A stretch of 64,000 nucleotides of DNA. Origin: Xylographa opegraphella (lineage: Eukaryota). Positions 1 through 64,000 of the stretch are shown here, one piece after another. Positions within the stretch are counted from its first letter, which is position 1; each line of letters opens with the position of its first letter. The position numbers and the translations under genes were made by a program. The notes under the pieces were generated by a model, which was given only the letters and a program-made list of their open reading frames with translations, ran no database searches and was not told where the DNA came from. Location of the stretch: positions 186,001-250,000 of the forward strand of contig JALDZX010000022.1 of NCBI GenBank assembly GCA_022813865.1, written 5' to 3'.

Positions 1-1460
1 GGTTCTCAGCGCACTAAATGGCACGGCGTTCTTGTTGTGAAGTAGATATTTCTCACCTAGGTTCTTCTTCTCTTCTTCTACTCCTCTTCCTCAGCAACCA
101 TTCGTATGTTCCATATCTTGCAGAAAACCAGACAATCAGACATGCAATCACTGGCTTTGGTATATCATAGCTGGTGACCAAACATCATACAATCATTGGC
201 TCTCGTACTTTCAATCACCCCCTTTGACCAGTCTTGACTGATCGTAACGAACCTGAGATCTTACATTCAAAATAACACAAAGATTTGAGCTCATGCACAT
301 TACCTATCAAGTACCGACAGCTTTGCATACTTAGAGAAGTGTTCATACTGACAGGCATCACCTTCCGTACTGTATCAGCTCGTTCAACCAGTGGTGACGA
401 ACCTGAGATCCTGCATCCAAACCAACACCAAGTACTCAGGTCTCGCTCATCATCTTGCAAGTGCGGACAGCATTGCATACCTAGGGACCGTTCATAACTA
501 CAGGCATCAGCTTTCGTACTTGCAGAACCTCCTTCGACCAGTCGTGACACACCTGAGATCGTGTGATCAAATATACACATTCAGTAACTGGTTTCTGTGC
601 AACATCCTGATATTGACTGTATTGCATACTTTGTGTGGCTGTCGATCACCTACCAGCATCAGCTCTTGCACTCCCAGTCACACCTTTCGACCAGGCATAA
701 CGCATCGAAGATCGTGCATTCAACCAGAAGTATTCAGCATTTAGCTTTCGTACATCATCCTCAGGGACCGACAGCATTGCATACTTCTTTCAACAGTCGA
801 TCATACCTACCTACGTTAGCTCTCATACACTTACGTCTTTCAACAGTCGATCATACCTACCTACATTAGCTCTCATACACTCAGCTGCCCCTTTCGATCA
901 GTCATAACATATCTGTCATCCTGCATCAACCAGATACAGAACCTGCTTCCACACGTTATCTTCCTGTACTAGCTTTATTGCTGGTCACGTCTACCAGTCG
1001 AACATACCTTCGAACATTGACTCTTGTGCTTTCAGTCACGTCCTTCGACACTGCATCACACATACAGCATTCAGCATTGGAAGAACATCTTCAGGTACCA
1101 AGCGTATTGCGTATCACGTCTAGCAATCAACCATACCTACAATTATTAGCTTCTGTGCTTTCAACCACTTCCTTTTGAGAAGTAACACACCTTGAATCCT
1201 GCGTTCAACCACATTTACAGCATTCAGCTGTTGGACATTATCTTCCGGTACCAACTGTATTGCACACAGTATTAGGAATCAACCATACCTACAAGCATTA
1301 GCTATCGTGCTTCAACTCACCTCCAGCATCCATCTGCACCATACATTACGACTTGCAGACCAGCATACACTTCATTGTTAGCACCCTAGCTTGTCTTCTG
1401 GAACAACTCGTACTTACCTCAAGTTCTTGAACTATCTGCTCACTCAGGCTCTCGTATTTC
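1..1460 (-). repeat. Degenerate ~150-bp tandem array rich in minus-strand splice signals (putative multi-intron non-coding transcript or 5' leader)
   Basis: ACCTGAGATC recurs at 251, 401 and 551, with diverged copies near 700, 910 and 1190. The minus strand repeatedly shows GTATG/GTGTGT/GTTCGT donors, GCTAA/GCTGA branch points and YAG acceptors. No convincing long ORF. Confidence 0.7.
786..881. repeat. Near-perfect direct duplication, 50-bp period
   Basis: TCTTTCAACAGTCGATCATACCTACCTAC(G/A)TTAGCTCTCATACACT at 786-831 and 836-881. Confidence 0.95.
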
Positions 1461-1489
1461 AACAAGAAAATTAATTCGTCAGTGATACC

Positions 1490-1510
1490 TTTTTATACAT
1501 AAATATATAT
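1490..1510. promoter_or_regulatory. Overlapping TATA-like elements on both strands
   Basis: TATAAAAA on minus (1490-1497) and ATAAATATATAT on plus, about 50 bp upstream of the ATG at 1561. Confidence 0.45.
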
Positions 1511-1560
1511 GAAGCCAAACTAACACGTCTTCGTAAGACAACACCGTTCACTTTACCACA

Positions 1561-2095
1561 ATGGCACGCCACAAGTACAACGGGGTGCGCGACTCGGTCT
1601 TGGGAATCAAGATCAAGACCGGGTTGCAGCCCCGCCCAGCGGCGGACGCCTCGGATGCAGAGTGGGGGTACTATGAATTGGAGGTGAGTATCAAAGACAA
1701 CCAAAGCATTGGCACAGTTGCTGATTATTCAAAGCGGAAGCGCCATGAGGCAAGATTGGTAAGTTCTTATTGGATAGAATTCAATCCGATATGGACAGAT
1801 ATCAGAGATCACGTGTGTGCTAACTTAACAACAGGCGCGGGAGGAGAAGGAGGAGAAGGAATGGGAGAGGAAGCGGCTGGCGAACGAGAAGGCCTCAGCG
1901 GCCAAGACGGACGACAAGGAGAAGAGGAAGCGGCGTCGCCCCTGGTATGCTTGAAAATTCAACATTTGGGAATAAGATCGCTAACATGTTCGCAGCTTCG
2001 AATGCAGGCGTCGCCATATCAAATGTGACAGGGCCAAACAATGCGGCCAATGCCGCAAGAGAAAGCGTTATATCTGCGAATACCCTGGGGAATGA
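1561..2095 (+). CDS. Small (118 aa) protein with a C-terminal Zn(II)2Cys6 binuclear cluster
   Basis: Exons 1561-1683, 1735-1758, 1835-1944 and 1996-2095, with donors GTGAGT/GTAAGT/GTATGC and branch points. The spliced product ends KRKRRRPCFECRRRHIKCDRAKQCGQCRKRKRYICEYPGE* (C-x2-C-x6-C-x5-C-x2-C-x7-C). Confidence 0.85.
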
Positions 2096-2211
2096 TTGGG
2101 CAGCGGGTTGGGGAAGGGGGAGGGAGGGGTTGGAGGGGGGGATGGGGGAGGGGCCAACCCTCGCTTTTCGAGAAAGGCGCCGGCGGGGCCCATCGGGGCC
2201 CAAATGAAATC

Positions 2212-2865
2212 TCATTTGAAAGCGAAGACTGTCTGCTCCAATGGCTCCCGTGCAGTCTCCCAGGCAAGCCAATCACTCCTCGTTGTCCTACCCCCACAGT
2301 CAGCCCCGACCAATTTTTCCTTCTTTGAAGAAATACATACGGCAGCAACCCCATACCATTGACCTTCCACACCCCAAGCGCTAGCGCTACCAGATTCATC
2401 AGCACATATACCCCCTTCACCATCCATAGCTTTCCCCGTGTCCCATCGGTCTCATATCTGGTGAAGACTTGGTTTGTCTGCAATAATGCCTGCAGCGGAT
2501 TCTTGAAGAGCATAAAGACCATCATAATACTGAATATTTGCAGGCTGTTACCAGACATATACATCATGATGGCATTCATAGGTATTGCTTTAGCAGGGGC
2601 AAGAGCGATCTCCCATGATTTCTTGAGCTTCAACGTGTCTGTTTCGGACGTGGTTGGGGCCTTTCTAACTTGCTCTTTGGCAGCTGCAGAACGCTCAAGG
2701 ACTGTTAGCCGGACACCTCTGAGGCTGACAAAGGGGGTTTACTTTGGCAGTTGCTAAAGAGGAGTACCCTGGAGGATCTTGGATGTTGCCTGACTTGGGT
2801 TTGGAGGCGGGTGGAGTGCTAAGGTCGATGACCCATCGTGGAGGGGGGGGCGGTCCGGACTCCAT
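2212..2865 (-). CDS. EMC4: ER membrane protein complex subunit 4
   Basis: LKLKKSWEIALAPAKAIPMNAIMMYMSGNSLQIFSIMMV...MGLLP|TTRSDWLAWE. Two introns; the exact boundaries of intron 1 are ambiguous. Confidence 0.93.
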
Positions 2866-3290
2866 AGTTTCACGCTCTTCAGACACACATTTGACAGCGT
2901 ACACACGAGTCTGAATGGTTATGTACGGTTAAAAGAGTTCCGTGATGTTCACCATCTGACATGCAGCAGCATCTGTTCCGTCTTGGCGTGTCGCGCTAAG
3001 ATCTACCAGAGCCGCTAATGGGCGGAAGGCGATGTGGCATATTGTTCACATCAACCAGATTGCTTAGATACCTATTTTGCCACGAATTTTACATGAGCTG
3101 TATGCATCTGCCGGTCGAGATATCGACGTAGGCATCACAAAGAGCCGAGTATAAACTGCCAAAGTAGATCGATTTCCAGCAATCATGTTTGTCATAAGCT
3201 AAGGAACACGACTAGAGGTTTTCAAGAATGCTACCCCAGGTATATAGCGGGTCGAAATAAGTACGATCTACAGAAACACATCCGGCCCAA

Positions 3291-4451
3291 CTAGCCTCCA
3301 AACGACAGCACATTACGGCGAACCTTGGGGGGATTGCAACCTTGGATCCTCGGCCCTTTACATGTTGGCAGGTTCTGCTTCCGTGTAGGTAGCTTAGTGT
3401 CTTGTACCTTCTTCGCCGTCGCACCTGTGTTTTTCACTGCCAATCCTATCAGCTCGTTGATCAGCTTACTTTGAAGATCTGCCATCGCCTTGCCGGATAC
3501 TCCCGCGATCTGCTGTGTTCCAGGCTTCATGTTGAGAGCATCTCTTACTTTATCTCCGAACTTCTCAGCCTTGAGGCCCAGCTTCGCGATCTTTGCAATG
3601 TCTTCGCCAGCTTTAGCAGCCGTCTCTCCAAGCTTGATGCCGACAGCTAGCACCTCACCGCCACCCGGGAATGCAATAGTGAGCACAGACATGATCTCTC
3701 CGAAGATCTGCAAGAACTTCATGAAGCCAGCCTTGGCCTTTTCTGCGGCCTTCTGTTCGGCAGACTTCGCCTTTCCATCTTTATTGAATTCGGCGTTCTG
3801 ATCGTCGGTTGACTTCTGCTTGAAGTCGTCTAGGGCCTTCATATCCGTTCGCTGTTCTGAATACGCTGCATACTTTTTCTTCCATTCACCGTTCTTGTCG
3901 GCGGTCTTTTTAGCATTGAGTGCGCTTTGAAGCTTGTTATTAGTTTTGCGATCATTGGGATGGGATTTCATGTATTCTGTGGCTTGCATGATTTGATCGT
4001 CACCCCACTTTTCCCCGGCATTAGCTGAGTCAATCGAAGTAGTGGCTTTCGTGTGAGCGTCGTTGATGATGTTCTCAGAGCTGTTTTTGTCCTTCTGCTG
4101 TTGTGAGTTGGCACGATCGACTGCCTCCTTGTTTTTCTGATCCTGTGAATGTGTTGCGACGTTAATTCTTACTGGTCTAGCGAGAGCATTTGCTGCGCGT
4201 CGCAGGAGAAATTCATTCATTGATGCATATTCGGATTTCGTCTTGTGGATTGAAACCGCGAACAACGCTCTTTCTCGGCTGTCAAGAATACTAGGGATTG
4301 CAAAATGCCCAACATCTCCTTTGAAGCCAAGACCACCCACTGGATTGCTTGCCACATTCAATAGAAGGAGAGAACCTAATGCTAGAAGTGTCTGAGCAGA
4401 GTCAGAAGACTCCGACTACCATTCGCAACGATTACATACCGAGAATTGCAT
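3291..4451 (-). CDS. Predicted secreted Lys/Ala-rich protein with an internal hydrophobic hairpin
   Basis: A 12-nt exon 4440-4451 (MQFS) and intron 4392-4439 (GTATGT..CTGAC..CAG) restore the signal peptide MQFSTLLALGSLLLLNVAS in frame with the 356-aa ORF. Confidence 0.8.
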
Positions 4452-5126
4452 GGCTGATAGCCCTGTGTCTCGGCAACGGAAAAGATCTCGACTATGGTAA
4501 GTAATAAGATTATGGGGAGGTTCAATTGCTAATAAGATAAAAGTGATTGAGAAAAAATAACGGGATACAAATGACAATAGATCGAAAAGAGTTTGAAAAA
4601 TGACATAGGCAGGATCCTGCTTCCAGAGCCGAACACAAGAGCAAGTCAGATGGGAAGGGGATGCAAAGATCGAGTCCAACTATATATCTGAATAGGCCTC
4701 ATAAGGAAATGTAGAGACTACGAGCTGCTAAATGAGTTGCTATGATTGTTGGAGGGACTGCTAGCTTCGAACGTTTTTGCTAGGGGGGCTGTCACGAAGT
4801 GAGGAAGAGGTATGAACATTGTTGGTGATAAAGATGTTTCGAGCTGTAGAAAGCCCACTGCCGTTCCGGAGTTTGACTTCAGTAGGACCAACAATTGTAG
4901 AATTACGGCGCGGTCAGTTGGCCGGTGACTGGGGCGCTTCCTCAAGACTTAGCCCGGAAGCGATTGAAATTAAGCGGCGCACACCCTAAAGAAGTTCACA
5001 GTTGGGCGGGAAATACCGTTTATTCAATAAAAGGGGGACAACCGAGATATCGGCCAATTACATCTCAATCAGGCAGGCTTGAATACCTTCGCAACAGTCG
5101 TGTAGCATGCAAGCTGAACGGCTGCT

Positions 5127-5801
5127 CTAATCATAATCATCCGAGTCAACTTCAGAGGAGCTATATTCTTCTGTTGTGACATCGTCGTCAGGGTCGCCAC
5201 TTGACTCCGTCGCAGGCCACCTATCGAGAGAAGCAAGCTGTTTCTGTGAAGGTTGGAAGCGTTCTTCATACGCCATTCGGACAACCTTGCGTGTTTTGTA
5301 CTTGAAAATCGCTCGATGTGAAACGATGAAAAGCACTGCATTGTAGATGGTCTGGCTATCAGCTACCTCGGAGGTGAAGTCGGTACTCATGATCGAATAG
5401 AGTAACCTAAAGGCCGCATCACGGGCAGGCGATTTACTACTCCTTATCCTCGTGTAGTATTTGTACTCCAACTCATATTGTGGTTTACCCGACTTAAGCA
5501 CTTGAAATAGATCGTCTGTTGACAAACCCCCCAAGACATCGACACAGAGGAAGTCGAGGGTATCACAAAGAATGTGATACTGATCAAGTTCGGTACCCAA
5601 GGCCCGAAAGCACTGGCGGAAGCCGTGCTCGGCTCCATTGTATGCAACGCCGAAAAGGGGAATATCCTCATGTTCAAGTACGTCTGTATCCTTGCCCGCG
5701 CGTTGTTGAAAATCAGCGAAAGAGCTGAAATACGCCATCCGAGTCGGGCTGATCTCGTAGGGCTCACTGCCAACCTTGACGGTGATATTTGTCGAAGTCA
5801 T
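5127..5801 (-). CDS. Hypothetical protein (224 aa, acidic C-terminus)
   Basis: Single-exon ORF with globular-looking composition; family not recognised. Confidence 0.7.
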   Translation of the reverse strand: MTSTNITVKVGSEPYEISPTRMAYFSSFADFQQRAGKDTDVLEHEDIPLFGVAYNGAEHGFRQCFRALGTELDQYHILCDTLDFLCVDVLGGLSTDDLFQVLKSGKPQYELEYKYYTRIRSSKSPARDAAFRLLYSIMSTDFTSEVADSQTIYNAVLFIVSHRAIFKYKTRKVVRMAYEERFQPSQKQLASLDRWPATESSGDPDDDVTTEEYSSSEVDSDDYD

Positions 5802-6240
5802 GGAAGCCGTTAACCACTTGTGTCAGAACGTATGATGAGCACCAGAAGAACAAAGTCCACTACTTGCTTCAACAGTAGAGTCTCAACGTCGGTGTCTGAG
5901 GGATGGAGTCAAGGGAGTCTCAGGGGTGCGGATGACAGAATAAGATGTGGCCAGTGCTTTTGTGGCTGAGAATAGCCACTCCCGCCACTGCAAGGATTTG
6001 TGGGCCCTTACAAGTCGGAGCATTCACGGGGTAATTATTGTCAGATAAGATTTGTGTTTGACAAAAACTCCCTATCCATGATCATGTTCTACAGAATATT
6101 AACAAACAAAGTGACCTGATCACACGACTGTCCGACTTTGTTCTCATTCTGGCCTCTCCCCCAAAACATGTGATCAGTGCCCCCCCCACGATCTGCAGAA
6201 GTCTGCACTGAGGGGTTTCTAGCTCTACGCCACGAGCACC

Positions 6241-8758
6241 ATGAGTTCTGGAGGAGATGCGAAGCTCTTCGCGCGGGTGCGTCTCTCCTGTTGTCGAACT
6301 ACAACTGTCCACTGCTCTTCCTACACATCTCACTCTGCCGGATCGGGGGATACTGCAGCGATGTGGAGTCCCTTTCCATATGCAATTCCAAATCAGTGGT
6401 GCACCTCTCAATACCTTCTCACTCGCACTTCCCCATGTTCCTACCGTTTTCGCCCGTCATTTTGTCCCCTGGTAGCACAGTCAGCTCACAATGGTTCACG
6501 GTCTCACAGGGCAAAGTTGCCGAGCTGCGCGTCGAGCTTGCGAGCGGTGGGAAGAAGGATAAGAACAACTCGGCGAAGAAGATAGCTTTGAAAAAGATAG
6601 TGGCAAATATGACGATGAGCAACAATGATATGGTCGCATTGTTCCCCGATATCATCAACTGCATGCACATATCTAGTCTGGAGATCAAGAAGATGTAGGC
6701 TGGCATACCGCGTCAACCAAGCGTTGGTTGTCAACTAGGCTAATCTTGCGAAAGGTGCTTCCTTTTCTTGGTCAATTATGCCAGGATAAAGCCGGAAATC
6801 GCCCACAAAGCTCTTCCCATCCTCCTTCAAGTATGCAGGTTTCTCTACGTACAGCGAGCGTCCTGACTGGTGGTGCAGGATCTGGAGGATAGCAACCCTC
6901 TCGTTCGAGCTCTGGCATTGAGGACGCTCTCTTATATTCATGTCCGAGAATTCGTACAAGCCACCGTAAGCCCTTTAAGGAGCCTAGTCAGAGATCAAGA
7001 TCCATATGTGCGGAAAACCGCAGCGATATGTGTGGCTAAGCTCTACGACCACGACCGGTTACTGGTAGAGTCCTCGGACCTGATAGATAGGCTTAACGCT
7101 ATGTTAAGAGATGAAAATCCCACAGTGGTCGCAAGTGCTCTGGCCGCCTTGATGGACATCTGGGAAAGAAGCGAATCTATCAGACTTACAATCGACTATG
7201 CCAGTGCTTCGAAAATTGTGCAGATATTACCTGACTGTTCAGAGTAAGCGCGGTCGTGTGCATCTTTCACAGCCATACTGACGAGGACTTAGATGGGGAC
7301 AAACCTACATTCTGGAGGCGCTCATGTCGTATGTGCCACAGGATACAGGAGAAGCGCTGCTGCTCGCCGAACGCATATGTCCCCGCCTGTCGCATTCAAA
7401 CTCCGCTGTTGTTCTCACATGCATAAGAGTCGTCCTCTATCTCATGAACTATATCGCCGACGACAAGCAAATATCCTCTCTGTGCCGCAAACTGTCGCCG
7501 CCATTGGTTACATTACTTGCGAAAGGGGCCGAGGTCCAATACTTGGCGTTGAGAAACGCTCTCTTGATCCTGCAGCGAAGACCCGAGGTACTGAGAAACG
7601 ACATTCGAGTATTTTTTTGCAAATACAACGACCCTATATACGTGAAGGTTACTAAACTAGAATTGATATTTATGTTGGCAACAGAAGCCAATATCAGAGA
7701 AGTTCTGACGGAACTGAAGGAGTGAGGATCACTTAGATACCACCGCCACAATTTGCGGAACGCTAATCGCATGCAGGTACGCAACCGAAATCGACGTCCA
7801 CTTTGTCCGAAAGTCCGTCCGAGCGATCGGCAAACTGGCAATCAAGATCGAATCGTCCGCCGAGGACTGCATCGGCTGCCTCCTAGAGCTCGTGGCCACC
7901 AAAGTATCCTACATCGTCCAAGAAGCAACGGTCGTCATCCGCAACATCTTCCGCAAGTACCCGAACCGCTACGAATCCATCATCTCGACCCTCTGCGAGA
8001 ACCTCGACTCCCTCGACGAACCCGAGGCCAAGGCCGCCATGATCTGGGTGATCGGCCAGTACGCGGACCGGATCGACAACTCGGACGTCCTGCTTGACGA
8101 CTTCCTCTACTCCTTCGCCGACGAGCCGGTCGAGGTCCAACTCGCCCTCCTCACCGCCACCGTCAAACTCTTCATCCAGCGGCCCACCAAGGGCCAAGAG
8201 CTAGTCCCCAAAGTCCTCAAGTGGGCCACCGAGCTCACCGACAACCCGGACCTGCGCGACCGCGGCTACATGTACTGGCGCCTGCTGTCGTCCGACCCGG
8301 GCACGGCCAAGGCCGTCGTCATGGGCGAGAAGCCGGCCATCACGGCCGAGGCCGAGACGCTCGACCCCGCCACCCTCGAGGAGATGTGCCTCAACGTCGG
8401 CACCCTCGCCACCGTCTACCTCAAGCCCGTCCAGCACGTCTTCCGTTCCGCCCGCCCGCGCCGGCTGCTCGACAGCCCCGCCCTGCAGAAGCAACACCTA
8501 CCCGCCCGCGACGCTGACGCCTCCGCTGCTCCGCCCAACGGCACCTCCTCCGCCGCCGCCGATGCAGCGGACCTCTACTTCGCAGGCGTCGTCGCTGGCC
8601 CGCGGCTGGCGGCTATGCACCTCGGCGGTGGCGGCGGCGGCAGCGACGATGACTTCGCTGCGCCGGGCGAGAGTCGCTACGTTGTGAGCCAGAGCCATCC
8701 GTCGGAGGTGTATCAGCCGCAGGTCGGGAGCGGGAATGGGGATCTGCTGGACTTGTGA
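6241..8758 (+). CDS. APL1: AP-2 adaptor complex beta subunit
   Basis: [22 protein letters not shown]...[58 protein letters not shown]; multi-exon. The N-terminus matches the fungal AP-2 beta type rather than AP-1 beta. Confidence 0.92.
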
Positions 8759-9070
8759 AGGCCGGGGAGGGGGTTTGGGGGATGGGGGAAGGGGGGATGG
8801 GGTAAAGGGTATGTGTGGGGAGAATGTGTTTGTGTGCGTGTGGGTTGGAGGTCTCGTATATTATACACAGACATGGACATGGACGCGGACATATGGGTTT
8901 GCATCATTAAGTATCTCGTCATCCGGTGGCTTCTGCTCCGACATGTTGAGTGGGTGAGTGGGTTAATGAGTGAGTGAGCTAATCCTCGCAACATTTGCCC
9001 ATGAACAAGAAGCTCAAGGTAGCTGGCGTGGAATAATCCCGAGGGCCTCGACGAGGTAAGGCAGTCTACC

Positions 9071-9135
9071 TAGTCCAATCCAGTACCGTCCAGTCTAGGT
9101 TAGTCCAGTCTAGGGTAGTCTAGGGTAGTCTAGTC
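9071..9135. repeat. Low-complexity (TAGTC/TAGGG) repeat between convergent genes
   Basis: ...cagtctaggttagtccagtctagggtagtctagggtagtctagtc. Confidence 0.6.
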
Positions 9136-9423
9136 AAGGGCAGGAGGGGGCCAAAGACGCCGCCGAGCATTTGTCTTTCCGAAACCTTTTCCCATGCCGT
9201 AGGTAGTCGTCACGCTTCCGGAGGTGATCAAAGGCACGCGGTAAATCGGTATTCATTCAGCTATGTACATCCCACGCACACTTGCTCCCCCCCCCCGGGC
9301 CACAATCGCTATTGACGAACCATACATATGCACTTGCACGGACCCTCCCAGCCATCTAGGCATCGTAATCGCTCTTCGTGAGCAACATACACCGACTCGC
9401 ACACGCTACTCAAGCCGCACGCT

Positions 9424-11564
9424 CTAGTGCATCACCACGGCGACGTGGTCGTCCATGAAGCTGTTGATATCGCCCAGGAAGCACGACGCAATGATGCTCA
9501 CGCACCCAAAGGCAATGCTCGTGAGGTAGACGTACTTGTAGCTCTCGGCATAGGCCATCTGGCCCGCGGCGACCACCATGGCGTAGGCCGTCTCGTTGCC
9601 GGCGATGCCGGGAATCAGTTTGAGATCATCCAGCAGCGAAGCGCTCGTGAAGGTGATGGCTTCACCGATGTAGGTGGCGTTCGTGATGCCCAGCTCCAGC
9701 TCCATGGCGCCGCCGATGTAGTAGAGGGCGTTGGCGACGAACTTGTTGACGAAGACGTTGTAGTAGATGCAATACCCGATGCTGCCGCCGATGACGCGGA
9801 TGGCCAGGGTGAGCGCTGCGATGGTCGCAATCAGATCCTGGGTGGCGAGTCAGTAACCTTTCCCATCATGCAAGGAAGCTCGACTTACATCGGGGCAGAT
9901 GATGGTGGTGATGATCGACGCTGGAACCACGAGACCTCCAATGCCAAGGCCAGCGAGGACCAGGATACCCCAAAGCTGATACAGGTTGTCGACACGGCCA
10001 ACGGCAAGGGCCCCGGTGCCTGTTATCGTAAGCTCTACGATCGAGAAGATACGGGAGAGGGGTCCACGTACCGGCCGTCATGAGTACGGACGATATGATC
10101 ATCAGTTCCTTGTTATGACCACGGAAGACACTCAATAGCCACAGAACAATACAGGCGCCGGCCAAGATGCTGAAGCCCGGCGGAATGCCTCTGATCCCAA
10201 CGCCGATCGGATCCTGTCCGTAGACATTGAACGCTTGCGTGGGCCAGAACATGACGAGGGAGAAGAAGTTGGCACCCGAGATGAAGGTGATGACGAGAGT
10301 GAGTGCAAGCGTCCGAGGAGCTTGCTTCAGGCGGCTGGGAAACATGGGAAACTTGGCAAATTTGATCTCCCAGACCACAAAAGCGACAAGGAAGAAGAAA
10401 CCGATGAAGAGAGGCGCCAAAACGTGAGCGGACGACCAGGGGTACTGTGACGTGTGTGAGCGGTTGCGGATGGAAGCCGTCCGTCGATCATACCTGATAA
10501 CCTCCCCACTGCATCGCACACGTAAACAGGAGCATCCCGACAATGCTCAGGAATCCTCCGACGAAATCGATCTGGCCGATGATTTCCTTCCTCGACAGGC
10601 CTGACGAGTTGACCCTGGGAGGGGGGAAGTAAAAGATGGCGGTCATGAGCAAACCGACGGCAGCCCAGATGCCGCACAGCAAGCCGCAATACCTCCAGCC
10701 GGAATTGGAGGCAATGAGTTGACCCCATAGGACGGATGGAGCAAACGGGAGGATGGTGAAGATCAAGATAGCTACATAGGTACCTCGCTTCCGGGTAGGA
10801 GCCAGCTCGGCCGTTGCAGCAAGAGCGGTGAGCTCGTTGATACCGGCACCGATGCCCGCGAGCGTCATGCCACCTGAGGGACATCAGCGTCAGTAGAGCA
10901 GAAGGGTGGAGAGATGACTAGGAAGCGCACAGATAAAGATATTCATCGTATGGGCGGTGGACGATACAATCATTCCGAGCACAATGAAGGAAGCGCCAAT
11001 CAAAGCAACGTATCGACGTCCAATGAGATCCGAGAGCGATCCCACAAACGGGCAGACGGCTGCCAGTGCGAGGAGATTGGCCAAGACCTTGTGCACGGAA
11101 TCAGTGAACGGTCGTCGAATGGTACCGCACTCGAGACTTACAAACCAGATCCAGCGATCGGCACCGCCAATATCGCGGTAGATATAAGGTGGGATGCCGC
11201 CGAAGACGTAGATGGGGATTTGCGAGCCCGTCCAGAGGAAGGCCATGGCAACCAGGGACATGAAACGATGGATACTCATCTGATAGAGCAGCTGTCAGTG
11301 AAGTTCATCTGGAGATTCGATCGCGGCCCCCGACGTACCGGGGGCTCATGGTCGTGGTCCTCATCGTCGCCTGCCCGGGTCAGCATCGACTTATTGCAGT
11401 AGACATCTGTATTCTTCCGTACCGTAAGTCCTCAGGCCATCCTTCTCGTAGCAGTTCGGATGCCCTGGCACACGCTCGTTCGTGTGGATCTCCTGAATGT
11501 GTGCTCCAATCTTCTCATCACGCGGCGAAGAGGCCGAGGCCGTCGAGTCTTCCGATTCGGGCAT
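9424..11564 (-). CDS. MFS transporter, fungal trichothecene efflux pump (TRI12)-like family
   Basis: MPESEDS...YEKDGLRTYG|DDEDHDHEPP|MSIHRFMSLVAMAFLWTGSQIP, GSLSDLIGRRY, ELAPTRKRG; many TM helices; ends DDHVAVVMH*. Confidence 0.9.
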
Positions 11565-13862
11565 CTTGGGCGAAGCTGTCTTGAAATGCCTCCACTTCTA
11601 CCATCCACCGGTGAAGGAAAGGACCGGTGAAGGAAAGGACCGGCGGTCGAGGGGGCAGGATATGTGCGAGTAGAAGTAGAGCGGCAGCAGGTGGAATTGC
11701 CAAGGTGCCGTGTGAATGGGCAAGCTCACGAGCTGCAGGTCTGGCCGAGGTCCTAGGTAAGGTCGATGAGCTATATGGTCTCCCGCAACAGTGGAGGTGG
11801 GACCTTTTTGGAATGGCGGACACGAAGGTGGGAAGATCGGGGTGAGGAGAGGAAGGGAGCCAATTGGATGGATGGTGGTCCAGGCCAGTGGGACTCGCAT
11901 TGGACTTGCCCATTGGCCAGTGCACCAGGACCCCCCACGAGGCAGGTGTGCATACAATCTACCTTATTCTCTGCAGTACTAGAGTAGTACAGCACTTTAC
12001 CTCCCATTCTTGCAGACATTACAGACGACCTGCCCCATGGGTGAAGCTATCTCCCAATCGACCATGTTCGTCCGAGGGAAAGCGGCCGCGTGATTGGCCA
12101 GGCTCGGTGCTGTTCCGTTGCGGTCCCTTCGAGACATGCACGGATGCCGGCCGCTGCAGCGAAAGGATGCAGGCAAACAAGGTAAGGTCAGGTCAGGAAA
12201 GTGGTTATCAGGTTACAAAAACTGCAACGTTCCCCTCAGCCATGGATCGAGGGACCGAAGGATGTCGATGTGGCTTTCTGCTCAACCCGCTAAGCGCTTG
12301 GATGATGCCCTCCCCATCATCATTGGCAGAAGCAAGTTCGATGCTCCATGTGGTAAGGAATTCGCAGCCGAGGCATCGGTCGACGAAAGACTTCCCGCAT
12401 CGTGGCGCCTGCTCAGAATCTGGGGAAAAGAGGTCGGAGGAAGACTTGGCGTGCCACTACGTTCGATCGAGACACGGTGGCGCCAGATGCGGGATCAGGT
12501 GCACTCGCAATAATAATGAATTCACCGAGCCAGTCCTGAATCAGCTCGGTGCATGCGCAGCTTGCAATCTACTTTAGGGTACCTTACACAATATACAGTA
12601 CAACGGTCGGATATCTCGAGAGTAAAGGTGCCTATCTATGGTAAGCTAAGCTAAGCTAAGGGAAGCGGCCTGCCACCCGAACGAACCCCTGCTGCTGCCT
12701 CGTCTGGCCTGAAGCGAGGAAGCCAGTAAGGTGTACCGCATGAGCTAAAGCCAGACCGGGAAACCAAACTGTGGCCCGCATGTTTGTGATACTCCGGACA
12801 CGCCGCTTCCTTCCTGCTTCCAGTCCGTTTCCTCCCTCTCTCCCACAAGCAACCTGATGCTCTGCCATCATCAGAGGCAGCCAGGAGCCTGACATTGCTC
12901 CTTACGCCAGTCGACAGCGATCGTCTCGCCGCGTGCTCCGTGCTCTACATAAGCTTTCCGACGCCGCCATCGGCACAAACGCAGGCATTCAGATTAGGAT
13001 CTGCTTCATGTACCTTCAAGGGATGTCGGGACTGCGACCCCGGACCTTGGCCCTGGCGAATACTGACTCGTACATCCGTCCAGCCCCGAAACGGCCTGCT
13101 TATCTCGACGGATTCCTGGAGCTCCGGCATTCCGAAAGGTGTGGTAATTCCTGGACGAGCTCATCCATTTTCTCACACGACAAGCTGTCTATTCCATAAT
13201 GATGCACTACAGGGGACTCGTTTCCGAGCTCGAGCTCATCCACTCTTTTATTCACTCGCTTGTACGTAGAATCCGTCTCACACTCCTGACCTGTTCCAAG
13301 GCACCGCGAACAAATATCCACCCCCTTTTCCCAGACATCACAGCCCAACTTCTAGTAGACTCATGTCAGCCAATTGATAACTGCATCCCGCATGGCTGAA
13401 TTTTCATAATCTTTCGAGAGTAATGAGGCCGCTCTCGTCTTTCCTTTGCTGGCCGACATTACCTGCAGGCTACGCGTTCACACTTGAAGCGATTGAGGTC
13501 GACATCATGGCGTATTGACGTCGGTCTTCAACCACTGGAAGATAAGGGGTCTACCGTAGTGCTAGAGCTCTTTTCGCTGCCCATAATTGTCTTCAACTTC
13601 TGATAAATCGAGCAGCGAGTCGCAAGACTGGACTATTTTTTGGCAGCAGCCAATCCAGTTCGAAGTTCGCCGGGTGTGTGAGTTGACATCCGGATGCCGT
13701 AAACGGCCCTAGCGATGGCTTACAGGGAAGGTGCACGAGATATCGCGACTATCGCGTAACCTTACGGTAACCTTCCGACGAGTGTAATCTTGCTACTCTT
13801 GGCAAGTTTTGACAGCGAGCCACAACCTACGATATATATAACATTGCTACAGCTGCCGAACC

Positions 13863-15130
13863 ATGACCGATATAACTCAACGCCTGGATAAGGCTCTTAG
13901 CTCTCATAATGCACATGTCAATCAGCATATACGGAATCGTCTCGACGTCCGGGATGAGTTCCTCCGAGAAGCATACCGAATAGTACTGCAATCCATTGAA
14001 CATGATACCCATCCCCCGGCTGACGCTTTATGCTGCAGAATGCCAGTGTTTTCTCCGTATACAGGTACCTGAGTTCAATCCGACAATCGTACCTTTCTAC
14101 CTCCCTTCCTCCACATCGCAACAGGCTTGCGATCAGCCGAACGCATTCCGCGACGACGGATCGCCCAGTCGCAACACACAGCCCAGCAGGGAAAGACCGG
14201 CAGTACTTTACCGATGCTCAGCGTGACCAAATCGACGCGGAGTCCAAAGCGACCCTTCGAGATCTCAATGCCGGTATCCGACAGTTGGAGGAAGCAGAGC
14301 AGCTTCAACGAAACACCGAGACCACGCTTGCCGAGGGGAAAAGGGCGAGATATGGGCTCGGTGCGCTGGGACGATGGGCGGCTGGCGATATGGGAGTAGT
14401 CCAGAGGACTCCGGAGGAAGCGCTGGAGGTGGCCCGGCAGGAGACGATCCGAATACACCGAGAAAGTGTGATCTGGTATCTTCGCAAGAAGCTGGGCGAG
14501 GCGGCAGAGCTACAGTCAGCGATGATGCAAACACGCCTCGACCGGGAGGTGGAGAAGAGTAAGAGTGTGCTCTACAAGACCAGGGGTGCGGCAAACAGAG
14601 GCAGCACCCCGGGTGACTCTGGCGACACCATGGACTTGCTCGGAGCCGGTGGGATATCTGGAAACGTGCCTCGTACCGCAAAGCACCGAAGCGGACCCTC
14701 CGCCATCGACGACGGGGAGAGGAAGATCGAGCAGACACTCAGCCCGGAGCAAGTGCAGCAATTCGCGCAGGAGAACTCGGACATGCTCAAGCACTACGAA
14801 GACACGCTCGACAAAGTGCGGTATGTCGTCGCGGCTCCCCGAGCCCGCTTTCACAGCACAGAGTGACCACCAGCTAACGCGCCCGACAGCACGGCCGAGC
14901 GATCGATGATGGAGATCTCGGAGCTGCAAACCACGCTGGCCGCCAACCTCGAGACGCAATCGTCGATGATCAACGACCTCGTCCTCGACTCTCTCGACAC
15001 CACGGACGACATCGCCGGCGGGAACAAGGAGCTGAAGCGCGCTGCGGACAGGAAGGGCCCGGCCCGCTGGGTCTTCCGCGCCACCTGCGGCTTGTGCGTC
15101 TTTCTCGTGCTGTGGGATCTGATCTTCTGA
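13863..15130 (+). CDS. UFE1: ER t-SNARE, syntaxin-18/Ufe1
   Basis: Motifs DEFLREAYRI and DQIDAESKATLRDLN, SNARE motif EISELQTTLAANLETQ...GGNKELKRA and a C-terminal TM; two introns. Confidence 0.88.
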
Positions 15131-15440
15131 CCGGGCTGTGGACGGCCTGGGGCGGGTTCCGAAAAGTCCAGCCTCCCTCCCTCTCTATCTGGAACCAGCA
15201 TATCTGATCTAATGGTACTGTTGGTCCCACAAAGCTCAATGGCTCCTGCAAGGTTTTCACACCCGCATGTATACACGTACCCCTACACGCACCCTTGTCT
15301 CCCGATCATGGATATATAAGAAAAACAGCCCCAGCAGAACCCACGCAGCACCAACTCCCCACGCCCACATCTCCAGCATCGATATTTCCCAGAACAAATG
15401 CATTCCTCCCACCCCCTATCGCCTCCCACTAACCCGAACC

Positions 15441-15583
15441 NNNNNNNNNNNNNNNNNNNNNNNNNNNNNNNNNNNNNNNNNNNNNNNNNNNNNNNNNNNN
15501 NNNNNNNNNNNNNNNNNNNNNNNNNNNNNNNNNNNNNNNNNNNNNNNNNNNNNNNNNNNNNNNNNNNNNNNNNNNNNNNNNNN
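15441..15583. other. Assembly gap (N run)
   Basis: Run of N followed by a poly-C tract. Confidence 1.
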
Positions 15584-15908
15584 NCCCCCCCCCCTTCCGG
15601 CCAACGCACACCCCTTTCCTATCCGGGCCTCCTGTCGCTCCGCGGATGTACATGCTCCACTAGGATATACCTGACGTGGTCCGAACAGACCGCGATCGAG
15701 AAGCGTATTTTCCTCTTCTTTCTTTCCTTTTGGCAAAAAGGGGGTGTGACCACCCCCCCTCCGCTGCCGCGTACGCGTTTTGTTCGACGAAGAACAGCTA
15801 TTCACTGGGACGAGAACCGAGGGTTAGCTATAAGAGGTACTCAAAGCATCGCTGCTGACGATAAAGCTCGATTCGATTCGATTCCGATCGAGACTCACAC
15901 ACATTGGA

Positions 15909-16158
15909 CATTTCATTTACCATCATTTCATTTACCATCATTTCATTTACCATCATTTCATTTACCATCATTNNNNNNNNNNNCATTTCATTTACCATCA
16001 TTTCATTTACCATCATTTCATTTACCATCATTTCATTTACCATCATTTCATTTACCATCATTTCATTTACCATCATTTCATTTACCATCATTTCATTTAC
16101 CATCATTTCATTTACCATCATTTCATTTACCATCATTTCATTTACCATCATTTCATTT
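15909..16158. repeat. 15-bp perfect minisatellite (CATTTCATTTACCAT)n, about 16 copies, with an internal 10-N gap
   Basis: Directly visible; true copy number is uncertain because of the gap at 15973-15982. Confidence 0.97.
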
Positions 16159-17279
16159 GACACCGAGACATCCATGTTCCCCATACGCCAACCACCTCGG
16201 CGGTGATAACCCACAACAAAACGCTCAAGCAGCCTTATCTCCCAACTGACCCCGCAGCCAGCCAGCCAGCCCCCCTCCTTGCCCCGCAAGTCCCGCAGAC
16301 ACGGAGCGACGAAGATCTCGCCCGTCCAACGCCCTCTTGCCCGTCCCCGCCGCGGACCCATGGATCCAGAGCAGCATAACGACGACGGAGAGGGATCGTG
16401 CGGCACGCGTGTGTGACGGTCAGCTTTCCCCGCACTCTTTCCGAAAGGGCAGGTCGGGAGCCCCGAAGTGAGCAAGGGGAAGAAAAGTACCAAGACCGAG
16501 GGGCCCACGTACCGGACCCAGCACATCGAACACCACAGACGGCATCCCGATGTGGGGATAGATCGTATTAGCGGAGTCCGGAGATGGCTACGAAGAGACC
16601 GAAAAAAAGGGACGACGTTCGGACTCGAAAAAGGACGACGGAGAAGCCAGGAGAGCCATGGCGGCGGTTGGAAGGCAGGGTTGGGGAGGAGAATAGAATG
16701 GAACACGACGCCGGTTGCGCATTGTTATGGGGAAGTAGCTGGGAGGGTTGGGGCGCTTGGGGCGGTTGGATATAAGGCAGCTACGCATCAACGATCTAAA
16801 CGCGTTTGCTCTACATACGATCTACCATGAGCTTCGATTGCAGCGCCCACCACACCCACGACGGTGCTAAATCCCAACTAATTCCCCAATACCCCTTGCT
16901 CATCATAAAACATCCACACCGCCAAGCGCCCCCCACCTCGCGCGCTTCCGCCCCTGCAGCTCTGCTCCAGAAAAACCCACAACCGCATTCATCTCCATGC
17001 GCTATTCTCTATCAACATAGCAGCAGTCTGCTCCCTGCAGCGTGAAGCCTGCGGCGCGGAAGCATCGCTCGCATAAGGCATGTATCAACTGGAGGAAGGA
17101 AGCGTGTTGTTGAATGGGGGAGGTAGTGAAAGGGATAGTGTGGATTGGATATGAATGGGGTGGATGGTAGGCTTTGGGGCGTGCTTAGGGTGGTAGGGAG
17201 TAACTTGCCGGGGGTCGCGTTGCTTGAGGTTTGGGGGTTTGTTGGAGTTCCGGGGGTGTGCTGTGGGTAGGGGGTAATG

Positions 17280-17312
17280 TAGGGTAGGGTAGGGTAGGGT
17301 AGGGTAGGGTAG
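17280..17312 (+). repeat. (TAGGG)6 microsatellite, G-quadruplex competent
   Basis: Six perfect TAGGG units. Confidence 0.9.
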
Positions 17313-18005
17313 TCGAAGGGGGCTTAGGGCTCAAGGGGATAGGGAGTAGGTAAAACCATCTTTCTTGATACGGAGCAGATAGCACATCAACACCTAAGAA
17401 AAGGGAGTCATGGTTTGGGACACAGAGTCGTGATATAGATTGCACACTCATCCTCACCATCGCTCAAATAGCCATTAAGCTGCGCCACTGAATCTTCTAC
17501 CGTCCATAACATCCATCATCAACAACAACAGACTACGAACTATAAGCCGAACGACCAACGTCTCAGCACCCACAGTCTTACGGAAGTACGCTATCAAAAA
17601 TGCCATCCACATGCTCACAAAACTTCTCATACCTATTTACACACCAAGTAAACCGCCAAGCGACCCCCTGGATCCCATTTCTGGCCCGGACGGCAAATCC
17701 TCCGTTCTCATTCATACTCGTAGCTATCCAAAGGTGAGACCTGGCTTGCGAACTGCGGGGATAGGTCTTTCGGAGATGCGACAAGGCGACGGGATGGGCG
17801 GAGGTTGCCCTTCCCGAGCGCTGATGGTCGGCGAGAGCCGAGATGCACAGGGGGGTCAATCGTGGGGGGCAAATATGCAAAATGATAGAAATCGACCAAG
17901 GGGGCTGTTTTCCGATTTAATTGTGCGAGACTCCCCTTCATGGGCAAAACATCCAATCTCATGATCAAGGCCCAGCCAAGCAATATATACTTCGCCCCCG
18001 CCTCC

Positions 18006-19874
18006 TCACAGACTATCCTCCCGCCACCGACTCCGCACCCGCTCCCACCCCTCCTTCTCACCTTTCCCGCCTCGATGCTCGAGCCCGAGGCCGCGCTCGA
18101 CCCACTCGCGGCTGCCCATCTCGCTCAGACGGCTCAGCGCGCGCGAGAAGGCGAAGCGCTCCTCGTCGCCGCTGAAGATGGAGCTGCTCTTCAGCATCTG
18201 CATGTTCAGGCCGAGGTCGTCCATCATCATGCGCATGACGTCGTCGACGTCCTCGCCGTCGGCGGGGAGGGCCACGTCGCCTTTGCTGCGGCCGCTGTCG
18301 AGCGCGTCGTGGACCTCGTCGGGGGACATGAAGAGCTGGTAGAGGGGCACGGAGGAGGTGAGCACGAGTTTGGCCTGTGAGAGGGATTAGTGGAGAGTCT
18401 TTGAACGAGCGGTGTGTGGGCAGCGTGAGGGGAGGTGGGCGGGGCTACGAAGATACTGGTACATAGGGGAGATTTCTCGTGTAACATACCCGGCTCTCGT
18501 ACACCGCGTCGATGAAAGTGATGAACCTCCTCGCTAGATCTCTTTCCCGGAAAGACATGCCTGGCACATCGGTCACGATGAACGCGTGGTAACTCCTCAT
18601 CAGTTCGAGATAATCAGCTGCGCCGGTTGCCCTTCCAATCAGCTCGTCGAACTTGAACCATGCTGCCTGGCCGCTCGCTTTGGGCACTTCGATGTCACGT
18701 CCCCACACTTTCTGAACGGCTTTGTGAGGGGGGTCATTTTCCGGGTCGCCTAAGAAGCGGAACCATTTCTCGGCATGAGAGACGGCCGCTCTGTCGAGAG
18801 GATGATGGTAGACCCCAGATGGCGGTCGAGGGATTTTCCGGTAGTCGGTGTGGGAATCGAGGTTCAAGACTCGGAGCCGCGTTTTGAGGAGATTTATGCA
18901 CGGCACGAAGGACTGCCGCTGAATGCCGTTTTTGTACAGGTCGTCTGGGTGACGATTGGATGTCGTGACGAGCACTACGCCGTGTGTCATCAGTGCTTCG
19001 AGGAGCCTGGATCTCTCAAGTCAGACTTGAAAGTAGAATGGGCCGACCAGTGGTGGCAAGCGAGCATACCTCCGAAGTATCATGGCGTCCGCAACGTCCG
19101 TGCATTGGAACTCGTCGAAGCAGAGGACACTTCCCTTCTCAGCTATATCTGCCGCTACGTAGAGTATGGCATCCAGGTCGTCCCCATGCTCCATCTTCAG
19201 CACATGCAACCGATGATGAACATCCTGCATGAAGTTGTGGAAATGAATCCTTGTCTTCGAAGTGATATTGGGCGGTAGGGTATCGTAGAACATGTCCATG
19301 AGCATCGTCTTTCCACTCCCGACGTCGCCATACATGTAAAGACCTTTGGGAAGATTCGGCGGTATTTGAGTAGCAAGTTCTTTAGACGGCTTGCCTTGGA
19401 AAAGTGAGCCAATCCAGGACTTTGATCGTGGTCTCAGGGATCGTATGCTCGGATGAACAACTTTAGGCGGGTTATATTCTGACAGCATATCGTGAAGGTC
19501 CTGAAGACTCTGCACAAGACCTGTCCGATAGATCAGAGCTACGGTTTAGGATTAAATTGGATCAACCATACCGCGCTGATGTTCATCATTTCTGAGTTGA
19601 TGCGAGTGTACTCGCTCGTCATACTCGTCCAATGGTCCTTTAGAATGGGGATTCACTGGGGATGATCTTAGTTCTTCATCTCAACGGCCGCCCCGAAGAT
19701 GGAACCCTCGAACATACCATTGCTGACCGTAGCCAAGCGCCGAGCTTGCTGCTGGACCGGCGACAACATTTTCGAAGACCATGGCACCGGCTTCCCTACA
19801 GCGACTGCGCCGTGACCACGAGCCCGTACAGCGCATCCCCATTGCGGCTGCCGCATACATTTCGCACATATCAT
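18006..19874 (-). CDS. AFG1: Mitochondrial AFG1/ZapE-family ATPase
   Basis: PKGLYMYGDVGSGKTMLMDMFY (Walker A), LCFDEFQCTDVADAMILRR, TSNRHPDDLYKNGIQR, DEERFAFSRALSRLSEM; Arg-rich N-terminal presequence; start codon tentative. Confidence 0.93.
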
Positions 19875-20921
19875 CCGTCTCTGCAGCCGAGAAGCAGGAG
19901 ATGACGGGCGTCCAAACGATTGCAGGACACCCTGCAGCACTCTCAAGCTGGGCAGAGCGCTCGACTTCCCCGTCATCCTCAACCCCGTGCTTCAAGGCCC
20001 CGGTGCAAGGAACATCAAAGCTCGTAGCAATGGCAAGGAGCGCATCAGGTCAATAGCAATTTCCAGGTAACAATAGGCAAAGGGAAATGGCCGAGCCCGC
20101 CCATCTGGGATTTGCGGGCGTCACATTGGGACCTGTGTGGCGGAGAAGCACGTTGTGACCAACGATCGTCGCGACAGGGTGCCGTTGCTGGTGCCGAGGA
20201 TCCACAGACCCTAATCACTAAAGGGGTAAAGAGTGTCACTAAACTGGAACTGGACTTCTCGCCACACCTCATGTCGATCTATCAATGAGGCTCGAAATGG
20301 CCACTTGAACTTCCCGAATGCACGGAAACCTTGCGTTGATCAGGCTCGTCATCCCAACATGGCAGATAAGAAGTTCGTGTGTGATCGTGACATTCATGTC
20401 ACAGATCGAAGTCGACTATATCCTTAGCCACCTGTCTACGGCGCGGCGCGTCTATATCTACTACTGGATGAATCGAACTGACCGCGTGCCGCATGGATAT
20501 TCGGGTACAGAGAAAAGAACCAGTTAAACGACAACGTGTTGTGGAAAATAGGACACAAAAAGGATGAAGTCCTAATCATTATGTTCTCTGGCGTGTTCTT
20601 TGGGGAAGCCCAGGAAGTGTATTTGGGTGCGTAGAGCCACACGGGAGGAATGAGCCCAAGCCAGCGTGTATTACCTCGATGTTTGCTTCGGATACCAAAA
20701 TCAAGCGGACCAGGTATTCTCAACAGCCCACAGTCAAGAGCAATAAGGAAGGCCAACAAACGTGTAAATAAGATAGTATTTTAGTCGCAAAAGCTGTCCG
20801 CCCACAATAACCTAATCCCACAGCCGTGATTCACGTCGCTAAGAAAACCGGCTTAGCTCATTATTCGGAGCTCCAGCTTACACTCTCAATCCGCGTCTCA
20901 TGCGCAAGTTTTGGAACTGCT

Positions 20922-21849
20922 CTACCTCTCCACCCTACCCCAGCTGCCTGCAGGAGGGCTTCGAGGCCAGGCACCAGCTTGCCCTTGGGCCTGAGCCGCC
21001 CCTCCCCTACCTACGGGTGCGCCCCAACCAGCACTCGCTGTTGTATAGCTTGGGCTTGGGCTCAGAGCGCCACTCAGCCCGCCATAGCTTCCGTTGCTGC
21101 CACTTCCGCTGGAGCTGCCTCCGCCTCCGGCTGGGCCAATGGCATTTGTGAGGGTACGGAGAGCAACCTCGGCGGCATCCTCTTTCGCGTTATGCACATA
21201 CTGGCCATCATACCAGTAGCGGGCCGAGAGGGTCTGTCGCGAATTTGGGTGGGCAGAAGGTGAAGCCACAGTAACGGTGGAAGACCAGGCCGTACGACCG
21301 CCTAGACACAAGATAGGTCGTTAATGTGGGACGAAAAGAAAGAGATAGGCTCGCGGTAGTGTGATGTAGTGGAGCAGATCGGACGATTAGATGCAAAGGT
21401 TCGAGCAGTGACACTCGAAATGTAGCGAAACAGGAGACATTGCAAGAAACGTCCAAAAACCAGATATGACATGGCGTATTATACATGGTCAGCTGTACAC
21501 TTTGCTCATACAGTCCGACGCATATGAGGAGAGCAACATGTCCACTGCAGAGACGAATGTTATGGGATAGAGAATGAGCTCCGATTTGGGACCTGACAGT
21601 AATGGACCAGGGAATGTTAGCGCTCACCTCGGCGATCCGATATGATCTCGAAAACAGGCTGGAGGAGTTGAGCTGAGCGGCAGTGGTCTAGCAAAAGGTC
21701 TCAAAATCAGCTCGCATTTCCAACCGCTTGGGAGGAGATTGTCGTCGGAAGTCTCTCATGCTATATTTCTTGCGCGAGAGAAAAAGCTTGCCTTGGAGTC
21801 TCTCCTGCCAGGAAGATGACCGAGGACGAGTTGTCGATGCAGACGACAT
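20922..21849 (-). CDS. Small dsRNA-binding-motif (DRBM)-like protein
   Basis: Spliced MSSASTTRPRSSSWQERLQ|DHCRSAQLLQPVFEIISDRR|GGRTAWSSTVTV...ARYWYDGQYVHNAKEDAAEVALRTL. The first intron (21688-21791) is GC-AG. Confidence 0.8.
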
Positions 21850-23630
21850 GACGTGCTGAACGAATGTAAGGTAGGAGGAGGAAACGATAGATGAGCTGAG
21901 ATGCCCGACTCAGAAGAGCCAAGCAATGCGATGCGCAACGAATGAAGTATATTGTACCACGCGACCAAGGTAGGTTTCTTAAATCCTGATCGCTGTGCTC
22001 GAACGCGTATAGGGTGATGAAGGTAGTCTAGTGAGGGAAGCAAATAAGTCAGGGACAAAACCCATGATGGTGGATTTATAGCTTCCATTCCAGTACTCTA
22101 ACCCCTAGCCAAGAGTATCCCCATCTCGTGGTTAGCAGTAGCTTGGAAGCTCCTACCCAGGACCTGTGGTCGACCGGCAAAAACAGACAAAGAAAGGTTG
22201 GAAGCAGTCAAACGTGCTCATGCATGATGAAGTATAAGACAGTTGATTCGAATCCCGGGAGCCAATGCGCTGTGCATCATCGGGAGGTGCATCGAATGAG
22301 GCTTGAAGGCCTGTTTCAATAGGTAGTGGAAGGACGAAGGTACGGGCCGGCGCGTGTGAGAAGGGTCATGAGAGGGGCAAAGAGCATCTCGACTGGCAGC
22401 AGAATGACGCCGGTCTGGCTCCGAATCTCGCTCTGCTGGGGCAGCATTGTACGGCTGCGGCTGTCCCAACGACAGCTACGATATACGAACGGCAAGCATC
22501 GATCACGCGAACAAGAATGGAGAAGCCCCGAGTGACAAATTGGGAGCTGGGAGATCTCAGAAATCGTAAGCGTTACGGAAGACAGTACGGAGTATGGTAA
22601 AAGGTTGAGCCAAGAGCCAAACGGTTTGACACAAGCACAAAGAGACGGGTATGGCTACCGGGAAAGAAGAGAGCTTGCAGTGTCAACATGCGTTGGATCC
22701 ACAAGACCCCTGTATGCGCCGTGCCTTGGATTTGGTGTGGAGATGGTGCACCAGGAGGAGACACCAGCTCAGACGCGGTAGCAGAGCCACCTATGGCACG
22801 ACTCGAGCGCTGGATAGCTTCGCTGCCGATTTACGGTTGCGTGGACGTGAAGAATGAAGGAGGGTGTGTGCTTTCTGATGGGAGTCAGGGGGGTTTGGAC
22901 TAGGTAGGGCTCGTACGACAGGCCATCCGTCGGCCATCGCACAGCAGCAAGGCCGACCTGCAGCACGCCTCCGCCTACCAGGGAGGCCTCTTCCGTGGCC
23001 GCGACATGTTTGTGAGGCCGACCCAGATGCAGCGCTGGACGACATGCAACGATTTCTTTCAGGTTATGCGCTGCGAATTAGCGGTGCCCCCCGCTGGGTG
23101 CGAGATATACGCGGCACGACGTGCACAACCCGCTTCACCACCCCCCCCTCCGCCGGCTCCGCTTTGGTTGGGCTGCAACGATGACATCTCGGGTACTTCG
23201 TATCAGGTTACACCCGCCTGTCATCCAGACACATACGGATGGAAAGGTTTCAGCAGCATTGAGCGTATATACAATTGCGGAGCCTCAAATGCCGGTCCTT
23301 CCCGAACCCGCCCTTCCAGTCGATCGTTATCTACGTACGAGTCTACTGAAATGTTGAGGACGGATCCTGTCCGACTGGACGCTTGCTCTTACAGATCCCC
23401 GCGCATGCTGTGTCGTCCTCGGCGCTATATAACATGCCTTCGTGATAATCGTGTATGCAATGCGGCAGTCCGACCAAGTTGGACGCTGCCATCCCGCGAA
23501 GAGCATGCCAAGTCCGAGCACAAAGATAATGAGATTACAAAGTATGATAGAGTATGATAAAACATATGTAGCCGGTAGTATTACAGAGATCTCGTGTTCG
23601 CCTGTACAAATGGATGTGATCAGCTGCTTT

Positions 23631-24999
23631 CTAAGCCTCTGCTGAGGTCTGTCGTAGTGGTGTAGGTTGTCGGGTAGCCGTATTGCCCCGACGATGGAAA
23701 ACTTCGTCGATTAGCCGCTTGGGCCCAATGTATTCCATGTTCATCTTGCGCGACGATAACATTGGCATGGGTATCGGAAACTGAAAGCGATCCTTGTGGT
23801 GCCATCGACTTTTGATGCAGTCGTCAACAAGGGCCATCAAGCCGGTTGCAACGATCACACTGCAGTTGTTAGACAAGGTAAGCGGCGGGTGATCCACAGA
23901 CAACTCACTCAGCAACATCAGTCAGTCCACGAAGAGTTTTCTCATCACTTATCCACATGGAGCACGGAGGGACCCACCCGCCTTTCTCCTCTTCGTCGCG
24001 AGACTCGGTGGGCGTGAGAGGAGTAGGAACGATATGAGCGATCGCTTCCGAGGTAAGGGTGTTGTACAGATGATACGAAGTTTCTTTCCTTTGACCGTTC
24101 CTTGTCGTTATTCTCTTCCACGCATATGCGGTGCCCCAATAGTCGAACTCGTATCGTTTCGATGATTTAGTGCCACGACGTTTGAGATCAAGGTGAGCGT
24201 AGTTCGAAAATTCAAGCTGTGTGGTATTCGTAGGTAAAAGTATACTACTACCTCTTGTTTCTTTGAATGGAGTTTTGAACATGGTTTCGTAGTCATCTTC
24301 ATCCATGGACTCGTAGCCCGAATCTTGTCGCTTGAAACTTGTCATAGTGGCCGTCTTACTCTCCGACTTGGATCGCAAAGTGGCCAAAGCATTGCTCACG
24401 GACAGATGGAGACCAGGTCGACGTTCCGAAGCTGGTTTCGTGTACTTCCGGCCTGAATGACATACCTCCCGTCCCGATTCACGGCAATATCTCCGCAGTG
24501 AGAAATCTCGGTTCTTAAGGTCATGCATACGTAGGTGAAAGAGCGTTAAGTCAACCTTGTTGCCCGTAGTCATGTGCCTCTCGGTGTCTACTCGGAGGTT
24601 CATGTTCCCATCAACGGTGTCATCGTGACGGATGCACAGCCTTCGCGTCGAAGGAAAGAAGTCGGCAAATTCTGGGGGGGTTGAAGGAACTGCCGTGGAC
24701 GATACAGGTTCGTATACAGATTCTGGTTCCTCGTAGATGAAATCGTCTTGCCCCAGGTCCTCCTCTGATGCCACAGTTGATGCATAGGTTTCCACCGATG
24801 AGGGCGCTTTTAAGCTATCGTAGAAGAGATCATCCCAGCTACCATTCGAGTAACAAGTAGGATGGGCAGTCAGATTTTGCTTCAAAGACGGTCGTATACT
24901 ATAAAGAGTCGGTGCAGTACTTCGAGAGTGATCGGACTCATCACTACATTCGGAACTCGAGTTGCTGTCTCTCCGTTGTGCAAAGATCCTAGTTGGCAT
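23631..24999 (-). CDS. Conserved-looking fungal hypothetical protein
   Basis: 364-codon first exon (IRHDDTVDGNMNLRVDT, LFHLRMHDLKNRDFSLRRYCRESGREVC, GGWVPPCSMWISD) spliced to VIVATGLMALVDDCI. Confidence 0.85.
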
Positions 25000-27844
25000 T
25001 ATTAAGGTGGTTCAACACCGTGAAGACCGTCGTGCACGTCAGTGGCCTTGTAGAAAATTGACGGCGGTGGAGGACAGATACGACAGCTGAACGATGACGG
25101 TATAAGTACGAGGCAGGATATCGCAAGGATATCCAACGTCAAACACACTAGGAAACAGAACCGCTATGCGTGAGACATGATGAGGAAGTGAGGAGCGAGT
25201 TGATGATCGTTATGGATGTTGGTTTGATTGAACGTCCAGTGAGACGTGGATGTTTGTTCTGCACAACGATCGGAGAAGAGGTACCCGTCGGACCATCTGA
25301 TGATGTCGTAATACGAAGATGGAGGCAGGAGATGTGATGATACTCTCGTCGCTTGTGAGGTTCAAAGCAGGCTCATGTTGTCGACGCTTGGCATGAAGAG
25401 GATATCGGGGGGAAAGTGTGGGTAGTCGTTGGATGAAGAAGCTGAGAGGGCGGGAGGGGGCAGTGATGGCGTGAGATGGCCGTGTTGCCTTTCTGGCGGT
25501 CGGGCTTCTTCCTATGAGGGAGGGGAGTTTTCCGCGCACGATGGCGCTGCTTGGATTTAGTGTGAGAGTGTCCTCGGGGGGCGAGTGGTTATCGGGGGGG
25601 TCGGGGCGAGGGCGGCGCCTGCTTTCTTAGCACCGGACGAATCGGGCATCGTACAGGGGATGGCTGCTGATGCGTCGCCGGCCAATCACGCGCGCGGATC
25701 GATTGCTCGACAGTTGGCTTTTCAGGCACCGAGGCTCTCCTCCCAACACTGTTGTTGTCTCCAAAGACTCCAATCCAGCTTTCCATGAGTATTCCTTGAG
25801 CCTCACATGCTTGCATCGCAGCTATAACCACCATGAGCTCAATCGCGGGTTGTCTATATACAACTATTCGAATATCACGGGAGTACGCTACGGCTCTAAG
25901 AATCCCTCAATGATGATGCAGGTGTAAGATCATGACTCGTGCAGCGAGCAGCCCGACTACGATTGCGCAATCAAACACCTCTTTCACTGAGTTGCTGTTC
26001 TGCGTTGCCCAATGAACGAAAGCTCTTGCGAGCGTTAGCCATCTGAAGCGATGCTCATCATAGAAGGATTCCGTGGGAGCTCGTTCGCGCTCACTCCAGC
26101 CAAGGCCGCGGCGATCCGTACAGAGGCCTGCTCCACCCACCACCTCGGATTGCTTGTTGGCTTACTGGCAGGGCACTCCTACCCGAACCGTCTGACACTG
26201 CGCTGTCTGAACAGTTACCATGTCCCATCAGAGAGTGCCATCGTCTCAGTGGTTGCTTGATGAGGATCTCGGATCGGTCTACGAGGTATGCGCTGTGCTG
26301 GTTCTCAGGCCCCAGTCCGAGGCTCATCGTCGTGTGGTTATGGAAGGCAGTCGATCTCGTCCCGTTGTTGGCTGGTTGAATCATCTTTTACACTTCACCA
26401 AATTCCACATACAAAGTATACATATTTGTAAGCGATTGTACTTTTGCTGCGACTTCGAGAGAAACAATGATCAACTTTTGCGTTATGGCACCTCGAGAAC
26501 CGCCGTGGATTGTAACGACTTCGGGCCCAGGTCTTCCTTTCTGTGCGCACGTGCTAACTAGTCAGCCAACTCCGCACGACTTCCCTGCTATCACTCACGA
26601 ATCGGAAGCCACCTCTGCGGCCCCCGCCTGACAAACAGTGCTCACTGCTTGCCATATCTCACTGGTGGCATGGCAAATCTATTGGTTGTGTGTGTGAACA
26701 CGAGCATCATCTGGCATGGTCCTTGGAACTGATGCCGCAATACCCAGGCGGCAAAAAACTTGGTTTCATGTCGTCCTACCATAAGGTATCTCGAATTTCC
26801 CATATCTGAAATCTTTTCTGGGCAGGCAAAGAGGCATGAGCTGCCCCTTGTTGCCTTACCCATGCGTGTCAGGCACATGTACGATCGGCAGAGAACATCG
26901 AAGCAGCGTGCCTGAAGGACTCGGCTGTAATGCGACATGTTCCCCCAAGGCTACGAATTAATGACTGTGGTAGACCAGCAGGATATGAGTATCCGCTTGG
27001 CCAGACGAACATCGAGCCATGGTATAACCCTACGGGCGAGGCTGACCTTAACCTTGACATTCCGCTTAACATTTTCTCCGTCAATACCATGGTCGTGATG
27101 AACGTTCCCACAGTTCAGCCTCCACCCAACAATCTCCCGATGGAACCCAGCAGCAGCAAGGCTGGGCACGAGCTGAGTCCAGACCCAGAACCCTAGGTCT
27201 TTCGCGTGCGTGCTGCAGTCACACAAGGCGACCGCATACACCACCCTCGCGCCCAGCCTTGCCCGAGCATACCCTACAGGTATATCTCAGCTGAGCGTAT
27301 GCCTCTTGAGGAGAGCCTCAAGTACACACCAATAACCGTATTAGAGAGCAGCTCGCTTGAGGCTTGAGCAGCAATTCCAGATCCTGTGCAATTCATGGTC
27401 CTGAGCACTGTCCTTACCCAGGTATCTTGCTCGGAGGAAACCACTTCTCGTCAATTGACGTTCGCCTGGTGGAGTGGTTTGGAGGGTAATGCGCCGAGTG
27501 ATATCCATGGCCATTTGCTGGTTACCTTATTCCGGAACCCACTATCGACCTGACTCGATGCCGAATGTGATATTGCTTCGTCTGAAACGTCGTCCGCTGG
27601 TCTGTAGTGAAGGCAACTAGATACTCTAGAACCAAATGCCTACGAAGGAAGGCCCGCCACGAGTTTAGCTGAATCGTCCAGTGGCTATTGCAAGGCGGCA
27701 AGAAACATGCGTTCAAGAAATTACTGGACATAACCCAAGCCGCAAGTCACCATCTATTCATCGTAGCTTTTATCTATAGTCCGCATCCATCCAGCTCCTA
27801 TACCCTAACAACGCACAACAAAACTACGTAAAACACACACGCCT

Positions 27845-29294
27845 TCAACTCGTCTCCCGCACCACCTTGTCCATCGCCTTGGCGACATACTCCACATTCC
27901 CCGTATTGAGACCCGCCATACTGATCCGTCCGTTCTTGGTCATATACACGTGCGCGTCCTCCCGGATCTTCAGGACCTGCTTCTCCGTCAAGCCCGTGAA
28001 GCTGAACATGCCGATCTGTTCCGTGATGTGCTTCCAGCTGCCGGGCGTCCCCAGCTTCTCGAGGTTCTCCCGCAGCGCCTTCCGCATGTCGATGATGCGG
28101 CCGCTCATGGTCCGCAGGTTCACTTCCCACTCGGTGAACAGCTCCGGGTCGTTGAGCACGAGACTCGCTATGCGGGCTCCGTACGCCGGGGGGTTGCTGA
28201 TTTCGCTACGTTGAAGAATGGCCAGCTGGGAGCCAATCCGAGCGATTGTGTTCTGGGCATCCGAGCCAGCGCCGGTGACGAAATGGAAAGCACCGGCTCG
28301 CTCGCCGTATAGTCCGAAGTTCTTGGCGAACGATTGAGCGATGCAGAGCTCGAAGCCTTGCTCGACGAAATAGCGCACTGCCCAGGCGTCGTTCCCAAGG
28401 CTCCCGGACGCGAAGCCTTGGTAGGCGCAGTCGAAGAATGGGAAATGGTTCTTAGCACGAATGATTTTGGAAAGCTCCTTCCATTGTTCTCGAGTGGGAT
28501 CCACGCCGGTGGGATTGTGGGCACAGGCGTGCAAAAGCATGATACTACCTTCCGGTGCCTGTTCGATCGTGGACCGCATGCCCTCGAAGTCGAGGCCTTT
28601 CGTTTGCGGTGAGAAGTATGGGTAGGTTTTGATGGGTAAATGCACATTTGAGAAGATCTGGTTGTGGTTCGCCCACGTAGGGGAGGAGAAGTGAACGGGT
28701 TGATCGGTCCGTCGTGGGTAGAATTTAGAAAGGAAAAGGGCACCAAGATGGACGGCTCCTGTGCCAGAGATGGTTTGAAAACTGACAACCTGGAACAAGC
28801 GTTAGTATTATCATGTTAGACCTGTAAGACCTGGCTTACCCGCTTGTCCTTCACTGCCGGGCTGTCAGCCCCGAGTATGAGCTTTTGAGCCGCGGATGTG
28901 AATTCAGGAAGACCCGCAATAGGTAGGTATTCATGATTAAGATTCGGATCTTCTCGTAATCGCTCGTCTGCCTGGAGACCATGAAGCGTAAGTATGTGCC
29001 TTCCAATCGGGTCTCAGATCAGACTTGAGCGAAATTCACCTTTTTAACCACAGGCAAAACCCATGGTTTGGCATTATTATCTCTGTAGGCTCCGATTCCA
29101 AGATCGACCTTCTTCTCAAAGTTGTCTTTCCGATATGCGGCCATCAACCCAAAGAGTGGGTCTTCAGGGGCTTGCGGAACATTGTCCGAAGTGAAAACGG
29201 TGGGGTTTGAGCCGTCCATGTGGCCTTTGATGTGGGCAAGTCGGTTGGTGGGATTTGCAGACGGAGAGGAGGAGTTTGGTGAGTGGTGAGCCAT
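27845..29294 (-). CDS. AAT2: Aspartate aminotransferase, cytosolic/peroxisomal type
   Basis: APEDPLFGL, DLGIGAYRD, QTISGTGA, HACAHNPTGVD, PLP-binding SFAKNFGLYGERAG, GRISMAGLN; two introns. Confidence 0.96.
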
Positions 29295-29355
29295 TTTGAG
29301 ACCGGGAGCTCTCGCGTGTCGGCTACAGCTTTGGCACGATTTACGGGGCTAACTG

Positions 29356-29391
29356 TTTTATAAATACTTACCCTATGACAGCGTGCCGAGG
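29356..29391 (-). promoter_or_regulatory. AAT2 promoter: CCTCGG (FarA/FarB core motif) about 20 bp upstream of TATAAAA
   Basis: CCGAGG at 29386-29391 on plus (CCTCGG on minus); TTTTATA at 29356-29362. Confidence 0.45.
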
Positions 29392-31745
29392 TACTATTGC
29401 ATGCAAGTACTTGAGTACATCATGTGGACGGACCAATAGGCGCACTTTCGGTCTTGTTGTTGGTCGAGCATGTGCATTCTCTGGTTAAGTTTGCTATTGT
29501 CCTCATTTATTATTCTGCAGTGGACTGATTAAGTCGTGTGACTAAAGTTAAAGTCTGCAACGATGATCTTGAGTGATTGAAGTGGCAACTTCTTGCCTTC
29601 TTGAGTCCACATTTAAGTATGTATACTATGAACAGCGAGGTCGATTTGTATATATCGAAGTGGTGTACTTTTCTTCACTAGGTATTTCTTCTACGTGAAA
29701 TCGTCTATCTACACAGGGGTTCTCTTCTGGCGTTCAAATCCTTATTTTTCGCCTCAAAACAATGGCTCCATTACCTGGGTATATTTCGAATATTCCAAAT
29801 AACAACTCTGCTCCACCCGGCACACCACCAATACTGGGTATCACGCGTATCTCTGAGATATTACTACGGCCATCCTGTGCTGAATATTAGATGTCGCTCA
29901 ACTGAACCTATCTTTACTTTCGCTTCATAATCATCATAACTCTGATCATAAATGTTCTCATTATCCTTGCTGCGTTTCGCATGCTGCACTAGTGACAATG
30001 GTCAGTCGCCTCCATGGCACACAAAGAAATCCTCGGTTTTGTTGATCCTTCACCCAATCGAGGGCTTAGAGCTTGAACAATGGACGATTTTGATGTTCGG
30101 CCAAGAAAAGATGCTGACGGGCTAGCGGCACGGGAGGAGGAAAAGGTGAAAATTCCAGAGAATTTGGCTAGATTATTAAGTCAACGGATCACTGGAGGCC
30201 ATAAGGATTGTTGACGTGGAGCATGCGCGTGACGTATAGATTGTGGAGGCACCCTTCATTCGGGCCGCAGCAGGGCACGACGACACGATAAAGTTTGTCA
30301 CGAAGTGTCTGGCTCGAGACTTCCCACTGTCTTTGGCATTCGACCCGACCATATGAGCAGATTCTGCGCGCTGCAAGCTCTTTCTCACAGACCACATCAG
30401 ACAGAAGAATTCCGACGGATACCAGTACAAAGTGATTTGTCAGGAGAATCTCGCCGCTCGAGATATCTCACTACAATGTTCAGACAGGGGAAACCTGATG
30501 CTTCTTGTGATGCCGTGAGATAAGAGGTTTGAGTAGCCAGTCACCTTTCAGGGTATATATGTAGCTGTATGTTCTCTTGCTGATGGCTTTTTGAGCCTGG
30601 AACTGCTAGTGCAGATTTGAGGTGAGGAGACGATATTGACGACTCAGATCGCCTAAGGGAGTGAATAGAGAATTTAGAACGTAGAGAGGAGGCGAAGTAG
30701 AATAAACGGCTAACATTCTCAAAAGCTTGTATGCCGATTAGGAGTTAGTATTTCGTAGTCGACCGAACCTGCCTGCGAATTTATACATATCTCAGAATTT
30801 GTCAGACAATCAATTTGCGTACAGCACCCGAGGGCGTGAGGTACTACACGCCGTTCGTAAGGCATATTGTCGCAATTCTTGAGCTAACATATCCATGCAT
30901 CAATAATATTTAAGAGTCATAGGTTTAGTCAGAATATTATGAATGAAAGGATGTACATTGAGTATCTCTCAGCAGCACGGAAATTCGTCCATAATAGGAT
31001 TTGTCACTGGACCTGCCTAGTATTTATTTCCCTTGCGAATGATTATTTCTTGCGTCACATTTCATCAGATGCTGTTTGGTTGAGAATTCTACATACTCAT
31101 TGCTTAAGACCAAAGCCAAAAATACTTACTACCGGGTTGACCTCAAGACAAAGGAGTTCAGATGAAAGCGGAGATAATCAAAGGTTGACAGTAGAGAGAA
31201 ACTTTGACTTCCAAAGATCGCCGAACGCTGAGGAAGGACTTGAAACCAGATAAAGAGCAGTCAGTTAGCTGACGATAACTGCTTTGATAAGTCCATTCCT
31301 GGCTTGACACCCAAGCTTTACGGATTTCATAGCAGAGAGTAGAGAGTGGATTGAATTTCTAAGCCACAGATATAGGTTGCGAAGAAGTCCGGAAGTTAGT
31401 ACTATGTTATGGAAATGCACTCAGTAGCGGTTTCGGCATACAATAATAAATCGAAGATCAACCCTTTGATATAGCACATGCTCGATCATTAGATATAGAT
31501 CAAATTGTAAATTGTATGGTGGACAGTTTATTTGGTAACTGTGTGGATCGTGATGTTAGCAGCGCTTTGGATCAATCGACACCCATCCACCATGCCTCGC
31601 TCCTCACACCCTAGCGTCTCTTTAACGTGACCAGAAAGCATCTAAGTATCTACGGTTTTCTGAAGCAGCCATTTCATTGAAGCTTCAACGCCCATTTCAC
31701 CAATGCGATCAGCAGGCAGCCTGGTCGCATCATTCACTCCTTACG

Positions 31746-34700
31746 ATGGCGCGGATCAACAGGTATAGCTTTCTGGCCATCGCTGTGGTATTTCACATAA
31801 TTTATGGCTATTCAATATTCGACATTTATTTTGTGAGCCCCATCGTTCATGGCATGAAAGCACATTCTGTGCTACAAAACAGCAACTTTAAAGCCCCCGC
31901 TCAGAGACTTGTCCTCTTCGTTGGTGACGGCCTCCGCGCAGACAAGGCTTTTCAGTCATTTCCAGATCCCTCACCTTCGACACGAAATGCGCCTGGCGCT
32001 CAGGAACCACGACCCCTTATGCCATTTTTGAGGTCACGCGTTGAAAATCATGGAACGTTCGGGGTTTCTCATACAAGAGTTCCCACCGAGTCTAGACCTG
32101 GGCATGTTGCTCTTATAGCTGGTCTGTACGAAGACGTGTCTGCGGTTATGACTGGATGGAAGCTCAACCCGGTCAATTTTGACAGTGTCTTCAATCGGAG
32201 CAGACATACCTGGAGTTGGGGAAGTCCGGATATTCTACCCATGTTTAAGGAAGGTGCCGTTGAAGGTAGAGTTCATGCCGACGTATACGGCGAAGAAGCC
32301 GAGGACTTTACACAGGGTCCAACTCTCTGTGACTTGTCTGTGGGCTTCAGTTACTAAGATTTGATAGATGCAACGAATCTCGATACCTGGGTATTTAACA
32401 AGGTGGAAGATATGTTTGCAGCCGCAGCGAACAACTCGACATTGAACGATGCTCTACGACAAGACAAGAACGTTTTCTTCCTCCATCTTCTCGGACTTGA
32501 TACCACTGGCCATGCTTACAGACCGTATTCGAACGAATACCTGCACAATATCAAGGTCGTGGATGAAGGAGTGGAGAAAATCTCCAAGACTATTGAGCAA
32601 TTCTATGGGGATGACAAAACAGCATTTGTTTTCACGGCTGACCATGGCATGAGCGATATGGGTAGTCACGGGGATGGTCATCCAGACAACACCAGGACAC
32701 CGCTAATTGTATGGGGCTCTGGTGTTCAGAAGCCGATCAAAGCCGAGTCGGGCATCGCAGCGGGCCATGAAGATGGGTTTTCCTCGGACTGGAACCTCAA
32801 TCTTGTCACACGACACGATGTAGCACAGGCCGACATTGCACCCCTAATGGCCTATCTGGCAGGTCTCGAATTTCCTGTGAATTCAGTTGGGGAGCTTCCG
32901 CTTGACTACCTATCTGGTAATGTCCCGGAGCAAGCCGAGGCGGCACTAGTGAATGTGCAAGGCATACTTGAGATTTATCGAGTCAAAGAGGAGCAGAAGA
33001 GGGCGACTGAATTCAAATATAAGCCCTATCCTGCTTTTGCTGATGAAGAACATTCAATCGACCATCGTATCGACTCGATCCGATCATCAATTGAGAGTGG
33101 TGACTATGAAGAAGCTATACACCAAAGCCGTGAGCTATTGAAGCTTGGACTCGAAGGCTTGAGGTATCTCCAAACATATGATTGGTTATTTCTTAGAGTA
33201 CTCGTCACTATTGGCTATTTGGGCTGGATTGCTTTTGCGATCACGACTGTCATCGACCTACATGTTCTGCACGGAAAGATGGAACCAACGAGAACAATAA
33301 CGCTCACTGGAACATATGGTATACTACTGCTTGCTTTCTATTGGCGACTCTGGCTTCGATCATCGCCAATTACCTACTATGCTTACGCCTTCTTTCCCGT
33401 CGTGTTTTGGGAAGAGGTTTGGGCGCGTCGGCGATCGTTGGTTGCAGGTAGAGCCGCTTTGATGGGTCATGTTAAATCCACGTCTGATGCGGTCGCTATC
33501 ACAATTAAATTATTGGCATCGCTAGGACTCCTTGAAGCTCTAGTATTCATTGCTCCTAATCAGATGAAACATCATGATTCTGACCATACTTTAGGTTTTG
33601 TCATACTCACAGCGCTGGGTCTTTACTGTTTGCTTCATCGCCGCAGTCTTCTGGCCCTTTTTCTATGGACAGAGATTTGTCAAGGAAAACAAAGCTCTTG
33701 TCATAATATGGGACATAACATGTATCTTAATGAATCTGTTTACGCTATTGCCTGTTTTGAAGGTCGAAGACACGAATCAGATGTATGTATACCTCTTAAA
33801 AGAAACACCGGGTTAACGATTACGATGCAACATCTCATATTGAGCTTCCCAAAGTCTGTGCTGACTTCAGTGGTGTAGCATAATGGGTGGCTTTCTGATG
33901 GCTTTTGTCGGCCTTCTTTATCTTTTCTTTGAAAGCACCCTGCTTTCGCCGACAGGACAAAAGAGCCCGCTCATCCGTCGTGAAAATGGATTGTCTAGGG
34001 CGATAATCGGTGTACAAATCGGGTTGATCGTGCTGGCCACAATCGTGACGCGCTCCAGCGTTATGTCCTTGCAGGCTAAACGTGGCCTACCTAAAGGAAA
34101 TCAAGTGTTGGGATGGATAATACTACGTTGGTCCCCTCCTGGCTGCGATGGACTGTTCTAACTCTTAGAAAGTCGCCTCTCTCACGATACCTTTCTTGCA
34201 TGCTCAGCAACCAAACAAGCACTACCTGCACCGCCTTGTCGTCATATTCCTGACGTTTTCGCCTGCATTCGTCATCCTCACAATATCCTATGAAGGCCTA
34301 TTTTATTTCGTGTTCTGTATCTTCCTCGTGACATGGGTCCGACTCGAACATCATGTTCACACCTTCACAACTAGTCAGCGAGCATCTCCGCCATCACCAA
34401 CCATCAAAGCCAAATCGCTTGACTCAGCCCTGTCTTCGATTTCATCACAACTGAAGTCGCCGATCAAATTCGATGACATTTACCATTATCGTTCACTTAC
34501 ACTTTCGGACGCACGCATCTCGCTCTTCTTTCTCTTTCTGTTGCAAGCGGCTTTCTTCTTGACTGGAAACGTTGCATCGGTCTCATCCTTTTCCCTTGAT
34601 AGTGTGTATCGGCTGATCCCGGTCTTCGATCCATTCTCGCAAGGCGCGCTACTCCTCTTCAAGCTCATGATCCCCTTTGCGGTGATCTCGGCCAACCTGG

Positions 34701-35017
34701 GGGTACTCAACCGGAGGCTCGGGATAGCGCCGTCCAGTCTGTTCATGGTGGTAATGGCAATCAGTGATGTGATGACGCTGAACTTTTTCTGGGTGGTCAA
34801 GGACGAAGGCAGCTGGCTGGATATTGGGACCAGTATCAGCCACTTTGTCATTGCCAGCCTCTTCTGTGTATTCGTGGCGTTGCTCGAATTTGTCAGCGAA
34901 GTCTTCTCTAGTGGTGTTGATGTGGACGATAGCCGGCTACGGAGCGAAGATGGGATGAATGGGACGGGTGCAGGAAAGGAGGTCGGAAATGCCAATGGTA
35001 AGGCGAAAGACCATTAG
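31746..35017 (+). CDS. MCD4: GPI ethanolamine phosphate transferase 1
   Basis: [82 protein letters not shown]. Confidence 0.97.
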
Positions 35018-35695
35018 TCCAGAACACAACTCACGATGGTGCGCCGGCACATGGAAAGTGTCGAACTGTATATTAGGACAAACGATACACATAATATGTT
35101 CCGGTCGTTGAAGTTAAAACATGGGAAGACGAAGAGATTGAGGACGAATTAGCCAATGCAGTGATTGCCATCCTCATGACACCGTACAACACGCATAAAG
35201 CACGGTCCCGTTCAAAGCGTGGATCCGACATCCCGCGCACAGCCACTGCATGATTGTTCATGAAATGCGCACCAACAAAGCCATAGTATTTGAAATCATC
35301 GCGAATTAGACGAACTCGATGTCTGCGTGCGTTTGCTAATCGGCGACTAGGATAGCGGAGCGAATAGTCAAGAGCAACGCCTCGACCTCTAACTGTCAGT
35401 CTCTCCATGTACTATACTCTGCAGAGTAGGTAGTCAGTCTGTTCCACGATACGGGCAGCTCACAACCTAATAAGGTAGGAAGGATACCGCACCCATACGG
35501 GACGACTCGCTAAAGGAGGAGAAGCTAGTCAGCTGGGTCACCGGGGTGGTTTGGAGTAGAGTGCCGCACCTTGAAGACAAATCAATCCGATCTTCATGTA
35601 ATAGTTGCAAGCCTCTCACTTTGGGATGACTTGCTCACACACTCCCTCAGATACTACTGCAGTATCGTTCCGGGAATCGTGAATATCGCACGCTC

Positions 35696-38600
35696 ATGGC
35701 CTCGGTCGCTGTACCCCCGAACGCACACCCAGGTGGAGGGTCACTGCCGAACACCAATGCAGCTCCCAGTTCACAGACACCCGGTCACCCCAGCTTTAGA
35801 AGGTATGTCTTCGGTGCGGAAGAAAGAACAACACTGTAGATGGAAGATCTAAGATCTCTGTCCGTTCAGGCAACGCGCATCGAGAGCGTGCGAGGTAAGC
35901 CTCTGGACTTCACTATCTACTGTTATCCAACCTCGGTACCTCGGTCGGTGGCTGATCACTCATTCCTGCAGACATGTCACTCCCGCAAGGTATGCCAATC
36001 ATCAAAGCCGTGATTGGAGAGCAGTCACGCCTCTGATAGTGGCTGAGGATTGTTCTGCAGGTACGATGCGATGCAGCGAGCTTAGGCGTGCCGTGCACGA
36101 ACTGCGTCGCCTTCTCCATCGAATGCAAGATCCCAGCACCAAAGAGGAAGAAGACTCATGGAAAGATCAAGGATTCTGATAGGCAAGACGACTAAAGTCC
36201 CCAATCAAGAAAGTTTACCGACTGACCAGACAAACGCCTCAGTGACCGTGCGGACTCACCTCGCGGACTGTCACCAACCACCGATGGATCGGGAACCTTT
36301 CATGCGCCTCCGGGAAACGGACTTTACAATGGAGAGCGCGGTATGCCAGTCACAACGCTGTCAGAGCTCCAAGCTGCACAACAAGTTAGTAATGATGGGT
36401 CTATGATCCCATTCATGAAGCCCAAATTTGCAAGAGCGCCAATAAAGGAAGCTGGCAGGGTGGCATACCTTGGGGAATCCTCGAATCTATCGTTATTGGT
36501 TCATGACTGGCATGGAACGACGGATGTTGTCCACTACCCTCTCCCGGATACTGTAAAGGGATCACGAGCACGGTTGACAGAGCTTGATAACGTGGAGATT
36601 GACATTCTACATCAACGAGGAGCATTCCTGCTTCCACCTCGTGCTCTGTGCGATGAGCTTGTGGATTCCTTCTTCAATTGGGTCGCGCCCGTGGTGCCTG
36701 TTATCAACAGAAGTCGTTTCATGCGGCGATATCGAGACAACAAGAATCCACCTTCACTGCTGCTTCTGCAGGCTATTTTGCTGGCTGGATCTAGGGTCTG
36801 CACGAATACACAGCTAATGGACGCAAACGGGTCAACTACGCCCGCCGCAATGACTTTTTACAAGCGGGCCAAGGCGTTGTATGATGCCAACTACGAAGAC
36901 GATAGAGTAACGATTGTGCAGGCGTTGATCCTCATGGGATGGTATTGGGAGGGACCCGAGGGCAAGTATCCGGAACTCGCTACTCTCGTCGATGCATGTT
37001 ACTCTGACATTGCAGCAGACGTGACACGCAATGTCTTTTATTGGAGTAGAGTTGCTACCATTGTTGCACAGGGATCAGGCATGCACCGAAGGTGACGATA
37101 TCTTCTCCCTGTTAGAATTAAGGTTACCAGGAGCTGATCCCGCACAGTGTCGAAGGGTCACAGCTCAGTCGAGCGGACAAGCGGCTTTGGAAACGAATTT
37201 GGTGGACTTTGTTCACCCGTGATCGGTCTGTAGCTGTGGCTCTCGGCCGACCGGTACATATCAATACCGATGACTCCGATGTTGAAATGATATCCGAGGA
37301 CGATTTTATCGAGGATGAAACTGACATAAAAGCCGAGTTGGCGCCCGACCACGTGCATGTGCAGTTCTTTCTTCAGTACGTTCGACTTTGCGAGATAATG
37401 GGCTTGGTACTCTCGCAACAGTATTCGGTAGCTTCCAAGGCTAGACGACAGAATGCGATTGATTTGACACACAGTGATATGGCTCTGGCGGACTGGTTGC
37501 AGAACTGCGCAAAAGAGGTCACATGGGAAAAGTCTCGGCATCATTTCTGGTCGGCACTGCTACACTCAAACTATTAGTGAGTCCTAGAAAAGCTTTCTAA
37601 CCCCCAATGGCTGAATATCTACAGCACCACCCTATGCTTGTTACACCGAGCTCACATGCCTCCTGCAACCACGCATTCCAACGGACAGCCCAATGGGTAC
37701 CCCGAAGATGCTGCTTACCCGTCACGCACCATTGCCTTTCAAGCAGCTGCTATGATTACCTCTATAGTTGAAAGCCTCCAAGCTCACGACCAACTCAAAT
37801 TTACTCCCGCATTCATGTAAGGCAACATTCAATAGCTTGATGATCATCTTATAACGGCAAATCCAGTGTATACAGTTTGTTTTCCGCACTCATCATGCAC
37901 GTTTACCAAATGCGCTCCTCCAACCCTTCTGTTGTCTCGGCTACTCAAGAGCGCATGCGAGTTTGCATGGACGCCCTGAAAGAAGTTTCAAAAGTTTGGC
38001 TTGTTGCCAAAATGGTCCATACCCTCTTCCTCTCGATCCTCGGTAACAAAGTTCTCGAGGAGAAGCTCCAAAAGGCGCCGGGCAAACGCCACAAGAAGAT
38101 GAAAGTTGACCAGTCCCTCCAATCTGGTGATCAACCCAAGCTCAACTATGACGAAGTGGCCTACGGCTACATTCACGGAGGGCCACCAGCCCCAGCGGTC
38201 TCATACGAACGTTCTCGTCCCCAAACCCCTGCCGTCACCCCGTCCCGCGACCTCGGGCAGCAATCTTCGTCCAGCATGCCCGCGCCGCCTATTCATTCTC
38301 CCAACATGCGACAACCCGGCGATTCTTCGTCGCTCTTCCCATCACGCGGCAACACGCGGCCCACCACGCCCTTCAACTCCTTCTCAGTGCCCGCCACCCC
38401 ACCGGACTTCTACCTCGTGACGCGCAACTCGCCCCCCATATCCCAGTCCCTGTGGGAGAACTTCCAGCCCGACCAGCTGTTCCCGGAGAGCACCAACATG
38501 GCCTTCCCCATGCAGTACTCCCTCGGCACCCAACAACAGAACCTCGACCCACAGCTACACATGCCGCAGATGCAGCAGACCCCCGTGCTGGCGCACAGTA

Positions 38601-38974
38601 TGCAGGCCCATCTCCCGCAGAGGGGCATGCGGGGTGCCTCCAGCGACGCTCAGATGGGCATGGGCATACAGATGCCGCAGGACCAGACCGCGTGGGCGAA
38701 CCAGTTGAGCCCCGAGGACACGTGGAGCAATAGTAGTAGGGGCCAGCAGATGCCTGTGGCACCCGCGACGCTGAATGTGGAGGATTGGTGAGCCGCCCTT
38801 ATCTGTTTTCGTTTTTCGTTCATTGTTTCCCCATGTTTTCGTCCCTTGGATATGGTGACTGTCATGGTGCGAGAGAGTCAATCGCTGATGGTCTTCCTTG
38901 TCGTGGGTTTTAGGGTCCAGTTCTTCGGCATGACGAGCTTGGATATGAACGGCCTGAACGGCGACGGGATGTGA
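35696..38974 (+). CDS. farA: Zn2Cys6 transcription factor, cutinase transcription factor 1 alpha / FarA
   Basis: SFRR|QRASRACE|TCHSRK|VRCDAASLGVPCTNCVAFSIEC, assembled from micro-exons 35870-35894 and 35972-35989; EAGRVAYLGESSNLSLLVHD; fungal TF domain; C-terminal TLNVEDW|VQFFG. Confidence 0.93.
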
Positions 38975-40333
38975 AGTGGAGGGAAAGATATGCTTGTACG
39001 ATTGTGATGACGGATGGGGATGGCGTTTTTTTTTTGGTTCTTGATGTCTTAGAATTCCGGAGCTGGGCATGGTTCGTGCGGGAAAAGCGCTGGGCTGGTC
39101 CGGGCTGCGGGCTCGATGGCTTTCTGATGCTCTGGCAGGGGGGCTACGTCCAGCGCGACGGACTACGCTGCTCGGTGAGGCACGGGGCCTGGGTGGAGCG
39201 AGGCGTGCGAGTGAGAGTGTCCCTCGCGACGAAGAGCCGGGATACACTTTTTTTTGGATAACAGCAGATCAGGACGATGCGTAGCTCGTCAACAAGCACG
39301 CATAGCCTGCTATGCGTTCAGAGACGTGAGCACCGTGGCACGAAAAGCCGCGTGTTTCGATCGGTAAATCCATATCCGTTTCTCCGCCTGTCCTGTCCTA
39401 TCCCTATCTTAGACATCCTACGCCAGTCTCACCCCTATCCAACCCCCCAGCCCGGGTGACGTAGGCCAAAAACAGTCTCGACGACAGAGAGAAGCGACGA
39501 CGTCCCCACAGCACCGAACCCCAGAGCCGCACCGCCGAAGCAAGCGAGCGGCGTCTACAGTACTGTCATAGATGATGACAAGCCCCCGATACTGTCGGTC
39601 GTAGATAAAGCTAGTGAAAAGAAATGTCCTTCTCTATCCGCTCGCGAGTATTCCCCCCCCTCGCGCCCCCAATTGAAAAAGCGTACCCGGTACGAACACG
39701 TGAGACAGGAAGAGAGAGAAAAGTTTCCAAATAACGAACTAAACGGCCACGTATAAAAAGAGCAGCATGGCGGAGAACAGAAACATACAGCGTAAACGGT
39801 TAATGATAAAAAAACGGGTTCTCGTGATTTGGGTCATAAGGGAAACAAGAAAAAAAAAAACCAATAAGTCGTAAGGATGGCGTGAATGTAGATAGAGTAA
39901 AGATTTGGAATATGTGGTGGTAGATAGAAGTATCATAAGATGTTACGGAAGAGGGTTTTGGGGGGGCGGCGGTGGACCTGCAGTAGGCAGCGAGGTGTTG
40001 TTTTTTCCTTCTTCTCAGGCGATTGCGGCAGGTCTTGGAACGCGCCTGTGGAACGCATCAGGCGAGAAATTTTGATAGGAGTGCGAGATGCTGGTGCGTT
40101 GCTGGAGGTCTACTCGTGGCCGAGCACCCGTTTCAGGCGTAGGATCTGATATTCGGCGTGGTGAACGTGACGCCAAGAATTCTTTGCTAAATTTGGATCT
40201 TCAATCGCGTGGCGCTGGTTTCTCGTCGTCGAGCTGTGACTGTCATGACCGCCATTCATGGTCGACGAGTTGTTTAACGCTATGTTACATACCGTCATGA
40301 TACAGGATCTCTGAACCATGTTGCCGAAATGTT

Positions 40334-42368
40334 TTATTCGACATATCCGACATAAAGCGTCAGCTTGGGGTTCCGCTGCAATGCAACATCGAGGTCGCGA
40401 TCACTCAGGAGCTCCGCGTAGTCGTTACTCGGCTCGTCCTTGTATTGAACCATTATGTCGTCCCGGACCTTGAGTCTCTCCATCAACTTTTCCTTCAGCT
40501 GCTGAAACGCGATGTCTGCAGGGACCCGAATAGCAATGAGGTCGTCCTCAAAGAAGACTTTGATCTTTAGTGCACCGGAGGCAGAGATGTTCGTCATCGA
40601 TGTATTGCCTGGAACGGATGATGAGGGATTGGAAACATTAGAAGCCTGAGTCAAGGAGGAAGGCTGCCGTTGGATCGGCTGCTGCGGATCGTTGCGGTAG
40701 ACTTGCTGATGTACTCCATTGGTAATCGCGTTCGAGGGCTGGTTCCGCTGATGATTAGACCGCTGCTGTGATGGCATGTGGCCAGGGCCGTTATTCCCGC
40801 CGTTGATTTGACCTTGGGAAGATTGCCTCGAAGCTGTTTGGGAGAGGGACGATCGTTGCGACGCCCCTGAAAGCCGATAGTCCTCGCCCATGGCACGTGG
40901 ATCAAGCTCAAAATCACCTTCTCTGGGAGCAAATAACTGGCGGACAAGATGGCATTTGGAGATATAAGGAGGCAGAGCAAGCAGTTTCTTGACGTACTCG
41001 TTGAGACTTTCTCGCCTACCGTTCGATATTGTGTCTGTAACATAGGTGACAGGACCGGGCATAAAGGGCAGTATTCGTGTCCCGCCATCCGCAGCGGCCT
41101 CCTTTGGAAACTCCCGCAGCAAGGCAATCTGAAAGTCATAAAAGTTCTGATAGTAACGAGAGAGCTCCCAATGGCTGCCGTCCTCTAGAACACATTCGAT
41201 GATATACCAGTACTTGTCGTTTTCGAAGCAATACCGAGGAATAGATGCAGATACTGGAGCCAGGAGAGTCGAATGCGAGTCCCTCGTCCTGCTCATTCGA
41301 CTGCCGTGCTGATTGGATACATGTCCCTAGCAAGATAGCTTATTAGTAATGTTCCACGTCCCCAGCGTCGAGACACATACGTATGAGTTGCCATTCGAAG
41401 TAACGTGGCTTTGGCTGCCATTATTCAATGTCATGCCATCGAAGCTGGCCGGCAAGGACGCTGCAGTCGCTGTTTCAATCCTGCCCAGAGGTATACTGCT
41501 TTTCTTGTAATCTGCTGCAAGCTTTTTCCATTCTTCGACCTTGGGTACACCTGCCAAATGTACGGCCTTCTGCGCATCAGGAACTGCTTGCCCAGTGTGC
41601 GTATCCCTTATCTCGATGAAGGATACAGGTATCAGTCCGGGCCCGCCTAGACGCCCAATGGGTTTCGCAACAAACCACTCTGGGTTTGACTGCGCGATAA
41701 CAATTATGGCTTCTCCCTGTTTGGCCTCCAACTCGTCAGGCCTCTCGGCATTAAAGTCGTACTGGACCACACCGTAGACTTTCGAGGCTTTACTCGCACC
41801 GGAGGACATTCTGGAAGACGCCGGTGTCTTTGCTGTGATAGTCGAGTCTGTTCGGCTATGGCTCCCGGCCGTGGAATAGCCCGAATCAGGCAACTGATTG
41901 CTGGCTCCCGAGGCCGCTGAACCCGCACTTTGCCTCTCTGTCTTGCCAATAACCTCGAAGAAGGACACTGGGACTAAGCCTCGAGCGTTGGGAACAAGCG
42001 GATTGCATGCCTCGTACCACTGTTGATCATCTTCGCGACTTATAACATGAAAGAAGTCGCCTTTATGAAAGGCGAGCTCCTCATGATTCTGAGGTTCTGG
42101 TTCATAGTCGAACAAGGCCTTGATGACCTAAGGGTAACAAGAACTATCAGCGCCCTGGGTTATAAGGACAAAGACTGGAATTTTTATGTCATGTACCTTC
42201 TTCGGCGGCAGTATAGCAATCGCAGACTTCGGAGTTATAGAAATATGATGTGGCCTCGGATCGTCTTTCCCCCCCTTCATAGATCGCCGGATCGCCTACA
42301 AGGACATTAGATACGGCGAACAACCAACAAGCCAAGAGATCTGCAATGCCTATGCATACCTTCATCAT
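40334..42368 (-). CDS. BEM1: Polarity scaffold Bem1/Scd2 (SH3-SH3-PX-PB1)
   Basis: MMK|AIRRS...ILPPKK|VIKALFDY, ELAFHKGDFFHV, EWFVAKPIGRLGGPGLIP, PX RYYQNFYDFQIALL, PB1 LKIKVFFEDDLIAIRVP. Confidence 0.95.
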
Positions 42369-44148
42369 CAGCGATCGACAGTGCTGCGCGAACCTGCCTC
42401 GGTGTTTGGGAAGCTGACCCTATCTGATTTTCTTGTGTCGGAGAGTATGGAAATCTGTCCAGAGTTTGAGTCGTACCACCTCGTCGTCGCACAGGCTCGT
42501 CGAGCGCGGGAGGTTCGAGAAGGTGAGATTCGTGGCAGGTGATGAAGTGGCGGAGCAATTTGGACCGGCCCCGCTTTGTTGGAGCGTTTTCTCTTTGGAG
42601 TTCAACAACCCGATCCAGGAACTCTAAGTTTAAACAATTGAGTTCGTAACCGTTGTACTAGAAGTTGGGTCTGGTAAGGCCGGACAGGTGCTGCAAGGTC
42701 GATGTTCCAACGACGCCAAAGCTCCCTCTTGCGTGGGTAGACCACCAGGACTCGTGATCACGATGCCTTTTCCTTTTGCTTCACCTTTCTGTCGCATGCA
42801 GCGGTGCTGTCAATGATTATTTCACTTCCTGGGTCACATGTAGCTCTTTGTGCAGCGATGCGATGGATTCTGGTGGGGGAGACGATGAGGAAAGCGGCGC
42901 GCAGGGCTGGAAGTGTGTCGTGCGGTTGAATTTTGGGGGCCGCCGAGTGATGATGAGGCACAGCTGGACTGGTTACAGTAAAGGACACTGTATCCGAGGC
43001 AGAGGAGTCTTGCTGTGATACGGAATCGAGACAGGCAACGCTTGCGCTGTATCGGCGTCGGTCGCGCGTAGAGAGCAATCGATCGCACTCGACGAGATGG
43101 AAAAGTTGGCAGTGTCGGAGGTGTGTGGAATGTGGAGTTTGGAGTTTGAAGATTTTGGTGACGGGCCAGTTGGGGACTTGGACGCTTTCCCGGCGCATGC
43201 AGCTAGGACCGCCCGCTGGACCAGGCAGCGGTCACATGTGGGATTCATAAATAGAAAGGCCCAGATCAGAAGGTTAATTCTCCTAGTCGAACAGCAGATT
43301 CAGAGGCTGAGCGATCAAGACCGACAACTGCGGCGCAAAGTCCAAAGTCGATCCTTCCGGACCAAGCATGAAAGACGATGGGCGCATGCCAATTGTGTGG
43401 ATTGCATGATGGTGACTATTGTCTGTATCTGTGAAAGATGCACCTTGCCGGGCGCAGATCGCTGTGAATAGCTGGATTGCGGCTGCTTCGCCCTATACTA
43501 CGACTCTGTCGTCTGCCTTACCATCCGGTGGCAGCCTGGACTGCGATACCACCACAGCTGTATTACGAGTATTACAGTATACTGGGAACTGCAGCGCCGT
43601 CGGGAGGATGAGGCCGAGGTGCCTCCAGAGGACAATGCATGTCTTTCGGCACACTGATCACCAAAACAACGATCCCAATCACTCCATCCTTTTCAATGCA
43701 CGAAGTCAATCTTTATACTTTCTTCTTCCTCTTCTGCAAAGATTATCCGTGGCACTTGAGCGCCGTGTATGTACAAGTATGACTTCTCAACGTATGAACA
43801 TCGCGAAAACGCCTGGAAGCAACCCTCGAGTCAAGTGCCCGGAATCCTGCACCGTAAGCGAACGCCCGTTACAGACCCCCAACTGCGTGATTCATGCCTG
43901 ACACCAACGCTTCTTCCTTTTCCATAGAAATTGCTTAAGAACAGCCTGGTTAGTTACGAGCTCTCAGCGCTGCAGAGACTTGTGAGGTCGAGGTGAAAGT
44001 GACGAGGAAAGAAGGAGACAGGAATGCTACAGAGGAAAAGCGACCGTTTGGGGGACAACGACTGATGAGGGAACAAAGTGAAAGCCACTGTACTCCGAGG
44101 CCGTAACCGGGTGGTTGTATAAACAGCCACCCGATCGTTGTGCACTCA

Positions 44149-45759
44149 TCAGATCTGGCCCTTGATGTCCACCTTTCGGAAAGCTGCATCCTTGACGACC
44201 TCGAAGGTGTTGCCGACTTTGCCGCAAAGCAAGCGGACACCGTCTTCGCGCTCCTCGAGACAGGCTTGGCCTCCTTGATCACAAAGAAATCTTGCGCTCT
44301 CCTCGTCCGATTCGAAGCCGAGCTCCTCGGTAATGAAACGTAATTTCACATCCGGCTTGTACCTGTCCCCCAACATCAGCATCACTCAGGGGGGAAGGAT
44401 ACTATGAGTACGTACGCTTTACAGATATTGGTCAATGCTGCTAGACGTTCACGACTAACGAACATGTCCATCAGGTAAGCTCCCATGTTAGGTGTTTCCA
44501 AATAGAGTTGAAAGAATCTATGATAATTTCCCAATGCCAACGCTGATCGAGCATCCAAAGCGTGCTTGATCGCTGGAGCCTTCTTTTCTGCTGGGGTTAG
44601 ATCTGCCAAAATGTCGTTCATCTCCGTTCGGTTGCGTGTATGGATAAAATACAATATCCGATAGGCCTTGAACTCCATGGGATGGCCTCCGAGGTGATTG
44701 GAATACAGGACCCGTAGTTGTGTTTGACACTGGTTATACTCACCAAGATCCCCCTTCTCTAAAGCAATGCGCGCATGAATCTCATAAACATTCACAGTAA
44801 AGTCATTCCTGATGTGCTGAACAGTAAGATCCTGACGTAACGACTTGAATTGATCACAGATGTAGGAATAGTTGTTATCACTCTTCCACTTTCTCTTGAG
44901 CAAGTCAAGGGTTTTTTCTAATACAGGCAGCGGTCGAACTGTGGCGGGATTTGGAGCGGATGTGAGCCGAAAGTATTTCTTCTCAAGCGTTTCACATGTA
45001 CCGATAACTGGTCCTTGTACTACATCCGGCATATGGGAGGTCCCCATAGTAGACACATTAGGATGCGTGGCAGTTGAGCCGTTCGCTCCGCCTTCGAAAC
45101 GCCGCTTTCGAGATTCCAGATTGAACTGTGACTTACTTGGAGTTTTCCCTACAAGATCATTCCGCTGTCTCTTATCCGCATATGTCAACCTATCCTCAAA
45201 GGCGCCTCCCGTGTTAGTACTACGCCATGGTGGCGGGTTATCGTGCTCATTCTGTTCGTGAGCCAGGTCAGAAGATTTCCTCTTCTTAGATGAAGCGTCG
45301 TTGCTGATGCCATTAGTTTCTTGCACATTGAGGGTAGAAAGATCTCTCCACGCTGAGGTCAGACTCGTATTCATGGTGAGGATTCTTATACGTTCCGCTT
45401 GGATCATTTGCTGGGGCAGGGGAAGATTATCCCAGTCCACGGTGTGAAGTGAGTTACTTTCAGCTGCATCTGAGATGACCTTCTTCAACTTCAGTTCCAT
45501 CTCTTCACGTCCAATGTCGGCAATGCTGTTTTCTGCGGCAAAAGATCTCTGGACATACAACCTGACAGCTGGAGGCCATTCTCGCTTCGGTTTCTCGGTT
45601 TCGGGTGGGTCTGGTGGGGGTGTACGATAATATTGAGGAGGTGGAACTGGGCCGGGCCGTGTAAGTGCTCGACGTGCAGGCACTGCGGTGAAGGCAGGAT
45701 ATGCTTGAACAAGGTCAGCCGCTGCATAATATCCACAGTAACATTGACCTACATTGCAT
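44149..45759 (-). CDS. THP3: SAC3/GANP/THP3-family protein (Thp3/LENG8 type)
   Basis: GTCETLEKKYFRLTSAPNPATVRP, YICDQFKSLRQDLTVQHI, YEIHARIALEKGDLGEYNQCQTQL; ends KVDIKGQI*; 7-nt first exon inferred. Confidence 0.9.
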
Positions 45760-46170
45760 TTCGTAGGGTGCTAGAGGTGCGGATCTCCAATTTGGCGCTG
45801 TAGCAGTCATCGAATGACTTTTGAATTTTAGGGATATCGCAAGATAAGGAAAGCAAGTGTACGTAACAACTTGGGATGCTGAAATACCTAATGGTAATGA
45901 GAAGACGATTTCTAGAGAATCTGCTAGCCAAGTAGTGACGACGCCACTTGGTAGATGATCGTCTTTGAGGGAAGCATGCGAGGGAGAGCGTGCGATGAAG
46001 TTTATCGCGACCAGGTGGAAGAATGCATTAGTCAGCACTAGTTGACTAGTGAGCGGCTTCTTGTGTGTGAATGCCGCTATCGAGGTCTAGTACGAACGTC
46101 ACCGAAAGCGTCTGCTTCGAAGAGATTATCATTTTAAAGGAAGATCCCAGGAGAAGAATGATGATAATAT

Positions 46171-48186
46171 ATGTTTCTCGAGACACTAGACCTTACTACT
46201 GCCTTACGGCCAGAACTGCTGCAGGATGAAACTTTGTTATTCGTTCAGGACGGCGTGGGACTCTACGAAGGGTATGGAGTACAGAAGACTGGCGCTTGAA
46301 TACTTCCACTGCTGTTCCACCATCACTGACTTATGGCTTCAGGAAATTTAGGATCCCTAGCTATCAGAACGGACATGTTTACCTTACCACACACCGCATC
46401 TGCTATGTCGATAATACTGAACCTAGAAAGAATTCGACCGCGATTGAGCTCAAGAATGTGGACAAATACGAGTTTTACGTACGGCAACAGCCCTTTTGTT
46501 TTTCAAATGATGTAACTAAGTATGACGAAGGCTGGCTTTATGCGGTCTTCTGCCAAGATTACGCTGTACCCTAGGCCTGTCCAGAGATCATCTGTCCAAT
46601 TCCGTAGCGGACCCAGTATCTCGGGATCTCAAGCTTCCTCCTTCAGCCCTTCGAGGAGTGCCACAGCGTCCCCTGTGGCGCGAAGTGCTAGTCCATATGG
46701 AGGTCTATCGTCGATAGCCAACGTGCAAAAACAAACAAGTGCAACGTGGGTATGCCCGATCTGCTCGTTCTCAAATCCCGTGCCAATTCATTTTGACCCT
46801 ACGACGGCCAATGCACATACTCCATTGCCACCGTGTCTTACATGTGGGATCAAGCCAGCGCTTGCTGTTGTCTTGAAAGCAGCAATATCGAGTGCATCGA
46901 GACGCCAATACGCTCCGTCACCGAACGAAGCTTCTTCACAGCCACTGCTGGAAACTCACCAGGCATATAATGGGGAGAAACCGGCTGAATATTCTCAGTC
47001 GAGCAACAAAATTGGGCCGAGTCGTGGACTGGAGCTTCCTATCCGTTGTCCGAGGTGCACATTCGAGAATCATCCTTCCTTGACCTTCTGTGAAATGTGT
47101 AATGCGCCGTTGGCATATATCAATGCAAATGATATTCCACCTCACCACAAAGGCATAAGTCGGTCGGCATCCCCTGGCCCATCGCTTGACGGGCCTAACG
47201 CACCCCTGGATGATACTCCAGAGTACATCAAGATCTCGTTTCGCGATGGTGGAGAGAAAACTTTCCATGAGAGACTCAAAGGTGCAATGATCCAACGTAG
47301 GTGGCTCCTCCTGCGCGCACCCATGCCCCAGTATGAAAATCCCTTCGATACGTCTCTCGAAGGCTTTGATTCTTCGCCGGGTTCTTCTGGGGTAGATACG
47401 CCCAACACTCGGTCCAAAGGGGTTGGCATTGCTGGGCTGGAACGTCGTGGATTAGAGCTTCGGAAGAAAAATGAACGGATGATCGGAAATGCATTTGAGG
47501 ATCTTGATACGCTAAGAACATTTTCGAAGGAGATTCTCGCCGTAGCAGACTCCTTTGCCAATAACTGGGATGACAGTTCTCTTGAATCGAGAGCCATTAT
47601 CAGCGAATCCGCAGCTTCTTTGGGGATGGTAACGACCCGAGCAATGCTTGGGTCTAGTGCAAGTTCGGACTTGCTGTACATATCCGAACTGTCTCGAAAT
47701 CTGGCAGAATACCTTACGGATGACCGACAAGGAATCTTGAAGAAGGAGGGTGGTATCATGAGTCTGGTTGACCTCTGGGCTGTGTTCAATCAAGCCAGCA
47801 ATGGCATCGAGCTGAATTATCCTCCCGAGTTTGAAAAGGCCGCCAGATTGTGGGAGAAGCTCGGGCTCCCAGTTCGACTACGAGAATTTCGCAATGGTCT
47901 TCTCGTAGTTCAGCGATACGATTGGACGGACGACAAGTCCATCGCGCAGTTGCTTGCCTGGTTCCAGGACATACGGCTGAACCCTCCTCCCGACGGGCCT
48001 GCGTGGGATTGGAGTCGGTTCGGCAAAGGAGTCACAGCGCAAGAGGCAGCCGCTCACTTTGGATGGAGCGTTGGCGTTGCCACCGAGGAGTTGGAAATGG
48101 CCGAGGAGAAAGCGGCATTGTGCAGAGAGGAAAGCATTGAGGGGGTCCGATTCTGGGAGAATTGGTTGATCGCAGAAGGAACATAA
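46171..48186 (+). CDS. VPS36: ESCRT-II subunit Vps36 (GLUE domain with two NZF fingers)
   Basis: MFLETLDLTTALRPEL, YLTTHRICYVD, WVCPICSFSN, CPRCTFENHPSLTFCEMC, IKISFRDGGEK, GWSVGVATEELEMAE. Confidence 0.95.
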
Positions 48187-48992
48187 ACATAGTCAATGTA
48201 CCATATGTAGCCAGCGACCTATGCGTTCTGAGAACTCATGTGTGTCTGCGATTTGTGACATGCAGTCTCCCGAGTCTGTCTTCGTAATTTCTTCTGAGAG
48301 ACACATCTCGATTCATCAACCATGCAAGGCGTCGAAGCACGTGATACTGTTCGAAAGACTACAAGACATCCACATGGATGCTAGGACGCAATCGATACTT
48401 GGCTTCTGTTGATCGTGATTTCCGACATGGGATGGAAATCAACAGACCTGGTTTCGCTGCGGCCGGACGACCGATGGCGCAACGTCAGCGTGCCGGCGGA
48501 AGCGGCAGCGAGCAAGTCACGATTTGATCGGATCTACGTGTATTTCACTGGTGCCAGAGTAAAGTACATCCTTCTACAATACTTCCGTGCCGTTGTCGAT
48601 CACGGCTTGACTTGATGCTCGAGCTCCCTTTGCACGGTCCGCTAGCCAGCAACGGGCGGCTGAGGCACAGCGGCCAATGGTGAGCATGACCACGGTGATC
48701 GCTGAAGGTCGAGGAACTATGACGCAACGCCTGGGGCATGCTGAGGCCACAACACCAACTGTGCCTTAAACCGATCACCAGTCGGAGGGTGGGACGACAC
48801 GGAGCTCGACGATGGGCAAACGCTCCATGGCCTACAACGACTCGCTGGCGTCGACGGGGGAGCTGTGCCTGTCGATTGACCACGGCGAATATATCTTCAG
48901 CCGGGCAGCTTCTTCCTCATACCGATATCTCCGCATCATTTCCTCCCAGGCTCGTTCCTGAACCACCACACCCTTTCGCTGTCGGAGCAAAG

Positions 48993-50831
48993 ATGCCCTA
49001 TCTAGCCGACCTGACGGGCTACATTCGACGTCAATCCGACAGCCACATGGACCCCATCAGTGTGAACGCCGCCACCACCTCCAAAAGCAGGAAGCCGAGT
49101 GCTACTGGTGCTGGTGAGCGGTCTTCCTTGTAACTTGCCACATTGTCTCTTTCGCATGTCTTACCCACTTACTCCACTTGCGCCCTCGAAACTTTTGGCT
49201 TTCAATTGAGTTCAATCAGCATTGTTCATGCGCTCATTCATTGCTTTCCTCCATTAATCACAACCTCTTATCAGCTGAGTCGCAAGCACTTGGCCAGAGC
49301 CGTCGTGCTTTGCGAGGATTTTATATACAATGCTTTCACCACTCTCTCCATTCTCTCCGCGCAGTCCGGCGCGAGAAGAAAAGAGATTCAACTGGTCAAG
49401 GCCGAAGCTAATCAGCGCCAATTCCGGAACAGGCCACAAAGTCTCATTCTCGGGCTCTTCGAAGTCGACGAAGTCAAGTAACGAGCGCGGTCCTTCACAT
49501 CCTTCACAACCTTCGGACTCGTCTCGATCATCCTCTCCACAAACAACGCCCTCCGCGACGATATGGCCGCCCGTAAACGACCGTTTTCAGACTCGCAACT
49601 GGCAGCGGATAGATCGACAGAGTGAAGCGCTATGGGAGTATGTCTCCGTTTCGCTCTTTCTTCCTTTTCAGACCTATATGTCTGTTCTACAAACCCGCTC
49701 TGTCAAGCAGCTATACAGCTTTGCGGGACCCATTCGGCTCGAAACACAAAGCTTCATATACCAGGCTAACACCGCTGCTCCAGAGAAACCGTCCCGCTCC
49801 CGATCGAATCCCAACCGCGCCCTTTCCTCATCTACCACGACTCCTTCCTCTCCCTGATCGGTCCCGCCCCAACCCTAAAGATCCTCATCGATGACTCCCG
49901 CGCACCCTACTTCCATGAAGCCGGCGTCTTCCACCCCAAAACCAACACGCTCTTCATCACTTCCAACCTGCTCCCCGACCCCACCCCTGACGCCGTCACG
50001 ACGGCCAACAAAACCATCGTCATCACCCGCCTCGAATTCTTCTCGCCCACCGACTTCTCGCGCGACAAGGTACGCTGCCCGGAGCGCAACTACATGGCCA
50101 ACGGCGGCACCAACTACCGCGACGGACTCATTCTCTGCGCTCAAGGCTCGCTCAACGAGCCTGCCGGCCTCATCTACATGGAAGCCAAGCGGCCCCACCG
50201 AACCTGCTCCCTCTTGAACAACTACCACTCGCGGCCGTTCAACTCGCCCAACGACGTCGTCGTCCACTCCGACGGCTCCGTCTGGTTCACCGACCCCATC
50301 TACGGCTTCGAGCAGGGCTTCCGGCCCAAGCCGCAGCTGCCGCAGCACGTGTACCGCTTCGTGCCCGGGACGGGCGACATCCGCGTCGTCGCCGACGGCT
50401 TCGGCCGCCCCAACGGCATCGCCTTCGCCCCGGACGAGCGCACCCTCTACGTCACCGACACCGACGCCGTCCGCCCCTCCGCCCGCCCCACCTGGGACCC
50501 CACCCGCGCCGCGACCATCTACGCATTCTCCCTGCTGCTCGACCCTGCCACCCAGGCGCCCTTCCTCGTCAACCGCCGCGTCTTCGCCCACGCCGACGCC
50601 GGCGTCCCGGACGGCATTAAGTGCGACGTCCACGGCAACGTCTACGCCGGCTGCGGCGACGGCATCAATGTCTGGAACAGCGGTGGTACCCTCATCGGCA
50701 AGATCCTCATCGAGGGCGGCGTCGCCAACTTCTGCTTCGGCCGCAAGGGCGAGCTGTGGGCGTTTGGCGAGAAGAAGTTATGGCGGGTGCAGTTGGCGGA
50801 TGGGACCATGGGCGCTTTGTTGAAGATCTGA
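48993..50831 (+). CDS. SMP-30/gluconolactonase/LRE-family protein
   Basis: YFHEAGVF, FNSPNDVVVHSDGSVWFTDP, RPNGIAFAPDERTLYVTDT, PDGIKCDVHGNVYAGC. Start is either 48993 (spliced 49113^49433) or 49330. Confidence 0.88.
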
Positions 50832-50963
50832 AGTGTGGGCGGATGGCGTTTTTGGGNGGGGTGCAAGTTTGAGAACTTGGGAGAGGGCAGAGGATAATGG
50901 GTTGGGAAGGAGATCTTTCGCACGAGGGGCTGGGGATCCGGATATGTGAGATGTGTGTATGAA

Positions 50964-52126
50964 TTATGGGGCTGGCTGGGTGCAACAGGGAAGGTGTAGA
51001 CCTCGTGTACGAATTTTCGGAGAACCTAGATGAATGTGCCGTAACGACGGCGCTACGAGATACCGGGCTTGTGCCTGATGATGGAAAATTTCAACAAGGA
51101 CAATTGGTCGCAATGATTCGTAACGCTCGGCTTTGTTGCCCAACCATATCCAAGGACAACCCCTGTAGCTTATGGAGGTGATGCCCAAGCATCTCCAAAC
51201 CAACATCAGTAAGCTCGCTTCCGAAGGAAACGATATTCGCAGATAGCGTCTCATAAGGGAGATCTCTAACATTTGAGATCCAAGAATCCGGTAGATGTGG
51301 GAGATGCACCTTCGACAGCGATTTATGCTGAGAAATGACCATAACTGTATCAAAGGAAAAAGCACCGCTGATACATCTTCCCGCTTTGAAGTACTCCAGA
51401 GTCGGCGTAGACTTAGAGAATTGCGTTATACCTTGTTCTGAGATCTCCGTGTCCTTGGAATCGGTCCTAAGCTGTAAGACAAGCCGTTTTAGAGACGGAC
51501 ACCGTTCCTGGCTTACCTGTCAACCTCATTCTAAATTTAAGGAGAGAGTTGAAAATTGAGTAATCCAGGCTTACTCGTATAGTAGAGAGAAAGAGATCGG
51601 AGATACTTCCGCTACCCAGTCGGAAATCTTTGAGCTTAGGCTGGATATATTGCAGTAGGGATGATGTACTGTTATAGAATTTGGCGTTTGCGGAATCAGC
51701 AGTGCTGAAGGATTCGAGGCGAGGGAAAGATATTCCATGGAAGACGCAATGATACGAGGTTTCATCTCTCAGGGCATCTTGGATATTGAGACTCAGGTCT
51801 TCTGCCTCCATGCCAAAGTCAAAATATTGTATATGCCTAGCATACCACCGAAGACGATCAGAGTTTGGAGCTATTGTAGTCAAATCACGAGCTTTGGGCC
51901 GCCGTCTCAACAACCGTTTTGAAGCTCGTCCGTAGGGCCCACCCCCATCATCCCTGGATCCACATCATTCCCATAAATACTTGACAGCATTTTCCTGAAA
52001 TAGCTTGTTGACACGCATACAAATGGTGAGTGTGTGACTATTACCCATAATGAATGTGATTATTTCAGCCACGAGTCCTTGAAGTACCATCGTTTTAAAA
52101 ATAGCAGAATCGTAAATTGCCATCAT
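50964..52126 (-). pseudogene. F-box/LRR-like pseudogene
   Basis: LVAEIITFI...TLTICMRVNKLFQENAVKYLWE is followed by an in-frame TGA at 51965-51967. The frame continues through RLRWYARHIQYFDF, FPRLESF, QPKLKDFRL and CPSLKRLVL, with an early stop near 51091. Confidence 0.6.
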
Positions 52127-52589
52127 TATTTTGTTGAAAATTGATAGAATATGGAACCAGAGTTCGTTCAGCTTGATGAAATTGAATGCCTCTTGACGTT
52201 GATCAGAGACTCGTCTCTCAGCAACCGAGGTCCATAGTTTCCATAGATTTTCACAAAGACTCAGGATTTAGTGAGAACTTCATGATTAACATACCTGGCT
52301 CCATTATGCTGGAAAGAGCTAGTAGACTCTATTCACAAACACCGCGGCTTGAACAGACACAACATTAAGCATGATCCAGTAGTTAAGCATAGTTCCTTGT
52401 ATGCAAATCGTTCAGCAGATAAATATTCATATTCGCTGTTTGATGAAGGCCGGAACTATGCAGATATTGGTTGCTCCAGTATTGACGACGCTAATATGGT
52501 GGCTCAAAAGATGGTGTCACCAGGTTGAGGTTTTGCAGGCTCGAGTCGCATTTCAGAGAGAGTATGAGGCTCAGAGGATTGCGCCAGTC

Positions 52590-54530
52590 TTAATATCGAT
52601 GGCCTGATGGAAGTGGATGGACCAATCTCCAATGTCCACTGGAGTTTTGTCCCATAACCATCATAGCATTTGGTGTGATGGCTTTCGGTGCGGCCGCATC
52701 AACTGACTGACCTACCTTGGCACACCCATTGTCAGGACCATGGAGGATAGTATCCATGCTAGAAGATTTCCAAATGGGCAGCCCTTTGCGCATACTCAAA
52801 ATCATGGTAGTCACCAGCAATCCTATAGCCGGGGCGATCAACAACCCAGACAAAGCAAGCCAGGCCCAACGAATATGAACATGGACTATCAATGAGTACG
52901 CGGTACCTTGAGCCTGCGATTCGGCTCCGCTGTTGGCCGATTGGCGCAAATAGTTGGTCATCGATACTGCAAGGCCATCCATCAGGCTACCAATATCGGC
53001 CGTTACATTAAGAGCTTCCATGACATCGTTGACAAAGGTCCCGTAGGGGACTTCGGTGTTCTCGGTTTGAAACTGTCCCGAGAGCGTGTAGTTCATATAC
53101 TGAGACAGAGCAGCTACAGTTCCATTCTGGATCCAAAATGTTGAGTTCCCTGTGGTGACGGTAGAGTTTGAAGGCCTTTGCAGGATACCTTCAGTGGTAT
53201 CTTCAAGGCTGCTATATGGAATCGGGGTTCCTGTCTCGCTATGATATGTGGAGACTAGCTTAGTCGTGGCATTATTGTTGACGACACTGACGTTGTACGT
53301 ATTGAGGCAGTAATATAGGGCACACTCCCATGCCAAAGGCGTTGCGTTACGGTATGTGCCTTGGTAGCCCTCGGCATTTTCTCCTGGAAACTGGAGAATA
53401 GCGAGAGACGTGATAGGATTAGAGATTCCTAAGATGCTGCTGGATATGCTTTCGGAGACATCTACCGTAGAAACCATTGCTACACCACTGACAAAGTCGC
53501 CAGCAGATGTGCAAGAAGAAATCTCTACATTAGTGCTGCCAGGAAGAACATATGTATAATTTGTTTGAACATATACAAAAGAACTTCCACAGCCTTCATC
53601 AGCCGGGTTGTGCTCAATTGAAGTCGTAAGATCAATAACGTTGACACATCTACTACAGATAGCAAGCGTATCGAATAATGGGAATGTACAGTTTCCAGTC
53701 GCACAATCTGGCTTTACATCCGAGGGGCTTGCAGAAGTAAAGATGCCTTTGTATATTGCTGCTTTCATCCCAAATTCGGGTCCTATATTTATGCCCGAAT
53801 CCACTGTATTAAGCCCGTAAGGTTAGCTTTGTGCCAGGACGAGAACCTTTGACTTATCAGACTGACAATTTGGAATGTATATATGAGCATCGTACATTTG
53901 TGCTCTTGGTACTGTAGCATTACTCGTTGGTATAGGCAGCAGCGGGTAGGTTATGACCTGCTGTATAAAGGGATCCACAAGGAGCGCAAGCAGCGTAATG
54001 ACAGCCCCGACAGTTGCCGTGTGCAGCAAATGGCTTCTAATAATCATCTGAAATGCCCCATAAGGACCGCGGCTCGCATTATCGAACGCCTCAAAATCCT
54101 TCAACGCTCGAGGTATCTTGAACCACTGCCACTTAAGGTTCCCGAGACAAGTTGAGACCACTGCTAGCACGGGTGCCTTCGCTACAGTCGAGAGAAGTGA
54201 TACGATGGCATTAAGAGTGACTCCAGAGGGTAGCTCGGGTGGCGGTCTCGAGTCGAACTCGAGAAGAACAACAGCCATGGCGGCAGTTGCTGCGATGCTC
54301 AATGCAATGGTCAGGATTTCCCAAAACCACCAGCGGTAAACAAATCCCAGCGGGTGAAGATGCGATGGCTTATCTCCAATAGATTTTATTCCGTCAAGGA
54401 AGGGTTCCTGTATAGGGGAGTGCTCATCACGCTTATAACTTTTCCGTTGCTGACGATGGAACGCCTGTTCAATTGGACCCGGATTGATGTCGCGCAACTG
54501 ATAATCATTGCTATCGAGATATTCTTCCAT
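52590..54530 (-). CDS. DUF3176-type fungal membrane protein
   Basis: WWFWEILT, TLNAIVSLLST, LGNLKWQWF, DFEAFDNASRGPYGA, DPFIQQ, CATGNCTF, VHIRWAWL, PIWKSSS; one intron 53804-53866. Confidence 0.85.
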
Positions 54531-54898
54531 TGTAGCCGAAAGATTGCCGATCTCAAGGATAGTACTTAGATGAAAAGAATGAAGACAGTAATAACTCAGA
54601 GAAAGTAACGAAACCAGTAAAGCACTCGTTCGAGCAATTCATCCAAACTTGTTTCAGATACCTCACATCCATTGTCCTGTACCCTCGGGCATGGCCCGTT
54701 ATAAGAGCTTGACTATTTACCTGCTCTAGGGTAGCACAACCTATCTAATTATAGGGCGAAGTGGTCGAGCTGAAGCATGTAGCGTAGTAAACATTACCTT
54801 ACTAATGTCGCACGACGCCTACTGCACACCTTAGTGTACTGCACACCTTACCTACCTAAGTAAGGTAAGGTAAGGTACCTTAGTGGACACGTAAGGTA

Positions 54899-55322
54899 CT
54901 GTGGTTGCAGGGGTAAATAATGTTAGTACATGTTAGTGTCTTGGCGCACATTCGGGATGTCAACGCTGTTATTATTCTATCAGTTTATAATTTTAGGCGA
55001 TACTTCTAGATATATGTTCTATATTTTATAAAATATAATTATATAAACTGTTGAATTTAATCACTAGGCACAGGGGTTTTGGCAGTAGATAGCAGTGCAT
55101 TGCTTAATCACTAAGAAGGTGAAGAGTTCTCCTGAAGCGGAAGCTTCAGAAGACTCTTCGAGTCCTGTACTAAGCTAGTCCTAATTGGCTATAGTACAAG
55201 CCGACAACACAGGCTACTAAACCCCTGGGTTTTCAACACATTCAATATATTAACAGTGTTGATACTGTGTGTACATGCCAAGACACTAAAATGTACTAAC
55301 ATTATTTACCCCTGCAACGAAG
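54899..55322. mobile_element. Non-autonomous DNA transposon (MITE), Tc1/mariner-like
   Basis: 42-bp inverted repeats at 54904-54945 and 55277-55318 (one mismatch), TA at both outer ends (54897-98, 55323-24), AT-rich non-coding interior. Confidence 0.88.
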
Positions 55323-55660
55323 TAAGGATTTTGCAGGATTTTGCTAGACTAGAGTAGGACTAGACAGGAGGAGGACAGACTAGGTAGATAGACGATAATT
55401 ATACTAGACTAGAACTGCAGCAGCAATATAAGTCTGGGTGGGGAGTCAGATGAATAGCTCTGCTACTTAACGAACGACACTGGGAAGCCTGCCCGAGCAA
55501 AACACTGGGTTTTGGATGAATGACGTGAACCACAAGAGCTGTTCTACTTAGTACATATAAAGATCCAACCCCTAAAGATTTAATTTCATGCTTGTCTCAT
55601 TGGTAGTGACCGTGCACGCTCAACGTACCCACGAATACTCACTACCGATTGCGTGATAGC

Positions 55661-58600
55661 TCACAGCTTGGCTTTCGATGAGCCCATTAATTCCGCTCCC
55701 GCTCCGGCTATGCACAGCTTCCCCGTCTCTATGACCTTGGTCTGGAAGATCACCATGTTCTTTTCCTTCCACATCTCTGTCCTGAGCGTCTGCCCTGGAA
55801 TGACCGTCCCGGCGAACCGGACTTTGATGTTCTTGAAAGGTCCATACGTCTGGTATACATGCTTTCCGCTGATGCCGAAGAAGCAAAGTCCATGAAGGAT
55901 GGGTTCCTTGAAGCCGCCAACTTTGGAAAATTCGGGGTCGATATGAAGAGGATTACGGTCTCCGGACAGCCGGTAGAGAGCCGCTTGATCGCTGGAAGTT
56001 TTCTCCTCGACAATCGCATCGGGTTGGCGCTGAGGGGGATTGTGTACGGCCGTCGCCAGTCCGCGGTCGGTGCCTTTGCTGGGCCCGCCAAAGCCGCCGC
56101 TACCCCTGACGAAGACAGCAGATTCATTGTAGAATATTTCTTCACCAGTTTTGGCATCTTTGGTTACCGTCCCTGAGAATAAGACCGCTGCATTGCCCTT
56201 GTCCACGACCTCGATGAATTTTGGATGACTGATCAACGTAGCAGCCGTCGGGATGGGAAACTTTCGGATTTCCAGATATTGCTCGCCGTGAAGCAACATC
56301 ATGGGTGAGAAATTTGGCATAACATCGTCCATGTTGAATGGTGTAGAGGCACCAAATGGTGGAATGACACCAAAAGTAGGAAGAACTTGGAAGGAGTCCG
56401 AGTTCTCGTAGACGAGAGGAAGTTCCGTCCTTTTCGCACCAATACCGAGATTGTAGAGAATGACATCTCGGTCATCATACTTAAACTCAGTACCAGTTCC
56501 TTGCGCTTTTTTGGCGATCTCGATATTTCTCAGCACTTCCTGATTGACTTTGGTTTCCTTCTTTGTAGCTCCTCCCCTACGATTCTGCATGTTGTTCATG
56601 ATACTTTTAAGACCATCCTGAGGATCTTCAGGATGATCTGCTCTTCCGTCGTCAAAGTCGACAATTTTCTTCCACTGCTTCAGCACTGCTTCAGGGGTCA
56701 ATTTCACATCAACATAGAATCCATGGCCTCCACTTCGCTGCCATCTTGTTCGTGCTTGCCACCCACTACCCACTTCGAAAAGCCCTCCAGTAGCAGGCTG
56801 TGGAATACGGTCGGAACAAAGAGCAACAACCATTGGTGCTACTTGATCAGGCTTGAAAGCTTGGACCATTTCCTCGGGCATGATGGTACGAGTCATGTTC
56901 GTGCCTGCATTTGGTGCGATCGTGTTCACATAGATGTTATATTTTGCGCCCTCGCGAGCCAAAGCGCGTGAAAACCCGAGTATACCGAGTTTCTCAACAT
57001 AATCAGCATAATCAGATGGCCGAAAGATTTGAGAGACTTACCGCAGCAGCATAGTTTGCCTGTCCAAAGTTTCCGTAAATGCCACTAGTACTGGTTGTAT
57101 TCACAATGCGGCCATATTTCTGTTTGAGCATGTAAGGCCATGCTGCCTTGGTCACTTTATAGGTGCCTCGTAAATGCACTGCAATAACTTGGTCCCATAG
57201 CGCGTCATCCATATTCGCAAAGGCCTTATCTCGAAGGATACCGGCATTGTTGACGACGATATCAATTCGACCAAAAGCGTCAATGGCAGCTTTGACAACT
57301 GCGTCACCGTCTTCCGCTGAGGCCTTATTTCCAATGGCCTTCCCACCCAACTTCTGGATTTCCTGAACCACATCGTCTGGGTTCATGAGATCGTTGACCA
57401 CAACAGAGGCACCGTGTTTGGCAAAGAGGAGAGCATAGGTCCGGCCTAGCCTAGTAAGTTCAGTGGATGCCAACGCTACACAATCGGACAGCTTACCCAG
57501 CGCCACCGCCAGTAATCAGGGCTACCTTCCCTGAAAAATCTAAATTCTCACCAGTGTCGTTATCGCCAAGCTGTTGGGCTTGTTCCAGAAGGCTCATGAA
57601 GTCGGCCACGCCGCTAGGATGAGTTGGCTCTGAAAAATCATTCACACTTTTCCACTTTTTGATGACAGCTCCCGGGGTCAAAGTGGGGCCTGTCTTAAGT
57701 AGAGCACCCTTCGCTCGCTCCCATCTCAATTTCGCAATGTGACCTCCACCACATTCGAAGATGGATCCGGTTTCTTGCTTGTTAGAGGAATGGACAAGTA
57801 CGGCTACTAAAGGTACAACCCATTCCGGTTTCAGGCTCTCAAGGACATCAGGCGGCATTACGGTCTGGGTCATCCGGCTCGCGGCTGTCATAAAGCTTAG
57901 TGTGAGTGAGCCGAACGAGAGGGTAGACAGCGAGACCGCTTTCTTGATCCAGGCTTACCGATAGGGGCAATAACATTACAAAGAACGTTGTACTTGTATC
58001 CTTCCTTTGCTAAAGTCTCGGTGAAGCCGACCTGGGAAAGCTTGGCAGCTAATCCATTCAGTAGAGTATCTCATGCACCTAGGTCATCAACAAACCTGAA
58101 TAGTTGCACTGCCCGAAGCCTCCAAAAAGACCCGCAGCAGAGGAGGTATTGATAACTCTTCCATACTTTTGCTTGCGGAAGTAGGGCCAGGCCGCTCGTG
58201 TGCACTATATTCCATTATCAGATACTCAGCACCCAGCCAGTACTACCATATGGTAGGAGGTTGCTTAACAAACCTTGTAAGGCCCTTTCACGTGAACTTT
58301 GATGATCAGGTCCCAGTCCTCATCCTTCATGTTCTTGAAGCTTATGTCTCGAAGAATACCCGCGTTGTTGATCAATACATCGATCCTTCCGAACTCTTTG
58401 ATAGCGGTCTCGATGATTTTCTCACCATTTCCCACATCGTCGTAGTTGGCAACGGCTTTACCGCCAGCTGCTCGAATCTCATCGACGACAACATCGGCGG
58501 CCTATATGATCAAGGGTAAACATTAGCTTAAGAGCGTGATGCATTAGGGTTTGTAAGATGCACTCGCTCATCCCATACCTTTGAAGATTTTCCTTCTCCC

Positions 58601-58734
58601 TTGAAAGAGCCACCCAGGTCGTTCACGACAACATTGGCTCCTCTCAATCCAAAGAAGGTGGCATAAGCTTTCCCGAGCCCCCCACCGGCACCAGTCACAA
58701 CTACCGTCTGGCCATCGTAGCGGAGTTCTGTCAT
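55661..58734 (-). CDS. FOX2: Peroxisomal multifunctional beta-oxidation enzyme (hydratase-dehydrogenase)
   Basis: Two SDR domains ([24 protein letters not shown]), MaoC hydratase [14 protein letters not shown] and PILHGLC, C-terminal PTS1 AKL*. Confidence 0.98.
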
Positions 58735-58859
58735 GATAATCTACTATGGAGCTCTTTTGTGGATGTATCTGTGGGAATGATACTGCCTGAGGTGAGGTCC
58801 AAGAAGAAGAACACAGTTCGGAGGCAGATGGCATGACAGTGTTGCTTTGTCGGAGCATG

Positions 58860-58865
58860 CCTCGG
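58860..58865. promoter_or_regulatory. CCTCGG FarA/FarB core motif in the FOX2 promoter
   Basis: CCTCGG about 126 bp upstream of the FOX2 ATG, in a 468-bp divergent intergenic region. Confidence 0.55.
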
Positions 58866-59202
58866 TACTTTGGGGCACCCCTGCTAGACCCAACTTCCCC
58901 AGACTTCCTCCAGCATCACTTTCACATGCTCAGCATGAGATCAGCGAAACCTCAAAGCCGTTGTCGATAGGTGGCTTGTTTATGTCGAAATGCGCCTCGC
59001 TGCACGACGGTGCATTCACTCAGACCGTGATATTAGCGTCTCATTGTGCCTGAATAATCTATCTTCTGAGCTGTGAATGTGAATGTCACTTGAGGTACTC
59101 CGGTCCTCTGACTAGTCAATGAGGAGTTTGTAGGAGCGTGTCTGCTTACACATACCTTGTGTAGCAGCTTAAATTACAGATCGGAACATACGGTCTTTCA
59201 CC

Positions 59203-60478
59203 ATGTCGGAAGTGGTTGATGACAAGTCGAGATATTATATTCCGTTCATTATTGAGCGATTGAAGTTACATCAGCAGACAAATGCCGAGCAAGAAGATCC
59301 ACCCCTTTTTGTCATTGGAATGAATGGCGTCCAAGGGGCAGGTAAAACAACATTGGTTCGCAGAATCTCTCTTTGCTAGAATTGTTTGCTCGTTGAATTT
59401 GCATTTTGAGAAATGTTCCTTAGGAGTATTGAATGGGAATGGTCGAGTCTCAAATGTGACAAGGTTTATGATAACTTTTTGGCCACACTGACGAAGCCTT
59501 GTGCAGGTCGGCCATTACTGCCATACCGGCTTTGAATATCAGACTGATCATATCATGACTTGTAGGTGACCACACTGGCCGACACCCTCCGCTCTCCCCC
59601 CTACTGCCTTCCAACGGCTGTACTCTCCATTGACGACTTGTATCTTCTGCATGAATCACAGCAGCAGCTTGCCAAGACGCACCCTTTGAATCCCCTTGTA
59701 CAGCATCGTGGTGAGCCATCAACCCATGATATCACGCTTGGTATCTCCGTGCTTATGTCATTACGTGCCGGCAAACCCACCAAGATTCCGCAGTATGACA
59801 AAAGCAAGTTTGGTGGGCAGGGCGACCGAGTTGATGAGAAAGAGTGGGAGACCGTGAATAAGAATGATGACAAGAAGATCTGTGCTGTAGTATTCGAGGG
59901 TTGGTGCGTAGGGTTTCGAGCACTTGGAAAGGATGGTGTGCGGAGGAAGTGGGAGGAAGCCAAGGCTAAAGCGTCAAATAACAATTACGAAGGCCGACTG
60001 GCATATAATCGACTAGAAGATCTCGTGTTTGTGGATAAGGCTCTAATGCAGTATGATGCATTGACCGAGTATGTACGAGGGAGCTTAGGTACAATCTGTG
60101 TGCTGATATTAAGTAGCCAATTTGACGCAATGATCCACATGTATGACTTTGTCTTTGGAAGCCATCCTGTTAATGACTATTCTTAGAGATGCTGAAAATA
60201 CAAATTTTGTGTATGAGTGGCGTCTAGAACAAGAGGCTAGTCTTCGGTTGAAGAAGGGCGATGGTATGACCGACGAACAGGTACGGAGATTTGTGGATGG
60301 TTGTGAGTACACCAACTTTTGTCGGACGGGAGAAATAATGCTTACAGAAACAGACTATCCAGCTTACGAATTGTATACTGATCAGTTGCGAGCTGGGGTC
60401 TTTGGTCCGAATAGCGGCAAGCAACTGCGATTAATAGTTGGCAAGGATAGAAGGGTGAAGAATGCTATTCGAATATAG
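59203..60478 (+). CDS. TDA10: P-loop kinase, Tda10/D-glycerate 3-kinase-like
   Basis: IGMNGVQGAGKTTL, LSIDDLYL, NPLVQHRGEPSTHD, IPQYDKS, VVFEGWCVGF, VYEWRLEQE, GMTDEQVRRFVDG|YPAYE. Confidence 0.88.
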
Positions 60479-62082
60479 CTTTCAAGACCTCGCCATCTCT
60501 CACACTGATCTGACTAAGTGCCGTTGAAGTCGCGCCTATATTAGAGCGTTATAGAGGAGTGGTCCATTCGAATCACGTCGCGGGTTCAGAGGGGAGGTTG
60601 ATGTGTTTTCTCCATGTACTTCTTCATTCGACACATATACCTCATGTACGCACCGAGTTAAGGTAATTAGCTCTAGTACCTTGGTCATTTTTCAAGCTTA
60701 TGTCATTGCTCGTCTTCTTTTTCCATTCGTCCTTATAACTTGCGTTCTCCTTGGTACGACCGCTTGTCAAGAATATCAATGCGTGCCCTTGCAAATTTCC
60801 CACTTCACGGCTAATACCGCTGCCCAATTTGCCAAATGAACTATCTCGTGGAAACAACGACAATCTTGCTAGTAATCTTCAGAACCACTCAGGAAACCAG
60901 CAATTATCTTTCATCTTCCTTGGGCTTTCTGTCCTGCTCAGTCATACTGCTGGAATCGGCTTTCCGAGCTTGAGAGTCATTGTGACTAGAGTTACTGAAC
61001 ATTGTCACCGCAGTGATAGAGAATGTCGCTGCACTGATTTGACCTCTAGTTCTCCGCAAGATAAACAGTCTGGCACGGGCTATTAAACTGCAACAAATAG
61101 CAAAGCGCGAGATGACTTTGGCAGCTAAGTTTAAGGATGGCAAGATGTCAAATCATGATGGGCGAGTTCTATTTACTGGTTCATGGGAAGAACGATAGAC
61201 AATGACACGGGTATGGCAAATTAGAGATTTGCAGTAGACCCACGCTCTATGAGAATTGAAAATTCGTTGTACAAGCCACAGATTTCTTGCAAGACCTGTC
61301 TTGAGATTCCTCGATCCGATGTGTCTAGTATCTGGAGAGATATAGCGATATATTCATATGACTAGCGGGACTTTTTGGACCAGTTGAAGTGTAGTTTAAG
61401 CCCGGGTCAATACGTTTTATGGCTACTCTTGTACTGTTGATGATCCTGGTATGTTCGATGTGGCAAATTTCAATGTGGCAAATGTTGTTAGTGCTCAAAA
61501 TTTTACATGCTGACTGTATTGTACAGCACGCTACTTACGATACTCTGTAGAACTCTCAATCAACGACTTCCTGCTCATATCACATAATCTGTACTTCTTG
61601 TCCATTTTTAGGATGCATCTCACAGTGATATTCGGTCCCGGTGGGTTTTATTGGCCTATTGAACATGTTGCTGAGGTCCTCATAATGGAGGCATATGGAC
61701 GAGGCTCTTCAAGGCAAACAAGGCTGGTCGTAGTACAAACACTCACCACCGCGATTGGTGGCAGTGCTTACGGGCGGATGCCTGGCGTGGATTTCTAGCC
61801 AACGCGGTCAAACGTCGGTCGCCTCCGACCACGACCCTAGTTCTTTTGGAATACTTTTGTGGCAACCTTTAAGGTGCCGGTTCTCTTTATATGTTCATTC
61901 CGCCGTTTTCGAGACGGTGGCTCCATCACACTAGTTCTTCAGCTCGGTCTTCACCGAGGATGAGTGTTTGATTTAAGTCATATGGCTTTCCTACCCGATG
62001 TTAAGAATGATTTATAAATAGTGAAGGTCATCCAACCCTTTTCTGATTGGTCCACTTGAAAGCTATAGATGCACTACCGACC

Positions 62083-64000
62083 ATGGAAAGTACCGAAACC
62101 CCAGGACCCAGCACGATAGACGACTGGTTTACCACTGATTCATGCTGGGATTTGATATTAGATCCATGTACCTTTCCGCTGAGACGCGAAAACCATGTGG
62201 ACATAGCGACTTCGGGCCAGGAGTACAAGGTTTCTCTGGCGCTAGCCCTAAAGCCACCAGAAGCTAGCATATTAGATCGAGTACCACTACAGCCGTCCAC
62301 ATCAGCAGTCACACCAGTATCCAAGACTACCTGTGTCTCCGATGATGTTGAAGTCCAATCATACAAGGCTGGACAATTCAATCCCTACCTTGACCGGCCA
62401 TCTCAGGCTAGCCATGGTCAGGGCTATGGCTCTACGGCTCAACCACCGAAGGCACGACGTGGACGTCGCGACATGAAAAGTTCATCTCAAGATCACTGGG
62501 AGCAGTATCGATCCATAATAAAGCGTCTCTATCTCGACGAAGAGAAATGTCTTGAGGAAGTCATGCAGTATATGCGGGAGCAATTTGAGTTTTCGGAGAA
62601 GTATGGAATTGTCCTTCAGGTGCAATTTGCGGAAGGCTGAAGCAATTATTGTAGGAAACCAGCGTATAAAAGAATGCTGCGTCGATGGGGGATCAGCAAG
62701 AACGTTCCGGCCCCCGATATGGATATTATTGCCGCAAAGGCACGTAAGCGCAAAGCTGTTGAAGGGAAAGATACTCACTTCTATGTACATGAACGATTGC
62801 TCGATCCCTCCAAGCTTGTCAGATTTAATGGCCGCAAACCGGTAAAACACAAAGATAGCATTGCTGCTGGGGCTGGTTTGTGAAAGACAAACTATACTCA
62901 ATCTACTCCTCTGCTGATATATGACGCAGCAACGCCGCCATATGTTCGCTATGTCACGCCGCCTTTCAAGTCAAGCTCTCCGACTCAGCTTCTCAGCTCT
63001 TATGACACGAATAATAGCTTTTCGGATGATAGATCTTCCATGGCGCAGACCCCTCGGTCTTCCCATATGGTTGAGTCCATGGACCGGGAGTGCTTACAGG
63101 ATCCCGTGAACTATGAATTACCAATCCCGTCAATCGAGTTTCCAACACAGGATTTCGACATTGCCGTATGGGAATGTGCTTCTTACGATGAAACCGTCAC
63201 ACAATTATTACCAGATGGCCTCGACAAGAAAATATTGGAAAATTGTCTACCACCGCAAAATAAAGCTCATCAGCACATTTTACCACTGATCCCACGTTTG
63301 CCTTGTGGTATTTTCAAGCCGCCTATGCATTCAGAATCTGTCACTCAACAAGTGACAAACAGAACCATGCCAGGCGACGCAACTGTCCGTGATAAAGAGT
63401 CTACTGGAAATTTCAATAGCACTATACCCCAGACTTGCAGGGGATGGCCATCGACAGTGTGCTCGGAGGAGATTTTAACACAAAGGCAAAAAGAATCCAT
63501 GTTGTCTACAGTAGCAGCGCTTGAGAATGTCAAAGATATGATTTTGTATCATTACGGACCGGAAAACGAAATTTTTCTCCAGCAAAGTCTGGGACTCGGA
63601 TTACTATACCAGAAGCTATCGATACCATTGAAATGCGATAAAGTAATAGCAGATTTAGGCACCGGATACGGAAAATTTTGTTTACCAGTGGACAGCCTAC
63701 AGTGGACAGAAGATGACTGGGGCAATTCCAGGCTACCATTCTCAGAATACACCTGTTGTGCAGAGCCCATCCTTGAGCACTGTACCTGTGACCAGCTAAG
63801 AGAAATGGCAAGGCAAAACCGGGCTCGGATGTTACAGCGAGCCTTCGTATCCTTGCAGTCTCGAGCCATTGCTTGCTACCTTTCTTCCGGAAGAATTGGC
63901 CAAGCTGTGGATAGCCTGCTGGATCTTGAGGACATGTTCGATACGCTTGCCATGGATGCATACCTTCAGTCCATTTTTGAATTACTGGAGACTTATTCGG
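62083..64000 (+). CDS. Clr5-domain protein, 3' end outside the window
   Basis: DHWEQYRSIIKRLYLDEEKCLEEVMQYMREQFEFSE|KKPAYKRMLRRWGISKN. The third exon, from about 62930, stays open to the window end. Confidence 0.82.

Follow-up and report, generated by a model that had tools for sequence, protein, structure and literature searches.

Recursive splicing at zero-length exons has been described for ratchet points in long introns of Drosophila and vertebrates (PMC5126111), and S. pombe has two reported zero-length-exon cases, including one in SPNCRNA.445, a snoRNA host whose intron in question measures 336 nt (10.1101/226894). Tandemly repeated introns of a non-coding host, each of which yields a snoRNA, are known in mammals from SNORD115/116 in SNHG14 (PMC11608373, PMC3413130), and N. 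crassa has non-coding hosts of the UHG type, in which every intron carries a single snoRNA (PMC2780460). Introns can also be gained via the tandem duplication of an AGGT-containing segment (PMC3265369, PMC4974935). Fungal introner-like elements number in the hundreds, are scattered over different genes and are predicted to fold stably (PMC3609843). Lastly, the stwintrons of Pezizomycotina are spliceosomal twin introns, in which the external intron has one of its splice signals interrupted by an internal intron (PMC9024468, PMC8469720).

The locus described here is a tandem array of intron-like units on the minus strand of a 64-kb stretch of DNA, all of which was analyzed and which we refer to as the window. 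This DNA belongs to Xylographa opegraphella, a lichen-forming Lecanoromycete and filamentous ascomycete. In the accessible parts of the open-access literature searched, the papers on this species are taxonomic or ecological, and none was found to describe features of its genome. The sequence-only reading, which drew attention to the array from its letters, did not recognize it as a described element; this holds for the array as such, which was not encountered in the accessible parts of the open-access literature searched, but close precedents do exist in the form of zero-length exons and tandem introns.

As at recursive splice sites, 3' splice sites in the array directly abut 5' splice sites, such that removal of the upstream segment would rebuild a donor, and this arrangement is present at five junctions. 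The SPNCRNA.445 case of S. pombe is similar also in that it concerns a non-coding RNA in a fungus with short introns. However, the recursive sites in the accounts cited are one or a few points within a single intron that is unique in sequence and long or moderately long, whereas the array has five consecutive candidate sites, ~150 nt apart and made of a repeat. With the snoRNA hosts the array shares, in silico, the many consecutive predicted introns, the short non-coding exons and a unit that consists of an intron plus an exon. The C/D boxes are the conserved part of the host introns in the published accounts, whereas the boxes of the array are unconserved, no snoRNA family is found in it, and its presumed exons measure 0-20 nt. 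The resemblance to introns born by AGGT duplication lies in the two copies of a 50-bp segment at 782-831 and 832-881, which span an AG/GT junction and enclose a segment (856-807) with a donor, a branch site and an acceptor. The published duplications each gave one intron inside a coding exon, whereas here an already intronic unit would have been multiplied in a putative non-coding RNA. Like introner-like elements, the units are related in sequence and longer than regular introns (129-160 vs 48-77 nt); unlike these elements, they stand in tandem at one locus with no other copy in 64 kb, and their folds are no more stable than those of shuffled sequences. Like the stwintrons in the cited accounts, the array would need consecutive splicing, occurs in a filamentous ascomycete and has sequence-related copies; unlike stwintrons, it consists of complete intron-like units that lie side by side, without a split signal. 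Taken at the level of its sequence, the array is a snoRNA-host architecture minus the cargo, in which the putative junction type of a recursive site is repeated five times.

The introns of the window are fungal in style, being short and of the type GT...CTRAY...YAG. Fourteen of them were considered likely real, 12 having been picked by hand from 45 ORF-bridging candidates and two found by reading, and these are two to three times shorter than the array units. Pfam domains in the window identify EMC4 (2019-2633, minus strand), PIG-N, Vps36, SAC3/GANP, a PX-PB1 protein and an MFE-2 hydratase. A small plus-strand gene has its ATG at position 1561, and the sole relative found in the database is a hypothetical protein of 105 aa named for Xylographa opegraphella (99% identity). 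The array occupies the space upstream of this gene and ends ~120 nt from the ATG. The candidate TATA box of the minus strand is part of a 25-nt AT-rich patch, which reads TATATAT on the plus strand and is located ~50 nt before the ATG; this patch with its TATA motif may serve only the plus-strand gene. On the other side, the presumed minus-strand transcript is still open at the left end of the window, where the extra donor that had been placed at position 57 does exist, at position 56. The parts of the array are listed in Table 1.

Table 1. Parts of the array and its presumed transcript, in 5' to 3' order along the minus strand.
Feature	Position	Strand	Signals and remarks	Basis
Candidate TATA box TATAAAAA	1497-1490	-	function presumed	read directly
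Presumed first exon	1418..1460	-	ends in GAG before the first donor	placed by the TATA box and the donor at 1417; start coordinate guessed
U0, first intron-like segment	1289..1417	-	129 nt; GTAAGT...GCTAAT...TGTAG; internal GCTAAC at 1381; homology to the repeat unit only in the last 35 nt (1323-1289)	
U1	1137..1288	-	152 nt; GTATGG...GCTAAT...TGTAG; full outer set; also internal CAG, GATTCAAG and GTGTGT	profile, E 9e-35
U2	1008..1136	-	129 nt; GTATGG as donor, TCAAT as a weak branch site, AAG as acceptor; central part deleted (27 alignment columns in A2)	profile, E 5e-26
U3	857..1007	-	151 nt; GTATGT...GCTAAT...GTAG; full outer set	profile and alignment
U3b	807..856	-	50 nt; GTATGA donor, GCTAAC branch site, TAG acceptor; originated in the recent 50-bp duplication	TRF, repeat families, motif list, regex candidate 807-856
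U4	650..806	-	157 nt; GTATG donors at 806 and 784, GCTGAT, GTAG; full outer set; C-box-like ATGATGT at 758	profile, E 4e-40
U5	498..649	-	152 nt; first donor lost, second donor GTATGC at 629, GCTGAT, TGTAG	reading and alignment
U6	348..497	-	first donor lost, GTATGC at 480, weak branch site GTGAT, CAG acceptor ending at 348; sole perfect C box of the array (ATGATGA, 453) and CTGA at 378, without terminal stem	reading and alignment
U7	171..347	-	GTATGC donor at 330, CCAAT replacing the branch site; own acceptor lost, next CAG ends at 171	profile, E 2e-33
Presumed exons of 20, 17 and 17 nt	649-630, 497-481, 347-331	-	starts of U5, U6 and U7	
Presumed 114-nt exon with degenerate last unit U8	57..170	-	purine-rich; three short upstream ORFs	
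Donor GTGAGA (56-51), opening a further intron-like stretch	1..56	-	continues beyond the left edge of the window	read directly

On the minus strand the array extends from 1417 to 171 (~1.3 kb) and comprises seven full units of ~150 nt, a recent 50-bp duplicate and two partial units. In pairwise comparisons the units U1 to U7 are 53-70% identical, adjoining units being the most similar, and they diverge from their consensus by 19-36% (0.19-0.36 per unit). To search for further copies, both strands of the window were scanned at E<=10 with a profile built from U1-U7 alone. This returned the seven full units with E-values of 5e-26 to 4e-40, a partial match at 1323-1289 that represents the final 35 nt of the unit (E 0.023), a fragment within the 50-bp duplication (E 0.55) and, as a marginal match, 168-130 (E 2.8), and no further copy was found outside the array on either strand of the 64 kb at this threshold. 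A profile of nine segments led to the same outcome. The ~150-bp tandem array of the sequence-only reading is thus real. Tandem Repeats Finder (TRF) reported only the 50-bp duplicate at 782-881, the two copies of which are 96% identical; it missed the ~150-nt units because these are too diverged from one another. A repeat-family search, on the other hand, gave families spaced 129-207 nt apart, and cutting the sequence at those anchors produced alignable units. Since the seven units are diverged, resemble their neighbours most closely and have no copy elsewhere in the window, we conclude that this is an old, local tandem array of ~7.5 units. RIP was considered as the source of the divergence between units and rejected: the TA/AT index is 0.84 and the (CA+TG)/(AC+GT) index 1.17, both within ~1.2 sd of the window tiles, and the units show a Ts/Tv ratio of 1.28 and no RIP signature. 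C is scarce on the array's minus strand (15.6% vs 23% in the likely real introns of the window). The best-conserved block of the unit is GCAAT (intact in 6/7, with GCAA in 7/7), which is not a splice signal, and conservation is overall spread fairly evenly along the unit rather than being focused on one short site.

Direct reading of positions 1-2400 of the minus strand showed that acceptors indeed abut donors, as had been claimed, with TAG/GTATG junctions at 1289/1288, 1137/1136, 857/856 and 807/806. Accordingly placed between U0 and U2, U1 adjoins both with zero exon between, and a fifth, weaker abutment (AAG/GTATG) is present at 1008/1007. The consensus donor GAG/GTAAGT at the head of the array was also confirmed, its donor G being located at 1417, 80 nt downstream of TATAAAAA (previously estimated as ~75 nt). 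Intron candidates were collected with a regular expression (GT[AG][ACT]GN, 20-140 nt, CT[AG]A[CT], 2-18 nt, [CT]AG). Positions 1-1440 of the minus strand contain 17 of these candidates, which corresponds to 11.8 per kb as compared to 1.09 per kb on the rest of the minus strand; the density is 0.70 per kb on the plus strand, and the plus strand of the array contains none. For the motif YAGGTATG, 5 of the 9 matches in the window are inside the array, and whole-window shuffles give 2.95. Such enrichment could come from a single founder, since the units are copies of each other, and the retention of the signals in individual units is the more informative quantity. The first donor GTATG (alignment columns 1-5) is intact in five of the seven units, a value that only 3 of 133 five-column blocks equal. 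The second donor (columns 23-27) and the branch site CTRAT are each intact in 4/7 units. The terminal TAG acceptor is likewise intact in 4/7, but three-column blocks average 3.1, and the acceptor taken alone is therefore not above average. At least one GTATG donor is present in every unit, namely the first in U1-U3, the second in U5-U6, and both in U4 and U7. A complete outer set, consisting of either donor, the branch site and the acceptor, is intact in four of the seven units (U1, U3, U4 and U5), and the branch or acceptor signals of U2, U6 and U7 are weak or missing. GTATG-type donors and a branch-to-acceptor spacing of ~9-17 nt are also used by the likely real introns of the window.

The retention of complete outer sets was compared, in 20,000 draws, with that of randomly chosen column blocks, which had identical shapes, did not overlap and were judged against the same consensus. 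In this test, which was devised post hoc on seven related copies and measures retention rather than use, four intact units were reached by 15 draws, and by 17 with each of three alignments (P 0.00075-0.00085). That intron-like signals sit on one strand, in the correct order and spacing, and are retained beyond random blocks is therefore supported in silico. The earlier suggestion that splice motifs are better conserved than the rest of the repeat holds for the outer signal sets (4/7, P ~0.0008), but not for the internal sites or for the acceptor alone.

We tentatively interpret the array as an intron that has been duplicated in tandem and lies in the non-coding beginning of a minus-strand transcript driven by the TATA box, and consider the chance that this is correct to be somewhat short of even. 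According to this interpretation, a founder segment of ~150 nt, which had a GTATG 5' splice site and ended in GCTRAT, 9 nt and TAG, would have been duplicated in head-to-tail orientation no fewer than seven times. Transcription by RNA polymerase II would begin just past the TATA box and proceed leftwards along the minus strand, and the transcript might be a lncRNA or the leader of a gene beyond the left end of the window. As the copies are joined at AG/GT, their junctions would be zero-length exons in five cases and exons of 17-20 nt in three, the latter having arisen by loss of the first of two donors. In the resulting layout, exon 1 would end at 1418, U0 to U4 would be exonless, and pieces of 20, 17 and 17 nt would precede the 114-nt exon (170-57) and the donor at 56. 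The spliceosome could excise one unit after another, with a donor restored at each ligation from the end of the exon and the next GTATG, which amounts to recursive splicing; it could equally well take out larger pieces, which would yield an identical mature RNA. Within the window this RNA would measure ~200 nt (211 nt if transcription starts near 1460, as assumed here) and would be followed by the further intron that opens at 56. The repeat, its strand bias, the abutting sites, the excess of retained outer signals and the lack of cargo are observations, whereas transcription, splicing, the sequence of its steps and any function of the RNA are inferences. Since any route would lead to the same product, the copy number would be invisible, and slippage or unequal exchange could therefore enlarge the array. 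A recent case of such growth may be the 50-bp duplication behind the mini-intron U3b, after which the array would have stayed removable. With ordinary introns of ~50-77 nt, the complete signal sets kept in most units suggest selection against a long unspliceable stretch. Several observations count against the interpretation as a duplicated intron: the units have two to three times the length of the likely real introns and are C-poor, U2, U6 and U7 have weak signals, and the conservation of GCAAT is left unaccounted for.

An alternative that we regard as unlikely, though deserving serious attention, is that the array is a silent minisatellite. An intron-containing or intron-like fragment would then have been amplified in intergenic or promoter DNA that is neither transcribed on the minus strand nor spliced, and its motifs would be inherited from the founder. 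All signals could indeed descend from one founder unit, and both the fairly even conservation along the unit and a C-poor composition that differs from that of the likely real introns are in line with this, as is the location of the array immediately ahead of the gene that starts at 1561 on the plus strand, a place in which it might be promoter or spacer DNA. The number of complete signal sets is, however, difficult to reconcile with passive decay: at 19-36% divergence, about 0.3 of the seven units would be expected to have retained a full set, whereas four have done so (in a uniform-rate star model with the divergence of each unit, 0.31 intact units are expected and P(>=4) = 8e-5). Moreover, units that lost the first donor kept the second and vice versa, and a consensus GAG/GTAAGT that is unrelated to the repeat marks the very start of the array, 80 nt past the TATA box.

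That the units are introns with a box C/D snoRNA, of which one or two still have this function while most are now pseudogenes, appears improbable. Some features of the array do conform to this idea. In the majority consensus, a C-like GATGATGT follows the donor by ~47 nt and a CTGA precedes the acceptor by ~25 nt, the two being ~90 nt apart; the 5' distance lies within the 41-60 nt given for intronic snoRNAs of N. crassa (PMC2780460). In U6, a perfect ATGATGA and a CTGA are 79 nt apart, and the zero-length exon of S. pombe is also located in a snoRNA host according to the cited report (10.1101/226894). Yet a cmscan of the whole 64-kb window, which holds no rDNA, found no Rfam family at gathering score. 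At E<=10, positions 1-3000 gave five chance-level rows, those inside U1-U7 being chance-level lncRNA/GOLLD rows only; the best row, and the sole snoRNA among them, is a weak snoR66-like match at 87-155, with 19.8 bits vs a gathering score of 43 (E=1), and it lies outside the full units, in the U8 exon. No tRNA or tmRNA was found by the corresponding search. A scan for C/D boxes pointed to three places in the array (U4, U6 and U8) with five C-D pairs, none of which (0/5) has a terminal stem of at least 4 bp, and such pairs occur by chance about once per kb (62 across the 64 kb of the minus strand). The aligned C-box columns read ATGATG in 2/7 units and the aligned D-box columns CTGA in 2/7, a third CTGA being off register in U6, which is the only unit with both boxes; the boxes are thus less conserved than the donor. 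Neither a conserved nor a stable fold was detected. The RNAalifold consensus of the seven units reaches only -0.42 kcal/mol and contains one six-pair helix, between columns 35-40 and the branch-site columns, in which one pair is changed on both sides in three units; this two-sided change probably reflects a single event between subfamilies. In nine segments, with 200 dinucleotide shuffles each, stability did not exceed that of the shuffles (z -1.14 to +0.98). The idea of the sequence-only reading that the transcript hosts small RNAs, for which it had proposed an Infernal search, is therefore not supported: there is no Rfam family at gathering score, the C/D boxes are unconserved and lack stems, and no fold beats its shuffles.

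The same reading had parsed each unit into two introns around an 8-nt exon, and the 8-mers that it named are present, GATCTCAG in three units and GATTCAAG in one. Each unit would then consist of two introns of ordinary size (~70 and ~55 nt) that flank a micro-exon, and the spliced product would carry a string of 8-mers. This would have the merit that both halves match the typical intron length of this genome (48-77 nt); U1 and U6 hold all the sites needed, and two of the regular-expression candidates, 1137-1190 and 498-552, match the latter half of such a unit. The internal sites are poorly kept, however. The internal acceptor is CAG in only 3/7 units, and its G column, with an identity of 0.1, is among the least conserved; the internal donor starts with GT in 4/7 units and is of the rare GTTCGT or GTGTGT type; and both internal sites are intact in only two of the seven units (U1 and U6), the deletion in U2 having taken away this region. 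The first half moreover has no consensus CTRAY branch site. We consider this layout very improbable, and the claim of a two-intron unit is not upheld as a description of the array.

The least probable of the alternatives, repeated regulatory DNA with binding sites for the plus-strand gene at 1561 or a bidirectional promoter, would fit an array that ends ~120 nt from the ATG of that gene and whose top-conserved block GCAAT is no splice signal, but the array spans 1.3 kb without a single short conserved site per unit, and the strand-specific order of the splice signals and their excess retention would be left unaccounted for. A coding function was rejected: the largest ORFs of the array have 121 aa (minus strand) and 117 aa (plus strand), the unit lengths differ by non-multiples of 3, which places the units mutually out of frame, no homologue of the 121-aa ORF was found among proteins of 66-212 residues, and the longest ORF of the presumed spliced product has at most 21 aa.

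For the tandemly duplicated intron as the preferred reading, a cargo-less tandem intron array in a fungus was not found described in the accessible parts of the open-access literature searched. A bolder form of this reading, which we regard as possible but doubtful, is that of an 'intron concatemer', a fungal non-coding transcript or 5' leader in which at least five consecutive zero-length exons would be used, ~1.3 kb would be lost by recursive steps, introns would have multiplied in tandem without cargo, and U3b would be newborn; it would be the longest run of ratchet points known from fungi. Should the array be untranscribed, it would be an old minisatellite of little consequence. If it is spliced, it would represent a simple, transposon-free route for intron multiplication, in which each new AG/GT is a ready recursive splice site, and it would extend zero-length-exon splicing to a filamentous, lichen-forming ascomycete, as a series of consecutive sites instead of an isolated one.

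The best-conserved block of the intron-like repeat unit in the array (171-1417, minus strand) is a GCAAT pentamer, as judged from the alignment of the seven full units, U1 to U7, numbered along the minus strand. All seven units carry GCAA, and the complete GCAAT is found in six of the seven. The block is still retained in U2 (1008-1136) and U3 (857-1007), although both have lost the second donor. GCAAT matches no known splice signal.

Features of the array and its right flank. Alignment columns refer to the seven-unit alignment.
Feature	Position	Strand	Alignment columns	Remark
GCAAT block	1262-1258 and homologous positions in the other six units		27-31	directly 3' of the second donor
Recent 50-bp tandem duplicate	782-881			copies 96% identical
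Small basic lineage-restricted gene	1561-1953	+

The 50-bp duplicate spans an AG|GT junction, at which the acceptor of one unit abuts the donor of the next, and the duplication has generated a 50-nt segment with the full set of intron-like signals. The copies show two differences, among them CTAAT versus CTAAC at the branch site; both variants fit the consensus. The minus strand of the array is C-poor (15.6% C, 29% G), whereas C makes up 23% of 14 introns in the window that are likely to be real.

Elsewhere in the window, short tandem repeats occur at 9088-9140, within its most GC-rich 2-kb tile (8001-10000; 0.61 versus about 0.50 overall). A 15-bp tandem repeat (15909-16158; 16.7 copies, 90% matches), which would encode a 5-residue repeat, lies within an ORF on the plus strand (15398-16249). 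A K/A/E-rich ORF of 356 aa (3291-4361, minus strand) gave no family in a Pfam search.

The small plus-strand gene has a single database relative, a hypothetical protein of 105 aa that carries the species name Xylographa opegraphella and in whose model a 51-nt in-frame stretch (1684-1734) is treated as coding; this stretch is intron-like (GTGAGT, CTGAT, AAG). The gene is convergent with the minus-strand EMC4 gene, and because only about 260 nt (1953-2212) separates the likely stop codons, the 3' ends of the two genes probably overlap.
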